Shown here: piece by piece, positions 1 to 64,000 of the stretch
How the letters are laid out: each line of letters opens with the position of its first letter
How positions within the stretch are numbered: position 1 is the first letter of the stretch
Origin: Eledone cirrhosa
Taxonomy: Eukaryota
Reading direction: 5' to 3'
DNA: 64,000 nt
NCBI GenBank assembly: GCA_964016885.1
Contig: OZ024764.1
Location: 20,894,001 to 20,958,000, forward strand
The notes under the pieces: generated by a model
Told to the model about the DNA's origin: nothing
Databases searched by the model: none
Seen by the model: only the letters and a program-made list of their open reading frames with translations
Position numbers and translations under genes: made by a program

Positions 1-2016
1 CAATCCTGACAGTAAGGTGTTCTGGAAATATGTTCATTCAAAGCAGAGACCTCACTCTCCAGTTGGTCCTCTTCGCAATCCCCACACAAGCCAGATCACT
101 GATGATCCCAAGGAATGCGCAGAACTCATTGCTGAGTGCTATGCAAGTATTTTTACTGTTGAAAACCAGAATGTACCATCTCCACCATCTCTAACATCAA
201 ATTCCATAACAACTATGGAATTTACACCTGCAATGTTGCGACGTCACCTTAAGAATAAGCGCAACTATGCCTCCCCTGGTCTTGATGGTGTGACATACCT
301 GCTTCTCAAACGTGGCGGGGATTTCCTTTTGCGCCAGCTTTCTTCTTTCTTTCAATACTGTCTCAGCAATGGTGCTACTCCGGAGCAGTGGAAAACTGCC
401 AGTGTCATTCCCCTGTTCAAAAAGGGCAACCGCATGTCACCTGTCAACTATCGTCCAGTCAGTCTTACTAGCTGTATGGCCAAACTGATGGAATCCTGTG
501 TCAGAGAAACACTTTGGAACTTCTGGAGCTCTCACAGCCTCATCCGGCCCTCACAGTTTGGATTTATCCCTAACTCCAGCTGCTGTGATCAGCTTATCGA
601 GTTCCTTGAGGACATCACCCGGATCACTGACAGCGGCTCATGGGTGGATGTTGTTTACCTTGACTTTGCTAAGGCTTTTAATTCTGTGCCACACAAAAGA
701 CTTATGGCAAAACTCTCTGCAATGGGTGTGAGGGATGATCTTTTCGACTGGCTGAAATCCTTCATTCTCAGCCGAAAGGAAGTAGTCACGGTTCTAGGAC
801 AGCATTCTTCACCATATGAGATGTCATCTGGTGTACCACAGGGATCTGTTCTTGGTCCTCTTTTGTTTGTGGCATATATTAATGACATAGATGCCAACTT
901 ACAGAATGCCACGGTACTAAAATATGCAGATGACATCAAGCTGTACCTTGAAATCAAAAGGACTGATCCTGAAATTTACAACTCTTTCCTACAATCAGAC
1001 CTGGACACAATGCAGCAATGGATCACAGACTGGCAACTGAAGCTGGCTGTGGACAAGTGTACCACCATGCATTTTGGAAGGAAAAATCCAGCGTCCACAT
1101 ACTCCCTCCACAACACTGACATCAAAAAGTCCTCTTGTGAACGTGACCTGGGCATTACTGTCAGCAACGATTTGCGTTGGACAAAGCATGTCTCTAAGAT
1201 TGTCAAGAAGGCCGAGGATGTCTTGGCATCGCTCAGCAAGACCTTTGTTAGCCGCTCTCCAGCCATCTATTTAAAACTGTATACAGCTATGGTGCGACCA
1301 CACTTGGAATTCGCATCATCAGTCTGGAACCCCTATCTTGCTCGGAACATTGACCTCCTGGAAACTGTTCAGAGACGTGCAACCAAGCGCATACCCTCCA
1401 TCAGACACCTACCATACTCTGAACGCCTTGCTTCCCTGGGCATGGATTCATTGAAGCTCCGACGTCTGGCAATGGACTTGGTGAATACCCACAAAGTTTT
1501 TAACCATCTCGCCAACTGCAACCCTGAGCGCCTCTTTGATCTCCATGTGTCTAACACACGTGGACATGCCTACAAGATAAGAAAACAGCACAGCTCCCAT
1601 GACTTTCGCAGACATTTTTTCACGCTCAGAGTTGCTGAAGCATGGAACAAACTACCTGCGTCAATTGTTAGCTGCCGAGACACTGCATCCTTTAAGACAC
1701 TCATGCTTCCCGAAATACGCCAAAACTACACCTGATGTGCCCCTTCCATACACATGCACACATGTGTGCACTGTTCATTTTACTGATGTTTGTGCATTGC
1801 CCTATGTACTGTACATGCACTTTTTTGATGGGTTGTGGTGCACCTGGGCACTGTGCACAATATTTCATTATTGTTATTGTTATTATATCATGACTCATAC
1901 ACTGTTTATTTTCCTGACATTTGTACATTATTCTATGTACTATACATGCACCTTTGATGAGTTGTAGTGCACCTGAGCACTGTACACAATAATTTCATTA
2001 TTATTATTATTATTAT
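1..2016 (+). mobile_element. CR1-clade LINE, 3' half (continues upstream of the window)
   Basis: Open RT frame to 1735, a ~260-bp 3' UTR and an (ATT)n tail at 1997-2016. It is nearly identical to the reverse complement of 57292-59313. Confidence 0.93.
2..1735 (+). CDS. LINE ORF2 reverse transcriptase (5'-partial)
   Basis: Motifs NYRPVSLTS, YLDFAKAFNSV, GVPQGSVLGP and YADD, plus the CR1-type C-terminus TRGH..K...R..FF..RV...WN.LP. Confidence 0.92.
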   Translation, partial: NPDSKVFWKYVHSKQRPHSPVGPLRNPHTSQITDDPKECAELIAECYASIFTVENQNVPSPPSLTSNSITTMEFTPAMLRRHLKNKRNYASPGLDGVTYLLLKRGGDFLLRQLSSFFQYCLSNGATPEQWKTASVIPLFKKGNRMSPVNYRPVSLTSCMAKLMESCVRETLWNFWSSHSLIRPSQFGFIPNSSCCDQLIEFLEDITRITDSGSWVDVVYLDFAKAFNSVPHKRLMAKLSAMGVRDDLFDWLKSFILSRKEVVTVLGQHSSPYEMSSGVPQGSVLGPLLFVAYINDIDANLQNATVLKYADDIKLYLEIKRTDPEIYNSFLQSDLDTMQQWITDWQLKLAVDKCTTMHFGRKNPASTYSLHNTDIKKSSCERDLGITVSNDLRWTKHVSKIVKKAEDVLASLSKTFVSRSPAIYLKLYTAMVRPHLEFASSVWNPYLARNIDLLETVQRRATKRIPSIRHLPYSERLASLGMDSLKLRRLAMDLVNTHKVFNHLANCNPERLFDLHVSNTRGHAYKIRKQHSSHDFRRHFFTLRVAEAWNKLPASIVSCRDTASFKTLMLPEIRQNYT

Positions 2017-2039
2017 AATTTAATTCGGTAAAAATATTT

Positions 2040-2172
2040 TTACGTCACAACAAAACATTGAAGCATGCGCAGTGGTGCAGTTGTCGACTTCCTGTCCACG
2101 TGTTAGTCTTCCTACAACAACATTTAGAAAACATTTCTGTAAATACTAAACACCTGAGACTATAATGTAAGT
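2040..2172 (+). promoter_or_regulatory. Putative promoter and non-coding exon 1 of ZNF gene 1
   Basis: TTACGTCA (CRE/ATF-like, 2040), GCATGCGCA (NRF1-like, 2063), ACTTCCTG (ETS, 2087) and CACGTG (E-box, 2097), followed by the donor AAT|GTAAGT at 2167. All are conserved in the four units. Confidence 0.65.
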
Positions 2173-3362
2173 ATTATGTCTATTAATATTGTAGATTTAA
2201 GCTCACTTTTCACATCACAAATATATATTTTCTTGTTTGTTTCATTACTGGAAATATAAAATGTTATCGTAATTATCTATATTTTACCTACCTCTAATTA
2301 ATTAAAGTGAAAACTTTTGTTGTTGCTGAAAAATAAATTAACAAAGCTAAATATTTAAATATTCTAAAGGTCGTTTTTATATTATGTGATGATATAATTA
2401 ATATATTTTATTACAATTGTATAAATTTACAGTAGAATAACGTTGTAAATATGTTTTAAATATATACATAAATAACATAAGTGTGTAAATAACATTATAA
2501 ATTGCTGGCAATTCCTTGAGAAAGACATTACAAATATATTGTCTAAACTGTGTATAATAATATAATTTATTGAACAATAATGATAAAGGAAAGAAAAACA
2601 CAGTGGGAGATGGCAATTGACCACCAAACGAGGTAAACATTTTCAACTTTCCCCTTTTTTTGCTTTGTCCGAGACAACTCAAAATATTCTTCAAGGAACT
2701 GGATTTTCCATTCGGTTGGATCGAACGGATTTTACCATTTATAATCTACGGAGAGGAATAACAGATGTTCGGAGGAAAAAAGAATTGTTTGTGGCAACAA
2801 CGTAGGGAACCAACCTGGAGCAATTGTATCACACAATTATACTTTCCTCCTTAACATACACTTACAATTTTTCAAAATCAAACCCCCCAAATATAAAATA
2901 TAAATAATTATAAATGGCGAGGAACCATCCCATCTCCCTCTTGAAATAACCTGAATCTATTTATAGTCAGGTGTGACTGAAAGGTCAATCCATACTTCCA
3001 TTCTATTTCACAGAATTAGAAGCTTTGACCACTTGATAGAATTCAGGTCCAGTAATGTAATCACTCCGTAATTGTAAACATCTTGTATCACTATCATTCA
3101 GGTTTTGATTTTACTCAAGTCTTGCCCATGTTTTTTTTTTTCTTTTTTTTTTGCACAAACTCACAATTTCGGTTTTTACTGCGGATTTACCCATGCGAAC
3201 TATTACACAAACTCACAGCCTTAGATTTTGTATTTCTAGCGTTTTTATTTTCCTTCTCTTTGCATGTTCAGTGCTCTTTCTCTCCCACTGTATTTATCTG
3301 CCTCTCACATGACCACACTCCTCTCCACGTACTCATCATCTTCTCACTCCTTCTACACCTTC

Positions 3363-5113
3363 CAACGCTGGCCCTCTACTGCCGGCTGTTGCCAGCCCGC
3401 CACCTGATTGCGCCCTCTGTTCCCGCACTAACCAGTACTTAACGACAATTTAATGTCACCTATGCCACGCAAGCCAAAGCTCAAGCCGAAAGGCTTCAAC
3501 ACTGGACCTGTCATCGGTGCCACTTCAGCTCTGACTATTCCGTGGGGATGACCAACACTCTACCGACGACTTTGCCACAGCCCCCCGGGGCTTCTCCAAA
3601 TCAAAGCTCCTTATGAGCCCCGATCACAGACCTGTCCTTCGAGTCAACCATCCAATCGAAGATGGTTGGCCTTGAGCAGCTGCTGAGGAATATTGAAGAT
3701 ATCGAACCCCATCAAAGTTTCTTCTTACTCAGGAACTACCTGTCTATTCCTAAGCTTCTGTATCTATTCAGGGTCAGCCCCTCTCACAGATTTCCATCCT
3801 GCCTCCAACGCTTCGACGACCTAATCTTCGAGAGACTCGAGTGTCTGGTCAATGTTAGTAAGTGTTCGTCCCTCTCTCTCCCCTGCTTCCTTTCCTCCAC
3901 CCAAGCTTGCAGCATCCTCTCCTCTCCAACATGGACTAGTTCCAACAGGGAGTTGTGTGAAGCTCTCCAGCAATGGAGTGAGTTGGGCTTGTCTCTTCCT
4001 GAGAAGGTGGAGGACAGTCGAAGTCAGAGAACTTGGGACAGGATACGTTGGAATGCCACCTTCGACTCCCTCTTCGTCCTCTCAGATCAGTTTACAAGGT
4101 GCCGCTTACCATCTGCCAGCGCCAAATACTCCGGTGACTGGGTCGATGCCTTACCCGTGGCCAACGTTGGAGGCCTACTCAGCCTGGATGAACTTCGTGT
4201 CTCCATCACCCTCAGAGTGGGAGCTGACGTCTGCATGGGTTTGAGATGTGGCTAACTCCTCGACTCCACAGGCCTCCACGGTCTTTCTTGCTGCCTGAAT
4301 GCCGGCCACTTTGCCCGTCACACGGAGCTAAACTTTATTCTGAAGAGAGCTTTGGCCCGGGCAAACATCCCCTCAGTCTTGGAACCATCTGGGTTGTCCA
4401 GAAGTGACGGCAAAAGACCTAACGGCCTTACCCTGTGCCCCTGGTCGAGAGGCAGGTGCTTAATCTGGGACGTCACTGTTAGTGACTCCTTTGCTCTTTC
4501 CCACATCCTTGATGCTGCGGTAAGGACGAGAGCCACAGCTTCGGCAGCCGAGCGGAGTAAGACCCTCAAATACTCTGATCTGTCGACCAGCTACATTTTT
4601 CAGCCTGTGGCTTTCAAGACGTTTGGGGGAGTCGGGCCGCTGACTGCGAGGTTCCTTTCCTCACTGGCGGCTCGCCTTATAGAGGTAACTGGCGAAATCG
4701 CGAGGGCGCTTGGCTGTTCCAGCACCTCAGCCTCGCCATCACCCGATGTAACACTGCCAGTGTGCTGGCTTGCCTCAAAACTCATTAGAGAGGTTTCCCA
4801 GTACCCCTCGTTGCTGTCTTTTGCTCTGGTGTTGGCTCCGTTGTCCACCCCTTCCTTTACATTTTCTTTAATATTGCAACATTGAAGGAATTTACCTTTC
4901 ATTGTATCATCCTTTATAGTGTTACCGAGGCATTTGTAATGTTATTTATATACTTAAAACATATTTCTTATGTTATTCTACTGTAAATTTATTTATATGC
5001 TCTGTTTATGTTTTCATTCTGAAGGAACTTATCCACTTGTGTTGATATAAGTGATTCTATGACTTTCCTCTAAGCATTGTGTCATTATATATGTTATTAT
5101 AAACGTGAATAAA
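3363..5113 (+). mobile_element. Decayed CRE-like (restriction-like endonuclease) non-LTR retrotransposon, RT core deleted
   Basis: Fragments IPKLLY, CG*LLDSTGLHGLSC, RHTELN and RSDGKRPNGLTLCPWSRGRCLIWDVTV. A deletion junction lies at about 3609. Confidence 0.8.
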
Positions 5114-5211
5114 TTGAATTTATAGTGTGATAATAGGCCACACCTCACACCCTAGGGGTTAACTACACACTTTGAGGCAAGCCAACACACTGGCAGCATT
5201 ACAACGTGTGA

Positions 5212-5374
5212 TGGTGAGGCTAAGGTGCTGAAATAACCAGGTACCCTCACGGGTATCACCTGACGCCTCTGTAAGGTGAGGCTAAGGTGCTGAGATAACC
5301 AGGTACTCTTACTGATATCACCTGACACCTCAGTAAGGTGAGGCTACGGTGCTGAAATAACCAGGTACCCTCAC
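5212..5374 (+). repeat. ~62-bp tandem repeat (about 2.6 copies)
   Basis: ggtgaggctaaggtgctgaaataaccaggtaccctcacggg repeated. Units 2 and 4 carry about 1.6 copies. Confidence 0.8.
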
Positions 5375-5734
5375 GGAAACGACTAGATTTGTAGAAAAAG
5401 TAGGGTGAAAGTATACAAAGAGATGTAGTTTCACAGATCTACTCACACCTCACGTTGGGTGGGAATAATTATTTTTCTTAGAATTCTTGCTATACCCCTT
5501 TTCCAGTATTTTTTCTCTGGACCCCTTAGATACTTGCGATAGACGTTTTATTTCCCAGTATTAGGATTAGGGTTTCCGTTTTCAGTAAGAATAGTCGATT
5601 ACAAACATCTAAGAGGTCTAGAAATAAAATTAAGGAAAGATAATTATTTCCCAGCCAACTGGAGAAGTGTGTAGCTCTTCTAAACTCCGATAATCCTGTC
5701 TCCCACTTCTTTATCTAGAAATCTAGTCGTTTCC
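5375..5734. mobile_element. Foldback/MITE-like element with long imperfect inverted arms
   Basis: GGAAACGACTAGATTT at the left end and AAATCTAGTCGTTTCC at the right end. Inverted similarity continues for about 130 bp per arm. Confidence 0.75.
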
Positions 5735-5859
5735 TGCTACTTTGTTCCCTGGGGTATGCCTTAGTATTTGACACCATCTATCTGTCTTACTCCCTAACTA
5801 GCAAGAAGTCAATCTGTCTCATGTGCTCACCTGATTGGTAGGTTATTAGGTGGTTGGTA

Positions 5860-6373
5860 GGTTTCTTGAAGTGTTGCAAATGGTTAGTTCACTTACATCA
5901 CAAAATACAAGAAGCCTCACTCCTCCTTCATTTCTTGAGCCATAACCATGACCACCATGTACCCCAGTGTATCCATCCTGGAGCTGTCCAACATGACCAT
6001 TGAAGTCCCCTGCTATTATAACTAGGTCTCTGTCATTGTGGTTATCTCTACTTATTCATTTTCTACATATGGAGCAGGGCCACTTTCCTGAAGGTGTCAG
6101 GGTCTTCTCTCCTATCCATTAGCACTTTAGTTTTGGCTAAGTATATTCTCAGAACTTACCATTTCAAATTCTATATCTATAGCTGGTCATCTACATAGAG
6201 AAGTTTCCATAGACAGCCAGTCTTAAACCTCTCTGTTATGGCTTGCAGAACTATGATGAACAACAGTGGGCTAAGAACTAAACCATGATGAACTCCTACC
6301 TGTACCTTCAATTCCTCACTAGACACACTTTACTGACAGCTTCTCACAAGCCATTCTTCTACACCTAATTTCT
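5860..6373 (-). mobile_element. RTE-clade LINE relic (RT fragment)
   Basis: The minus strand reads VQVGVHHGLVLSPLLFIIVLQAITERFKTGCLWKLLYVDD, homologous to the RTE at 31750-31880. Copies lie near 23470-23825, 39655-40168 and 56705-57217. Confidence 0.8.
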
Positions 6374-6377
6374 TTAA

Positions 6378-6585
6378 CCCTTTACTATATAAACTGGACA
6401 TATCTGGCCAGAATTGTCTCATATCTTTCTGTTCAAACTGGCTGTAACTGGTCACTTATACTTATGTTAAGGTATTGTTCTCCAAATAAGTAACATCAAA
6501 ATCTCATAGATTTGATATTATGTGAGATAAAGCATTTACTGTGAAAATATAATAGTAAATATAGAGTAATGTGAATACTAAAGGG
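6378..6585. mobile_element. piggyBac-like MITE
   Basis: TTAA|CCCTTTA...TAAAGGG|TTAA, i.e. a TTAA target duplication with CCCTTT termini. Confidence 0.75.
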
Positions 6586-6587
6586 TT

Positions 6588-8210
6588 AATCTAATGTCAC
6601 TAATAACTACTTTTATCTGTCAGTTTAATCTAATGTCACTAATAACTACTTTTATCAGTCAGTTTAATCTAATGTCACTAATAACTACTTTTATCAGTCA
6701 GTTTAATCTAATGTCACTAATAACTACTTTTATCTGTCAGTTTAATCTAATGTCACTAATAACTACTTTTATCAGTCAGTTTAATCTAATGTCACTAATA
6801 ACTACTTTTATCAGTCAGTTTAATCTAATGTCACTAATAACTACTTTTATCTGTCAGTTTAATCTAATGTCACTAATAACTACTTTTATCAGTCAGTTTA
6901 ATCTAATGTCACTAATAACTACTTTTATCAGTCAGTATAATCTAATGTCACTAATAACTACTTTTATCAGTCAGTTTAATCTAATGTCACTAATAACTAC
7001 TTTTATCAGTCAGTTTAATCTAATGTCACTAATAACTACTTTTATCTGTCAGTTTAATCTAATGTCACTAATAACTACTTTTATCAGTCAGTTTAATCTA
7101 ATGTCACTAATAACTACTTTTATCAGTCAGTTTAATCTAATGTCACTAACAACTACTTTTATCAGTCAGTATAATTTAATGTCACTAATAACTACTTTTA
7201 TCAGTCAGTTTAATCTAATGTCACTAATAACTACTTTTATCAGTCAGTATAATCTAATGTCACTAATAACTACTTTTATCAGTCAGTTTAATCTAATGTC
7301 ACTAATAACTACTTTTATCAGTCAGTTTAATCTAAAGTCACTAATAACTACTTTTATCAGTCAGTTTAATCTAATGTCACTAACAACTACTTTTATCAGT
7401 CAGTATAATTTAATGTCACTAATAACTACTTTTATCAGTCAGTTTAATCTAATGTCACTAATAACTACTTTTATCAGTCAGTATAATCTAATGTCACTAA
7501 TAACTACTTTTATCAGTCAGTTTAATCTAATGTCACTAATAACTACTTTTATCAGTCAGTATAATCTAATGTCACTAATAACTACTTTTATCAGTCAGTT
7601 TAATCTAATGTCACTAATAACTACTTTTATCAGTCAGTTTAATCTAATGTCACTAATAACTACTTTTATCAGTCAGTTTAATCTAATGTCACTAATAACT
7701 ACTTTTATCAGTCAGTTTAATCTAATGTCACTAATAACTACTTTTATCAGTCAGTTTAATCTAATGTCACTAATAACTACTTTTATCAGTCAGTATAATC
7801 TAATGTCACTAATAACTACTTTTATCAGTCAGTTTAATCTAATGTCACTAATAACTACTTTTATCAGTCAGTTTAATCTAATGTCACTAATAACTACTTT
7901 TATCAGTCAGTTTAATCTAATGTCACTAATAACTACTTTTATCAGTCAGTTTAATCTAATGTCACTAATAACTACTTTTATCAGTCAGTATAATCTACTG
8001 CCAGTAATAACTACTTTTATCAGTCAGTATAATCTACTACCACTAATAACTACTTTTATCAGTCAGTATAATCTACTACCACTAATAACTACTTTTATCA
8101 GTCAGTATAATCTACTGCCACTAATAACTACTTTTATCAGTCAGTATAATCTACTACCACTAATAACTACTTTTATCAGTCAGTATAATCTACTACCACT
8201 AATAACTAAC
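6588..8210 (+). repeat. 39-bp minisatellite, about 41 copies
   Basis: Unit aatctaatgtcactaataactacttttatcagtcagt(t/a)t. The 541-aa ORF arises because the period is a multiple of 3. Confidence 0.97.
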
Positions 8211-8543
8211 CTATGTTAGTCAGGACATTCTTCACCAAGGAAGGCCTTAGTATTTATTAGTCCATTTATCAATATAGAAATATTATATGAAATTTGTACT
8301 GATGTATTACAAGTTTCTGAGTATCTTATAATGTTCTTTTATTATTTCAGAATACCAGAGGACATTGACATTAAAGAGCACGTTACATCAGACATATCCT
8401 CAACATTAACCATTTCTAATGAAAGACACTACCTATCATTTTCAAATAATTTTGAAAACACTCAACACTTTGAAGTGATTTAGTAATATAACTAAATTTC
8501 TCAGTATTAAGCTGTGAATTATGTGAGAAACTGAGGTGATTGA

Positions 8544-9341
<798 letters not shown>

Positions 9342-9820
9342 CTGTATCAATATCAAACTCATTACATCATACTACAACAACAACAACAATTGTGTAGATC
9401 CATCATCCTTGCTAAAACTGGGGTTAACCTTGTAGGTTTTACCTATGACAGGGATCATAAAACCAGGTTTCCATTTTTGAAGCAGTGTTTGAAGATTTTG
9501 TGTAAATTGAAGTTTTTCACATTAAACTTTCATTTATTATACTTTAACAGGTAAGATATATATTTGTATTTTCAGTAAAGGTTTGGGCATTATGTAATTT
9601 AAACCTGCCAATAAAATGAAAACTTTTGTTGTTGCTAGTCTGACATTGATATTAATTCTATTGTCCTGTACGTTGTCTCACATATCACAGATTAAACAGA
9701 TTTTAACAATAACAACAGAAATCAATAACTTGTAAGCCTAATATCTAGCTTCCATTTTACCTATTTGATATTGTTGTTCCCCTCCTGTCTCTTCAGGTGT
9801 TTTAGATTTCAACTTCTATC

Positions 9821-10234
9821 ATCATCATCATCATCACCGTTTTACGTCCGTTCTTCCACGCTAGCATTGGTTAGACGGTTTGTCGTGTTGTGGGCAGTGT
9901 CTGGTCGGCTGACCATGCCTTGCTCATACAGGAACTGATTTGGCTTGATTTCTAAAGCTGGAAGTCCTTCCTAACACCAACCTCATTTACAGTGAGTGCT
10001 GGGTGCTTTTTTGTGGCGCCTACACGTTCACTTTACAGTGTGGGCTGGGTGCTTTTTTGCCGTGGCACCTCCACAACGACCTTGCACGGGGTGTGTGGGG
10101 AGGGGGGGGGGGGCATATTGTCTATATGCTTTAGCTCGTACCCATGGGAGGTCGGGTACGCTGTATTACTGCGTGACGCCAGAGATCACGGACGTGTGTC
10201 ATTGCCTTTAAGAGGTGTAATTGGGTATGGTCGG
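9821..10234 (-). mobile_element. Short retroposon (SINE-like) with RTE-type 3' end and (GAT)n tail
   Basis: 8-bp target duplication CTTCTATC at 9813-9820 and 10235-10242. Unit 2 has the empty site at about 26936. Confidence 0.8.
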
Positions 10235-10242
10235 CTTCTATC

Positions 10243-10420
10243 TACTGTACTATTCCATCACCAAGGCAACATTCATCTGGCTGACAGCTTACATCAACTA
10301 CAGATCTCATCAGTGGTTCACAACAGGCTGTCTGAAAGAAACTTTCAGATATCTTCTATGTCATAGCTATCAATCTCCTCCTCCTTATCATATGTATCAT
10401 GTAGAACATCTCTGAATTTA
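10243..10420 (-). mobile_element. RTE LINE relic (endonuclease-RT linker)
   Basis: The minus strand gives KYKFRDVLHDTYDKEEEIDSYDIEDI, similar to the RTE at about 30690-30870. Copies lie at 26945-27120 and 43316-43492. Confidence 0.7.
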
Positions 10421-10825
10421 TATTTAACAGGGAGATCTTTTACTGTCCTTACCCCTTTTGCTAGATTGTCTTGTACCTCTCTCACAGTCCCTCTAGATCT
10501 TATATTTAACAGGGAGATCTTTTACTGTCCCTACCCTTTCCTCTAGATTGTCTTATTACACTCTCACAGTCCCTATATATCATATTTAACAGGGAGATTC
10601 TTTACTGTCTCTACCCTTTTCTCTAGGTTGTCTTGTACCTCTCTCACAGTCCCTCTAGATCTTATATTTAACGGAGATATTTTACTATCCCTACCCTTTT
10701 CTCTAGGTTGTCTTGTACCTCTCTCACAGTCCCTCTAGATCTTATATTTAACAGGGAGATATTTTACTCTCCAACCCTTCTATCTCCAGATAGTCTTGTA
10801 TCTGTCAGTCCCTCTAGATCTTACA
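10419..10825 (+). repeat. ~82-bp minisatellite, about 5 copies
   Basis: atatttaacagggagatcttttactgtccctacccttttctctag... repeated. Confidence 0.9.
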
Positions 10826-11113
10826 CCTAGTATCTAGTCTATGTTGAGTGGTATGTCCTTCGCCAGTAAAGGAGTTAATATTCCCAACCATCTGTCTATC
10901 CTGTTTTCTGATGAGAATGAAGTCGATCTAGTTTATCTCTTCACCTGATTGAAGTAACTAGATCAAGTAACTAGATTTTTCCCTGTAAGTTAGTGTTGCA
11001 GTGTTTGTGTCACCACGTAAGGTTTATATCTATTAATATAGAGATGTAGTAAAGTTTTCACTGTTGTATCTCTATTTTCTAAATATCTTAATAATGTTTC
11101 TCTACTATTTCAG

Positions 11114-11552
11114 AATATCACATGACCTTGACAGAAAAGAATCTTTTAAAGACAACAGAAAGATGTTACATACAAGTGATATAAACTTGTTTAGTCTGTG
11201 GTGAATTATGGTGAAATATTTCTTCTGAATTGAGATAAATAACAACATTTTCCTTTTTCACTGTCTGGAATATTTACAAGATGATTTTACATTTTGATTA
11301 AACTTTGGATATTTACAAAGGAGTTTTCAAAATATTTGGATATTGACAAAGATCACATTTGATAAAATTATGAACAATAGAAATATTTACATCAACATAG
11401 GAATATTTTCCAGAAGAGATGGGAAAATCATACACCACTAATATTTGTGGTAAAGTATTCTCTCTTCTTTATATGTAGAATATCTAACTAAACACTTTAA
11501 CTAACAAACTATTGTGCTATAGAATTGACGAACTTGAACAATGCTTAATAAA
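11114..11552 (+). pseudogene. Relic ZNF exon (degenerate paralog of the coding exon)
   Basis: The acceptor context is homologous to 8315-8370. A frameshifted half-finger lies at about 11419-11465 and AATAAA at 11547. Confidence 0.65.
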
Positions 11553-11606
11553 TGTTACAGATTTCTCCAAACTGTCGTTTACTAACTTTAATTTGAAGCT
11601 ATATTA

Positions 11607-11999
11607 TCTATATACTACTAAAACTCTGTGATTGTGTCTTGTCCGTAATTTAATACAGCTAAAACAGTGCATAATGGGGAAATACTTTGAAAAGAATAAA
11701 ACAAGTTTTGTATAAAATGGAGCACAGGTTCCCAAGATACGGGGTTTTCTGGGTACCTTCATAAATATAGGGAGAGAAAGAGATAGTGGTTGTGAGAGTG
11801 AGGAGACAGATGGAAGAGAGAGAGAGAGAGAGCTGCTGGTGTTGTTTAATAAAATGTCTGCGTATATATATATATACATATGTGTCTATATATATATATG
11901 TCTGTATATTTTAACTATTTGAAAATTATTTTTAAGTGAACATGATTTTAAAATAATAGTTTTAAGGGAACGTGACCCAACAGGTCGCGGGTGGTCTAG
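11607..11999 (+). mobile_element. Non-autonomous Helitron
   Basis: 5' A|TCTATATACTACTAAAA. The 3' end has the hairpin CGTGACC-caaca-GGTCGCG followed by CTAG|T. Confidence 0.75.
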
Positions 12000-12321
12000 T
12001 TTGTTACTAAATACTAGATATTAGAGGGTCATGTTGTTCTAGATGTGCTGGAAGAGCCATTCCATCTCGTGAGGCTCACACCAGCAGCTAGCCACCTCAG
12101 CACCTATGGTGGTATATTTATTATATTATTTATTCTTTATCATTAACATTAATATAAAAGATATTTTTAGGGGAGAAGTTAGGGAATACGGTTTTTGTGT
12201 GAAAGTTTTCTAAATCTTCTTCAGCCACTATCATGGAGAAGATATTTCAGTAAGAAGGTTCACATCCTGACATCTATAGCTGTTAACAAGGAGTTTGGAA
12301 TTCATTATAAAACAAATGTTA

Positions 12322-13035
12322 TATCATCATCACTGTTTAACATCAGTTTTTTCACACTGGCATGGGTTAGACGAGTTATCTTGTCGTAAGCAAGGCCAGG
12401 TCAGGTGATCACGTGTTGCTTCTACAGAACAAATTTTGGATTGGTTTCTACAGCTGGATGCATCAACCTTATTTACATTAAGTACTGGGTGCATTTTACC
12501 ATCTCACCATCACGACCACTTTACAGTGTGGACTGGGTACTTTTTTGTTGTGATACATACGTGACCACTTTACAGTGTGGGCTGGGTGCTTTTTGTTGTG
12601 ACACCTACATGACCACTTTACAGTTTGGACTGGGTACTTTTTGTTGTGACACCAACATGACCATTTTAAAGTTTTGGCTGGGTACTTTTTGTTGTCACCT
12701 ACATAACCACTTTACAGTTTGGGCTGGGTGCTTTTTGCCGTGACACCTACGCAACCGCTTTACAGTGTGGGCTGGTTTCTTTTTGTCATATCACCTACAT
12801 GACCACCTTATAATGTTGACTGTGTTCTTTGCAGTGTGGGCTGGTTTCTTTTTGTCATATCACCTACATGACCACCTTATAATGTTTACTGTGTGTTATT
12901 TGCAGTGTGGGCTGGTTTCCTTTTGTCATATCACCTACATGACCACCTTCTAATGTTGACTGTGTGTTCTTTACAGTGTGGGTTGGGTGCTTTTTGTCAT
13001 ATCTCCTACCCAACCACTTTGCAGTGTGGGCAGTG
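12322..13035 (-). repeat. Old RTE-tailed SINE copy with an internally amplified ~47-bp tandem repeat
   Basis: The atcatcatcactgtttaac...ggcatgggttagacg segment resembles 9821-9880. It is followed by repeats of accactttacagtgtgggctgggtgctttttgttgtgacacctacatg. Confidence 0.7.
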
Positions 13036-13065
13036 AAATATCAGTAATGCACCAGCTCCAATATT

Positions 13066-13580
13066 CAGTAATCAGAAGAAGGGAGGTAGGCATAAAAGCC
13101 AAACTTGCTGTCTTCAATTAGGTTTTTGTGCCAACCCTTACCTATGGTCACATATCTTGGGTAATGACCAAAATAATATGATTGGGAATACAAATGGCAG
13201 ATATGGGATTCCTCTGAAGGGTCTTTGAAGGAACTTTTCTCAATAATGTGCATAGCTCTGAGATCAGAGAGTCACTGCAGTTGGAGCTGTTACTTCTCCG
13301 AATTGAGAGATCACAGCTGCAATACTATGGCCATGTGGTTAGAATGTCTGAGGAAAGAATCACTGGATAGATTTTACAGGCAAAACTAACCGGCAGGAGA
13401 CCCAGGGGTAGACCTGAGCAAGATGGTCACATAACATCCATGAGCTTGGCTGGTCTCTCTGGGAGATCCAGCCAGATCAGTTGGAGTGGGTTGCTTCTGA
13501 CAGGACCTGTTGAAGGGAGTGTTTGAGGACTCTGCCCCCAAGACCCTTTATGGAATAAGTGGGTTAATAAGAAGAGGTTG
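13066..13580 (+). mobile_element. RTE-type LINE 3' fragment
   Basis: Translates to VFVPTLTYG..SWVMTK and IERSQLQYYGHVVRMSEER...GRRPRGRP. A copy lies at about 46277-46790. Confidence 0.75.
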
Positions 13581-13999
13581 AGGTTACATAATCAACATCA
13601 GATTTCCCTGCTAGCAAGGGTTTAATGAGTCTACTTCAACCAAGTAAGTACTGAAGTGAGGCTACTGATCTCCCAGACAGACCAAGGATCTGAGACTTAT
13701 TTACATAAGGTCTCATTTGCTACTGAGTGCACAGAAAAGGTTGTCATGTCTTTGTCATGATTGAAGGGTTCTCCGACACTATTGTTGGGCAAGCTTTCTA
13801 TGGCTAGATGTCCTTCACATGACCAACCACATTACAGCCTGTGTTGGGTGTGTTTATCATGTAGGTGAGACATAATAAACTGAGGGTTCCCCAAGGGCAA
13901 AATAGGTCACATGTGTTGTCTGAGGGTTGCACACTACAACTAATTATGTACATTACAACTAATTAAGGTCATTTAATAAAATATATTGCAGAAAGATTT

Positions 14000-16236
14000 G
14001 TTACTTAAATTTAGAAACATACAATGTACATACAAATGTTTTAGCAGCATTCATGAATACAAAGTAATGAAGTAGTTTGACAATAAACTAAAATTTAACA
14101 TGTCAACATATACTTGCAGATTGTAACAGCAACAAATACATTGTACACAAATAACAACAGTTGAAAACTGAACATTTATTTGCTACTATTCAACCATTTT
14201 TAGTCTTTTGTCCTGAGGCTTGACACTTCTTTCTGTTGACAATGTTTGGTATGTCTGGCTGAAATGTTTGTACAGTTCCAACTTTGATCAGATGACAAGT
14301 GTTGATCAGTCAGCCTTGTTCTCTGAGAAGTTTTTGTTAATTTCATGAAGGAAAATAACTGTCCACTCACATAGGTAGAACCAAACGTTGCCATAATCTT
14401 TGTGACAAACTTTCTGATGTTAATAAACTTTTCAGGAAGGTATGAAAAGAAACCAGGTATCCCCACTACAAGATACTTTGTTCTGAGTGTAGAATCTGAC
14501 TGCATTTCCAATAGTTCCATCTGCAGGCATTCTTCTGCCTTCATCAAAGGTGAATGGTGCTGAGAATAATGTAAACTGATGTTCAAAAAATGAGAAATCA
14601 CAAAATCTTTCCTGAAATTTCTTTAACAACAATTCCAGGTGACTGTCATACTGAGCTAAGCTAAATACAGACTCAGTATTGGCAGTGTTTTTCAGTTCTT
14701 TGCACATAGGGAAATGAACTAAATTTTCAGCTGACAAAGGAGATTTCCATAAGCTTAGTTTTCTAATGAAGCACTTGATGTCATCATTCAACTGATTGAT
14801 GGGTTTGTTTTTACCTTGTAATTTCAAATTAAGATCAGTTAATTGTGCAGTAATATCCACAGCAAAAATCAGGTGTTGGAGCCAACTTTCATATTTTATT
14901 TCACCTGTGTTTTAACCTTTCATCTCCAAAAACATAATTATTTTTTTTCTCAACAAATAGCATCTTTTCAGCACTTTGTGACATGTCAACCAGCAGACTT
15001 CTGTGTAGAATGGAACATCGGTGAACTGATTATCCATATCTTCCAACAACTGGCTGAACTGACGGTGGTTGAGAGCACGGCCTCTGATTTAGTTCACTGT
15101 CTTTGTGACCAACCTAAGCACATGATGCAATTTTAAAATCTTTGAACATAAATTTTGCTGATGAATAATACAGTGAAAATGTGAAAATGATGAATCTAGA
15201 TATGAGTTTTCTATTTTTGTTTGTAACTTGGCAGCAACACCATTATGTCTACCAACCATATTTGCAGCACTGTCAGTAGATAAACATGCAAGTTTACTCA
15301 GATCAAAACCATGCAGACCCTGCTTGACCTTCTCAAAGATGTCCTGGATTGTTATAGTGTCATGCATGGGAACCAGTTCAATCAGTTCTTCATAAATATT
15401 AAATTCACTGTCACAGGCCCTGGTGAAGAATGCAAGCTGTACTGTTCCAGTGATGTCAACTGTCTCTTCAATAGCAATAGAAACATGTTCAAACCTTGAT
15501 GATACAGCCTTTAACTTGTTTCAGATCACCTGACTTTTCATTAATCTGTTGAGCAACAGTGTTCCTGGTTAATGAAATGTCTTTGAATAACTCTGCTTTC
15601 TCTGGACAATTTCAGCTGTTTTTACAAGACATTACTTTACAAAATCTCCTTCACTGTAAGATTTCCCACTCATGGCAATCATTCGACTGAGTTCATAGCT
15701 TGCAGTAACGGAAGTGACATTCTCTTCCTGAGTTAACATAAAAAAAGGTCTGTTGCTGTGTCAAGTTAACCTTCAATTCCTTGAGTCTTGAAACACACAT
15801 TGGGCCTTCATATTTATTGTAAGATCAAGGGTTTGTTTCATAATGTCTTTTTAAATTGTACTCTTTTGTCGTGGCGATGTAGTTGTTGCAAATTAAACAG
15901 TGTATCTTTCTGTTCACCGTTGGGCAAAAATACTGTAATTCCCACTTTTCTTGAAACACTTGCCCTTCTTCGTTCACTTTCCTTTTTCTCTTAGCTGGAG
16001 GAGCACAAACCATTTCAAAAACAAAATCTTTTGAAATTTTTAAAGAAAGTTTTCTGTTAATGAGCTGCACGTGATTAATGGAAGTTAAAAGTAGTTGACA
16101 AAATTTGCACAAAAAAAATAATTGTATCGAAAATTTTTTAAATTTTATATTACGAAAATGAAACATGGTTGCACTGTAAAAACCTTTGTGTGGGCCGCAG
16201 CATTGCTTGCAAAGGGCTGCATGTTTGACATGTCTG
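14000..16236 (-). mobile_element. hAT (SPIN/Charlie, GTF2IRD2-like) transposon relic
   Basis: Transposase fragments VFQEKWELQYF..CLICN..KEYNLKRHYET, STDSAANMVG, HCIIHQ and FGSTY...QLFSFMK. The 5' TIR-like sequence CAGACATGTCAAACATGC starts at 16236. The 3' end is uncertain. Confidence 0.85.
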
Positions 16237-16329
16237 ATGTAGGTTACCAACACTAGGGAGGGCAGAATGTCCTTAAGTGTGTTCTGCTACATTAACTACC
16301 AGGAGGTCACCACATGAGACAAAGACTAC

Positions 16330-16800
16330 ATTTCAAAGAGGGGTCATAAAAGAACTAAATACGAAAGTCCTCACAGCAACAAGCAAATAATTGAGCTTTG
16401 GGTCTAGGTTAAGGGGCAGAAGTGCTGCGCCCTGTGGATAAGACTGCAAAAGTATTCGCCCCGGGTGATGGACAGTGACACCAACTGCAACAGCCACCCC
16501 AACCTCATGGGACTCCCTCTTCAGAAGGGCCACCAACGTTCTGATCTTACAGAGGAGTTTGGCAGTACGGGGTCCAAGTACTTCTGAGGTCTCGATGGTG
16601 ACCAGTGTGAAGAGAGCTACAATTGATGTCATCCCAGTTATGTTGGACTGTAATATACTGGGGTATAGAGAGGCCTTAACCTGTCTCAGCCGGGCCACCC
16701 AGGGTTGTGTCATCTAAGTACCAGACAGGGGTAACTAGACCATGTTGTCAACTGTCAGCACCAATAGGAGTGAGGCGAGTGGGTCCCCTTGCTAGACACC
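16330..16800 (-). mobile_element. Heavily deleted CRE-like retroelement relic
   Basis: GV*QGDPLASLL joined to FTLVTIETSEVLGPRTAKLL, homologous to FQPVAFETFGGVGPLTARFL. A copy lies at 49210-49678. Confidence 0.6.
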
Positions 16801-17050
16801 ATATATAAAAACGTATTTGCTAATTACTTTAATGAATAATTTGTTTCATACGTAATTATTACTTTTAACACAATAGGATTTTGTACACGTGTTTGTTTGA
16901 AAACATCTTTCAAAGAAGTATGAGACAGTCTTTTGTAGGGTTTATTATAATAAATTACTGTATGTTGAGCTGTTTTAACTTCTCCACCTTTTATTATTTC
17001 ATATTGTTTTTGTAAAAAAACGATAACTTTTTCATATATATATATATGAA

Positions 17051-17260
17051 GGCGTGTGGCTGAGTGGTTAGAGAATTGGATTCGGAATTGTGAGGTTGTG
17101 AGTTCGATACCCAGACCGGGCGATGCGTTATGACCTTGAGCAAGACATTTTATTTCATGTTGCTCCTTCTACCTGGAGTTGCGACCGATAGATAGTATTA
17201 GCAATTGGAAAGACCAATGGAAACATTGTTTCCTCGGTCCGATTTGACGAAAAGTCGATC
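17051..17260 (+). mobile_element. tRNA-derived CORE-type SINE
   Basis: Pol III A box TGGCTGAGTGG (17057) and B box GAGTTCGATAC (17100), then the CORE-like gaccttgagcaagaca. Confidence 0.8.
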
Positions 17261-17658
17261 ATGAAAAATATATAGAGAGAGAGAGAGAAACACACAAACA
17301 TACACTACTGTATTACATATGTAAGGGGAGACAACTCTCGTTACATCCACCCTTCTTTTTGATATACGTCCTTTAAATACTTTGTTCAATGGAACCTGCT
17401 TTATTTTGTGTCCTAAGTAGATTTCTGTTTAAGTATTTACGTGATTCACAATGATTCACGTAGACCCCAGTTAGTGATGTTTTCGTCTCCCTCCCACATC
17501 CTACATGCTGTAGTAAAAGTGAGGGTCACTGCTTCTGTAGACGAACGAAATAAAAGTTAAACTACCAGTAATTATCGGCAAAGTATTTATTCCAGTCTGT
17601 GATGTTTGAGAAGCTGGGCTGCTGACAACGAAGTTGTGGTCACTGTTGGCGGCTGGCT

Positions 17659-17846
17659 TTACCGAAGTACCCGATGACGCTTGTGAGGGTACTTAGCTGT
17701 TCTGGCAACTTAGCCCCCATATGACCCGATCTTACCGAGATACCCGGCGATCTCTGTCAGGGTACTTAGCTGTTCTAGCAACTTAGCCCCCATATGACCC
17801 GATCTTACCGAGATACCCGGTGATCTCTGTAAGAGTACTTAGCTGT
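17659..17846. repeat. 73-bp tandem repeat (about 2.5 copies)
   Basis: ttaccga..tacccg.tga.....gt.agggtacttagctgttct repeated with a period of 73. It also occurs at about 35986-36168. Confidence 0.8.
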
Positions 17847-17929
17847 CCTATTTTAATTACATTTACTGATTTCAACGTTATTTTTTTTTATTACAAACTT
17901 TACATAATTTAATTCGGTAAAAATATTTT

Positions 17930-18074
17930 TTACGTCACAAAAAAACTTGACCTTTGACATTGAAGCATGCGCAGTGGTGCAGTTGTCGACTTCCTGTCCA
18001 CGTGTTAGTCTTCCTACAACATCATTTAGACAACATTTCTGTAAATACTAAACACCTGAGACTATAATGTAAGT
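17930..18074 (+). promoter_or_regulatory. Putative promoter and exon 1 of ZNF gene 2
   Basis: Same motif cluster as unit 1, with the donor GTAAGT at 18069. Confidence 0.65.
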
Positions 18075-19289
18075 ATTATGTCTATTAATATTGTAGATTT
18101 AAGCTCACTTTTCACATCACAAATATATATTTTCTTGTTTGTTTCATTACTGGAAATATAAAATGTTATCGTAATTATCTATATTTTACCTACCTCTAAT
18201 TAATTAAAGTGAAAACTTTTGTTGTAGCTGAAAAATAAATTAACAAAACTAAATATTTAAATATTCTAAAGGTCGTTTTTATATTATGTGATGATATAAT
18301 TAATATATTTTATTACAATTGTATAAATTTACAGTAGAATAACGTTGTAAATATGTTTTAAATATATACATAAATAACATAAGTGTGTAAATAACATTAT
18401 AAATTGCTGGCAATTCCTTGAGAAAGACATTACAAATATATTGTTTAAACTGAGTATATTAATATAATTTATTGAACAATAATGATAAAGGAAAGAAAAA
18501 CACAGTGGGAGATGGCAATTGACCACCAAACGAGGTAAACATTTTCAACTTTCCCCTTTTTTTGCTTTGTCCGAGACAACTCAAAATATTCTTCAAGGAA
18601 CTGGATTTTCCATTCGGTTGGATCGAACGGATTTTACCATTTATAATCTACGGAGAGGAATAACAGATGTTCGGAGGAAAAAAGAATTGTTTGTGGCAAC
18701 AACGTAGGGAACCAACCTGGAGCAATTGTATCACACAATTATACTTTCCTCCTTAACATACACTTACAATTTTTCAAGATCAAACCCCTCAAATATAAAA
18801 TATAAATAATTATAAATGGCGAGGAACCATCCCATCTCCCTCTTGAAATAACCTGAATCTATTTATAGTCAGGTGTGACTGAAAGGTCAATCCATACTTC
18901 CATTCTATTTCACAGAATTAGAAGCTTTGACCACTTGATAGAATTCAGGTCCAGTAATGTAATCACTCCGTAATTGTAAACATCTTGTATCACTATCATT
19001 CAGGTTTTGATTTTACTTAAGTCTTGCCCATGTTTTTTTTTTTTTTTCTTTTTTACACAAACTCACAATTTCGGTTTTTACTGCGGATTTACCCATGCGA
19101 ACTATTACACAAACTCACAGCCTTAGATTTTGTATTTCTAGCGTTTTTATTTTCCTTCTCTTTGCATGTTCAGTGCTCTTTCTCTCCCACTGTATTTACC
19201 TGCCTCTCACATGACCACACTCCTCTCTACGCACTCATCATCTTCTCAATCCTTCTACACCTTCCATCCCTCTCCCTTGCTCAACCCTT

Positions 19290-22200
19290 ACTTCCTCCTC
19301 GCGCACAGCCCACCTAGGTATTCGTTCAACCCGCCGGTGGCCCGATGTTTCGAAACGAACTATTACCGGCGATTGCCGATTGCTAAAGTTGCCACTCTAG
19401 GTGGCGGTGGCATGCGTCGAACAACCAAGAGGCCTGCTTGGTGGAACGACTATGTAACAACAGGTCAGCCTTCGACCTCTCATTCTCCACCAACTGCAGC
19501 ACGCACCAGAGGAGCTAACTTGCCCCACTTACCCCTCCTCTCCTTCACGGCAGATTCCGAACGAATCCAACCCGGCCAACCACACCACCCCTACAACTGT
19601 TAGCTCACTACCCAACCCCCGATTTAGTCTCACCGTTAGAACCACTGCTGTCTCCTTTACTGACTCACTCCCTTCACCGAATTCCAACGCTGGCCCTCTA
19701 CTGCCGGCTGTTGCCAGCCCGCCACCTGATTGCGCCCTCTATGCCCGCACTAACCAGTACTTAAAGACAATTAAATGTCACCTATGCCACGCAAGCTACC
19801 ACAGAAGCTGTGTCGGCATCACCAAAGCTCAAGCCGAAAGGCTCCAACACTGGACCTGTCATCGGTGCCACTTCAGCTCTGACTATTCCGTGGGGATGAC
19901 CAACACTCTACCGACGACTTTGCCACAGCCCCCCCAGGGCTTCTCCAAATCAAAGCTCGTTAACCGGACCCTTAAGGGAGCTCGGAACAGCTTTGCAGGT
20001 GCCCTCTCTAATTTACTGAAAAACGTTTGCTCGTCCAACAATAGACTGGCAGAAATTGCTTTTGTTTCCCCTCATCTCTCTTCACGTGCACAATGCGAAC
20101 TCGGGTTCCCTCAAGTCCTCTCTCAAGCGGCAGTTCCAGCTGTTTGAGTCCACCCCAACCACGTCTCATCTCAGTTCGTCTCCGAGCTCGGTGTCCACCA
20201 ACAGACAACCGGTAGACCTCAAGCGAGCCGTCCATGACAATTCAGCGAATTTGACATTAAAGGGGCTGTCCTCCCTTGCTCCATGCAACTCTGACTCTCG
20301 TGAGCGTCTGAAAGAGAAGCACCCCCAGATGATCAGCAACACTGGCCCGAACCACCAGAATACTTGAGACCGGTTTACACCACCAATATCATCAGAAAGG
20401 CAATTTCATCCTTCCCCGCTGGGTCAGGCGCGGGAATTGACGTCCTTCGTCCTCAACACCTCAAGGATGGTATCTCCTTATCGGCCGGTGATGCCGGACT
20501 CGAGCTCTTGGAGAGTCTGACTCAGTTTGTGAATCAGTGAACGTTCTCCCGTTCATCCGCCCACTGTTCTTCGGTGCGAAGCTATTTGGTCTCACCAAGC
20601 CCAACGGGGAGCTGCGCCGCATTGCGGTTGGCTGCACACCTCGCCGCCTCACTGCAAAGGCTTGATTGCTGTTGGTCTCCAACTCAGTGGCGGAGGAATT
20701 TTCCCCCATCCAGCTGTGGGTGGGTACCAGGTTGGGATGTGTGGCTGCTGTCCTCGCTGCCAGAGCATTTGCCAACTTGCCCTCCTCATCCCCCAAGATC
20801 ATCCTCAAACTTGACCTCAGGAATGCCTTCAACTCCGTCAGCCGTAACATCGTCCTCGGCTCAGTAAGAGAGAGGGTCCCACAACTCTACCACTTTGCTT
20901 GGCAGGCTTATCGGGAGCCCTCCTACCTCTCTTTCAGTGACCAGATCATCACCTCTGCCTCAGGAGTCCAACAGGGTGACCCACTCGGGACCGCCCCCCC
21001 GCACTGGACATTGATGACGTCACCAAGATGGGGGCTGAGTTGGACCTCAATGTCTGGTAGCTTGACGACGCCTGTTTGGGGGGAACTCCGGATATGGTTC
21101 TCGCCACTGCCAACAGGATGGTGGAGGAGCTTGGCGCCGGGGACTCCAGATCAATAGCTCCAAATGTGAGCTCTGGATCCTCAACCACCCGGCTTCTTAA
21201 CACCAACAGCTGATCGACCTGTTCGCAGAGTCCTTCCCTTCCATCACGGTCCCTCCCCCGTCGGCTTGGTGCTCCTTAGGAGCCCCAATCACAGACCTGG
21301 CCTTCGAGTCCACCATCCAATCGAAGATGGTTGGCCTTGAGCAGCTGCTGAGGAATATTGAAGATATCGAACCCCATCAAGGTTTCTTCTTACTCAGGAA
21401 CTACCTGTCTATTCCTAAGCTTCTGTATCTGCTCAGGGTCAGCCCCTCTCACAGATTTCCATCCTGCCTCCAACGCTTCGACGACCTAATCTTCGAGAGA
21501 CTCGAGTGTCTGGTCAATGTTAGTAAGTGTTCGTCCCTCTCTCTCCCCTGCTTCCTTTCCTCCACCCAAGCTTGCAGCATCGTCTCCTCTCCAACATGGA
21601 CTAGTTCCAACAGGGAGTCGTGTGAAGCTCTCCAGCAATGGAGTGAGTTGGGCATGTCTCTTCCTGAGAAGGTGGAGGACAGTCGAAGTCAGAGAACTTG
21701 GGACAGGATACGTTGGAATGCCACCTTCGACTCCCTCTTTGTCCTCTCAGATCAGTTTGCAAGGTGCCGCTTACCATCTGCCAGCGCCAAATACTCCGGT
21801 GACTGGGTCGATGCCTTACCCGTGGCCAACGTTGGAGGCCTACTCAGCCTGGATGAACTTCGTGTCTCCATCACCCTCAGAGTGGGAGCTGACGTCTGCA
21901 TGGGTTTGAGATGTGGCTAACTCCTCGACTCCACAGGCCCCCACGGTCTTTCTTGCCGCCTGAATGCCGGCCACTTCGCCCGTCACACGGAGCTAAACTT
22001 TATTCTGAAGAGAGCTTTGGCCCGGGCAAACATCCCCTCAGTCTTGGAACCATCTGGGTTGTCCAGAAGTGACGGCAAAAGACCTGACGGCCTTACCCTG
22101 TGCCCCTGGTCGAGAGGCAGGTGCTTAATCTGGGACGTCACTGTTAGTGACTCCTTTGCTCTTTCCCACATCCTTGATGCTGCGGTAAGGACGAGAGCCA

Positions 22201-22776
22201 CAGCTTCGGCAGCCGAGCGGAGTAAGACCCTCAAATACTCTGATCTGTCGGCCAGCTACATTTTTCAGCCTGTGGCTTTCGAGACGTTTGGGGGAGTCGG
22301 GCCGCTGACTGCGAGGTTCCTTTCCTCACTGGCGGCTCGCCTTATAGAAGTAACTGGCGAAATCGCGAGGGCGCTTGGCTGTTCCAGCACCTCAGCCTCG
22401 CCATCACCCGAGGTAACACTGCCAGTGTGCTGGCTTGCCTCAAAACTCATTAGAGAGGTTTCCCAGTACCCCTCGTTGCTGTCTTTTGCTCTGGTGTTGG
22501 CTCCGTTGTCCACCCCTTCCTTTACATTTTCTTTAATATTGCAACATTGAAGGAATTTATCTTTCATTGTATCATCCTTTATAGTGTTACCGAGGCATTT
22601 GTAATGTTATTTATATATTTAAAACATATTTGTTATGTTATTCTACTGTAAATTTATTTATATGCTCTGTTTATATTTTCATTCTGAAGTAAATTATCCA
22701 CTTGTGTTGATATGTGATGCTATGACTTTCCTCTAAGCATTGTGTCATTATATATGTTATTATAAACGTGAATAAA
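19290..22776 (+). mobile_element. Decayed CRE-like non-LTR retrotransposon (most complete copy)
   Basis: RRIAVG, KLDLRNAFNSVSR, GVQQGDPLG, W*LDD (the YLDD tyrosine mutated to a stop), a CCHC-like knuckle and the endonuclease RPDG..WDVTV. Frameshifts are present throughout. Confidence 0.85.
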
Positions 22777-22975
22777 TTGAATTTATAGTGTGATAATAGG
22801 CCACACCTCACACCCTAGGGGCTAACTACACACTTTGAGGCAAGCCAACACACTGGCAGCATTACAACGGGTGATGGTGAGGCTAAGGTGCTGAAATAAC
22901 CAGGTACCCTCACGGGTATCACCTGACGCCTCTATAAGGTGAGGCTACGGTGCTGAAATAACCAGGTACCCTCAC

Positions 22976-23335
22976 GGAAACGACTAGATTTGTAGAAAAA
23001 GTAGGGTGAAAGTATACAAAGAGATGTAGTTTCACAGATCTACTCACAGCTCACGTTGGGTGAGAATAATTATTTTTCTTAGAATTCTTGCTATACCCCT
23101 TTTCCAGTATTTTTTCTCTGGACCCCTTAGATACTTGCGATAGACGTTTTATTCCCCAGTATTAGGGTTAGAGTTTCCGTTTTCAGGAAGAAAAGTCGAT
23201 TGCAAACATCTAAGAGGTCGAGAAATAAAATTAAGGAAAGATAATTATTTCCCAGCCAACTGGAGAAGTGTGTAGCTCTTCTTAACTCTGATAATCCTGT
23301 CTCCCATTTCTTTATCTACAAATCTAGTCGTTTCC
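22976..23335. mobile_element. Foldback/MITE-like element (copy 2)
   Basis: GGAAACGACTAGATTTGTAGA at the left end and TCTACAAATCTAGTCGTTTCC at the right end form a perfect 21-bp TIR. Confidence 0.75.
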
Positions 23336-23828
23336 TGCTACTTTGTTCCCTGGGGTATGCCTTAGTATTTGACACCATCTATCTGTCTTACTCCCTAACT
23401 AGCAAGAAGTCAATCTGTCTCATGTGCTCACCTGATTGGTAGGTTATTAGGTGGTTGGTAGGTTTATTATAACTAGGTCTCTGTCATTGTGGTTATCTCT
23501 ACTTATTCCTTTTCTACATATGGAGCAGAGCCACTTTCCTGTAGGGGTCAGGGTCTTCTCTCCTATCCATTACCATTTTAGTTTTGGCTAAGTATATTCT
23601 CAGAACTTACCATTTCAAATTCTATATCTATAGTTGGTCATCTACATAGAGAAGTTTCCATAGACAGCCAGTCTTAAACCTCTCTGTTATGGCTTGGAGA
23701 ACTATGATGAACAACAGTGGGCTAAGAACTAAACCATGATGAACTCCTACCTGTACCTTCAATTCCTCACTAATCACACTTTACTGACAGCTTCTCAAAA
23801 GCCATTCTTCTACACCTAATTTCTTTAA

Positions 23829-24036
23829 CCCTTTAGTATATAAAATGGCCATATCTGGCCAGATTTCTCCCACATCTTTCTGTTCAAACTGGCAGTAACT
23901 GGTCACTTATACTTATGTTAAGGTATTGTTCTCAAAATAAATAACATGAAAATCTCATAGATTTGATATTATGAGAGATAAAGCATTTACTGTGAAAATA
24001 TAATAGTAAATATAGAGTAATGTGAATACTAAAGTG
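23829..24036. mobile_element. piggyBac-like MITE (copy 2)
   Basis: TTAA|CCCTTTAGTAT...ATACTAAAGTG|TTAA. Confidence 0.7.
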
Positions 24037-24038
24037 TT

Positions 24039-24725
24039 AATCTAATGTCACTAATAACTACTTTTATCTGTCAGTATAATCTAATGTCACTAATAACTAC
24101 TTTTATCAGTCAGTATAATCTAATGTCACTAATAACTACTTTTATCACTCAGTATAATCTAATGTCACTAATAACTACTTTTATCAGTCAGTTTAATCTA
24201 ATATCACTAATAACTACTTTTATCAGTCAGTTTAATCTAATGTCACTAATAACTACTTTTATCAGTCAGTTTAATCTAATGTCACTAATAACTACTTTTA
24301 TCAGTCAGTTTAATCTAATGTCACTAATAACTACTTTTATCAGTCAGTTTAATCTAATGTCACTAATAACTACTTTTATCAGTCAGTATAATCTAATGTC
24401 ACTAATAACTACTTTTATCAGTCAGTATAATCTAATGTCACTAATAACTACTTTTATCAGTCAGTTTAATCTAATGTCACTAATAACTACTTTTATCAGT
24501 CAGTTTAATCTAATGTCACTAATAACTACTTTTATCAGTCAGTATAATCTAATGTCACTAATAACTACTTTTATCAGTCACTTTAATCTAATGTCACTAA
24601 TAACTACTTTTATCAGTTAGTATAATCTAACGTCACTAATAACTACTTTTATCAGTCAGTATAATCTAATGTCACTAATAACTACTTTTATCAGTCAGTT
24701 TAATCTACTGCCACTAATAACTAAC
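24039..24725 (+). repeat. 39-bp minisatellite, about 17 copies
   Basis: Same unit as 6588-8210. One copy carries an in-frame TAG at 24618. Confidence 0.96.
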
Positions 24726-25665
24726 CTATGTTAGTCAGCACATTCTTCACCAAGGAAGGCCTTAGTATTTATTACAGTCCATTTATATATATAGAAATAT
24801 TATATGAAATTTGTACTGATGTATTACAAGTTTCTGAGTATCTTATAATGTTCTTTTATTATTTCAGAATACCAGAGGACATTGGCATTAAAGAGCACGT
24901 TACATCAGACATATCCTCAACATTAACCATTTCTAATGAAAGACACTACCCATCATTTTCAAATAATTTTGAAAACACTCAACACTTTGAAGGGATTTAG
25001 TAATATAACTAAATTTCTCAGTATTAAGCTGCTATTTGGAACATAACTTTGCACAATTTCATGAACTTACAATGGAAAGTTTTTAGATAAATATAAAGAC
25101 TGGTATGAAAAGGATAAAACACTTTTATATCAGTTGTTTCATCAACACCATTATTTAAAGACTAAAGGAAGCTGTTATACAGAACAGATACAACCTTGTT
25201 TATATAAATCTATGGGAGAAATACTGTGAAATATTTCTTGTAAACTCAATAACACTTCTATTCTTTGCTGTCTGGAATATGTAGAAGATACAAAATAAAG
25301 CAGAAGAAATTTACACATGATTTTGTAAGATCTTCATATATTGACAAAGATGATAGTTGATGGAAGTACAGGAGTAGAAATATTTCCATTATTACAGGAA
25401 TAACTAATCAAATAAAAACCAGAAAAATTAGATTCTTCACTGTCTGGAATATGTACAAGATGATTTTATATGTATATTAAACTTGAAGAGATCTACAAAA
25501 CAGTTTGTATCATCTTTAAATATAAAGAAAGACCAAAGTTGATAGAAATATATCTGGAGGAATATGTTTTAGGAATAATATTATAAACATAAAGAAGAAA
25601 AATATCCATATATTGCGAGGGGAAAAATATTAAAACTGAATTATGTGAGAAACTGAGGTGATTGA

Positions 25666-26463
<798 letters not shown>

Positions 26464-27119
26464 CTGTATCAATATCAAACTCATTACATCATACTACAAC
26501 AACAACAACAATTGTGTAGATACATCATCCTGGCTAAAACTGGGGATAACCTTGTAGGTTTTACCTAGGACAGGGATCATAAACACCAGGTTTCCATTTT
26601 TGAAGTAGTGTTTGAAGATTTTGTGTAAATTCAAGTTTTTCACATTAAACTTTGATTTATTATACTTTAACAGGTAAGATATATATTTGTATTTTCAGTA
26701 AAGGTTGGGAACTTCTGTAATTTAAACCTGCCAATAAAATGAAAACTTTTGTTGTTGCTAGTCAGACATTGATATTAATTCTATTGTCCTGTACATTGTC
26801 TCACATATCACAGATTAAACAGATTTTAACTATAACAACAGAAATCAATAACTTGTAAGCCTAATATCTAGCTTCCATTTTAACTATTTGATATTGTTGT
26901 TCCCCTCCTGTCTCTTCAGGTCTTTTAGATTTCAACTTCTATCTACTGTACTATTCCATCACCAAGTCAACATTCATCTGGCTGGCAGCTTACATCAACT
27001 ACAGATCTCATCAGTGGTGCACAACAGGCTGTCTGAAAGAAACTTCCAGATATCTTCTATGTCATAGCTATCAATCTCCTCCTCCTTATCATATGTATCA
27101 TGTAGAACATCTCTGAATT

Positions 27120-27850
27120 TATATTTAACAGGGAGATCTTTTACTGTCCCTACCCTTTTCTCTAGGTTGTGTTGTACCTCTCTCACAGTCCCTGTAGATC
27201 TTATATTTAACAGGGAGATCTTTTACTGTCCCTACCCTTTTCTTTAGGTTATCTTGTACCTCTCTCACAGTCCCTGTAGATCTTATATTTAACAGGGAGA
27301 TCTTTTACTGTCCCTACCCTTTTCTCTAGGTTGTCTTGTACCTCTCTCACAGTCCCTCCAGATCTTATATTTAACAGGGAGATCTTTTACTGTCCCTACC
27401 CTTTTCTTTAGGTTATCTTGTACCTCTCTCACAGTCCCTGTAGATCTTATATTTAACAGGGAGATCTTTTACTGTCCCTACCCTTTTCTCTAGGTTGTCT
27501 TGTACCAGTCTCACAGTCCCTCCAGATCTTATATTTAACAGGGAGATCTTTTACTGTCCCTACCCTTTTCTTTAGGTTATCTTGTACCTCTCTCACAGTC
27601 CCTGTAGATCTTATATTTAACAGGGAGATCTTTTACTGTCCCTACCCTTTTCTCTAGGTTGTCTTGTACCTCTCACAATCCCTGTAGATCTTATATTTAA
27701 CAGGGAGATCTTTTACTGTCCCTACCCTTTTCTCTAGCTGGTGTTGTACCTCTCTCACCGTCCCTGTAGATCTTATATTTAACAGGGAGATCTTTTACTC
27801 TCCAACCCTTCTTTCTACAGATAGTCTTGTATCTGTCAGTCCCTCTAGAT
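27120..27850 (+). repeat. 82-bp minisatellite, about 9 copies
   Basis: atatttaacaggg recurs at 27121, 27203, 27285 and onward. Confidence 0.93.
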
Positions 27851-28144
27851 ATTACACCTAGTATCTAGTCTATGTTGAGTGGTACGTCCTTCTCCAGTAA
27901 AGGAGTTAATATTCCCAACCATCTGTCTATCCTGTTTTCTGATGAGAATGAAGTCAATCTAGTTTATCTCTTCACCTGATTGAAGTAACTAGAACAAGTA
28001 ACTAGATGTTTTCCTGTAAGTTAGTGTTGCAGTGTTTGTGTCACCATGTAAGGTTTATATTTATTAATATAGAGATGTAGTAAAGCTTTCACTGTTGTAT
28101 CTCTACTTTCTAAATATCTTAATAATGTTTCTCTACTATTTCAG

Positions 28145-28585
28145 AATATCACATGACTTTGACAGAAAAGAGTCTTTTAAAGACAACAGAAAGATGTTAC
28201 ATACAAGTGATATAAACTTGTTTAGTCTGTGGTGAATTATGGTGAAATATTTCTTCTGAATTGAGATAAATAACAACATTTTTCTTTTTCACTGTCTGGA
28301 ATATTTACAAGATGATTTTACATTCTGATTAAACTTTGGATATTTACAAAGGAGTTTTCAAAATATTGGATATTGACAAAGATCACATTTGATAAAATTA
28401 TGAACAATAGAAATATTTACATCAACATAGGAATATTTTCCAGTAGAGATGGGAAAATCATTATACCACTGTAATATTTGTGGTAAAGTATTCTCTCTTC
28501 TTCATATGTAGAACATCTAACTAAACACTTTAACTAACAAACTATTGTGCTATAGAATTGACAAACTTGAAGAATGTTTAATAAA
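28145..28585 (+). pseudogene. Relic ZNF exon with the mini-ORF MGKSLYHCNICGKVFSLLHM (28449-28511)
   Basis: Acceptor ctatttcag| at 28144, a half finger, and AATAAA at 28580. Confidence 0.7.
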
Positions 28586-28639
28586 TGTTACAGATTTCTC
28601 CAAACTGTCGTTTACTAACTTTAATTTGAAGCTATATTA

Positions 28640-29011
28640 TCTATATACTACTAAAACTCTGTGATCGTGTCTTGTCTGTAATTTAATACAGCTAAAACAG
28701 TGCATAATGGGGAAATACTTTGAAAAGAATAAAACAAGTTTTGTATAAATTGGAGCACAGGTTCCCAAGATACGGGGTTTTCTGAGTACCTTGATAAATA
28801 TAGGGAGAGAAAGAGATAGTGGTTGTGAGAGTGAGGAGACAGATGGAAGAGAGAGTGAGAGCTGGTGGTGTTTAATAAAATATGTGTGTGTGTATATATG
28901 TATATATATATATACGTATGTGTATATTTTAACTATTTAAAAACTATTTTAAAATGATATTTAAAAAATAGTTTTAAGGGAACGTGACAGAACAGGTCCC
29001 AGGTCGTCTAG
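28640..29011 (+). mobile_element. Non-autonomous Helitron (copy 2)
   Basis: A|TC...CTAG|T termini, homologous to 11607-11999. The hairpin is degraded. Confidence 0.68.
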
Positions 29012-29415
29012 TTTGTTACTAAATACTAGATATTAGAGGGTCATGTTCTAGATGGGCTGGAAGAGCTATTCCATCTCGTGAGGCTCACACCAGCAGCTAG
29101 CCACCTCAGCACCTATGGTGGTATATTTATTATATTATTTATTCTTTATCATTAATATTAATATAAAAGATAATTATATATTTTTAGAGAAGAACCTCTA
29201 ACTTCATATAGCTTAGGGCTTCAGTAGGTAAAAGTCTGCCCCTGCTTGTCTTGTATTTTTTAGGGGAGAAGTTAGGGAATACTGTTATTGTGTGAAAGTT
29301 TTCTAAATCTTCTTCAGCCACTAACATGGAGAATATATTTCAGTAAGAAGGTTCACATCCTGACATCTATAGCTGTTAACAATGAGATTGGAATTCATTA
29401 TTAAACAAATGTTAT

Positions 29416-29935
29416 ATCATCATCACTGTTTTACATCATTTTTTCCATGCTGGCATGGGTTAGACGAGTTATCCTGTTGTAAGCAATGCCAGGTCAGGTG
29501 ACCACGTGTTGCTCCTACAGAACCAATTTTGGTTTGGTTTCTACAGCTGGATGACCTTCCTAGCACCAACCTTATTTACATTGAGTACTGGGTGCTTTTT
29601 ACCATCTCACCAACTCGACCACTTCACAGTGTGGGCTGGGTACTTTTTAACTTTTTGTCATGATACCTACAGTACCATTTTACAGTGAGTACTGGGTACT
29701 TTCTGTTGTGACTCCTACTTGACCACTTTACAGTGAGTACTGAGTACTTTGTCATGACACCTACAGTACCACTTTACAGTGAGTACTGGGTACTTTATGT
29801 CATGACACCTACAGTACCACTTTACAGTGAGTACTGGGTACTTTATGTCATGACACCTACAGTACCACTTTACAGTGTGGACTGGATACTTTTTGTTGTG
29901 ACACCTACACGACCTCTTTACAGTGTTGGCAGTGA
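29416..29935 (-). repeat. Old SINE copy with ~47-bp tandem repeats
   Basis: Homologous to 12322-13035. Confidence 0.68.
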
Positions 29936-30039
29936 AATATCTAATGCACCAGCTTCAGTAATCAGAAGATCGCTGTTTTCTATATTATAATTTTATAATA
30001 TACATATACACACACAAACACAAATATATATATATATAG

Positions 30040-32799
30040 ATGTGTGCTGCGTGCAAGAGGTGAGATGGAGAGGTGCCTCTGCGAGACTAGTCGTAGGCAA
30101 ACATCTTAGCTATAAGCTTTTCTGGGTAGGTAAGGATGATGGGTTAGGGGGAGTAGGCATTTTCCTGGCTGAGAGATGGATCAATAAGACAATAGAGGTA
30201 GTTCGAGTTAGTAATAGAATAAGCTTAGGTTAGTTGTAGGCAGGAGACTACTGACAATCATCTCTGCCTATGACAGAGGACGGAGACATCATTATGCTAG
30301 TAGGGGACTTCAATGGTCATGTTGGACAGCTCCAGGATGGTTATACTGGGGTACATGGTGGGCACGGTTACGGCTCAAGAAATGAAGAAGGAGTGAGACT
30401 TCTTGAATTTTGTGATGCAGGTACATTGACTATTTGCAACACAAACTTCCAGAAACCTGCCAATCACCTAATAACCTACAAATCGGGCGAGCACATAAGC
30501 CAGATTGACTTCTTACTAGTTAGGCAGCGGGACAGGCAGATCGTGTCTAATACCATGGCATACCCTGGGGAAGAATGTACCCCACAGCATAGGTTAGTTG
30601 TTAGTGATATCTCAGTAAGCAAAAGATGGAATGAGACATACAGGAAGGTGTGGAGAAGAAAGGTCTGGAAGCTAAAAGAGCTTTAACTAAAATACAAATT
30701 TAGGAAAGCCCTTCAAGATGTATATGACGAAAAAGAAGACGATTTAGAGACGTATGACATAGATAACAACTGGAATTTCTTGCGTGACAACTTACTGCAG
30801 GCTACTGATGAAACTTCTGGCTGGAACAGAGCTCCAACCAGACAGAGAGTGACCTGGTGGTGGAACAGCACAGTAGATAAGGCCATTAGAGACAAAAGGC
30901 TAGCATGGAAGGCTTGGAAAAAGGGTGGGAGTAGGGAAGAATATACAGCCACTAAGAGAGAAGCTAGACGTCAGGTGTACTTAGCACGCAGGGAGACTGA
31001 GAGTAGGAGGTTTGCCAATGTTCTGCGACGGGAAGATCAGGGTCAATGCAAATCAGGATGTTGTTGGAGATAAATGTGTCCGGGATGATGCTGGTGTACT
31101 TAGTGTCACGAATGATCAGAAAGAGGAGGCCTGGAAATGTCATTATGAGAGACTGATGAATGTGGAGAACGAATGGGGGAGAGAGAAATTACCCTTAGTA
31201 GATCCGATAGAGGGACCAGCTATTGAGATTGATGAATATAGGGTCCAAGAGGCGATTAAGGAAATGAAAAATGGTAAGGCTGCTGGACCATCGGGAATAG
31301 TTGCTGAGATGCTGAAGGCATCAGGGGACGTAGACACTAAACTGGTTGCACACATCATTAATCAGGCTATATATGGTGGTGTCATACCCAAAGACTGGTG
31401 CAGCAGTATTCTCATAAATTGCTACAAGGGTAAAGGGGATGCTCTGGAGAGGAGCAATCATAGGGGTATAAAACTGATGGATCAGGTTATGAAAGTGGCA
31501 GAAAGGATATTAGCACAACTAATTAGAGAAAGGGTCAAACTAGATGAGATGCAGTTTGGTTTTGTGCCTGGGAAGAGTACAACCGATGCCCTCTTCTTGG
31601 TGAGACAATTGCAAGAGAGGTTCTTAGAGAAAAATAAGCCACTCTACTTAGCCTTAGAGAAGACCTTTGATAGGGTACCCCGATCTGTCATCTGGTGGTC
31701 CCTAAGGAAACTAGGTGTTGAGGAATGGCTTGTGAGGACAGTGCAAGCTATGTACAAGTAGGAGTACATCAACGTTCGGTCCTCAGTCCGCTCTTGTTCA
31801 TTATAGTCCTCCAAGTCATAACAGAGGAGTTTAAGACTGGCTGCCCATGGGAACTTCTCTATGCTGACGATCTGGTTCTTATAGCAGAATCAGTAGAGGA
31901 GCTAGAGAATAAATTCTGGCTTTGGAAACAGCAAGAGGACTGAGAGTGAACCTAGCTATGACAAAAGTGTTGATGAGTAGAAAAGAGGACAAAACTCTGA
32001 TTCTATTAGGGAAATGGCCATGTTCGATATGCAGAAAAGGAACTGGCATAAATTCTATAAAATGCACACAATGCAGATCCTGGGTACACGAGATGTAGCG
32101 GGATAGCAGGCAAACTAACAGGTAGGGAGAAATACGTATGCAGTAGATGTACAGGGAAATTAGACAGTAGAAGTCGCATTGATAGACACAGTTTTCAAAT
32201 GCAGGAAGGCGCTATAGAAGTGGTGGATAGCTTCCAGTACCTAGGAGATCAGATTAGCATGGGAGGAGGGTGTTCCGAGGCCATAGTAACTAGAATAAGG
32301 ACGGGTTGGAAGACGTTTAGGGAGCTGCTTCCTCTGCTGACGAAGAAAGGCCGGTTGTATGATGCCTGTGTGAGCACCGCAATGCTGCATGGTAGTGAGA
32401 CATGGGCAGCAACTTCAGAAATGAGACATCCGTTGGATGTGCAGTGTAAATGTGCGTGAACGACCCAGCATGAATGTGTTGAGAGAGAAACTGTGTCTGA
32501 GATGGATAGAATGTAGTGTACGGGGGAAAAGACTGAGGTGGTATGGACATGTGATGCGCATGGAGGATGACCGATGGGTGAAGAAGTGCCAGGAAATGAC
32601 AGTTGAAGGAAGACGTGGTAGAGGTAGACCACGAAAAACATGGGCGGAGGTGGTTAGAACAGACCTCACATCGTTGAAGCTCACGGTGGAGATGACGAAG
32701 GACCGTGATGAGTGGAGAGATGCTGTGCTGAATAAGACCCGTCCCACCCTTGCGAGCAGGGAATAGCGGACGTAAAATGATGATAATGATGATGATGAT
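30040..32799 (+). mobile_element. RTE-clade LINE, pseudogenised and 5'-truncated
   Basis: APE motifs VQEVRW, GDFNGHVG and QIDFLLV, RT motifs QFGF and LYADD, a Cys-rich insert, and WYGHVMRM..GRRGRGRPRKTW. It has a (TGA)n tail and several stops and frameshifts. Confidence 0.92.
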
Positions 32800-32800
32800 A

Positions 32801-34379
32801 CAGTGGTACCTTGACTTACGAGTGTCCCAACTAATCGGCTGATTTTTTGCGTTGAGTTCCAGGGTAAAATTCGGGTTGCGAGTCAGCTTCAGATGCCCCG
32901 CCACTAGTTGGCATAGCGACCGCCACAGGGAATACCATAACACCCGCCCAGCATCCCATGGCTTCGAAGAAAGTGAGGGCGAAGGACAGTTCTGAGAAGA
33001 AGAAGCAGATGATGTGTATTGAATTAAAGAAAGAAATTATAGAAAAACATGACCAAGGTGTGTGTAGTGGACTTGGTGAAGTAGTACGAGTGATGAAACA
33101 GAACTTTTTTGGAAGAAGATGCCACGGAGGACTTATATAATGGCAGAGGAGAAGAGGATGCCTGGCCACAAACCCATAAAGGATAGGCTAACCCTCGCAC
33201 TGTGCCAATGTGAGCGGTGACTGTAAGATTAAGTTGCCGCTCGTTTATCATTCAGACAATTCCAGAGTCTGAAAGAAAAATTGCAGGTTATGTGGAGGGC
33301 AAACCCGAGGACATGGGTCACAAGGCAGTTCTTTGTGGAGTGGGTGAATTTGGTCTTTGGTCCTGACGTTAAAAAATATCTCCAGGAAAATAACCTACCC
33401 CTGCAAACCTTCTTGTTTTGGACAATACACCTGCTCACCCACCTAACCTCGAAGAGTTCAAGTTTATAAAGGTCCTCTACCTTCCACCAAACACCACCCC
33501 TAACCTACAGACCAAGGACCAGCAGGTACTTTCTAATTTCAAGAAGCTCTTCACCAAGCACCTGTTCAGTCGCTGCTTTGAAGTGACGGAGAGCACAAAC
33601 TTCACCCTTGAGAGGTCTGGAAGGACCATTGTAACATCGTGATATGCCTCAGAATTATCGATATGAACTGGCAGGGTCTTACAAAGAGGACCTTGACCTC
33701 TACATGGAAGAAGCTGTGGCCTGAAGTTGTGTTTAAAACAGACTTTGAAAGACTGGAAGCGAAGCGGCAGTGGTGGAGGAGATTGTACCCCTCGGTAAGT
33801 CCATGGGCCTGGACATGGATGAAGGTGACATCAACGAGCTCATCGAGGAGCACTCCGAGGAGATGACAACGAAGGAATTAAAGGAGCTACAGACACAGCA
33901 ACACACGGAGTTTTTGCAGGAAATTGGTGACACAGAGGAGGTTATCTCAACAAGTGAGATGAAACAAACCTTATTAGACAGGTTTTTATTGAAAATCCCT
34001 GCAGATAAAAGTGAGGAACGCGTGGCGAAAAGGGCAAAAATCAGCGAATAAGATTCAGTTATTCAGTTCATCCTTTCTCCTCCGTCAACATCCTCAAGTC
34101 GTCTGATCTCCAAGATAGATGCTGTACATTATACTTAATAAAACCAGTTTATTGTAGTACATTCTATTGTATTGTTTTTTATATACAATATTTGTCTTTT
34201 ATAAGTACATTTTTCTTATTTAAAAACACGTAACAAAACAAACTGTGGTTTTGGGGGTCTGGAACGGATTAACGGCATTTTAATTTATTTCAGTGGGGAA
34301 AATTGATTTGACACATGAGTAATTTAAGTTACGAGGTCCTCCACGGAACAAATTAAACTCATAAGTCAAGGTACAACAG
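32801..34379 (+). mobile_element. Tigger/pogo DNA transposon, internally deleted
   Basis: TA|CAGTGGTACCTTGACTTACGAGT and the matching right end ACTCATAAGTCAAGGTACAACAG. Fragments include IELKKEIIEK and DNTPAHP..LPPNTT. Confidence 0.88.
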
Positions 34380-34410
34380 TGTGTGTGTATATATATATAT
34401 ATGAAGGAAC

Positions 34411-34575
34411 GATCGACTTTCGTCAAATCGGACCGAGGAAGCAATGTTTCCATTGGTCTTTCCAATTGCTAGTACTATCGGTCGCAATTCCAGGTAGAAG
34501 GAACAACGTGAAATAAAGTGTCTTGCTCAAGGTCATAACGCATCGCCTGGTCCAGGAATCGAACTCACAACCTCA
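34411..34575 (-). mobile_element. 5'-truncated CORE-type SINE
   Basis: Reverse-complement match to 17091-17260. Confidence 0.8.
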
Positions 34576-36518
34576 AGATATATATATATATATAAATGAA
34601 GAATATAGAAATTATTGTAGCAAAAAGCCAACAGTATTCCATTTCATTTCATTTCATTTGAGTTTGAGTCCATGCTCAGGCCAAGTCGAAGACTCCACCC
34701 ATTATATATATATATATAGTATAAAAGAGAAAACACAGGTAAGCATTAAGAGAAGGATTTTATCCAGGTATTTACGACCGTTTCATTGGTAAGTGCAACC
34801 TTATATTTCTATCCTGCAAATAGCAGCCACTCAATTATAATTGTTGTTCACAGTCCAAATTTTCAAAATAATAAGTTACTCTTGAAATAATTCTTAATAT
34901 ATAGAGAAAAACATTTATTTGGAATTGTATTTACTAGTATAGAGAGAGAGGAATCAGAAGGTGAGGGGACAGACGGAATAGTATAGAGAGAGAGGAAGGG
35001 GGAAGAGGTAGGAAGTAGAGTGACAAATGGAGGGAGGGGTAGAGGTGGCAGGATTCTTTGGTCAGTTTTGATAGCAGACTTCATGTCGTGGAATGTAGTG
35101 AGTTAAAGAGAATTAAATTGATCATTTTTGGAGGGATGGATATATATATATAGTTAAATATTAGACAGGAACAAAAAACAGAGGCAGTGCAAATGGTAGT
35201 TTATACCGAGAGAGAGACAGACAAACACATCTATACCCTTACTACAGTAAAACATAAAACATATGTAAGGGGAGACAACTCTCGTTACATCCCCCCTTCT
35301 TTTTGATATACGTCCTTTACATACTTTGTTCAATGGAATCTGCTTTATTTTGTGTCCTAAGTAGATTTCTGTTTAAGTATTTACGAGATTCACAATGATT
35401 CACGTAACCAAGTTACTTACATAGTGACATATTTCACATAGAATCACAACAAATGAAAATATTAAGTCAACACTCTGTCAATCAGTCTCACGTCACATGG
35501 GGTGCCTGAGTCTCCCTCTAATACTTTCTGAGACAGTCTTACCTCGAGTGATAGCAAGGCTAAGATGTTGGAACTACCAAACACCCTCTTATGTATCACC
35601 TGACACCTCGGTAAGGAGAGCTGCCAACGATAACAAGAACCTCGTTGTCAGGGACCTATCTCCTCCAAACTTCTCCAACACCACAGACTAGAATATTCTA
35701 CTCTTTATTCCCTATCAAATATATTTCAGTCTAGTCATTTGTCTTGTATCTTGTATATATATTTTCAAAACTAACTGTCACATTTGTGAGACCCCAGTTA
35801 GTGATGTTTTCGTCTCCCTCCCACATCCTACATGCTGTAGTAAAAGTGAGGGTCACTGCTTCTGTAGACGAACGAAATAAAAGCTAAACTACCAGTAATT
35901 ATCGGCAAAGTATTTATTCCAGTCTGTGATGTTTGAGAAGCTGGGCTGGTGACAACGAAGTTGTTGTCACTGTTGGCGGCTGGCTTTACCGAAGTACCCG
36001 ATGACTCTTGTGAGGGTACTTAGCTGTTCTGGCGGTTTAGCCTCCACATGACCCGATCTTACCGAAGTACCCGGTGATCTCTGTCAGCGTACTTAGCTGT
36101 TCTGGCGGTTTAGCCCCCCATATGACCCGATCTTACCGAGATACCCGGTGATCTCTGTCAGGGTACTCGATTGATCCAGCTCCCTACTATTTCTACCAAC
36201 AGGTTATATAGAGGTATCAAGTGATACTCTTTTCAAGTCAAGACCTCCTCTGCTGTCCTCTGTCTTCCAACTGCCCTGTTATTCTACAGACTCACGAAAG
36301 TGGACACCATCTGAAGGAGAGAGTGGTTGGTGTAGTGGTCATCGCTGGCTATTGTCCGAGTGACACAGGTAAAATACACTACCTAGACTGAGGTGAATCG
36401 TCTACCGTCCATTCTTCCCCACCAACACCTTACTTTCTCTATTTTAATTACATTTACTGTTTTCAACTTCATTTTTTTTATTACAAACTTTACATAATTT
36501 AATTCGGTAAAAATATTT

Positions 36519-36652
36519 TTACGTCACGAAAAAAACATTGAAGCATGCGCAGTGGTGCAGTTGTCGACTTCCTGTCCACGTGTTAGTCTTCCTACAACAA
36601 CATTTAGAAAACATTTCTGTAAATACTAAACACCTGAGACTATAATGTAAGT
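36519..36652 (+). promoter_or_regulatory. Putative promoter and exon 1 of ZNF gene 3
   Basis: Same motif cluster, with the donor GTAAGT at 36647. Confidence 0.65.
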
Positions 36653-37869
36653 ATTATGTCTATTAATATTGTAGATTTAAGCTCACTTTTCACATCACAA
36701 ATATATATTTTCTTGTTTGTTTCATTACTGGAAATATAAAATGTTATCGTAATTATCTATATTTTACCTACCTCTAATTAATTAAAGTGAAAACTTTTGT
36801 TGTTGCTGAAAAATAAATTAACAAAACTAAATATTTAAATATTCTAAAGGTCGTTTTTATATTATGTGATGATATAATTAATATATTTTATTACAATTGT
36901 ATAAATTTACAGTAGAATAACGTTGTAAATATGTTTTAAATATATACATAAATAACATAAGTGTGTAAATAACATTATAAATTGCTGGCAATTCCTTGAG
37001 AAAGACATTACAAATATATTGTCTAAACTGTGTATAATAATATAATTTATTGAACAATAATGATAAAGGAAAGAAAAACACAGTGGGAGATGGCAATTGA
37101 CCACCAAACGAGGTAAACATTTTCAACTTTCCCCCTTTTTTTGCTTTGTCCGAGACAACTCAAAATATTCTTCAAGGAACAGGATTTTCCATTCGGTTGG
37201 ATCGAACGGATTTTACCATTTATAATCTACGGAGAGGAATAACAGATGTTCGGAGGAAAAAAGAATTGTTTGTGGCAACAACGTAGGGAACCAACCTGGA
37301 GCAATTGTATCACACAATTATACTTTCCTCCTTAACATACACTTACAATTTTTCAAAATCAAACCCCCCAAATATAAAATATAAATAATTATAAATGGCG
37401 AGGAACCATCCCATCTCCCTCTTGAAATAACCTGAATCTATTTATAGTCAGGTGTGACTGAAAGGTCAATCCATACTTCCATTCTATTTCACAGAATTAG
37501 AAGCTTTGACCACTTGATAGAATTCAGGTCCAGTAATGTAATCACTCCGTAATTGTAAACATCTTGTATCACTATCATTCAGGTTTTGATTTTACTTAAG
37601 TCTTGCCCATGTTTTTTTTTTTTTTTCTTTTTTACACAAACTCACAATTTCGGTTTTTACTGCGGATTTACCCATGCGAACTATTACACAAACTCACAGC
37701 CTTAGATTTTGTATTTCTAGCGTTTTTATTTTCCTTCTCTTTGCATGTTCAGTGCTCTTTCTCTCCCACTGTATTTATCTGCCTCTCACATGACCACACT
37801 CCTCTCTACGCACTCATCATCTTCTCACTCCTTCTCCACCTTCCCTCCCTCCCCTTGCTCAACCCTTAC

Positions 37870-39510
37870 TTCCTCCTCGCGCACAGCCCACCTAGGTATT
37901 CGTTCAACCCGCCGGTGGCCCGATGTTTCGACCGAACTATCACCGGCGATTGCCGATTGCTAAAGTTGCCACCACTTTAACCTAGTCCACTCTAGGTGGG
38001 GGTGTCATGCGTTGAATGACCAAGAGACCTGCTTGGTGGAACGACTAATGTGACAACCGGTCAGCCTCCGACCTCTCATTCTCCACCAACTGCAGCACGC
38101 ACGAGAGGAGCTAACTTGACCCCACCTACCCCTCCTCTCCTTCACGGCAGATTCCGAACGAATCCAACCCGGCCAACCACACCACCCCTACAACTGTTAG
38201 CTCACCACCCAACCCCCGCTTTAGTCCCACCGTTAGAACCAGTGCTGTCTCCTTTACTGACTCACTCCCTTCACCGAATTCCAACGCTGGCCCTCTACTG
38301 CCGGCTGTTGCCAGCCCGCCACCTGATTGCGCCCTCTGTGCTCGCACTAACCAGTACTTAAAGACAATTAAATGTCACCTATGCCACGCAAGCTACCACA
38401 GAAGCTGTGTCGGCATCACCAAAGCTCAAGCCGAAAGGCTCCAACACTGGACCTGTCATCGGTGCCACTTCAGCTCTGACTATTCCGTGGGGATGACCAA
38501 CACTCTACCGACGACTTTGCCACAGCCCCCCAGGGCTTCTCCAAATCAAAGCTCCTTATGAGCCCCGATCACAGACCTGGCCTTCGAGTCAACCATCCAA
38601 TCGAAGATGGTTGGCCTTGAGCAGCTGCTGAGGAATATTGAAGATATCGAACCCCATCAAGGTTTCTTCTTACTCAGGAACTACCTGTCTATTCCTAAGC
38701 TTCTGTATCTGCTCAGGGTCAGCCCCTCTCACAGATTTCCATCCTGCCTCCAACGCTTCGACGACCTAATCTTCGAGAGACTCGAGTGTCTGGTCAATGT
38801 TAGTAAGTGTTCGTCCCTCTCTCTCCCCTGCTTCCTTTCCTCCACCCAAGCTTGCAGCATCCTCTCCTCTCCAACATGGACTAGTTCCAACAGGGAGTTG
38901 TGTGAAGCTCTCCAGCAATGGAGTGAGTTGGGCTTGTCTCTTCCTGAGATGGTGGAGGACAGTCGAAGTCAGAGAACTTGGGACAGGATACGTTGGTATG
39001 CCACCTTCGACTCCCTCTTCGTCCTCTCAGATCAGTCTGCAAGGTGCCGCTTACCATCTGCCAGTGCCAAATACTCCGGTGACTGGGTCGATGCCTTACC
39101 CGTGGCCAAGCGGAGTAAGAGTAGGATCGGAGTAAGCAGCCGAGCGGAGTAAGACCCTCAAATACTCTGATCTGTCGACCTTCTACATTTTTCAGCCTGT
39201 GGCTTTCGAGACGTTTGGGGGAGTCGGGCCGCTGACTGCGAGGTTCCTTTCCTCACTGGCGGCTCGCCTTATAGAGGTAACTGGCGAAATCGCGAGGGCG
39301 CTTCGCTATCCCAGCACCTCAGCCTCGTCATCACCCGAGGTAACACTGCCAGTGTGCTGGCTTGCCTCAAAACTCATTAGAGAGGTTTCCCAGTACCCCT
39401 CGTTGCTGTCTTTTGCTCTGGTGTTGGCTCCGTTGTCCACCCCTTCCTTTACATTTTCTTTAATATTGCAACATTGAAGGAATTTATCTTTCATTGTATC
39501 ATCCTTTATC
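37870..39510 (+). mobile_element. Decayed CRE-like retroelement, multiply deleted
   Basis: Homologous to 19290-22580, with deletions at about 38553, 39110 and 39510. Confidence 0.8.
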
Positions 39511-40172
39511 TACAAATCTAGTCGTTTCCTGCTACTTTGTTCCCTGGGGTATGCCTTAGTATTTGACACCATCTATCTGTCTTACTCCCTAACTAGCAAG
39601 AAGTCAATCTGTCTCATGTGCTCACCTGATTGGTAGGTTATTAGGTGGTTGGTAGGTTTCTTGAAGTGTTGCAAATGGTTAGTTCACTTGCATCACAAAA
39701 TACAAGAAGCCTCACTCCTCCTTCGTTTCTTGAGCCATAACCATGACCACCATGTACCCCAGTGTATCCATCCTGGAGCTGTCCAACATGACCAGTGAAG
39801 TCCCCTGCTATTATAACTAGGTCTCTGTCATTGTGGTTAGCTCTACTTATTCCTTTTCTACATATGGAGCAGGGCCACTTTCCTGAAGGTGTCAGGGTCT
39901 TCTCTCCTATCCATTACCACTTTAGTTTTGGCTAAGTATATTCTCAGAACTTACCATTTCAAATTCTATATCTATAGTTGGTCATCTACATAGAGAAGTT
40001 TCCATAGACAGCCAGTCTTAAACCTCTCTGTTATGGCTTGGAGAACTATGATGAACAACAGTGGGCTGAGAACTAAACCATGATGAACTCCTACCTGTAC
40101 CTTCAATTCCTCACTAAACACACTTTACTGACAGCTTCTAACAAGTCATTCTTCTACACCTAATTTCCTTAA

Positions 40173-40378
40173 CCCTTTAGTATATAAACTGGCCATATCT
40201 GGCCAGAATTCTCCCACATCTTTCTGTTCAAACTGGCCCTAACTGGTCACTTATACTTATGTTAAGGTATTGTTCTCAAAATAAATAACATGAAAATCTC
40301 AGATTTGACATTATGAGAGATAGAGCATTTACTGTGAAAATATAATAGTAAATATAGAGTAATGTGAATACTAAAGGG
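40173..40378. mobile_element. piggyBac-like MITE (copy 3)
   Basis: TTAA|CCCTTTAGTAT...ATACTAAAGGG|TTAA, a perfect 11-bp TIR. Confidence 0.8.
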
Positions 40379-40380
40379 TT

Positions 40381-40677
40381 AATCTAATGTCACTAATAAC
40401 TACTTTTATCAGTCAGTTTAATCTAATGTCACTAATAACTACTTTTATCAGTCAGTATAATCTAATGTCACTAATAACTACTTTTATCAGTCAGTATAAT
40501 CTAATGTCACTAATAACTACTTTTATCAGTCAGTTTAATCTAATGTCACTAATAACTACTTTTATCAGTCAGTATAATCTAATGTCACTAATAACTACTT
40601 TTATCAGTCAGTTTAATCTAATGTCACTAATAACTACTTTTATCACTCAGTTTAATCTACTGCCACTAATAACTAAC
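40381..40677 (+). repeat. 39-bp minisatellite, about 7.5 copies
   Basis: Same unit as in units 1 and 2. Confidence 0.95.
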
Positions 40678-41030
40678 CTATGTTAGTCAGGAAATTCTTC
40701 ACCAAGGAAGGCCTTAGTATTTATTACAGTCCATTTATCAATATAGAAATATTATATGAAATTTGTACTGATGTATTACAAGTTTCTGAGTATCTTATAA
40801 TGTTCTTTTATTATTTCAGAATACCAGAGGACATTGACATTAAAGAGCACGTTACATCAGACATATCCTCAACATTAACCATTTCTAATGAAAGACACTA
40901 CCCATCATTTTCAAATAATTTTGAAAACACTCAACACTTTGAAGTGATTTAGTAATATAACTAAATTTCTCAGTATTAAGCTGTGAATTATGTGAGAAAC
41001 TGAGGTGATTGATATCTTTTAGTAGGAGAT

Positions 41031-42398
41031 ATGTCGAAAAATATAGTAAAATCACCATTCCACTGTGATATCTGTGGTAAATCATTCTCTCGTAGTAATC
41101 ACCTAACTACTCACAAACGTATTCATACAGGAGAGAAACCATATCACTGTGATATCTGTGGTAAAACGTTCTCTAAAAATAATAACCTAACTACTCACAA
41201 ACGTATTCATACAGGAGAGAAACCATATCATTGTGATATCTGTGGTAAATCATTCTCTCGTAGTAATCACCTAACTACTCACAAACGTATTCATACAGGA
41301 GAGAAACCATATCACTGTGATATCTGTGGTAAAACGTTCTCTAAAAATAATAACCTAACTACTCACAAACGTATTCATACAGGAGAGAAGCCATATCAAT
41401 GTGATATCTGTGATAAATCATTCAGTGACAGTAGTAGCTTCAGTGTTCACAAACAAATTCATACAGGAGAGAAGCCACATCACTGTGACATCTGTGGTAA
41501 ATCATTCAGTCACAGAAATGCCTTAACTACCCACAAACGTATTCATACAGGAGAGAAACCATATCATTGTGATATCTGTGGTAAATCATTCCCTTGTAGT
41601 CAGCACCTAACTACTCACAAACGTATTCATACAGGAGAGAAGCCATATCAATGTGATATCTGTGGTAAATCATTCAGTTACAGGAGTAGCATCAGAGTTC
41701 ACAAACAAATTCATACAGGAGAGAAGCCATATCACTGTGACATCTGTGGTAAATCATTCAGTCGCAGTAGTACCTTAACTAACCACAAACGTATTCATAC
41801 AGGAGAGAGACCATATCACTGTGATATCTGTGGTAAAACGTTCTCTAAAAATAATAACCTAACTACTCACAAACGTATTCATACAGGAGAGAAACCATAT
41901 CATTGTGATATCTGTGGTAAATCATTCCCTTGTAGTCAGCACCTAACTACTCACAAACGTATTCATACAGGAGAGAAGCCATATCAATGTGATATCTGTG
42001 ATAAATCATTCAGTGACAGTAGTAGCTTCAGTGTTCACAAACAAATTCATACAGGAGAGAAGCCACATCACTGTGACATCTGTGGTAAATCATTCAGTCA
42101 CAGAAATGCCTTAACTACCCACAAACGTATTCATACAGGAGAGAAACCATATCACTGTCATATCTGTGGTAAATCATTCGGTAACAGAAGTAGCTTAGCT
42201 AACCACAAACGTACTCATACAGGAGAGAAGACACATCGCTGTGACATCTGTGGTAAATCATTCCCTCATAGTTATACCTTAACTACCCACAAACGTACTC
42301 ATACAGGAGAGAAGCCATATCACTGTGACATCTGTGGTAAATCATTCTCTCAAAGTGGTAACTTAACCAAGCATGTGCGTATTCATATAGAAGTTTAG
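41031..42398 (+). CDS. C2H2 zinc-finger protein, 16 fingers (ZNF gene 3)
   Basis: Sixteen intact C2H2 units. Acceptor at 40819 and AATAAA at 42668. Confidence 0.94.
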   Translation: MSKNIVKSPFHCDICGKSFSRSNHLTTHKRIHTGEKPYHCDICGKTFSKNNNLTTHKRIHTGEKPYHCDICGKSFSRSNHLTTHKRIHTGEKPYHCDICGKTFSKNNNLTTHKRIHTGEKPYQCDICDKSFSDSSSFSVHKQIHTGEKPHHCDICGKSFSHRNALTTHKRIHTGEKPYHCDICGKSFPCSQHLTTHKRIHTGEKPYQCDICGKSFSYRSSIRVHKQIHTGEKPYHCDICGKSFSRSSTLTNHKRIHTGERPYHCDICGKTFSKNNNLTTHKRIHTGEKPYHCDICGKSFPCSQHLTTHKRIHTGEKPYQCDICDKSFSDSSSFSVHKQIHTGEKPHHCDICGKSFSHRNALTTHKRIHTGEKPYHCHICGKSFGNRSSLANHKRTHTGEKTHRCDICGKSFPHSYTLTTHKRTHTGEKPYHCDICGKSFSQSGNLTKHVRIHIEV

Positions 42399-42877
42399 CT
42401 GTATCAATATCAAACTCATTACATCATACTACAACAACAACAACAATTGTGTAGATCCATCATCCTTGCTAAAACTGGGGTTAACCTTGTGGGTTTTACC
42501 TATGACAGGGATCATAAACACCAGGTTTCCATTTTTGAAGCAGTGTTTGAAGATTTTGTGTAAATTGAAGTTTTTCACGTTAAACTTTCATTTATTATAC
42601 TTTAACAGGTAAGATATATATTTGTATTTTTAGTAAAGGTTTGGGCATTATGTAATTTAAACCTGCCAATAAAATGAAAACTTTTGTTGTTGCTAGTCTG
42701 ACATTGATATTAATTCTATTGTCCTGTACGTTGTCTCAAATATCACAGATTAAACAGATTTTAACGATAACAACAGAAATCAATAACTTGTAAGCCTAAT
42801 ATCTAGCTTCCATTTTAACTATTTGATATTGTTGTTCCCCTCCTGTCTCTTCAGGTGTTTTAGATTTCAACTTCTAT

Positions 42878-43307
42878 CATCATCATCATCATCATCATCA
42901 TCACCGTTTTACGTCCGTTCTTCCACGCTAGCATTGGTTAGACGGATTGTCGTGTTGTGGGCAGTGTCTGGTTGGCTGACCATGCCTTGCTCATACAGGA
43001 ACTGATTTGGCTTGATTCCTAAAGCTGGATGTCCTTCCTAACACCAACCTCATTTACAGTGAGTGCTGGGTGCTTTTTTGTGGCGCCTACACGTTCACTT
43101 TACAGTGTGGGCTGGGTGCTTTTTTGCCGTGGCACCTCCACAACGACCTTGCGCGGGGTGTGTGTGTGGGGGGGGGGGGGGGGGGGCATATTGTCTATAT
43201 GCTTTAGCTCGTACCCATGGGAGGTCGGGTACGCTGTATTACTGCGTGACGCCAGATGTCACGGACGTGTGTCATTGCCTTTAAGAGGTGTAATTGGGTA
43301 TGGTCGG
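42878..43307 (-). mobile_element. RTE-tailed short retroposon (duplicate of 9821-10234)
   Basis: Same sequence and the same CTTCTATC flanks. Confidence 0.8.
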
Positions 43308-43491
43308 CTTCTATCTACTGTACTATTCCATCACCAAGGCAACATTCATCTGGCTGGCAGCTTACATCAACTACAAATCTCATCAGTGGTTCACAACAGG
43401 CTGCCTGAAAGAAACTTCCAGATATCTTCTATGTCATAGCTATCAATCTCCTCCTCCTTATCATATGTATCATGTAGAACATCTCTGAATT

Positions 43492-43897
43492 TATATTTAA
43501 CAGGGAGATCTTTTACTGTCCTTACCCCTTTTGCTAGATTGTCTTGTACCTCTCTCACAGTCCCTCTAGATCTTATATTTAACAGGGAGATCTTTTACTG
43601 TCCCTACCCTTTCCTCTAGATTGTCTTATTACACTCTCACAGTCCCTATATATCATATTTAACAGGGAGATTCTTTACTGTCTCTACGCTTTTCTCTAGG
43701 TTGTCTTGTACCTCTCTCACAGTCCCTCTAGATCTTATATTTAACGGAGATATTTTACTATCCCTACCCTTTTCTCTAGGTTGTCTTGTACCTCTCTCAC
43801 AGTCCCTCTAGATCTTATATTTAACAGGGAGATCTTTTACTCTCCACCCCTTCTATCTCCAGATAGTCTTGTATCTGTCAGTCCCTCTAGATCTTAC
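43492..43897 (+). repeat. ~82-bp minisatellite, about 5 copies
   Basis: Same as 10419-10825. Confidence 0.9.
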
Positions 43898-44186
43898 ACC
43901 TAGTATCTAGTCTATGTTGAGTGGTATGTCCTTTGCCAGTAAAGGAGTTAATATTCCCAACCATCTGTCTATCCTGTTTTCTGATGAGAATGAAGTTGAT
44001 CTAGTTTATCTCTTCACCTGATTGAAGTAACTAGATCAAGTAACTAGATGTTTTCCTGTAAGTTAGTGTTGCAGTGTTTGTGTCACCATGTAAGGTTTAT
44101 ATCTATTAATATAGAGATGTAGTAAAGTTTTCACTGTTGTATCTCTATTTTCTAAATATCTTAATAATGTTTCTCTACTATTTCAG

Positions 44187-44621
44187 AATATCGCATGACC
44201 TTGACAGAAAAGAGTCTTTTAAAGACAACAGAAAGATGTTACATACAAGTGATATAAACTTGTTTAGTCTGTGGTGAATTATGGTGAAATATTTCTTCTG
44301 AATTGAGATAAATAACAACATTTTCCTTTTTCACTGTCTGGAATATTTACAAGATGATTTTACATTCTGATTAAATATTTACAAAGGAGTTTTCAAAATA
44401 TTTGGATATTGACAAAGATCACATTTGATAAAATTATGAACAATAGAAATATTTACATCAACATAGGAATATTTTCCAGAAGAGATGGGAAAATCATTAT
44501 ACCACTGTAATATTTGTGGTAGAGTATTCTCTCTTCTTTATATGTAGAACATCTAACTAAACACTTTAACTAACAAACTATTGTGCTATAGAATTGACAA
44601 ACTTGAGGAATGTTTAATAAA
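44187..44621 (+). pseudogene. Relic ZNF exon with the mini-ORF MGKSLYHCNICGRVFSLLYM (44485-44547)
   Basis: Acceptor at 44186, a half finger, and AATAAA at 44616. Confidence 0.7.
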
Positions 44622-44675
44622 TGTTACAGATTTCTCCAAACTGTCGTTTACTAACTTTAATTTGAAGCTATATTA

Positions 44676-45068
44676 TCTATATACTACTAAAACTCTGTGA
44701 TCGTGTCTTGTCTGTAATTTAATACAGCTAAAACAGTGCATAATGGGGAAATACTTTGAAAAGAATAAAACAAGTTTTGTATAAATTGGAGCACAGGTTC
44801 CCAAGATACGGGGTTTTCTGGGTACCTTCATAAATATAGGGAGAGAAAGAGATAGTGGTTGTGAGAGTGAGGAGACAGATGGAAGAGAGAGAGAGAGAGA
44901 GCTGCTGGTGTTGTTTAATAAAATGTCTGCGTATATATATATACATATGTGTCTATATATATATTTATGTCTGTATATTTTAACTATTTGAAAATTATTT
45001 TTAAGTGAACATGATTTTAAAATAATAGTTTTAATGGAACGTGACCCAACAGGTCGCGGGTGGTCTAG
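44676..45068 (+). mobile_element. Non-autonomous Helitron (copy 3)
   Basis: A|TC start, subterminal hairpin and CTAG|T end. Confidence 0.75.
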
Positions 45069-45475
45069 TTTGTTACTAAATACTAGATATTAGAGGGTCA
45101 TGTTGTTCTAGATGGGCTGGAAGAGCCATTCCATCTCGTGAGGCTCACACCAGCAGCTAGCCACCTCAGCACCTATGGTGGTATATTTATTATATTATTT
45201 ATTCTTTATCATTAACATTAATATAAAAGATAATTATATATTTTTAGAGAAGAACCTCTAACTTCATATAGCTTAGGGCTTCAGTTGGTAAAAGTCTGCC
45301 CCTGCTTGTCTTGTATTTTTTAGGGGAGAAGTTAGGGAATACTGTTATTGTGTGAAAGTTTTCTAAATCTTCTTCAGCCACTAACATGGAGAAGATATTT
45401 CAGTAAGAAGGTTCACATCCTGACATCTATAGCTGTTAACAATGAGATTGGAATTCATTATTAAACAAATGTTAT

Positions 45476-46245
45476 ATCATCATCACTGTTTAACATCAGT
45501 TTTTCCACGCTGGCATGGGTTAGACGAGTTATCCTGTTGTAAGCAATGCCAGGTCAGGTGACCACGTGTTGCTCCTACAGAACAAATTTTGGATTGGTTT
45601 CTACAGCTGGATGCCCTTCCTAGCACCAACCTTATTTACATTGAGTACTGGGTGCATTTTACCATCTTACCATCACGACCACTTTACAGTGTGCGCTGGG
45701 TGCTTTTTGTTGTGACACCTACATGACCACTTTACAGTGTGCGCTGGGTGCTTTTTGTTGTGACACGTACATGACCACTTTACAGTTTGGACTGGGTGCT
45801 TTTTGTCGTGACACCTACATGACCACTTTATAGTGTGGACTGGGTACTTTTTGTGTGACACCAACATGACCATTTTAAAGTTTTGGCTGGGTACTTTTTG
45901 TTGTCACCTACATGACCACTTTACATTTTGGGCTGGGTGCTTTTTGCTGTGACACCTACGCAACCGCTTTATAGTGTGGGCTGGTTTCTTTTTGTCATAT
46001 CACTTACATGACCAGTTTATAGTATTGGCTGTGTGTTCTTTACAGTGTGGGCTGGTTTCTTTTTGTCATATCACCTACATGACCACCTTATAATGTTGAC
46101 TGTGTGTTCTTTGCAGTGTGGGTTGGGTGCTTTTTGTCATATCTCCTACATGACCACCTTATAATGTTAACTGTGTGTTCTCTACAGTGTGGGTTGGGTG
46201 CTTTTTGTCATATCTCCTACCCAACCACTTTGCAGTGTGGGCAGT
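45476..46245 (-). repeat. Old SINE copy with ~47-bp tandem repeats
   Basis: Homologous to 12322-13035. Confidence 0.68.
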
Positions 46246-47199
46246 GAAATATCAGTAATGCACCAGCTCCAATATTCAGTAATCAGAAGAAGGGAGGTAG
46301 GCATAAAAGCCAAACTTGCTGTCTTCATTAAGGTTTTTGTGCCAACCCTTACCTATGGTCACATATCTTGGGTAATGACCAAAAGAATATGATTGGGAAT
46401 ACAAATGGCAGATATGGGATTCCTCTGAAGGGTCTTTGAAGGAACTTTTCTCAAAGTGCATAGCTCTGAGATCAGAGAGTCACTCCAGGTGGAGCTGTTA
46501 CTTCTCCTAATTGAGAGATCACAGCTGCAATACTATGGCCATGTGGTTAGAATGTCTGAGGAAAGAATCACTGGATAGATTTTACAGGCAAAACTAACCG
46601 GCAGGAGACCCAGGGGTAGACCTGAGCAAGATGGTTACATAACATCCATGAGCTTGGCTGGTCTCTCTGGGAGATCCAGCCAGATCAGTTGGAGTGGGTT
46701 GCTTCTGACAGGACCTGTTGGAGGGAGTGTTTGAGGACTCTGCCCCCAAGACCCTCTCTGGAATGACTGGATTAATAAGAAGATGTTGAGGTTACATAAT
46801 CAACATCAGATTTCCCTGCTAGCAAGGGTTTAATGAGTCTACTTCAACCAAGTAAGTACTGAAGTGAGGCTACTGATCTCCCAGACAGACCAAGGATCTG
46901 AGACTTATTTACATAAGGTCTCATTTGCTACTGAGTGCACAGAAAAGTTTGTCATGTCTTTGTCATGATTGAAGGGTTCTCCGACCCTATTGTCGGGCAA
47001 GCTTTCTATGACTAGATGTCCTTCACATGACCAACCACATTACAACCTGTGTTGGGTGTGTTTATCATGTAGGTGAGGCATAAGAAACTGAGGGTTCCCC
47101 AAGGTCCACATAGGTCACATGTGTTGTCTGAGGGTTGCACACTACAACTAATTATGTACACGACAACTAATTGGTCATTTAATAAAATATATTGCAGAA

Positions 47200-49114
47200 A
47201 GATTTGTTACTTAAATTTAGAAACATACAATGTACATAAAAATGTTTTAGCAGCATTCATGAATACAAAGTAATGAAGTAGTTTGACAAAAAACTAAAAT
47301 TTAACATGTCAACATATACTTGCAGATTGTAACAGCAACAAATACATTGTACACAAATAACAACAGTTGAAAACTGAACATTTATTTGCTACTATTCAAC
47401 CATTTTTAGTGTTTTGTCCTGAGGCTTGACACTTTTTTCTGTTGACAATGTTTGGTATGTCTGGCTGAAATGTCTGTACAGTTCCAACTTTAATCAGAAA
47501 TGACAAGTGTTGATCTGTCAGCCTTGTTCTCTGAGAAGTTTTTGTTAAGCAAAGTACAGACTCAGTATGGGCAGTGATTTTCAGGTCTTTGCACATAAGA
47601 AAATGTATTAAATTTTCATCTGACAACGGAGACTTCCATAAGCTAAGTTTTCTAATGAAGAACTTGATGTCATCATACAACTGAGTGATGGGTTTGTTTT
47701 TACCTTGTAATTTCAAATGAAGATCAGTTAATTGTGCAGTAATATCCACAAAAAAAGCCAGATGTTGGAGCCAACTTTCATCTTTTATTTCATCTGTGTT
47801 TTGACCTTTCATCTCCAAAAACAATTATTTCAACAAATAGAATCTTTTCAGCACTTTGTGACATGTCAACCAGCAGACTTCTGTGTAGAATGGAACATCA
47901 GTGAACTGATTATCCATATCTTCCAACAACTGGCTGAACTGACGGTGGTTGAGAGCACGGCCTCTGATTTAGTTCACTGTCTTTGTGACCAAGCTAAGCA
48001 CATGATGCAATTTTAAAATCCTTGAATATAAATTTTGCTGATGAATAATAGTGAAAATGTGCAAATGATGAATCTAGATATGAGTTTTCTATTTTTGTTT
48101 GTAACTTGGCAGCAACACCATTATGTCTACCAACCATATTTGCAGCACTGTCAGTAGATAAACATGCAAGTTTACTCAGATCAAAACCATGCAGACCCTG
48201 CTTGACCTTCTCAAAGATGTCCTGGCTTGTTATAGTGTCATGCTTGGGGACCAGTTCAATCAGTTCTTCATAAATATTAAATTCACTGTCACAGGCCCTG
48301 ATGAAGAATGCAAGCTGTACTATTCCAGTGATGTCAAGTCTCTTCAATAGCAATAGAAACATGTTCAAACCTTGATGATACAGCCTTTAACTGTTGTTTC
48401 AGATCACCTGACATTTCATTAATCTGTTCAGCAACAGTGTTCCTGGTTAATGAAATGTCTTTGAATAACTCTGCTTTCTCTGGACAATTTCAGCTGTTTT
48501 TACAAGACATTGCTTTACAAAATCTCCTTCACTGTAAGATTTCCCACTCATGGCAATCATTTGACTGAGTTCATAGCTTGCAGTAACGGAAGTGACATTC
48601 TCTTCCTGAATTAACATAAAACAGGTCTGTTGCTTTGTCAAGTTAGACTTCAATTCCTTGAGTCTTGAAACACACATTGGGCCTTCATATTTATCGTAAG
48701 ATCGTGGGTTTGTTTCATAATGTCTTTTTAAATTGTACTCTTTTGGCGTGGAGATGTAGTTGTTGCAAATTAAACAGAGGTATCTTTCTGTTCAGCGTTG
48801 AGCAAAAATACTGTAATTCCCACTTTTCTTGAAACACTTGCCCTTCTTCGTTCAATTTCCTTTTTCTCTTAGCTGGAGGAGCACTAACCATTTCAAAAAC
48901 AAAATCTTTTGAAATTTTGAAAGAAAGTTTTCTGTTAATGAGCTGCACGTGATTAATGGAAGTTAAAAGTAGTTGACAAAAATTACACCAAAAAAACAAT
49001 TGTATCGAAAATGTTCTAAATTTTATATTACGAAAATGAAACATGCTCGCACTGTAAAAACCTTTGTGTGGGCCGCAGGTTTGCTTGCAAAGGGCCGCAT
49101 GTTTGACATGTCTG
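47200..49114 (-). mobile_element. hAT transposon relic (copy 2)
   Basis: Homologous to 14000-16236, with an extra ~320-bp deletion at about 47548. The 5' terminus is CAGACATGTCAAACATGCGGCCC. Confidence 0.85.
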
Positions 49115-49926
49115 ATGTAGGTTACCAACACTAGGGAGGGCAGCATGTCCTTCAGTGTGTTCTGCTACATTAACTACCAGGAGGTCACCACATGAGACAA
49201 AGACTACATTTCAAAGAGGAGTCATAAAAGAACTAAATACGAAAGTACCCACAGCAACAAGCAAATAATTGAGCTTTGGGTCTAGGTCAAGGGGCAGAAG
49301 TGCTGCGCCCTGTGGATAAGACTGCAAAAGTATTCGCCCCGGGCGATGGACAGTGACGCCCACTGCAACAGCCACTCCAACCTCATGGGACTCCCTCTTC
49401 AGAAGGGCCACCAACGTTCTGATCTTACAGAGGAGCTTGGCAGTACGGGGTCCAAGTACTTCTGAGGTCTCGATGGTGACCGGTGTGATGAGACCTACAA
49501 TTGATGTCATCCCAGTTATGTTGGACTGTAATATACTGGGGTATAGAGAGGCCTTAACCTGACACAGCCGGGCCACCCAGGGTTGTGTCATCTAGGTACC
49601 AGACAGGGGTAACTAGACCATGTTGTCAACTGTCAGCACCAATAGGAGTGAGGCGAGTGGGTCCCCTTGCTAGACACCATATATAAAAACGTATTTGCTA
49701 ATTACTTTAATGAATAATTTGTTTCATACGTAATTATTACTTTTAACACAATAGAATTTTGTACACGTGTTTGTTTGAAAACATCTTTCAAAGAAGTATG
49801 AGACAGTCTTTTGTAGTGTTTATTATAATAAATTACTGTATGTTGAGCTGTTTTAACTTCTCCACCTTCTATTATTTTATATTGTTTTTGTAAAAAAACG
49901 AGATCTTTTTCATATATATATATGAA

Positions 49927-50136
49927 GGCGTGTGGCTGAGTGGTTAGAGAATTGGATTCGGAATTGTGAGGTTGTGAGTTCGATACCCAGACCGGGCGAT
50001 GCGTTATGTCCTTGAGCAAGACATTTTATTTCACGTTGCTCCTTCTACCTGGAGTTGCGACCGATAGATAGTATTAGCAATTGGAAATACCAATGGAAAC
50101 ATTGTTTCCTCGGTCCGATTTGACGAAAAGTCGATC
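49927..50136 (+). mobile_element. tRNA-derived CORE-type SINE (copy 2)
   Basis: A and B boxes and gtccttgagcaagaca, as at 17051. Confidence 0.8.
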
Positions 50137-52594
50137 ATAAAATATATATATATAAAGAGAGAGAGAGAGAAACACACAAACATACACTACTGTATTACAT
50201 ATGTAAGGGGAGATAACTCTCGTTACATCCCCTCTTCTTTTTGATATACGTTCTTTAGTTACTTTGTACAATGGAATCTACTTTATTTTGTGTCCTAAGT
50301 AGATTTCTGTTTAATTATTTACGAGATTCACAATGATTCACGTAACCAAGTTACTTACATAGAGATATATTTCACATAGAATCACAACAAATGAAAATAT
50401 TAAGTCAACACTCTGTCAATCAGTCTCACATCACATGGGGTGCCGGAGTCTCCCTCTAATACTTTCTGAGACAGTCTTACCTCGAGTGATAGCAAGGCTA
50501 AGATGTTGGAACTACCAAACACCCTCATATGTATCACCTGACACCTCGGTAAGGAGAGCTGCCAACGATAACAAGAACCTCGTTGTCAGGGACCTATCTC
50601 CTCCAAACTTCTCCAACACCACAGACTAGAATATTCTACTCTTTATTCCCTATAAAATATATTTCAGTCTAGTCATTTGTCTTGTATCTTGTATATGTAT
50701 TTTCAAAACTAACTGTCACATTTGTAAGACCCCAGTTAGTGATGTTTTCGTCTCCCTCCCACATCCTACATGCTGTAGTAAAAGTGAGGGTCACTGCTTC
50801 TGCAGACGAACGAAATAAAAGTTATACCAGGTGATCTCTGTCAGGGTACTTAGCTTTTCAGGCAACTTAGCCTCCATATGACCCGATCTTACAGGGTACT
50901 CGATTGATCCAGCACCCTACTATTTCTACCAACAGGTTATATCGAGGTATCAAGTGATACTCTTTTCCAGTCAAGACCTCCTCTGCTGTCCTCTGCCTTC
51001 CCACTGCCCTGTTATTCTACAGACTCACGAAAGTGGACACCACCTGAGGAGGGAGTGGTTGGTGTAGTGGTCATCGCTGGCTATTGTCCGAGTGACACAG
51101 GTAAAATACACTACCTAGACTGAGGTGAAACGTCTACCGTCCATTCCTCACCACCAACACCTTACTTTCTCTATTTTAATTACATTTACTGTTTTCAACT
51201 TTATTTTTTTATTACAAACTTTACATAATTTAATTCGGTAAAAATATTTTACGTCACAAAAAAACCTTGAAGCATGCGCAGTGGTGCAGTTGTCGACTTC
51301 CTGTCCACGTGTTAGTCTTCCTACAACATCATTTAGACAACATTTCTGTAAATACTAAACACCTGAGACTATAATGTAAGTATTATGTCTATTAATATTG
51401 TAGATTTAAGCTCACTTTTCACATCACAAATATATATTTTCTTGTTTGTTTCATTACTGGAAATATAAAATGTTATCGTAATTATCTATATTTTACCTAC
51501 CTCTAATTAATTAAAGTGAAAACTTTTGTTGTTGCTGAAAATAAATTAACAAAACTAAATATTTAAATATTCTAAAGGTCGTTTTTATATTATGTGATGA
51601 TATAATTAATATATTTTATTACAATTGTATAAATTTACAGTAGAATAACGTTGTAAATATGTTTTAAATATATACATAAATAACATAAGTGTGTAAATAA
51701 CATTATAAATTGCTGGCAATTCCTTGAGAAAGACATTACAAATATATTGTCTAAACTGTGTATAATAATATAATTTATTGAACAATAATGATAAAGGAAA
51801 GAAAAACACAGTGGGAGATGGCAATTGACCACCAAACGAGGTAAACATTTTCAACTTTCCCCTTTTTTTGCTTTGTCCGAGACAACTCAAAATATTCTTC
51901 AAGGAACAGGATTTTCCATTCGGTTGGATCGAAGGGATTTTACCATTTATAATCTACGGAGAGGAATAACAGATGTTCGGAGGAAAAAAGAATTGTTTGT
52001 GGCAACAACGTAGGGAACCAACCTGGAGCAATTGTATCACACAATTATACTTTCCTCCTTAACATACACTTACAATTTTTCAAAATCAAACCCCCCAAAT
52101 ATAAAATATAAATAATTATAAATGGCGAGGAACCATCCCATCTCCATCTTGAAATAACCTGAATCTATTTATAGTCAGGTGTGACTGAAAGGTCAATCCA
52201 TACTTCCATTCTATTTCACAGAATTAGAAGCTTTGACCACTTGATAGAATTCAGGTCCAGTAATGTAATCACTCCGTAATTGTAAACATCTTGTATCACT
52301 ATCATTCAGGTTTTGATTTTACTTAAGTCTTGCCCATGTTTTTTTTTTTTTTTTTCTTTTTTACACAAACTCACAATTTCGGTTTTTACTGCGGATTTAC
52401 CCATGCGAACTATTACACAAACTCACAGCCTTAGATTTTGTATTTCTAGCGTTTTTATTTTCCTTCTCTTTGCATGTTCAGTGCTCTTTCTCTCCCACTG
52501 TATTTACCTGCCTCTCACATGACCACACTCCTCTCCACGCACTCACCATCTTCTCACTCCTTCTCCACCTTCCATCCCTCCCCTTGCTCAACCC

Positions 52595-55500
52595 TTACTT
52601 CCTCCTCGCGCACAGCCCACCTAGGTATTCGTTCAACCCGCCGGTGGCCCGATGTTTCGACCGAACTATTACCGGCGATTGCCGATTGCTAAAGTTGCCA
52701 CCACTTTAACCTAGTCCACTCTAGGTGGCGGTGGCATGCGTTGAACGACCAAGAGACCTGCTTGGTGGAACGACTAATGTGACAACCGGTCAGCCTTCGA
52801 CCTCTCATTCTCCACCAACTGCAGCACGCACGAGAGGAGCTAACTTGACCCCACCTACCCCTCCTCTCCTTCACGGCAGATTCCGAACGAATCCAACCCG
52901 GCCAACCACACCACCCCTACAACTGTTAGCTCACTACCCAACCCCCGCTTTAGTCCCACCGTTAGAACCACTGTTGTCTCCTTTACTGACTCACTCCCTT
53001 CACCGAATTCCAACGCTGGCCCTCTACTGCCGGCTGTTGCCAGCCCGCCACCTGATTGCACCATCTGTGCTCACACTAACCAGTACTTAAAGACAATTAA
53101 ATGTCACCTATGCCACGCAAGTTACCACAGAAGCTGTGTCGGCATCACCAAAGCTCAAGCCGAAAGGCTTCAACACTGGACCTGCCACTTCAGCTCCGAC
53201 TATTCCGTGGGGATGACCAACACTCTACCGACGACTTTCCACAACTCCGACGACTTTCCAAAGCTCGTTAACCGGACCCTTAAGGGAGCTCGGAACAGCT
53301 TTTCAGGTGCCCTCTCTAATTTACTGAAAAACGTTTGCTCGTCCAACAATAGTCTGGCAGAAATTGTTTTTGTTTCCCCTCATCTCTCTTCACGTGCACA
53401 ATGCGAACTCAGGTTCCCTCAAGTCCTCTCTCAAGCGGCAGTTCCAGCTGTTTGAGTCCACCCCAACCACGTCTCATCTCAGTTCGTCTCCGAGCTCGGT
53501 GTCCACCAACAGACAACCGGTAGACCTCAAGCGAGCCGTCAATGCAAAATTCAGCGAATTTGACATTAAAGGGGCTGTCCTCCCTTGCTCCATACAACTC
53601 TGACTCTCGTGAGCGTCTGAAAGAGAAGCACCCCCAGATGATCAGCAACACTGGCCCGAACCACCAAAATACTTGAGACCGGTTTACACCACCAATATCA
53701 TCAGAAAGGCGATTTCATCCTTCATCCTCAACACCTCAAGGATGGTATCTCCTTATCGGCCGGTGATGCCGGACTCGAGCTCTTGGAGAGTCTGACTCAG
53801 TTTGTGAATCAGTGAACGTTCTCCCGTTCATCCGCCCACTGTTCTTCGGTGCGAAGCTATTTGGTCTCACCAAGCCCAACGAGGACCTGCGCCGCATTGC
53901 GGTTGGCTGCACACCTCGCCGCCTCACTGCAAAGGCTTGATTGCTGTTGGTCTCCAACTCAGTGGCGGAGGAATTTTCCCCCATCCAGCTGTGGGTGGGT
54001 ACCAGGTTGGGATGTGTGGCTGCTGTCCACGCTGCCAGAGCATTTGCCAACTTGCCCTCCTCATCCCCCAAGGTCATCCTCAAACTTGACCTCAGGAATG
54101 CCTTCAACTCCGTCAGCCGTAACATCGTCCTCGGCTCAGTAAGAGAGAGGGTCCCACAGCTCTACCACTTTGCTTGGCAGGCTTATCGGGAGCCCTCCTA
54201 CCTCTCTTTCAGTGACCAGATCATCACCTCTGCCTCAGGAGTCCAACAGGGTGACCCACTAGGGACCCCCCCCCCCCCTCCCGCACTGGACATTGATGAC
54301 GTCACCAAGATGGGGGCTGAGTTGGACCTCAATGTCTGGTAGCTCGACGACGCCTGTTTGGGGGGAACTCTGGATATGGTTCTCGCCACTGCCAACAGGA
54401 TGGTGGAGGAGCTTGGCGCCGGGGACTCCAGATCAATAGCTCCAAATGTGAGCTCTGGATCCTCAACCACCCGGCTTCTTAACACCAACAGCTGATCGAC
54501 CTGTTCGCAGAGTCCTTCCCTTTCATCACGGTCCCTCCCCCATCGGCTTGGTGCTCCTTAGGAGCCCCAATCACAGACCTGGCCTTCGAGTCAACCATCC
54601 AATCGAAGATGGTTGGCCTTGAGCAGCTGCTGAGGAATATTGAAGATATCGAACCCCATCAAGGTTTCTTCTTACTCAGGAACTACCTGTCTATTCCTAA
54701 GCTTCTGTATCTGCTCAGGGTCAGCCCCTCTCACAGATTTCCATCCTGCCTCCAACGCTTCGACGACCTAATCTTCGAGAGACTCGAGTGTCTGGTCAAT
54801 GTTAGTAAGTGTTCGTACCTATCTCTCCCCTGCTTCCTTTCCTCCACCCAAGCTTGCAGCATCCTCTCCTCTCCAACATGGACTAGTTCCAACAGGGAGT
54901 TGTGTGAAGCTCTCCAGCAATGGAGTGAGTTGGGCTTGTCTCTTCCTGAGAAGGTGGAGGACAGTCGAAGTCAGAGAACTTGGGACAGGATACGTTGGAA
55001 TGCCACCTTCGACTCCCTCTTCGTCCTCTCAGATCAGTTTACAAGGTGCCGCTTACCATCTGCCAGCGCCAAATACTCCGGTGACTGGGTCGATGCCTTA
55101 CCCGTGGCCAACGTTGGAGGCCTACTCAGCCTGGATGAACTTCGTGTCTCCATCACCCTCAGAGTGGGAGCTGGCGTCTGCATGGGTTTGAGATGTGGCT
55201 AACTCCTCGACTCCACAGGCCCCCACAGTCTTTCTTGCTGCCTGAATGCCGGCCACTTTGCCCGTCACACGGAGCTAAACTTTATTCTGAAGAGAGCTTT
55301 GGCCCGGGCAAACATCCCCTCGGTCTTGGAACCATCTGGGTTGTCCAGAAGTGACGCAAAAGACCTGACGGCCTTACCCTGTGGCCCTGGTGGAGAGGCA
55401 GGTGCCTAATCTGGGACGTCACTGTTAGTGACTCCTTTGCTCTTTCCCACATCCTTGATGCTGTGGTAAGGACGAGAGCCACAGCTTCGGCAGCCGAGCA

Positions 55501-56047
55501 GAGTAAGACCCTCAAATACTCTGATCTGTCGGCCAGCTACATTTTTCAGCCTGTGGCTTTCGAGACGTTTGGGGGAGTCGGGCCGCTGACTGCGAGGTTC
55601 CTTTCCTCACTGGCGGCTCGCCTTATAGAGGTAACTGGCGAAATCGCGAGGGCGCTTGGCTGCTCCAGCACCTCAGCCTCGCCATCACCCGATGTAACAC
55701 TGCCAGTGTGCTGGCTTGCCTCAAAACTCATTAGAGAGGTTTCCCAGTACCCCTCGTTGCTGTCTTTTGCTCTGGTGTTGGCTCCGTTGTCCACCCCTTC
55801 CTTTACATTTTCTTTAATATTGCAACATTGAAGGAATTTATCTTTCATTGTATCATCCTTTATAGTGTTACCGAGGCATTTGTAATGTTATTTATATATT
55901 TAAAACATATTTGTTATGTTATTCTACTGTAAATTTATTTATATGCTCTGTTTATGTTTTCATTCTGAAGGAACTTATCCACTTGTGTTGATAGAAGTGA
56001 TGCTATGACTTTCCTCTAAGCATTGTGTCATTATAAACGTGAATAAA
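52595..56047 (+). mobile_element. Decayed CRE-like non-LTR retrotransposon (copy 4, RT core retained)
   Basis: KLDLRNAFNSVSR, GVQQGDPLG, W*LDD and RPDG. Colinear with 19290-22776. Confidence 0.85.
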
Positions 56048-56226
56048 TTGAATTTATAGTGTGATAATAGGCCACACCTCACACCCTAGGGGTTAACTAC
56101 ACACTGGCAGCATTACAACGGGTGATGGTGAGGCTAAGGTGCTGAAATAACCAGGTACCCTCACGGGTATCACCTGATGCCTCTGTAAGGTGAGGCTACG
56201 GTGCTGAAATAACCAGGTACCCTCAC

Positions 56227-56586
56227 GGAAACGACTAGATTTGTAGAAAAAGTAGGGTGAAAGTATACAAAGAGATGTAGTTTCACAGATCTACTCACAC
56301 CTCACGTTGGGTGGGAATAATTATTTTTCTTAGAATTCTTGCTATACCCCTTTTCCAGTATTTTTTCTCTGGACCCCTTAGATACTTGCGATAGACATTT
56401 TATTTCCCAGTATTAGGATTAGGGTTTCCGTTTTCAGGAAGAAAAGTCGATTGCAAACATCTAAGAGGTCGAGCAATGAAATTAAGGAAAGATAATTATT
56501 TCCCAGCCAACTGGAGAAGTGTGTAGCTCTTCTAAACTCCGATAATCCTGTCTCCCACTTCTTTATCTACAAATCTAGTCGTTTCC
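56227..56586. mobile_element. Foldback/MITE-like element (copy in unit 4)
   Basis: Same 21-bp TIRs as the other copies. Confidence 0.75.
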
Positions 56587-57579
56587 TGCTACTTTGTTCC
56601 CTGGGGTATGCCTTAGTATTTGACACCATCTATCTGTCTTACTCCCTAACTAGAAAGAAGTCAATCTGTTTCATGTGATTGGTAGGTTATTAGGTGGTTG
56701 GTAGGTTTCTTGAAGTGTTGCAAATGGTTAGTTCACTTGCATCACAAAATACAAGAAGCGTCACTCCTTCATCGTTTCTTGAGCCATAACCATGACCACC
56801 ATGTACCCCAGTGTATCCATCCTGGAGCTGTCCAACATGATTATTGAAGTCCCCTGCTATTATAACTAGGTCTCTGTCATTGTGGTTACCTCTACTTATT
56901 CCTTTTCTACATATGGAGCAGGACCACTTTCCTGAAGGTGTCAGGGTCTTCTCTCCTATCCATTAGCACTTTAGTTTTGGCTAAGTATATTCTCAGAACT
57001 TACCATTTCAAATTCTATATCTATAGCTGGTCATCTACATAGAGAAGTTTCCATAGACAGCCAGTCTTAAACCTCTCTGTTATGGCTTGGAGAACTATGA
57101 TGAACAACAGTGGGCTAAGAACTAAACCATGATGAACTCCTACCTGTACCTTCAATTCTTCACTAGACACACTTTACTGACAGCTTCTCACAAGCCATTC
57201 TTCTACACCTAATTTCCTTAACCCTTTAGTATATAAACTGGCCATATCTGGCCAGAATTCTCCCACATCTTTCTGTTCAAACTGGCCGTAATTAAATAAT
57301 AATAATAATAATGAAATTATTGTGTACAGTGCTCAGGTGCACTACAACTCATCAAAGGTGCATGTATAGTACATAGAATAATGTACAAATGTCAGGAAAA
57401 TGAACAGTGCATGAGTCATGATATAATAACAATAATGAAATATTGTGTATAGTGCCCAGGTGCACCACAACTCATCAAAAAAGTGCATGTACAGTACATA
57501 GGGCAATGCACAAACATCAGTAAAATGAACAGTGCACGAGTCATGATACACACGTGTGCATGTGTATGGAAGGGGTACA

Positions 57580-60345
57580 TCAGGTGTAGTTTTGGCGTAT
57601 TTCGGGAAGCTTGAGTGTCTTAAAGGATGCAGTGTCTCGGCAGCTAACAATTGACGCAGGTAGTTTGTTCCATGCTTCAGCAACTCTGAGCGTGAAAAAA
57701 TGTCTGCGAAAGTCATGGGAGCTGTGCTGTTTTCTTATCTTGTAGGCATGTCCACGTGTGTTAGACACATGGAGATCAAAGAGGCGCTCAGGGTTGCAGT
57801 TGGCGAGATGGTTAAAAACTTTGTAGGTATTCACCAAGTCCATTGCCAGACGTCGGAGCTTCAATGAATCCATGCCCAGGGAAGCAAGGCGTTCAGAGTA
57901 TGGTAGGTGTCTGATGGAGGGTATGCGCTTGGTTGCACGTCTCTGAACAGTTTCCAGGAGGTCAATGTTCCGAGCAAGATAGGGGTTCCAGACTGATGAT
58001 GCGAATTCCAAGTGTGGTCGCACCATAGCTGTATACAGTTTTAAATAGATGGCTGGAGAGCGGCTAACAAAGGTCTTGCTGAGTGATGCCAAGACATCCT
58101 CGGCCTTCTTGACAATCTTAGAGATATGCTTTGTCCAACGCAAATCGTTGCTGACAGTAATGCCCAGGTCACGTTCACAAGAGGACTTTTTGATGTCAGT
58201 GTTGTGGAGGGAGTATGTGGACGCTGGATTTTTCCTTCCAAAATGCATGGTGGTACACTTGTCCACAGCCAGCTTCAGTTGCCAGTCTGTGATCCATTGC
58301 TGCATTGTGTCCAGGTCTGATTGTAGGAAAGAGTTGTAAATTTCAGGATCAGTCCTTTTGATTTCAAGGTACAGCTTGATGTCATCTGCATATTTTAGTA
58401 CCGTGGCATTCTGTAAGTTGGCATCTATGTCATTAATATATGCCACAAACAAAAGAGGACCAAGAACAGATCCCTGTGGTACACCAGATGACATCTCATA
58501 TGGTGAAGAATGCTGTCCTAGAACCGTGACTACTTCCTTTCGGCTGAGAATGAAGGATTTCAGCCAGTCGAAAAGATCATCCCTCACACCCATTGCAGAG
58601 AGTTTTGCCATAAGTCTTTTGTGTGGCACAGAATTAAAAGCCTTAGCAAAGTCAAGGTAAACAACATACACCCATGAGCCGCTGTCAGTGATCCGGGTGA
58701 TGTCCTCAAGGAACTCGATAAGCTGATCACAGCAGCTGGAGTTAGGGATAAATCCAAAGTGTGAGGACCGGATGAGGCTGTGAGAGCTCCAGAAGTTCCA
58801 AAGTGTTTCTCTGACACAGGATTCCATCAGTTTGGCCATACAGCTAGTAAGACTGACTGGACGATAGTTGACAGGTGACATGCGGTTGCCCTTTTTGAAC
58901 AGGGGAATGACACTGGCAGTTTTCCACTGCTCCGGAGTAGCACCATTGCTGAGACAGTATTGAAAGAAAAAAGAAAGCTGGCGCAAAAGGAAATCCCCGC
59001 CACGTTTGAGAAGCAGGTATGTAACACCATCAAGACCAGGGGAGGCATAGTTGCACTTATTCTTAAGGTGACGTCGCAACATTGCAGGTGTAAATTCCAT
59101 AGTTGTTATGGAATTTGATATTAGAGATGGTGGAGATGGTACATTCTGGTTTTCAACAGTAAAAATACTTGCATAGCACTCAGCAATAAGTTCTGCGCAT
59201 TCCTTGGGATCGTCAGTGATCTGGCTTGTGTGGGGATTGCGAAGAGGACCAACTGGAGAGTGAGGTCTCTGCTTTGAATGAACATATTTCCAGAACACCT
59301 TACTGTCAGGATTGGTTGTGATGCACTGTTCAAATTCAAGCACTGCCTTCTTTGTCACTTGCTTGAGATGGTTAGAAGATTTATTCCGCTTTTTTCTGTT
59401 GGCATCTGATTTATGCAGTTTATATTCCCGTTCAGCGTTCCGACGTTCTTTCCTGGCAAGTCGGACTGCTGAAGTTTCCCAGATTGCACTTTTGGGGTGG
59501 TTATTTTTCCGCTTCCGTGGCACTGATGCTGCACACGCTATCCATATTGAGTCCAGGATGCTCTGGAGTATAGAGTTCACATCTCCAGAGTTATACATCT
59601 CATGCCAGTTTGGGCGCTGTAGCTCAGTGCAGTACAAGTTCCAATCCGCCCTCTTCCAATCAAAGCAAGCAGATTGGAGATGGCTCTGGTTTTTGTTGCT
59701 GCCCTCAAGTGCCAGATTGGCAATGATCATAGCATGATCAGAGTCGCCTAGAGGTTCCTCAGTAGTACAACTGATAACCACTTCAGGAGTAGTGGTGAAG
59801 ATCAGGTCCAAAGTGTTGTCACCTCTTGTTGGAGAGGTGACTACTTGTGACCAGTTTGAGTCCAGCACTAGTTCAAGGAAATCGTTTGCACCCTGTGGCC
59901 AACGAAAGGTTTCCCAATCGATCTCAGGATGATTGAAGTCACCTGCAATAAACACATGAGTGGCTGTTTTCTTGGCAGCAACTCTGAGGATATCGCAAAG
60001 CTGTGTGTCCTGATGGTAGTTTGGGGGGCGATAAACAACACCAAGCAGAAGTGTTGACATGGTCATACGTATGTCACAGAAAAAAACTTCTTCCTGTGAT
60101 TCGTTCAAATCAACGCAAGGAATTACCGAAAAGTTTGAACGAACGTAGACCATCACACCACCACCACGGCGGTTAATGCGGTCCTTGCGGAAAAGGTTGT
60201 ACCCAGTAATGGTGAAAACCCCATCACAGAGTAAGGAATGTGCCCATGTTTCCGTGACTGTGATGAAGTCAGGGTCGATGCTTCTGACGTAGGATTCGAA
60301 CAGATGTATCTTGTTGCATAAACTGCGAGCATTTAAGGACAACAA
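57580..60345 (-). CDS. LINE ORF2: AP endonuclease plus reverse transcriptase (no ATG at the N-terminus)
   Basis: LNARSL, VTETW, YRPP, GDFN, LDL and SDH, then RT with YADD. The 921 codons are open, and the frame stays open upstream into the end of ORF1. Confidence 0.95.
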   Translation of the reverse strand: MLSLNARSLCNKIHLFESYVRSIDPDFITVTETWAHSLLCDGVFTITGYNLFRKDRINRRGGGVMVYVRSNFSVIPCVDLNESQEEVFFCDIRMTMSTLLLGVVYRPPNYHQDTQLCDILRVAAKKTATHVFIAGDFNHPEIDWETFRWPQGANDFLELVLDSNWSQVVTSPTRGDNTLDLIFTTTPEVVISCTTEEPLGDSDHAMIIANLALEGSNKNQSHLQSACFDWKRADWNLYCTELQRPNWHEMYNSGDVNSILQSILDSIWIACAASVPRKRKNNHPKSAIWETSAVRLARKERRNAEREYKLHKSDANRKKRNKSSNHLKQVTKKAVLEFEQCITTNPDSKVFWKYVHSKQRPHSPVGPLRNPHTSQITDDPKECAELIAECYASIFTVENQNVPSPPSLISNSITTMEFTPAMLRRHLKNKCNYASPGLDGVTYLLLKRGGDFLLRQLSFFFQYCLSNGATPEQWKTASVIPLFKKGNRMSPVNYRPVSLTSCMAKLMESCVRETLWNFWSSHSLIRSSHFGFIPNSSCCDQLIEFLEDITRITDSGSWVYVVYLDFAKAFNSVPHKRLMAKLSAMGVRDDLFDWLKSFILSRKEVVTVLGQHSSPYEMSSGVPQGSVLGPLLFVAYINDIDANLQNATVLKYADDIKLYLEIKRTDPEIYNSFLQSDLDTMQQWITDWQLKLAVDKCTTMHFGRKNPASTYSLHNTDIKKSSCERDLGITVSNDLRWTKHISKIVKKAEDVLASLSKTFVSRSPAIYLKLYTAMVRPHLEFASSVWNPYLARNIDLLETVQRRATKRIPSIRHLPYSERLASLGMDSLKLRRLAMDLVNTYKVFNHLANCNPERLFDLHVSNTRGHAYKIRKQHSSHDFRRHFFTLRVAEAWNKLPASIVSCRDTASFKTLKLPEIRQNYT

Positions 60346-60401
60346 TTTGTACCCTGCTCGCAGTTTATGATGGTGTGTAGAGGGTGGCAGGTTGTTCTGG
60401 T

Positions 60402-61769
60402 TTAGTTTCCCAGAGTTGTAGCAGTTTTTACATTGCCAGTTATTGTGGGTAGATCACACTCAGACCAGCTGGTATCTCTCTTCCACGTTTCACCAGCCTT
60501 GACAAACCTCCAGATCTGCCCATCATCACGCAGACTGAAACTTTCATCTTGTGCTGAGTTGCGATTCAAGGAAGCTGCAGCACGTAGTTTTGGACGTACA
60601 TGGGGTGGTAGGCCTGGGCGTGTTCGGAAGGTAATCCGATTTTCACGCCCAGCTTTAGCAGAGGCCAGATGATATGAGGTTGCCTCTGCGGGGTCCGAGA
60701 AAGACAGCCTGATGAGTCTGGGTTTTGGACCAGGTCGACCAAGGCGGAGGGCACCCTTTGGGGGAACACAGCCTAGGTCTTTGGCCGAGCTGGCAGCAAA
60801 TGCCTGAAGATCGGCCTTGTCTTCTGGTACCCCAATGGCAATCACTTCATGGGTAGTAGATTCCGCAGTCTTTTCAGTCTTTCCAGCAAGAGGTACAGGG
60901 AGATTCTTTAGCAAGGCATTCCGATAAGACCCCTCATTGTGGGGTCCTACCCGAATGCTTGCCTCTATTCCTGCAACTTCCCTTCTCAGAGCAGAAATCA
61001 TTAGTTGCAGTTCCGCAAAATCTGTACTGGTCGGTTGTTGTTGTTGTTGCTGCTGCTGCTGCTGTCGTTGTTGGTGATGATGATGTTCCTCCACGGGAAT
61101 GGCAGGGGAGGACACAGTCGCAGGTTGTTGATGTTGTTGTTGTTGGTGATGATGTTCCTCCACGGGAATGGCAGGGGAGGACACAGTCGCAGGTTGTTGC
61201 TGTTGTTGTTGTTGGTGATGATGATGTTCCTCCACGGGAATGGTAGGGGAAGACACAGTCACCAGTTGTTAGTGTCGAGATGTACTGGGAGTGGAAGACA
61301 TGAGTTGTTGTTGTTTCTGATGTTCTCCCACAGGAATAACAGTAGAAGCCAGTGTCATAGGTTTTTGCCGTTGTTCAGTAACAATGGTAGAGGAAGACAC
61401 AGTCATTGGTTTTTGTTGTTGTTGTTGTTTTTCAATAACATCAATAACATTCGTGGAGGCAGGCACACAGGCCAGACACTGAAAGGACCAGGATTTTAGC
61501 TGGACCATCTCCCATATTCCATCCATCATAGCATTATGATGTCTCTTTTTTGGGCCTGGGATCCTCCGGAAGCCTGTGGCGCATTGAAGGCAGACAGAGA
61601 TGCGACAGGTTCCACATTCGACCCAGCGATTACGGAACGAGTTTTCGGGTTCCGCACAGATATGGCAGATGTGATTTTCTGGGCAATGTTCTATCTTGGG
61701 ACATCGGCCGGTTTTGTCGCATATTTCATCGATGGATATCACCATGGCAATTTTGTTATTTCTACCCAT
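60402..61769 (-). CDS. LINE ORF1 (PHD-like Cys finger, Q/H-rich repeats), interrupted by one in-frame TAA at 61269-61271
   Basis: The two listed ORFs are in the same frame (CAC TAA CAA CTG GTG). They contain CHIC..CGTC..CLQC..CLAC and RLG....KPRLIRLSF. Confidence 0.82.
61030..61432 (-). repeat. Coding tandem repeat in ORF1 (TVSSPAIPVEEHHHQQQQ)
   Basis: Three close and about three degenerate ~63-66-bp units with CAA/CAT runs. Confidence 0.85.
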
Positions 61770-62272
61770 CCGTAGAAAAACACAGAATGTAAACAATATA
61801 GGTTTAGCGCACTTGATTACGATAGAAATAAAATGTCTGTTTTTTTGTGTATTTTGTTTCCGTTTTCCTAAATGTTGTGTGCGTACAGAAGAGTCTGAAT
61901 TACATTACATGTAAACAAATAAATATGCTGCGTAAGTTAAATGAAACGTACTGTAGAAGGCAGTTGTTTATTAACAGCGAAATAAGGTTTTTTTTTTTTT
62001 TTTTTTTTTTTTTGCAGGATAGAAATATAAGGTTGCACTTACCAATGAAACGGTCGTAAATACCTGGATAAAATCCTTCTCTTAATGCTTACCTGTGTTT
62101 TCTCTTTTATACTATATATATATATAATGGGTGGAGTCTTCGATTGAGGGTGGAGTCTTCGACTTGGCCTGAGCATGGACTCAAACTCAAATGAAATGAA
62201 ATGAAATGGAATACTGTTGGCTTTTTGCTACAATAATTTCTATATTCTTCATTTATATATATATATATATCT

Positions 62273-62437
62273 TGAGGTTGTGAGTTCGATTCCTGGACCA
62301 GGCGATGCGTTATGACGTTGAGCAAGACACTTTATTTCACGTTGTTCCTTCTACCTGGAGTTGCGACCGATAGTACGAGCAATTGGAAAGACCAATGGAA
62401 ACATTGCTTCCTCGGTCCGATTTGACGAAAGTCGATC
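62273..62437 (+). mobile_element. 5'-truncated CORE-type SINE (inverted duplicate of 34411-34575)
   Basis: Same truncation point and same flanks. Confidence 0.8.
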
Positions 62438-62472
62438 GTTCCTTCATATATATATATATATATATACACACA

Positions 62473-64000
62473 CTGTGGTACCTTGACTTATGAGTTTAAT
62501 TTGTTCCGTGGAGGACCTCATAACTTAAATTACTCATATGTCAAATCAATTTTCCCCACTGAAATAAAATAAATGCCGTTAATCCGTTCCAGACCCCCCA
62601 AAAACCACAGTTTGTTTTGTGACGTGTTTTTAAATAAGAAAAATGTACTTATAAATAACAAATATTGTATATAAAAAACAATACAATAGAATGTACTACA
62701 ATAAACTGGTTTTATTAAGTATAATGTACAGCATCTATCTTGGAGATCAGACGACTTGAGGATGTTGACGGAGGAGAAAGGATGAACTGAATAACTGAAT
62801 CTTATTCGCTGATTTTTGCCCTTTTCGCCACGCTTTCCTCACTTTTATCTGCAGGGATTTTCAATAAAAACCTGTCTAATAAGGTTTGTTTCATCTCACT
62901 TGTTGAGATAACCTCCTCTGTGTCACCTATTTCCTGCAAAAACTCCGTGTGTTGCTGTGTCTGTAGCTCCTTTAATTCCTTCGTTGTCATCTCCTCGGAG
63001 TGCTCCTCGATGAGCTCGTTGATGTCACCTTCATCCATGTCCAGGCCCATGGACTTACCGAGGGGTACAATCTCCTCCACCACTGCCGCTTCGGGTTCGA
63101 GTCTTTCAAAGTCTGTTTTAGACACAACCTCAGGCCACAGCTTCTTCCATGTAGAGGTCAAGGTCCTCTTTGTAAGACCCTGCCAGTTCATATCGATAAT
63201 TCTGAGGCATATCACGATGTTATAATGGTCCTTCCAGACCTCTCAAGGGTGAGGTTTGTGCTCCCCGTCACTTCAAAGCAGCGACTGAACAGGTGCTTAG
63301 TGAAGAGCTTCTTGAAATTAGAAAGTACCTGCTGGTCCTTGGGTTGTAGGATAGGGGTGGTGTTTGGTGGAAGGTAGAGGACCTTTATAAACTTGAACTC
63401 TTCGAGGTTAGGTGGATGAGCAGTTGCACTGTCTAGGACAAGAAGGGTTTACAGGGGTAGGTTATTTTCCTGGAGATATTTTTTAACGTCAGGACCAAAG
63501 ACCAAATTCACCCACTCCACAAAGAACTACCTGGTGACCCATGACCTCGGGTTTGCCCTCCACAAAACCTGCAGTTTTTCTTTCAGAATCTTATGTGACT
63601 TAAAGGTTCTGGAGTTTTCTGAATGATAAACGAGCGGCAACTTAATCTTACACTCGCCGCTCAGTGGCACACAGTGCGAGGGTTAGCCTATCCTTCATGG
63701 GTTTGTGGCGAGGCATCCTCTTCTCCTCTGCCATTATATAAGTCCTCCTTGGCATCTTCTTCCAAAAAAGTCCTGTTTCATCACAGTTAAAGACTTGCTG
63801 AGGGATGTATCCTTTGGCTGCTATAATTCAGGCAAAGGTTTTGAGGTAATCCTCAGCTGCCTTCATATCCGCGCTCGCTGCCTCACCATTCCTGACAACG
63901 GAGTGAATGCCGGCCCTCTTTTTAAAATTCTCAAACCAACCCCGACTGGCATTAAAGGGCTTGCCGATGCCTCGTCCGTAGAAGTACCTGGGGTTTGCTG
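62473..64000 (-). mobile_element. Tigger/pogo transposon (runs off the window)
   Basis: TIR at 62473. FNASRGWFENFKKRAGIHS and VFNCDETGLFWKKMP are present here, and part of this is deleted in the 32801 copy. Confidence 0.9.

Follow-up and report, generated by a model that had tools for sequence, protein, structure and literature searches.

The LINE copy and the junction of its reading frames

The window analysed here, a 64,000-nucleotide stretch of the Eledone cirrhosa genome, carries on its minus strand a full-length copy of a CR1-type LINE with the following features.

57320..62010 (ends approximate), minus strand: CR1-type LINE; its 5' end is the start of the match to other copies
60402..61769, minus strand: ORF1, with a Cys/His-rich N-terminus, Gln-rich repeats and a C-terminal domain
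57580..60453, minus strand: ORF2, in the -1 frame, open from 14 codons upstream of the heptamer
60411-60405, minus strand: slippery heptamer GGGAAAC (G_GGA_AAC) in the X_XXY_YYZ phase of ORF1, read from the sequence
60404-60402, minus strand: ORF1 stop codon TAA, directly 3' of the heptamer (ORF list)
60398-60391 with 60343-60336 in the stem loop, minus strand: weak candidate extra helix with a 6-nt spacer, which would form a pseudoknot
60390-60388, minus strand: in-frame CTG, 11 nt past the ORF1 stop, candidate non-AUG start in a rival model
60369-60355 (conserved core 60369-60361), minus strand: stem 5' arm, starting 35 nt past the heptamer
60331-60317 (conserved core 60325-60317), minus strand: stem 3' arm, overlapping codons of the endonuclease NARSLC motif
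About 60339-59722 and about 58890-58204, minus strand: ORF2 endonuclease and reverse transcriptase (RT) (Pfam)
60153-60151, minus strand: first ORF2 ATG, inside the endonuclease

ORF2 matches the endonuclease models PF03372/PF14529 followed by the RT model PF00078, all above the Pfam cut-off, and these are the only three families at E ≤ 0.1, with no RNase H or other C-terminal domain. This order of APE endonuclease and RT without RNase H assigns the element, by sequence, to the CR1 group (Jockey superfamily) of LINEs, and the short tandem repeats at its 3' end and the interspersed, frequently 5'-truncated copies are features of that group. The label CR1 itself is one that we presume from sequence motifs, the trees described below containing unnamed loci only. 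The 3' UTR has a duplicated end of ~100 nt and an ATT-rich tail; other copies lie on many contigs of the same genome, many of them 5'-truncated. Copies are more than 99% alike and some have unbroken frames; the family is young, abundant, and recently active. ORF1 has no Pfam match at cut-off and nothing significant in a PDB sequence search. Look-alikes in the Atlas with PHD and Baculo_FP_2nd families, at scores of 0.83–0.89, are a lead only; a PHD-type finger in ORF1 is typical of invertebrate CR1/L2 elements. The window ORF1 is interrupted by a TAA at 61271-61269 that the initial annotation had missed, so that ribosomes starting at the ORF1 ATG of this copy would not reach the junction. Of 17 copies spanning this position, 15 have CAA, and ORF1 is stop-free, with 456–483 aa, in six other copies.

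The initial annotation had proposed a -1 ribosomal frameshift cassette, composed of a heptamer and a downstream stem, that joins ORF1 to an ORF2 without a usable ATG, and the elements it described were found in place. G_GGA_AAC stands in exact slippery phase directly before the ORF1 stop; ORF2, with its Pfam endonuclease and RT domains, occupies the open -1 frame over 957 codons from stop to stop (60453 to 57580), and its first ATG follows LNARS and TETW as codon 87 counted from GGG, 60 codons past the Asn of LNARS. The junction therefore presents two canonical features of -1 frameshifting, namely a heptamer in the phase of the upstream ORF and a -1 frame that is open, and start-less, into the downstream domain. 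With no ATG until codon 87 it has no adjacent or overlapping stop and AUG of the SART1 type, and it has no NPGP motif. G_GGA_AAC is counted among the most shifty heptamers (PMC5009743).

Some 35 nt downstream lies the perfect 15-bp inverted repeat with a 23-nt loop, again as annotated; of the 13 pairs identified in 57300–62100, no other perfect one is as long. Its fold has a z of -4.92, none of 200 shuffles being as stable, and triplet shuffling of the element, repeated 300 times, never produced such a repeat. Its spacer is, as the initial annotation had remarked, longer than usual (35 nt, versus 5–9 or 11–15 nt; PMC5009743), and simple folding predicts no stable 3' structure at the canonical 5–9 nt past the heptamer.

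Conservation of heptamer and stem

The junction pattern has 405 matches in the genome, compared with 0 for the control, and is thus a family trait. The heptamer is intact in 71 of the 73 distinct junctions of this genome, and in a second subfamily with 81% DNA identity the heptamer and stop are kept in 30 of 30 copies, so that the conservation by which the initial annotation had suggested checking its proposal is evident in both. It had also named two sequence observations that would speak against it, an ATG upstream of LNARS and a single continuous ORF; neither was found, and all 73 junctions lack an ATG upstream of the endonuclease Asn. Protein searches of the same genome with three diverged queries returned only subfamilies of the window family. 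A search for another family with the same layout gave 41 pattern matches; the main new family among them, a repeat family with GGGAAACTAG that accounts for 15 of the 20 fetched loci, lacks both a long ORF upstream of the heptamer and an endonuclease downstream. It was rejected as a chance match to a tight pattern and not a LINE junction, and loci L223 and L224 are not junctions either.

Outside this genome, the heptamer is kept at the nucleotide level across diverged relatives, a further canonical feature of -1 frameshifting, and the layout of heptamer then stop recurs in L091, L101, L127, and L263. The metagenome contig L091, whose ORF2 is 54% and ORF1 42–54% identical to the window family, keeps 9 of 10 bases at the heptamer plus stop, whereas its flanks are near random, with 11 of 30 bases kept on the 5' side and 13 of 45 on the 3' side. 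It has no CTG at the matching place, no such stem and a different downstream sequence, and an ATG lies two codons upstream of its endonuclease Asn; the N-terminus of a protein homologue, P0003, matches its ORF2. Contigs of runs X1, X2, and X4, from another organism, have 10–11 differences and two 3-nt deletions across the junction, and none of the differences listed falls in the heptamer, stop or stem arms. Loose contig ends of runs X1, X3, and X4 represent a subfamily with three changes in the stem 5' arm; two of these would disrupt pairing if the 3' arm, which the contig ends do not show, had not changed in parallel. Contigs from runs guessed to be RNA contain no joints at the junction, although contigs cannot show the absence of expression or splicing; one DNA-type contig has a 74-nt skip there. 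A scan of viral contigs found nothing.

The stem is conserved in part. In its outer 9 bp, 99% of cells are paired; a single event there replaced A-U by G-C, altering both sides, and three changes affect one side only, while linker bases flanking the 5' arm vary. Pairing of the inner 6 bp drops to 60% of cells, and just the youngest subfamily has all 15 bp. The covariation sought in the initial annotation was accordingly seen once in the outer part, and the inner part was not kept. The candidate extra helix forms 7 of 8 pairs, with one double change in one copy; it lies outside the predicted fold, and judged from duplex energies only (-2 to -6 kcal/mol), the putative pseudoknot is weaker than the simple hairpin. 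Rfam has no family at the junction and gave one chance match. At 46 sites in distant LINEs, the 80-nt stretch 3' of the heptamer is no more stable than its shuffles (z averages -0.38, and just 3 of 46 are below -2), and column pairing in 22 loci of the G_GAA_AAC group yields no shared downstream helix. Because only the outer 9 bp are kept, the 54% relative differs downstream, and relatives have no general hairpin, heptamer and stem are both present but their unity as one cassette is not established.

Heptamers in the overlaps of distant LINEs

Among distant LINEs with a -1 overlap, 38 of 46 have one of four heptamers inside the overlap in the productive phase, compared with 0 and 2 in the other two phases and 1.3 expected from ORF1 bodies. 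The commonest word, G_GAA_AAC (23 of the 46 sites), joined this set after the data were seen; with the wider, prior definition X_XXY_YYZ the counts are 45 in the productive phase versus 3 and 9, with 11.9 expected. Since the loci are related, binomial p-values overstate these differences. By clusters at 60% identity, 31 of the 35 that hold a -1 overlap have a heptamer, and the in-phase background is 7 per 12,679 positions. No heptamer occurs in the ten elements of the +1-overlap class, nine of which have an upstream ATG. Eight of the 46 lack the four heptamers, and six of these have a run of five G instead; L140 is a locus with such a run. In a hold-out set two of four -1 overlaps have a heptamer and two do not; hold-out locus L263 has the exact layout of the window, as G_GGA_AAC_UGA. 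The 2,497 codons from heptamer to endonuclease contain no stops (251 expected), a count that we do not use as evidence, since restricting the site search to the open stretch makes it in part circular.

The heptamer is located at five different places of ORF1 and in most distant relatives overlaps a conserved [EK]N peptide motif. The dipeptides [EKGL]N are spelled by a heptamer in 38 of 58 cases in overlaps; in the bodies of ORF1 and ORF2 the figures are 7 of 193 and 6 of 430, respectively, and the excess is thus not a peptide effect. In 19 of the 38 heptamer LINEs no more than 21 nt separate the ORF1 stop from the endonuclease Asn, which leaves no room for downstream reinitiation. A fixed GTGGTAGG motif is present at G_GAA_AAC loci such as L124. 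Other relatives have ORFs separated by one UGA-C stop, which suggests readthrough; at locus L242 the sequence is UGA-CUA. In a tree of endonuclease and RT the window family groups with +1/ATG and same-frame elements (support 1.0), and in a tree of the endonuclease only it adjoins L093; as it is not firmly in the main frameshift group, the distant relatives support the reading for this family by analogy more than by descent.

Origin of ORF2 protein and comparison with known systems

Comparative sequence data establish the phase-specific excess of heptamers in relatives together with the layout and its conservation, and we judge it likely, with a probability of about 0.7, that ORF2 is made as an ORF1–ORF2 fusion by -1 frameshifting. 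A minority of ribosomes would slip back one base on G_GGA_AAC and produce a fusion of about 1,400 residues, and most would stop at TAA and release ORF1p, a division that would probably set a high ratio of ORF1p to ORF2p, as gag/pol shifting does. Our first guess for the stimulator is slow decoding of the stop codon adjoining the heptamer; the stem at +35 nt or the weak pseudoknot starting at +7 may help. The predicted tryptic junction peptide is TATTLGNLNQNNLPPSTHHHK, or LNQNNLPPSTHHHK if Lys is read. The fusion proposed in the initial annotation is well supported in this way, and its coupling of heptamer and stem is not established.

In an alternative that the initial annotation had also named, stem-aided non-AUG reinitiation, ribosomes would terminate at the TAA of ORF1 and resume at the in-frame CTG, or at another non-AUG codon, with the stem ~20 nt further stalling the scanning subunit and ORF2p as a separate protein. 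The CTG, preceded by an A at position -3, persists in 11 of 13 aligned subfamily representatives, the ORF1 stop of the window family, 71 nt upstream of the Asn, leaves room for such a restart, and subfamilies share the outer 9 bp of the stem. A hairpin shortly past a weak start codon reportedly aids initiation. SART1 ORF2 initiation needs a downstream RNA structure (PMC3708506), and the L1 ORF2 ATG is replaceable by any sense codon (PMC1965478). We nevertheless regard reinitiation as improbable, because it explains neither why heptamer and stop alone are kept in L091, which has no CTG there and no such stem, nor why 38 of 46 relatives, half of these 38 without room to reinitiate, have heptamers in the productive phase. 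It is still less probable that the heptamer arose by chance or encodes a conserved Gly-Asn end of ORF1p, ORF2 being made from an IRES, a sub-genomic RNA or by splicing. Its position on [EK]N in most distant relatives and the chance matches of the GGGAAACTAG repeat family are in keeping with such an origin, but synonymous positions are fixed (38/58 vs. 13/623), the background of heptamers is low, and internal initiation, too, would require a start codon upstream of the endonuclease.

A further alternative, compatible with the frameshift fusion, concerns the role of the stem only: it may have no part in translation, its core serving RNA packaging or stability and the perfect 15 bp of the youngest subfamily having arisen by template switching that perfects near-palindromes. 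The incomplete pairing of the inner 6 bp, the restriction of the full 15 bp to the youngest subfamily, the fixation of the 3' arm by the NARSLC motif, and the 5'-arm changes in the loose contig ends argue for this, and the constancy of the outer 9 bp beside a varying linker argues against it; we put it slightly below an even chance.

The frameshift fusion may be part of a wider pattern, to which we give even odds, in which ORF2 of CR1-group LINEs is in general, throughout the animals, produced as a recoded ORF1–ORF2 fusion and the elements have switched in evolution between -1 frameshifting and UGA-C readthrough, as retroviruses have for gag-pol, some without a classical stimulator and with an adjacent stop or linear 3' motif instead. 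The -1 sites would here be either a G5 run or slippery heptamers, the latter occupying at least five different places of ORF1. If true, a heptamer-dependent shift in a LINE group that ranks among the most widespread predicts an RNP protein that is an ORF1–ORF2 fusion, unlike that of L1. It would explain why many CR1 ORF2 annotations have no usable ATG and are cut short within the endonuclease, and it would add numerous cellular signals for frameshifting and readthrough, of which some seem to lack a classical stimulator. The youth of the family and its copies with unbroken frames make testing practical.

Translation of ORF2 in bicistronic LINEs is described as unclear (PMC3708506), reinitiation being the working model from L1 and SART1. 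Both share with the present element a bicistronic RNA, and their ORF2 depends on ORF1 translation (PMC2881922); SART1 uses a UAAUG stop-start and L1 has non-overlapping ORFs with an ATG, whereas the present element has a -1 overlap on a heptamer and no ATG. The 2A StopGo peptides reported for CR1/L2/Rex1/Crack/Ingi elements (PMC3708506) are virus-like recoding within CR1-group LINEs, but they cut one ORF into two products, and the text of that paper does not mention frameshifting or readthrough. A literature search covering work other than the 1990s descriptions of CR1 and T1 found no report of -1 frameshifting for CR1. Those descriptions reportedly have ORFs that overlap or lie close together, and frameshifting may already have been proposed in them. 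Frameshifting of viruses and LTR elements resembles the present case in heptamer class, phase, and fusion of an upstream structural protein to a polymerase; the present case differs as a non-LTR element without a protease to cut the fusion and without a demonstrated structure at 5–9 nt. Among non-LTR elements, the gag gene of Drosophila HeT-A needs a frameshift (PMC5009743), which, unlike that proposed here, occurs within gag in an element without ORF2 or RT. Comparable, too, are Dictyostelium TRE5-A and TRE3-A, APE-type elements for which a review figure legend states that a -1 frameshift is required for ORF2 (PMC5911963); they are of a different lineage, with a C-terminal zinc finger in ORF2, and the passages on them name no heptamer. 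A -1 frameshift as a LINE ORF2 mechanism is thus already stated for TRE5-A and TRE3-A, and frameshifting for HeT-A.

Layout of the ORF1/ORF2 junction

On the minus strand, ORF1 of the CR1-type LINE ends CTG GGA AAC TAA, so that the slippery heptamer GGGAAAC stands in ORF1 phase before the stop as the initial annotation had described. The same annotation was right in taking the open -1 frame for that of ORF2, in finding no ORF2 ATG until after LNARS and TETW, and in placing a perfect 15-bp inverted repeat (the stem) 35 nt past the heptamer, a spacer that exceeds the usual 5–9 nt.

60453–57580, minus strand: -1 frame (ORF2), open, encoding APE endonuclease and RT
60414–60396, minus strand: 5-bp hairpin enclosing heptamer and stop, kept across subfamilies with G-U changes
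60411–60405, minus strand: heptamer G_GGA_AAC
60404–60402, minus strand: ORF1 stop TAA
60369–60355 and 60331–60317, minus strand: arms of the stem
60153–60151, minus strand: first ATG of ORF2, 87th codon counted from the heptamer

The inverted repeat (fold z -4.92) was equalled in 0 of 300 triplet shuffles. ORF1 of the window copy carries a premature TAA where 15 of 17 copies have CAA, and in six other copies ORF1 is unbroken. Gln/His-rich tandem repeats occupy 61060–61420 (minus strand) of ORF1, whose intact length is 456–483 aa among copies. A second, inverted copy (locus L002) covers window positions 1–1852 on the plus strand, starts just outside the window, and has a junction identical over 451 nt. 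The ORF1 of L002 stays open over roughly the same 289 codons and the premature TAA is present in 2 of 17 copies, suggesting a local inverted duplication. The window also holds broken retroelement remains (52300–55900, plus strand) with a PHD-like CHLCHASYHRSC segment, RT motifs, and a C-terminal nuclease-like RKRPDG segment, and, upstream of the LINE, decayed DDE transposase-like frames (62800–64000, minus strand), which from their motifs we take to be of Tigger/pogo type.

Conservation within the family and among distant relatives

The junction pattern gave 405 matches in the own genome versus 0 for the control. Of 1,311 candidates, the top 30 are more than 99% alike, and heptamer, stop, and stem arms are unchanged in all 30. 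With diverged protein queries we recovered further, older copies along with a second subfamily at 81%, and a pattern search found one instance of a third (L221). In a census of 129 loci, 125 were parsable and 73 distinct, seven loci coming from a pattern that required the heptamer. The heptamer is intact in 71 of the 73 distinct junctions, and a stop follows in all 73; an ATG ahead of the endonuclease Asn (of LNARS), named beforehand as a refuter, occurs in none. Some 35 copies lie in a single orientation, 30–80 kb apart, at 124.7–126.35 Mb of contig G000:C28 (L271–L274), where one unit combines a 5'-truncated copy with its junction kept, nested tandem repeats, and a histone 3' stem-loop. The element was likely amplified there within a repeated gene cluster, and copy counts are thus not all independent insertions.

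We scanned metagenome contigs and could place the endonuclease start in 78 of the best 80 of 447 loci. The nearest relative among them, L091 (ORF2 54%, ORF1 42–54%), has an ORF1 frame ending CAG GGA AAC TAG and shares 9/10 bases with the window at heptamer and stop versus 11/30 and 13/45 in the flanks; its ORF1 is broken in its contig and an ATG lies two codons ahead of Asn. Classes were set by the longest upstream ORF (at least 120 aa), blind to heptamers, and comprised 46 -1 overlaps, 10 +1, 7 same frame, 4 gaps, and 11 without ORF1. One of four heptamers lies in productive phase in 38 of the 46 -1 overlaps, a set that G_GAA_AAC joined after the data were seen; the prior wide definition X_XXY_YYZ gave 45 in productive phase, with 3 and 9 in the others and 11.9 expected. 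As the [EK]N of an ORF1 motif is encoded at many of these sites, we tested synonymous choice: such dipeptides spell a heptamer in 38/58 cases in overlaps versus 7/193 in ORF1 bodies and 6/430 in ORF2 bodies. The sites occupy five different ORF1 places, a median of 3 codons past the last -1-frame stop, and occur in 31/35 clusters at 60% identity and 11/15 at 50%; in 19 of the 38, Asn and the ORF1 stop are no more than 21 nt apart. The 46 hold-out loci, 22 of them placeable, included four -1 overlaps. Two of these carry a heptamer, and one of the two, L263, has the window's exact heptamer-stop layout. Judged from sequence, the slippery site at the ATG-less ORF1/ORF2 overlap is real, family-wide, and deeply conserved. 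The position of the window family differs between two trees and is hence unstable, so this family may owe its signal to an origin separate from that in the main group.

Seven -1 overlaps lacking the four heptamers (L108, L115, L129, L130, L140, L144, and L241) have a five-G run at the homologous place, preceding G-rich stem-like sequence; the run is a possible unusual shift site, and L156, which belongs to this group, carries G_GGA_AAC instead. Eukaryotic LINE sequence within many prokaryote genome bins (46 loci, L225–L270) is contamination of those assemblies.

Other relatives have ORF1 and ORF2 in one frame with a single stop between, TGA followed by C in 14 of 15 loci (the same-frame class of both sets, plus three with shortened ORF1, minus L102, L127, and L168, set aside for having a heptamer and damaged ORF1).

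TGA-C loci: L132, L155, L165, L167, L228 and L229 (near copies), L235, L236, L237, L239, L240, L242, L248, L255

An ATG well ahead of the endonuclease is missing in 12 of the 14, and seven have TGA-CTA, a leaky readthrough context. Together with the -1 heptamers, this class suggests that CR1-group LINEs often form a fusion by recoding.

Candidate stimulators

Pairing in the stem, scored on 13 representatives, is kept in 99% of cells for the outer 9 bp, where there are three one-sided changes and a single event that turned A-U into G-C; it drops to 60% for the inner 6 bp, so the full 15 perfect bp characterize the youngest subfamily. Sequencing runs X1, X2, and X4, from another organism, show 10–11 differences near the junction, none of those listed in heptamer, stop, or arms; loose contig ends in X1, X3, and X4 suggest a further subfamily with an altered 5' arm. 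Stimulator spacing is 5–9 nt usually and 11–15 nt in protein-aided cases (PMC5009743), so at 35 nt the stem is not a classical stimulator. A weak candidate helix, joining the stretch that starts at +7 to the loop of the stem, has 7/8 pairs, with one double change in one copy. No general fold was found 3' of the heptamer (mean z -0.38 over 46 sites), nor a shared downstream helix in 22 aligned loci of the G_GAA_AAC group (L092–L169). That group has a fixed motif, GTGGTAGG, at +13 to +20 past the heptamer, third codon positions included (19 of the 22; GTTGTAGG in two, neither in one), which is not present in the window's family and may act as a linear 3' stimulator or reflect a dual-coding constraint. 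The stop lies directly behind the heptamer in five elements (the window family, L091, L263, and, as U_UUA_AAC-stop, L101 and L127); this adjacency makes a ribosome pause at the stop codon our preferred candidate stimulator.

Translation of ORF2 and known systems

We consider it probable (about 0.7), from sequence comparison, that ORF2 is made by -1 frameshifting at the heptamer. The majority of ribosomes would terminate at UAA, and a few would likely slip -1, with the Gly and Asn tRNAs shifting from GGA AAC to GGG AAA, and continue as Leu-Asn-Gln, giving a predicted fusion product of about 457 + 941 residues. Reinitiation at the CTG 11 nt past the ORF1 stop, aided by the stem, agrees with the stem's place and has a precedent in SART1, which employs downstream structure (PMC3708506), but it does not account for the conservation pattern and seems unlikely. 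Less probable still is a chance heptamer or synthesis of ORF2 by other routes.

We found no report of a slippery heptamer at CR1 junctions in the full-text literature; subscription papers, 1990s CR1/T1 descriptions, and Repbase notes lie outside that scope, so an earlier mention is possible. Related sources are PMC2881922, PMC1965478, PMC11835228, PMC5006619, PMC2734521, PMC11512398, and PMC13405545. The proposed event would be recoding of a known kind in a group for which those sources yielded no such report. Earlier papers describe frameshifting in HeT-A and unconventional initiation for mammalian LINEs (PMC5009743), and state a -1 frameshift for TRE5-A/TRE3-A (PMC5911963).
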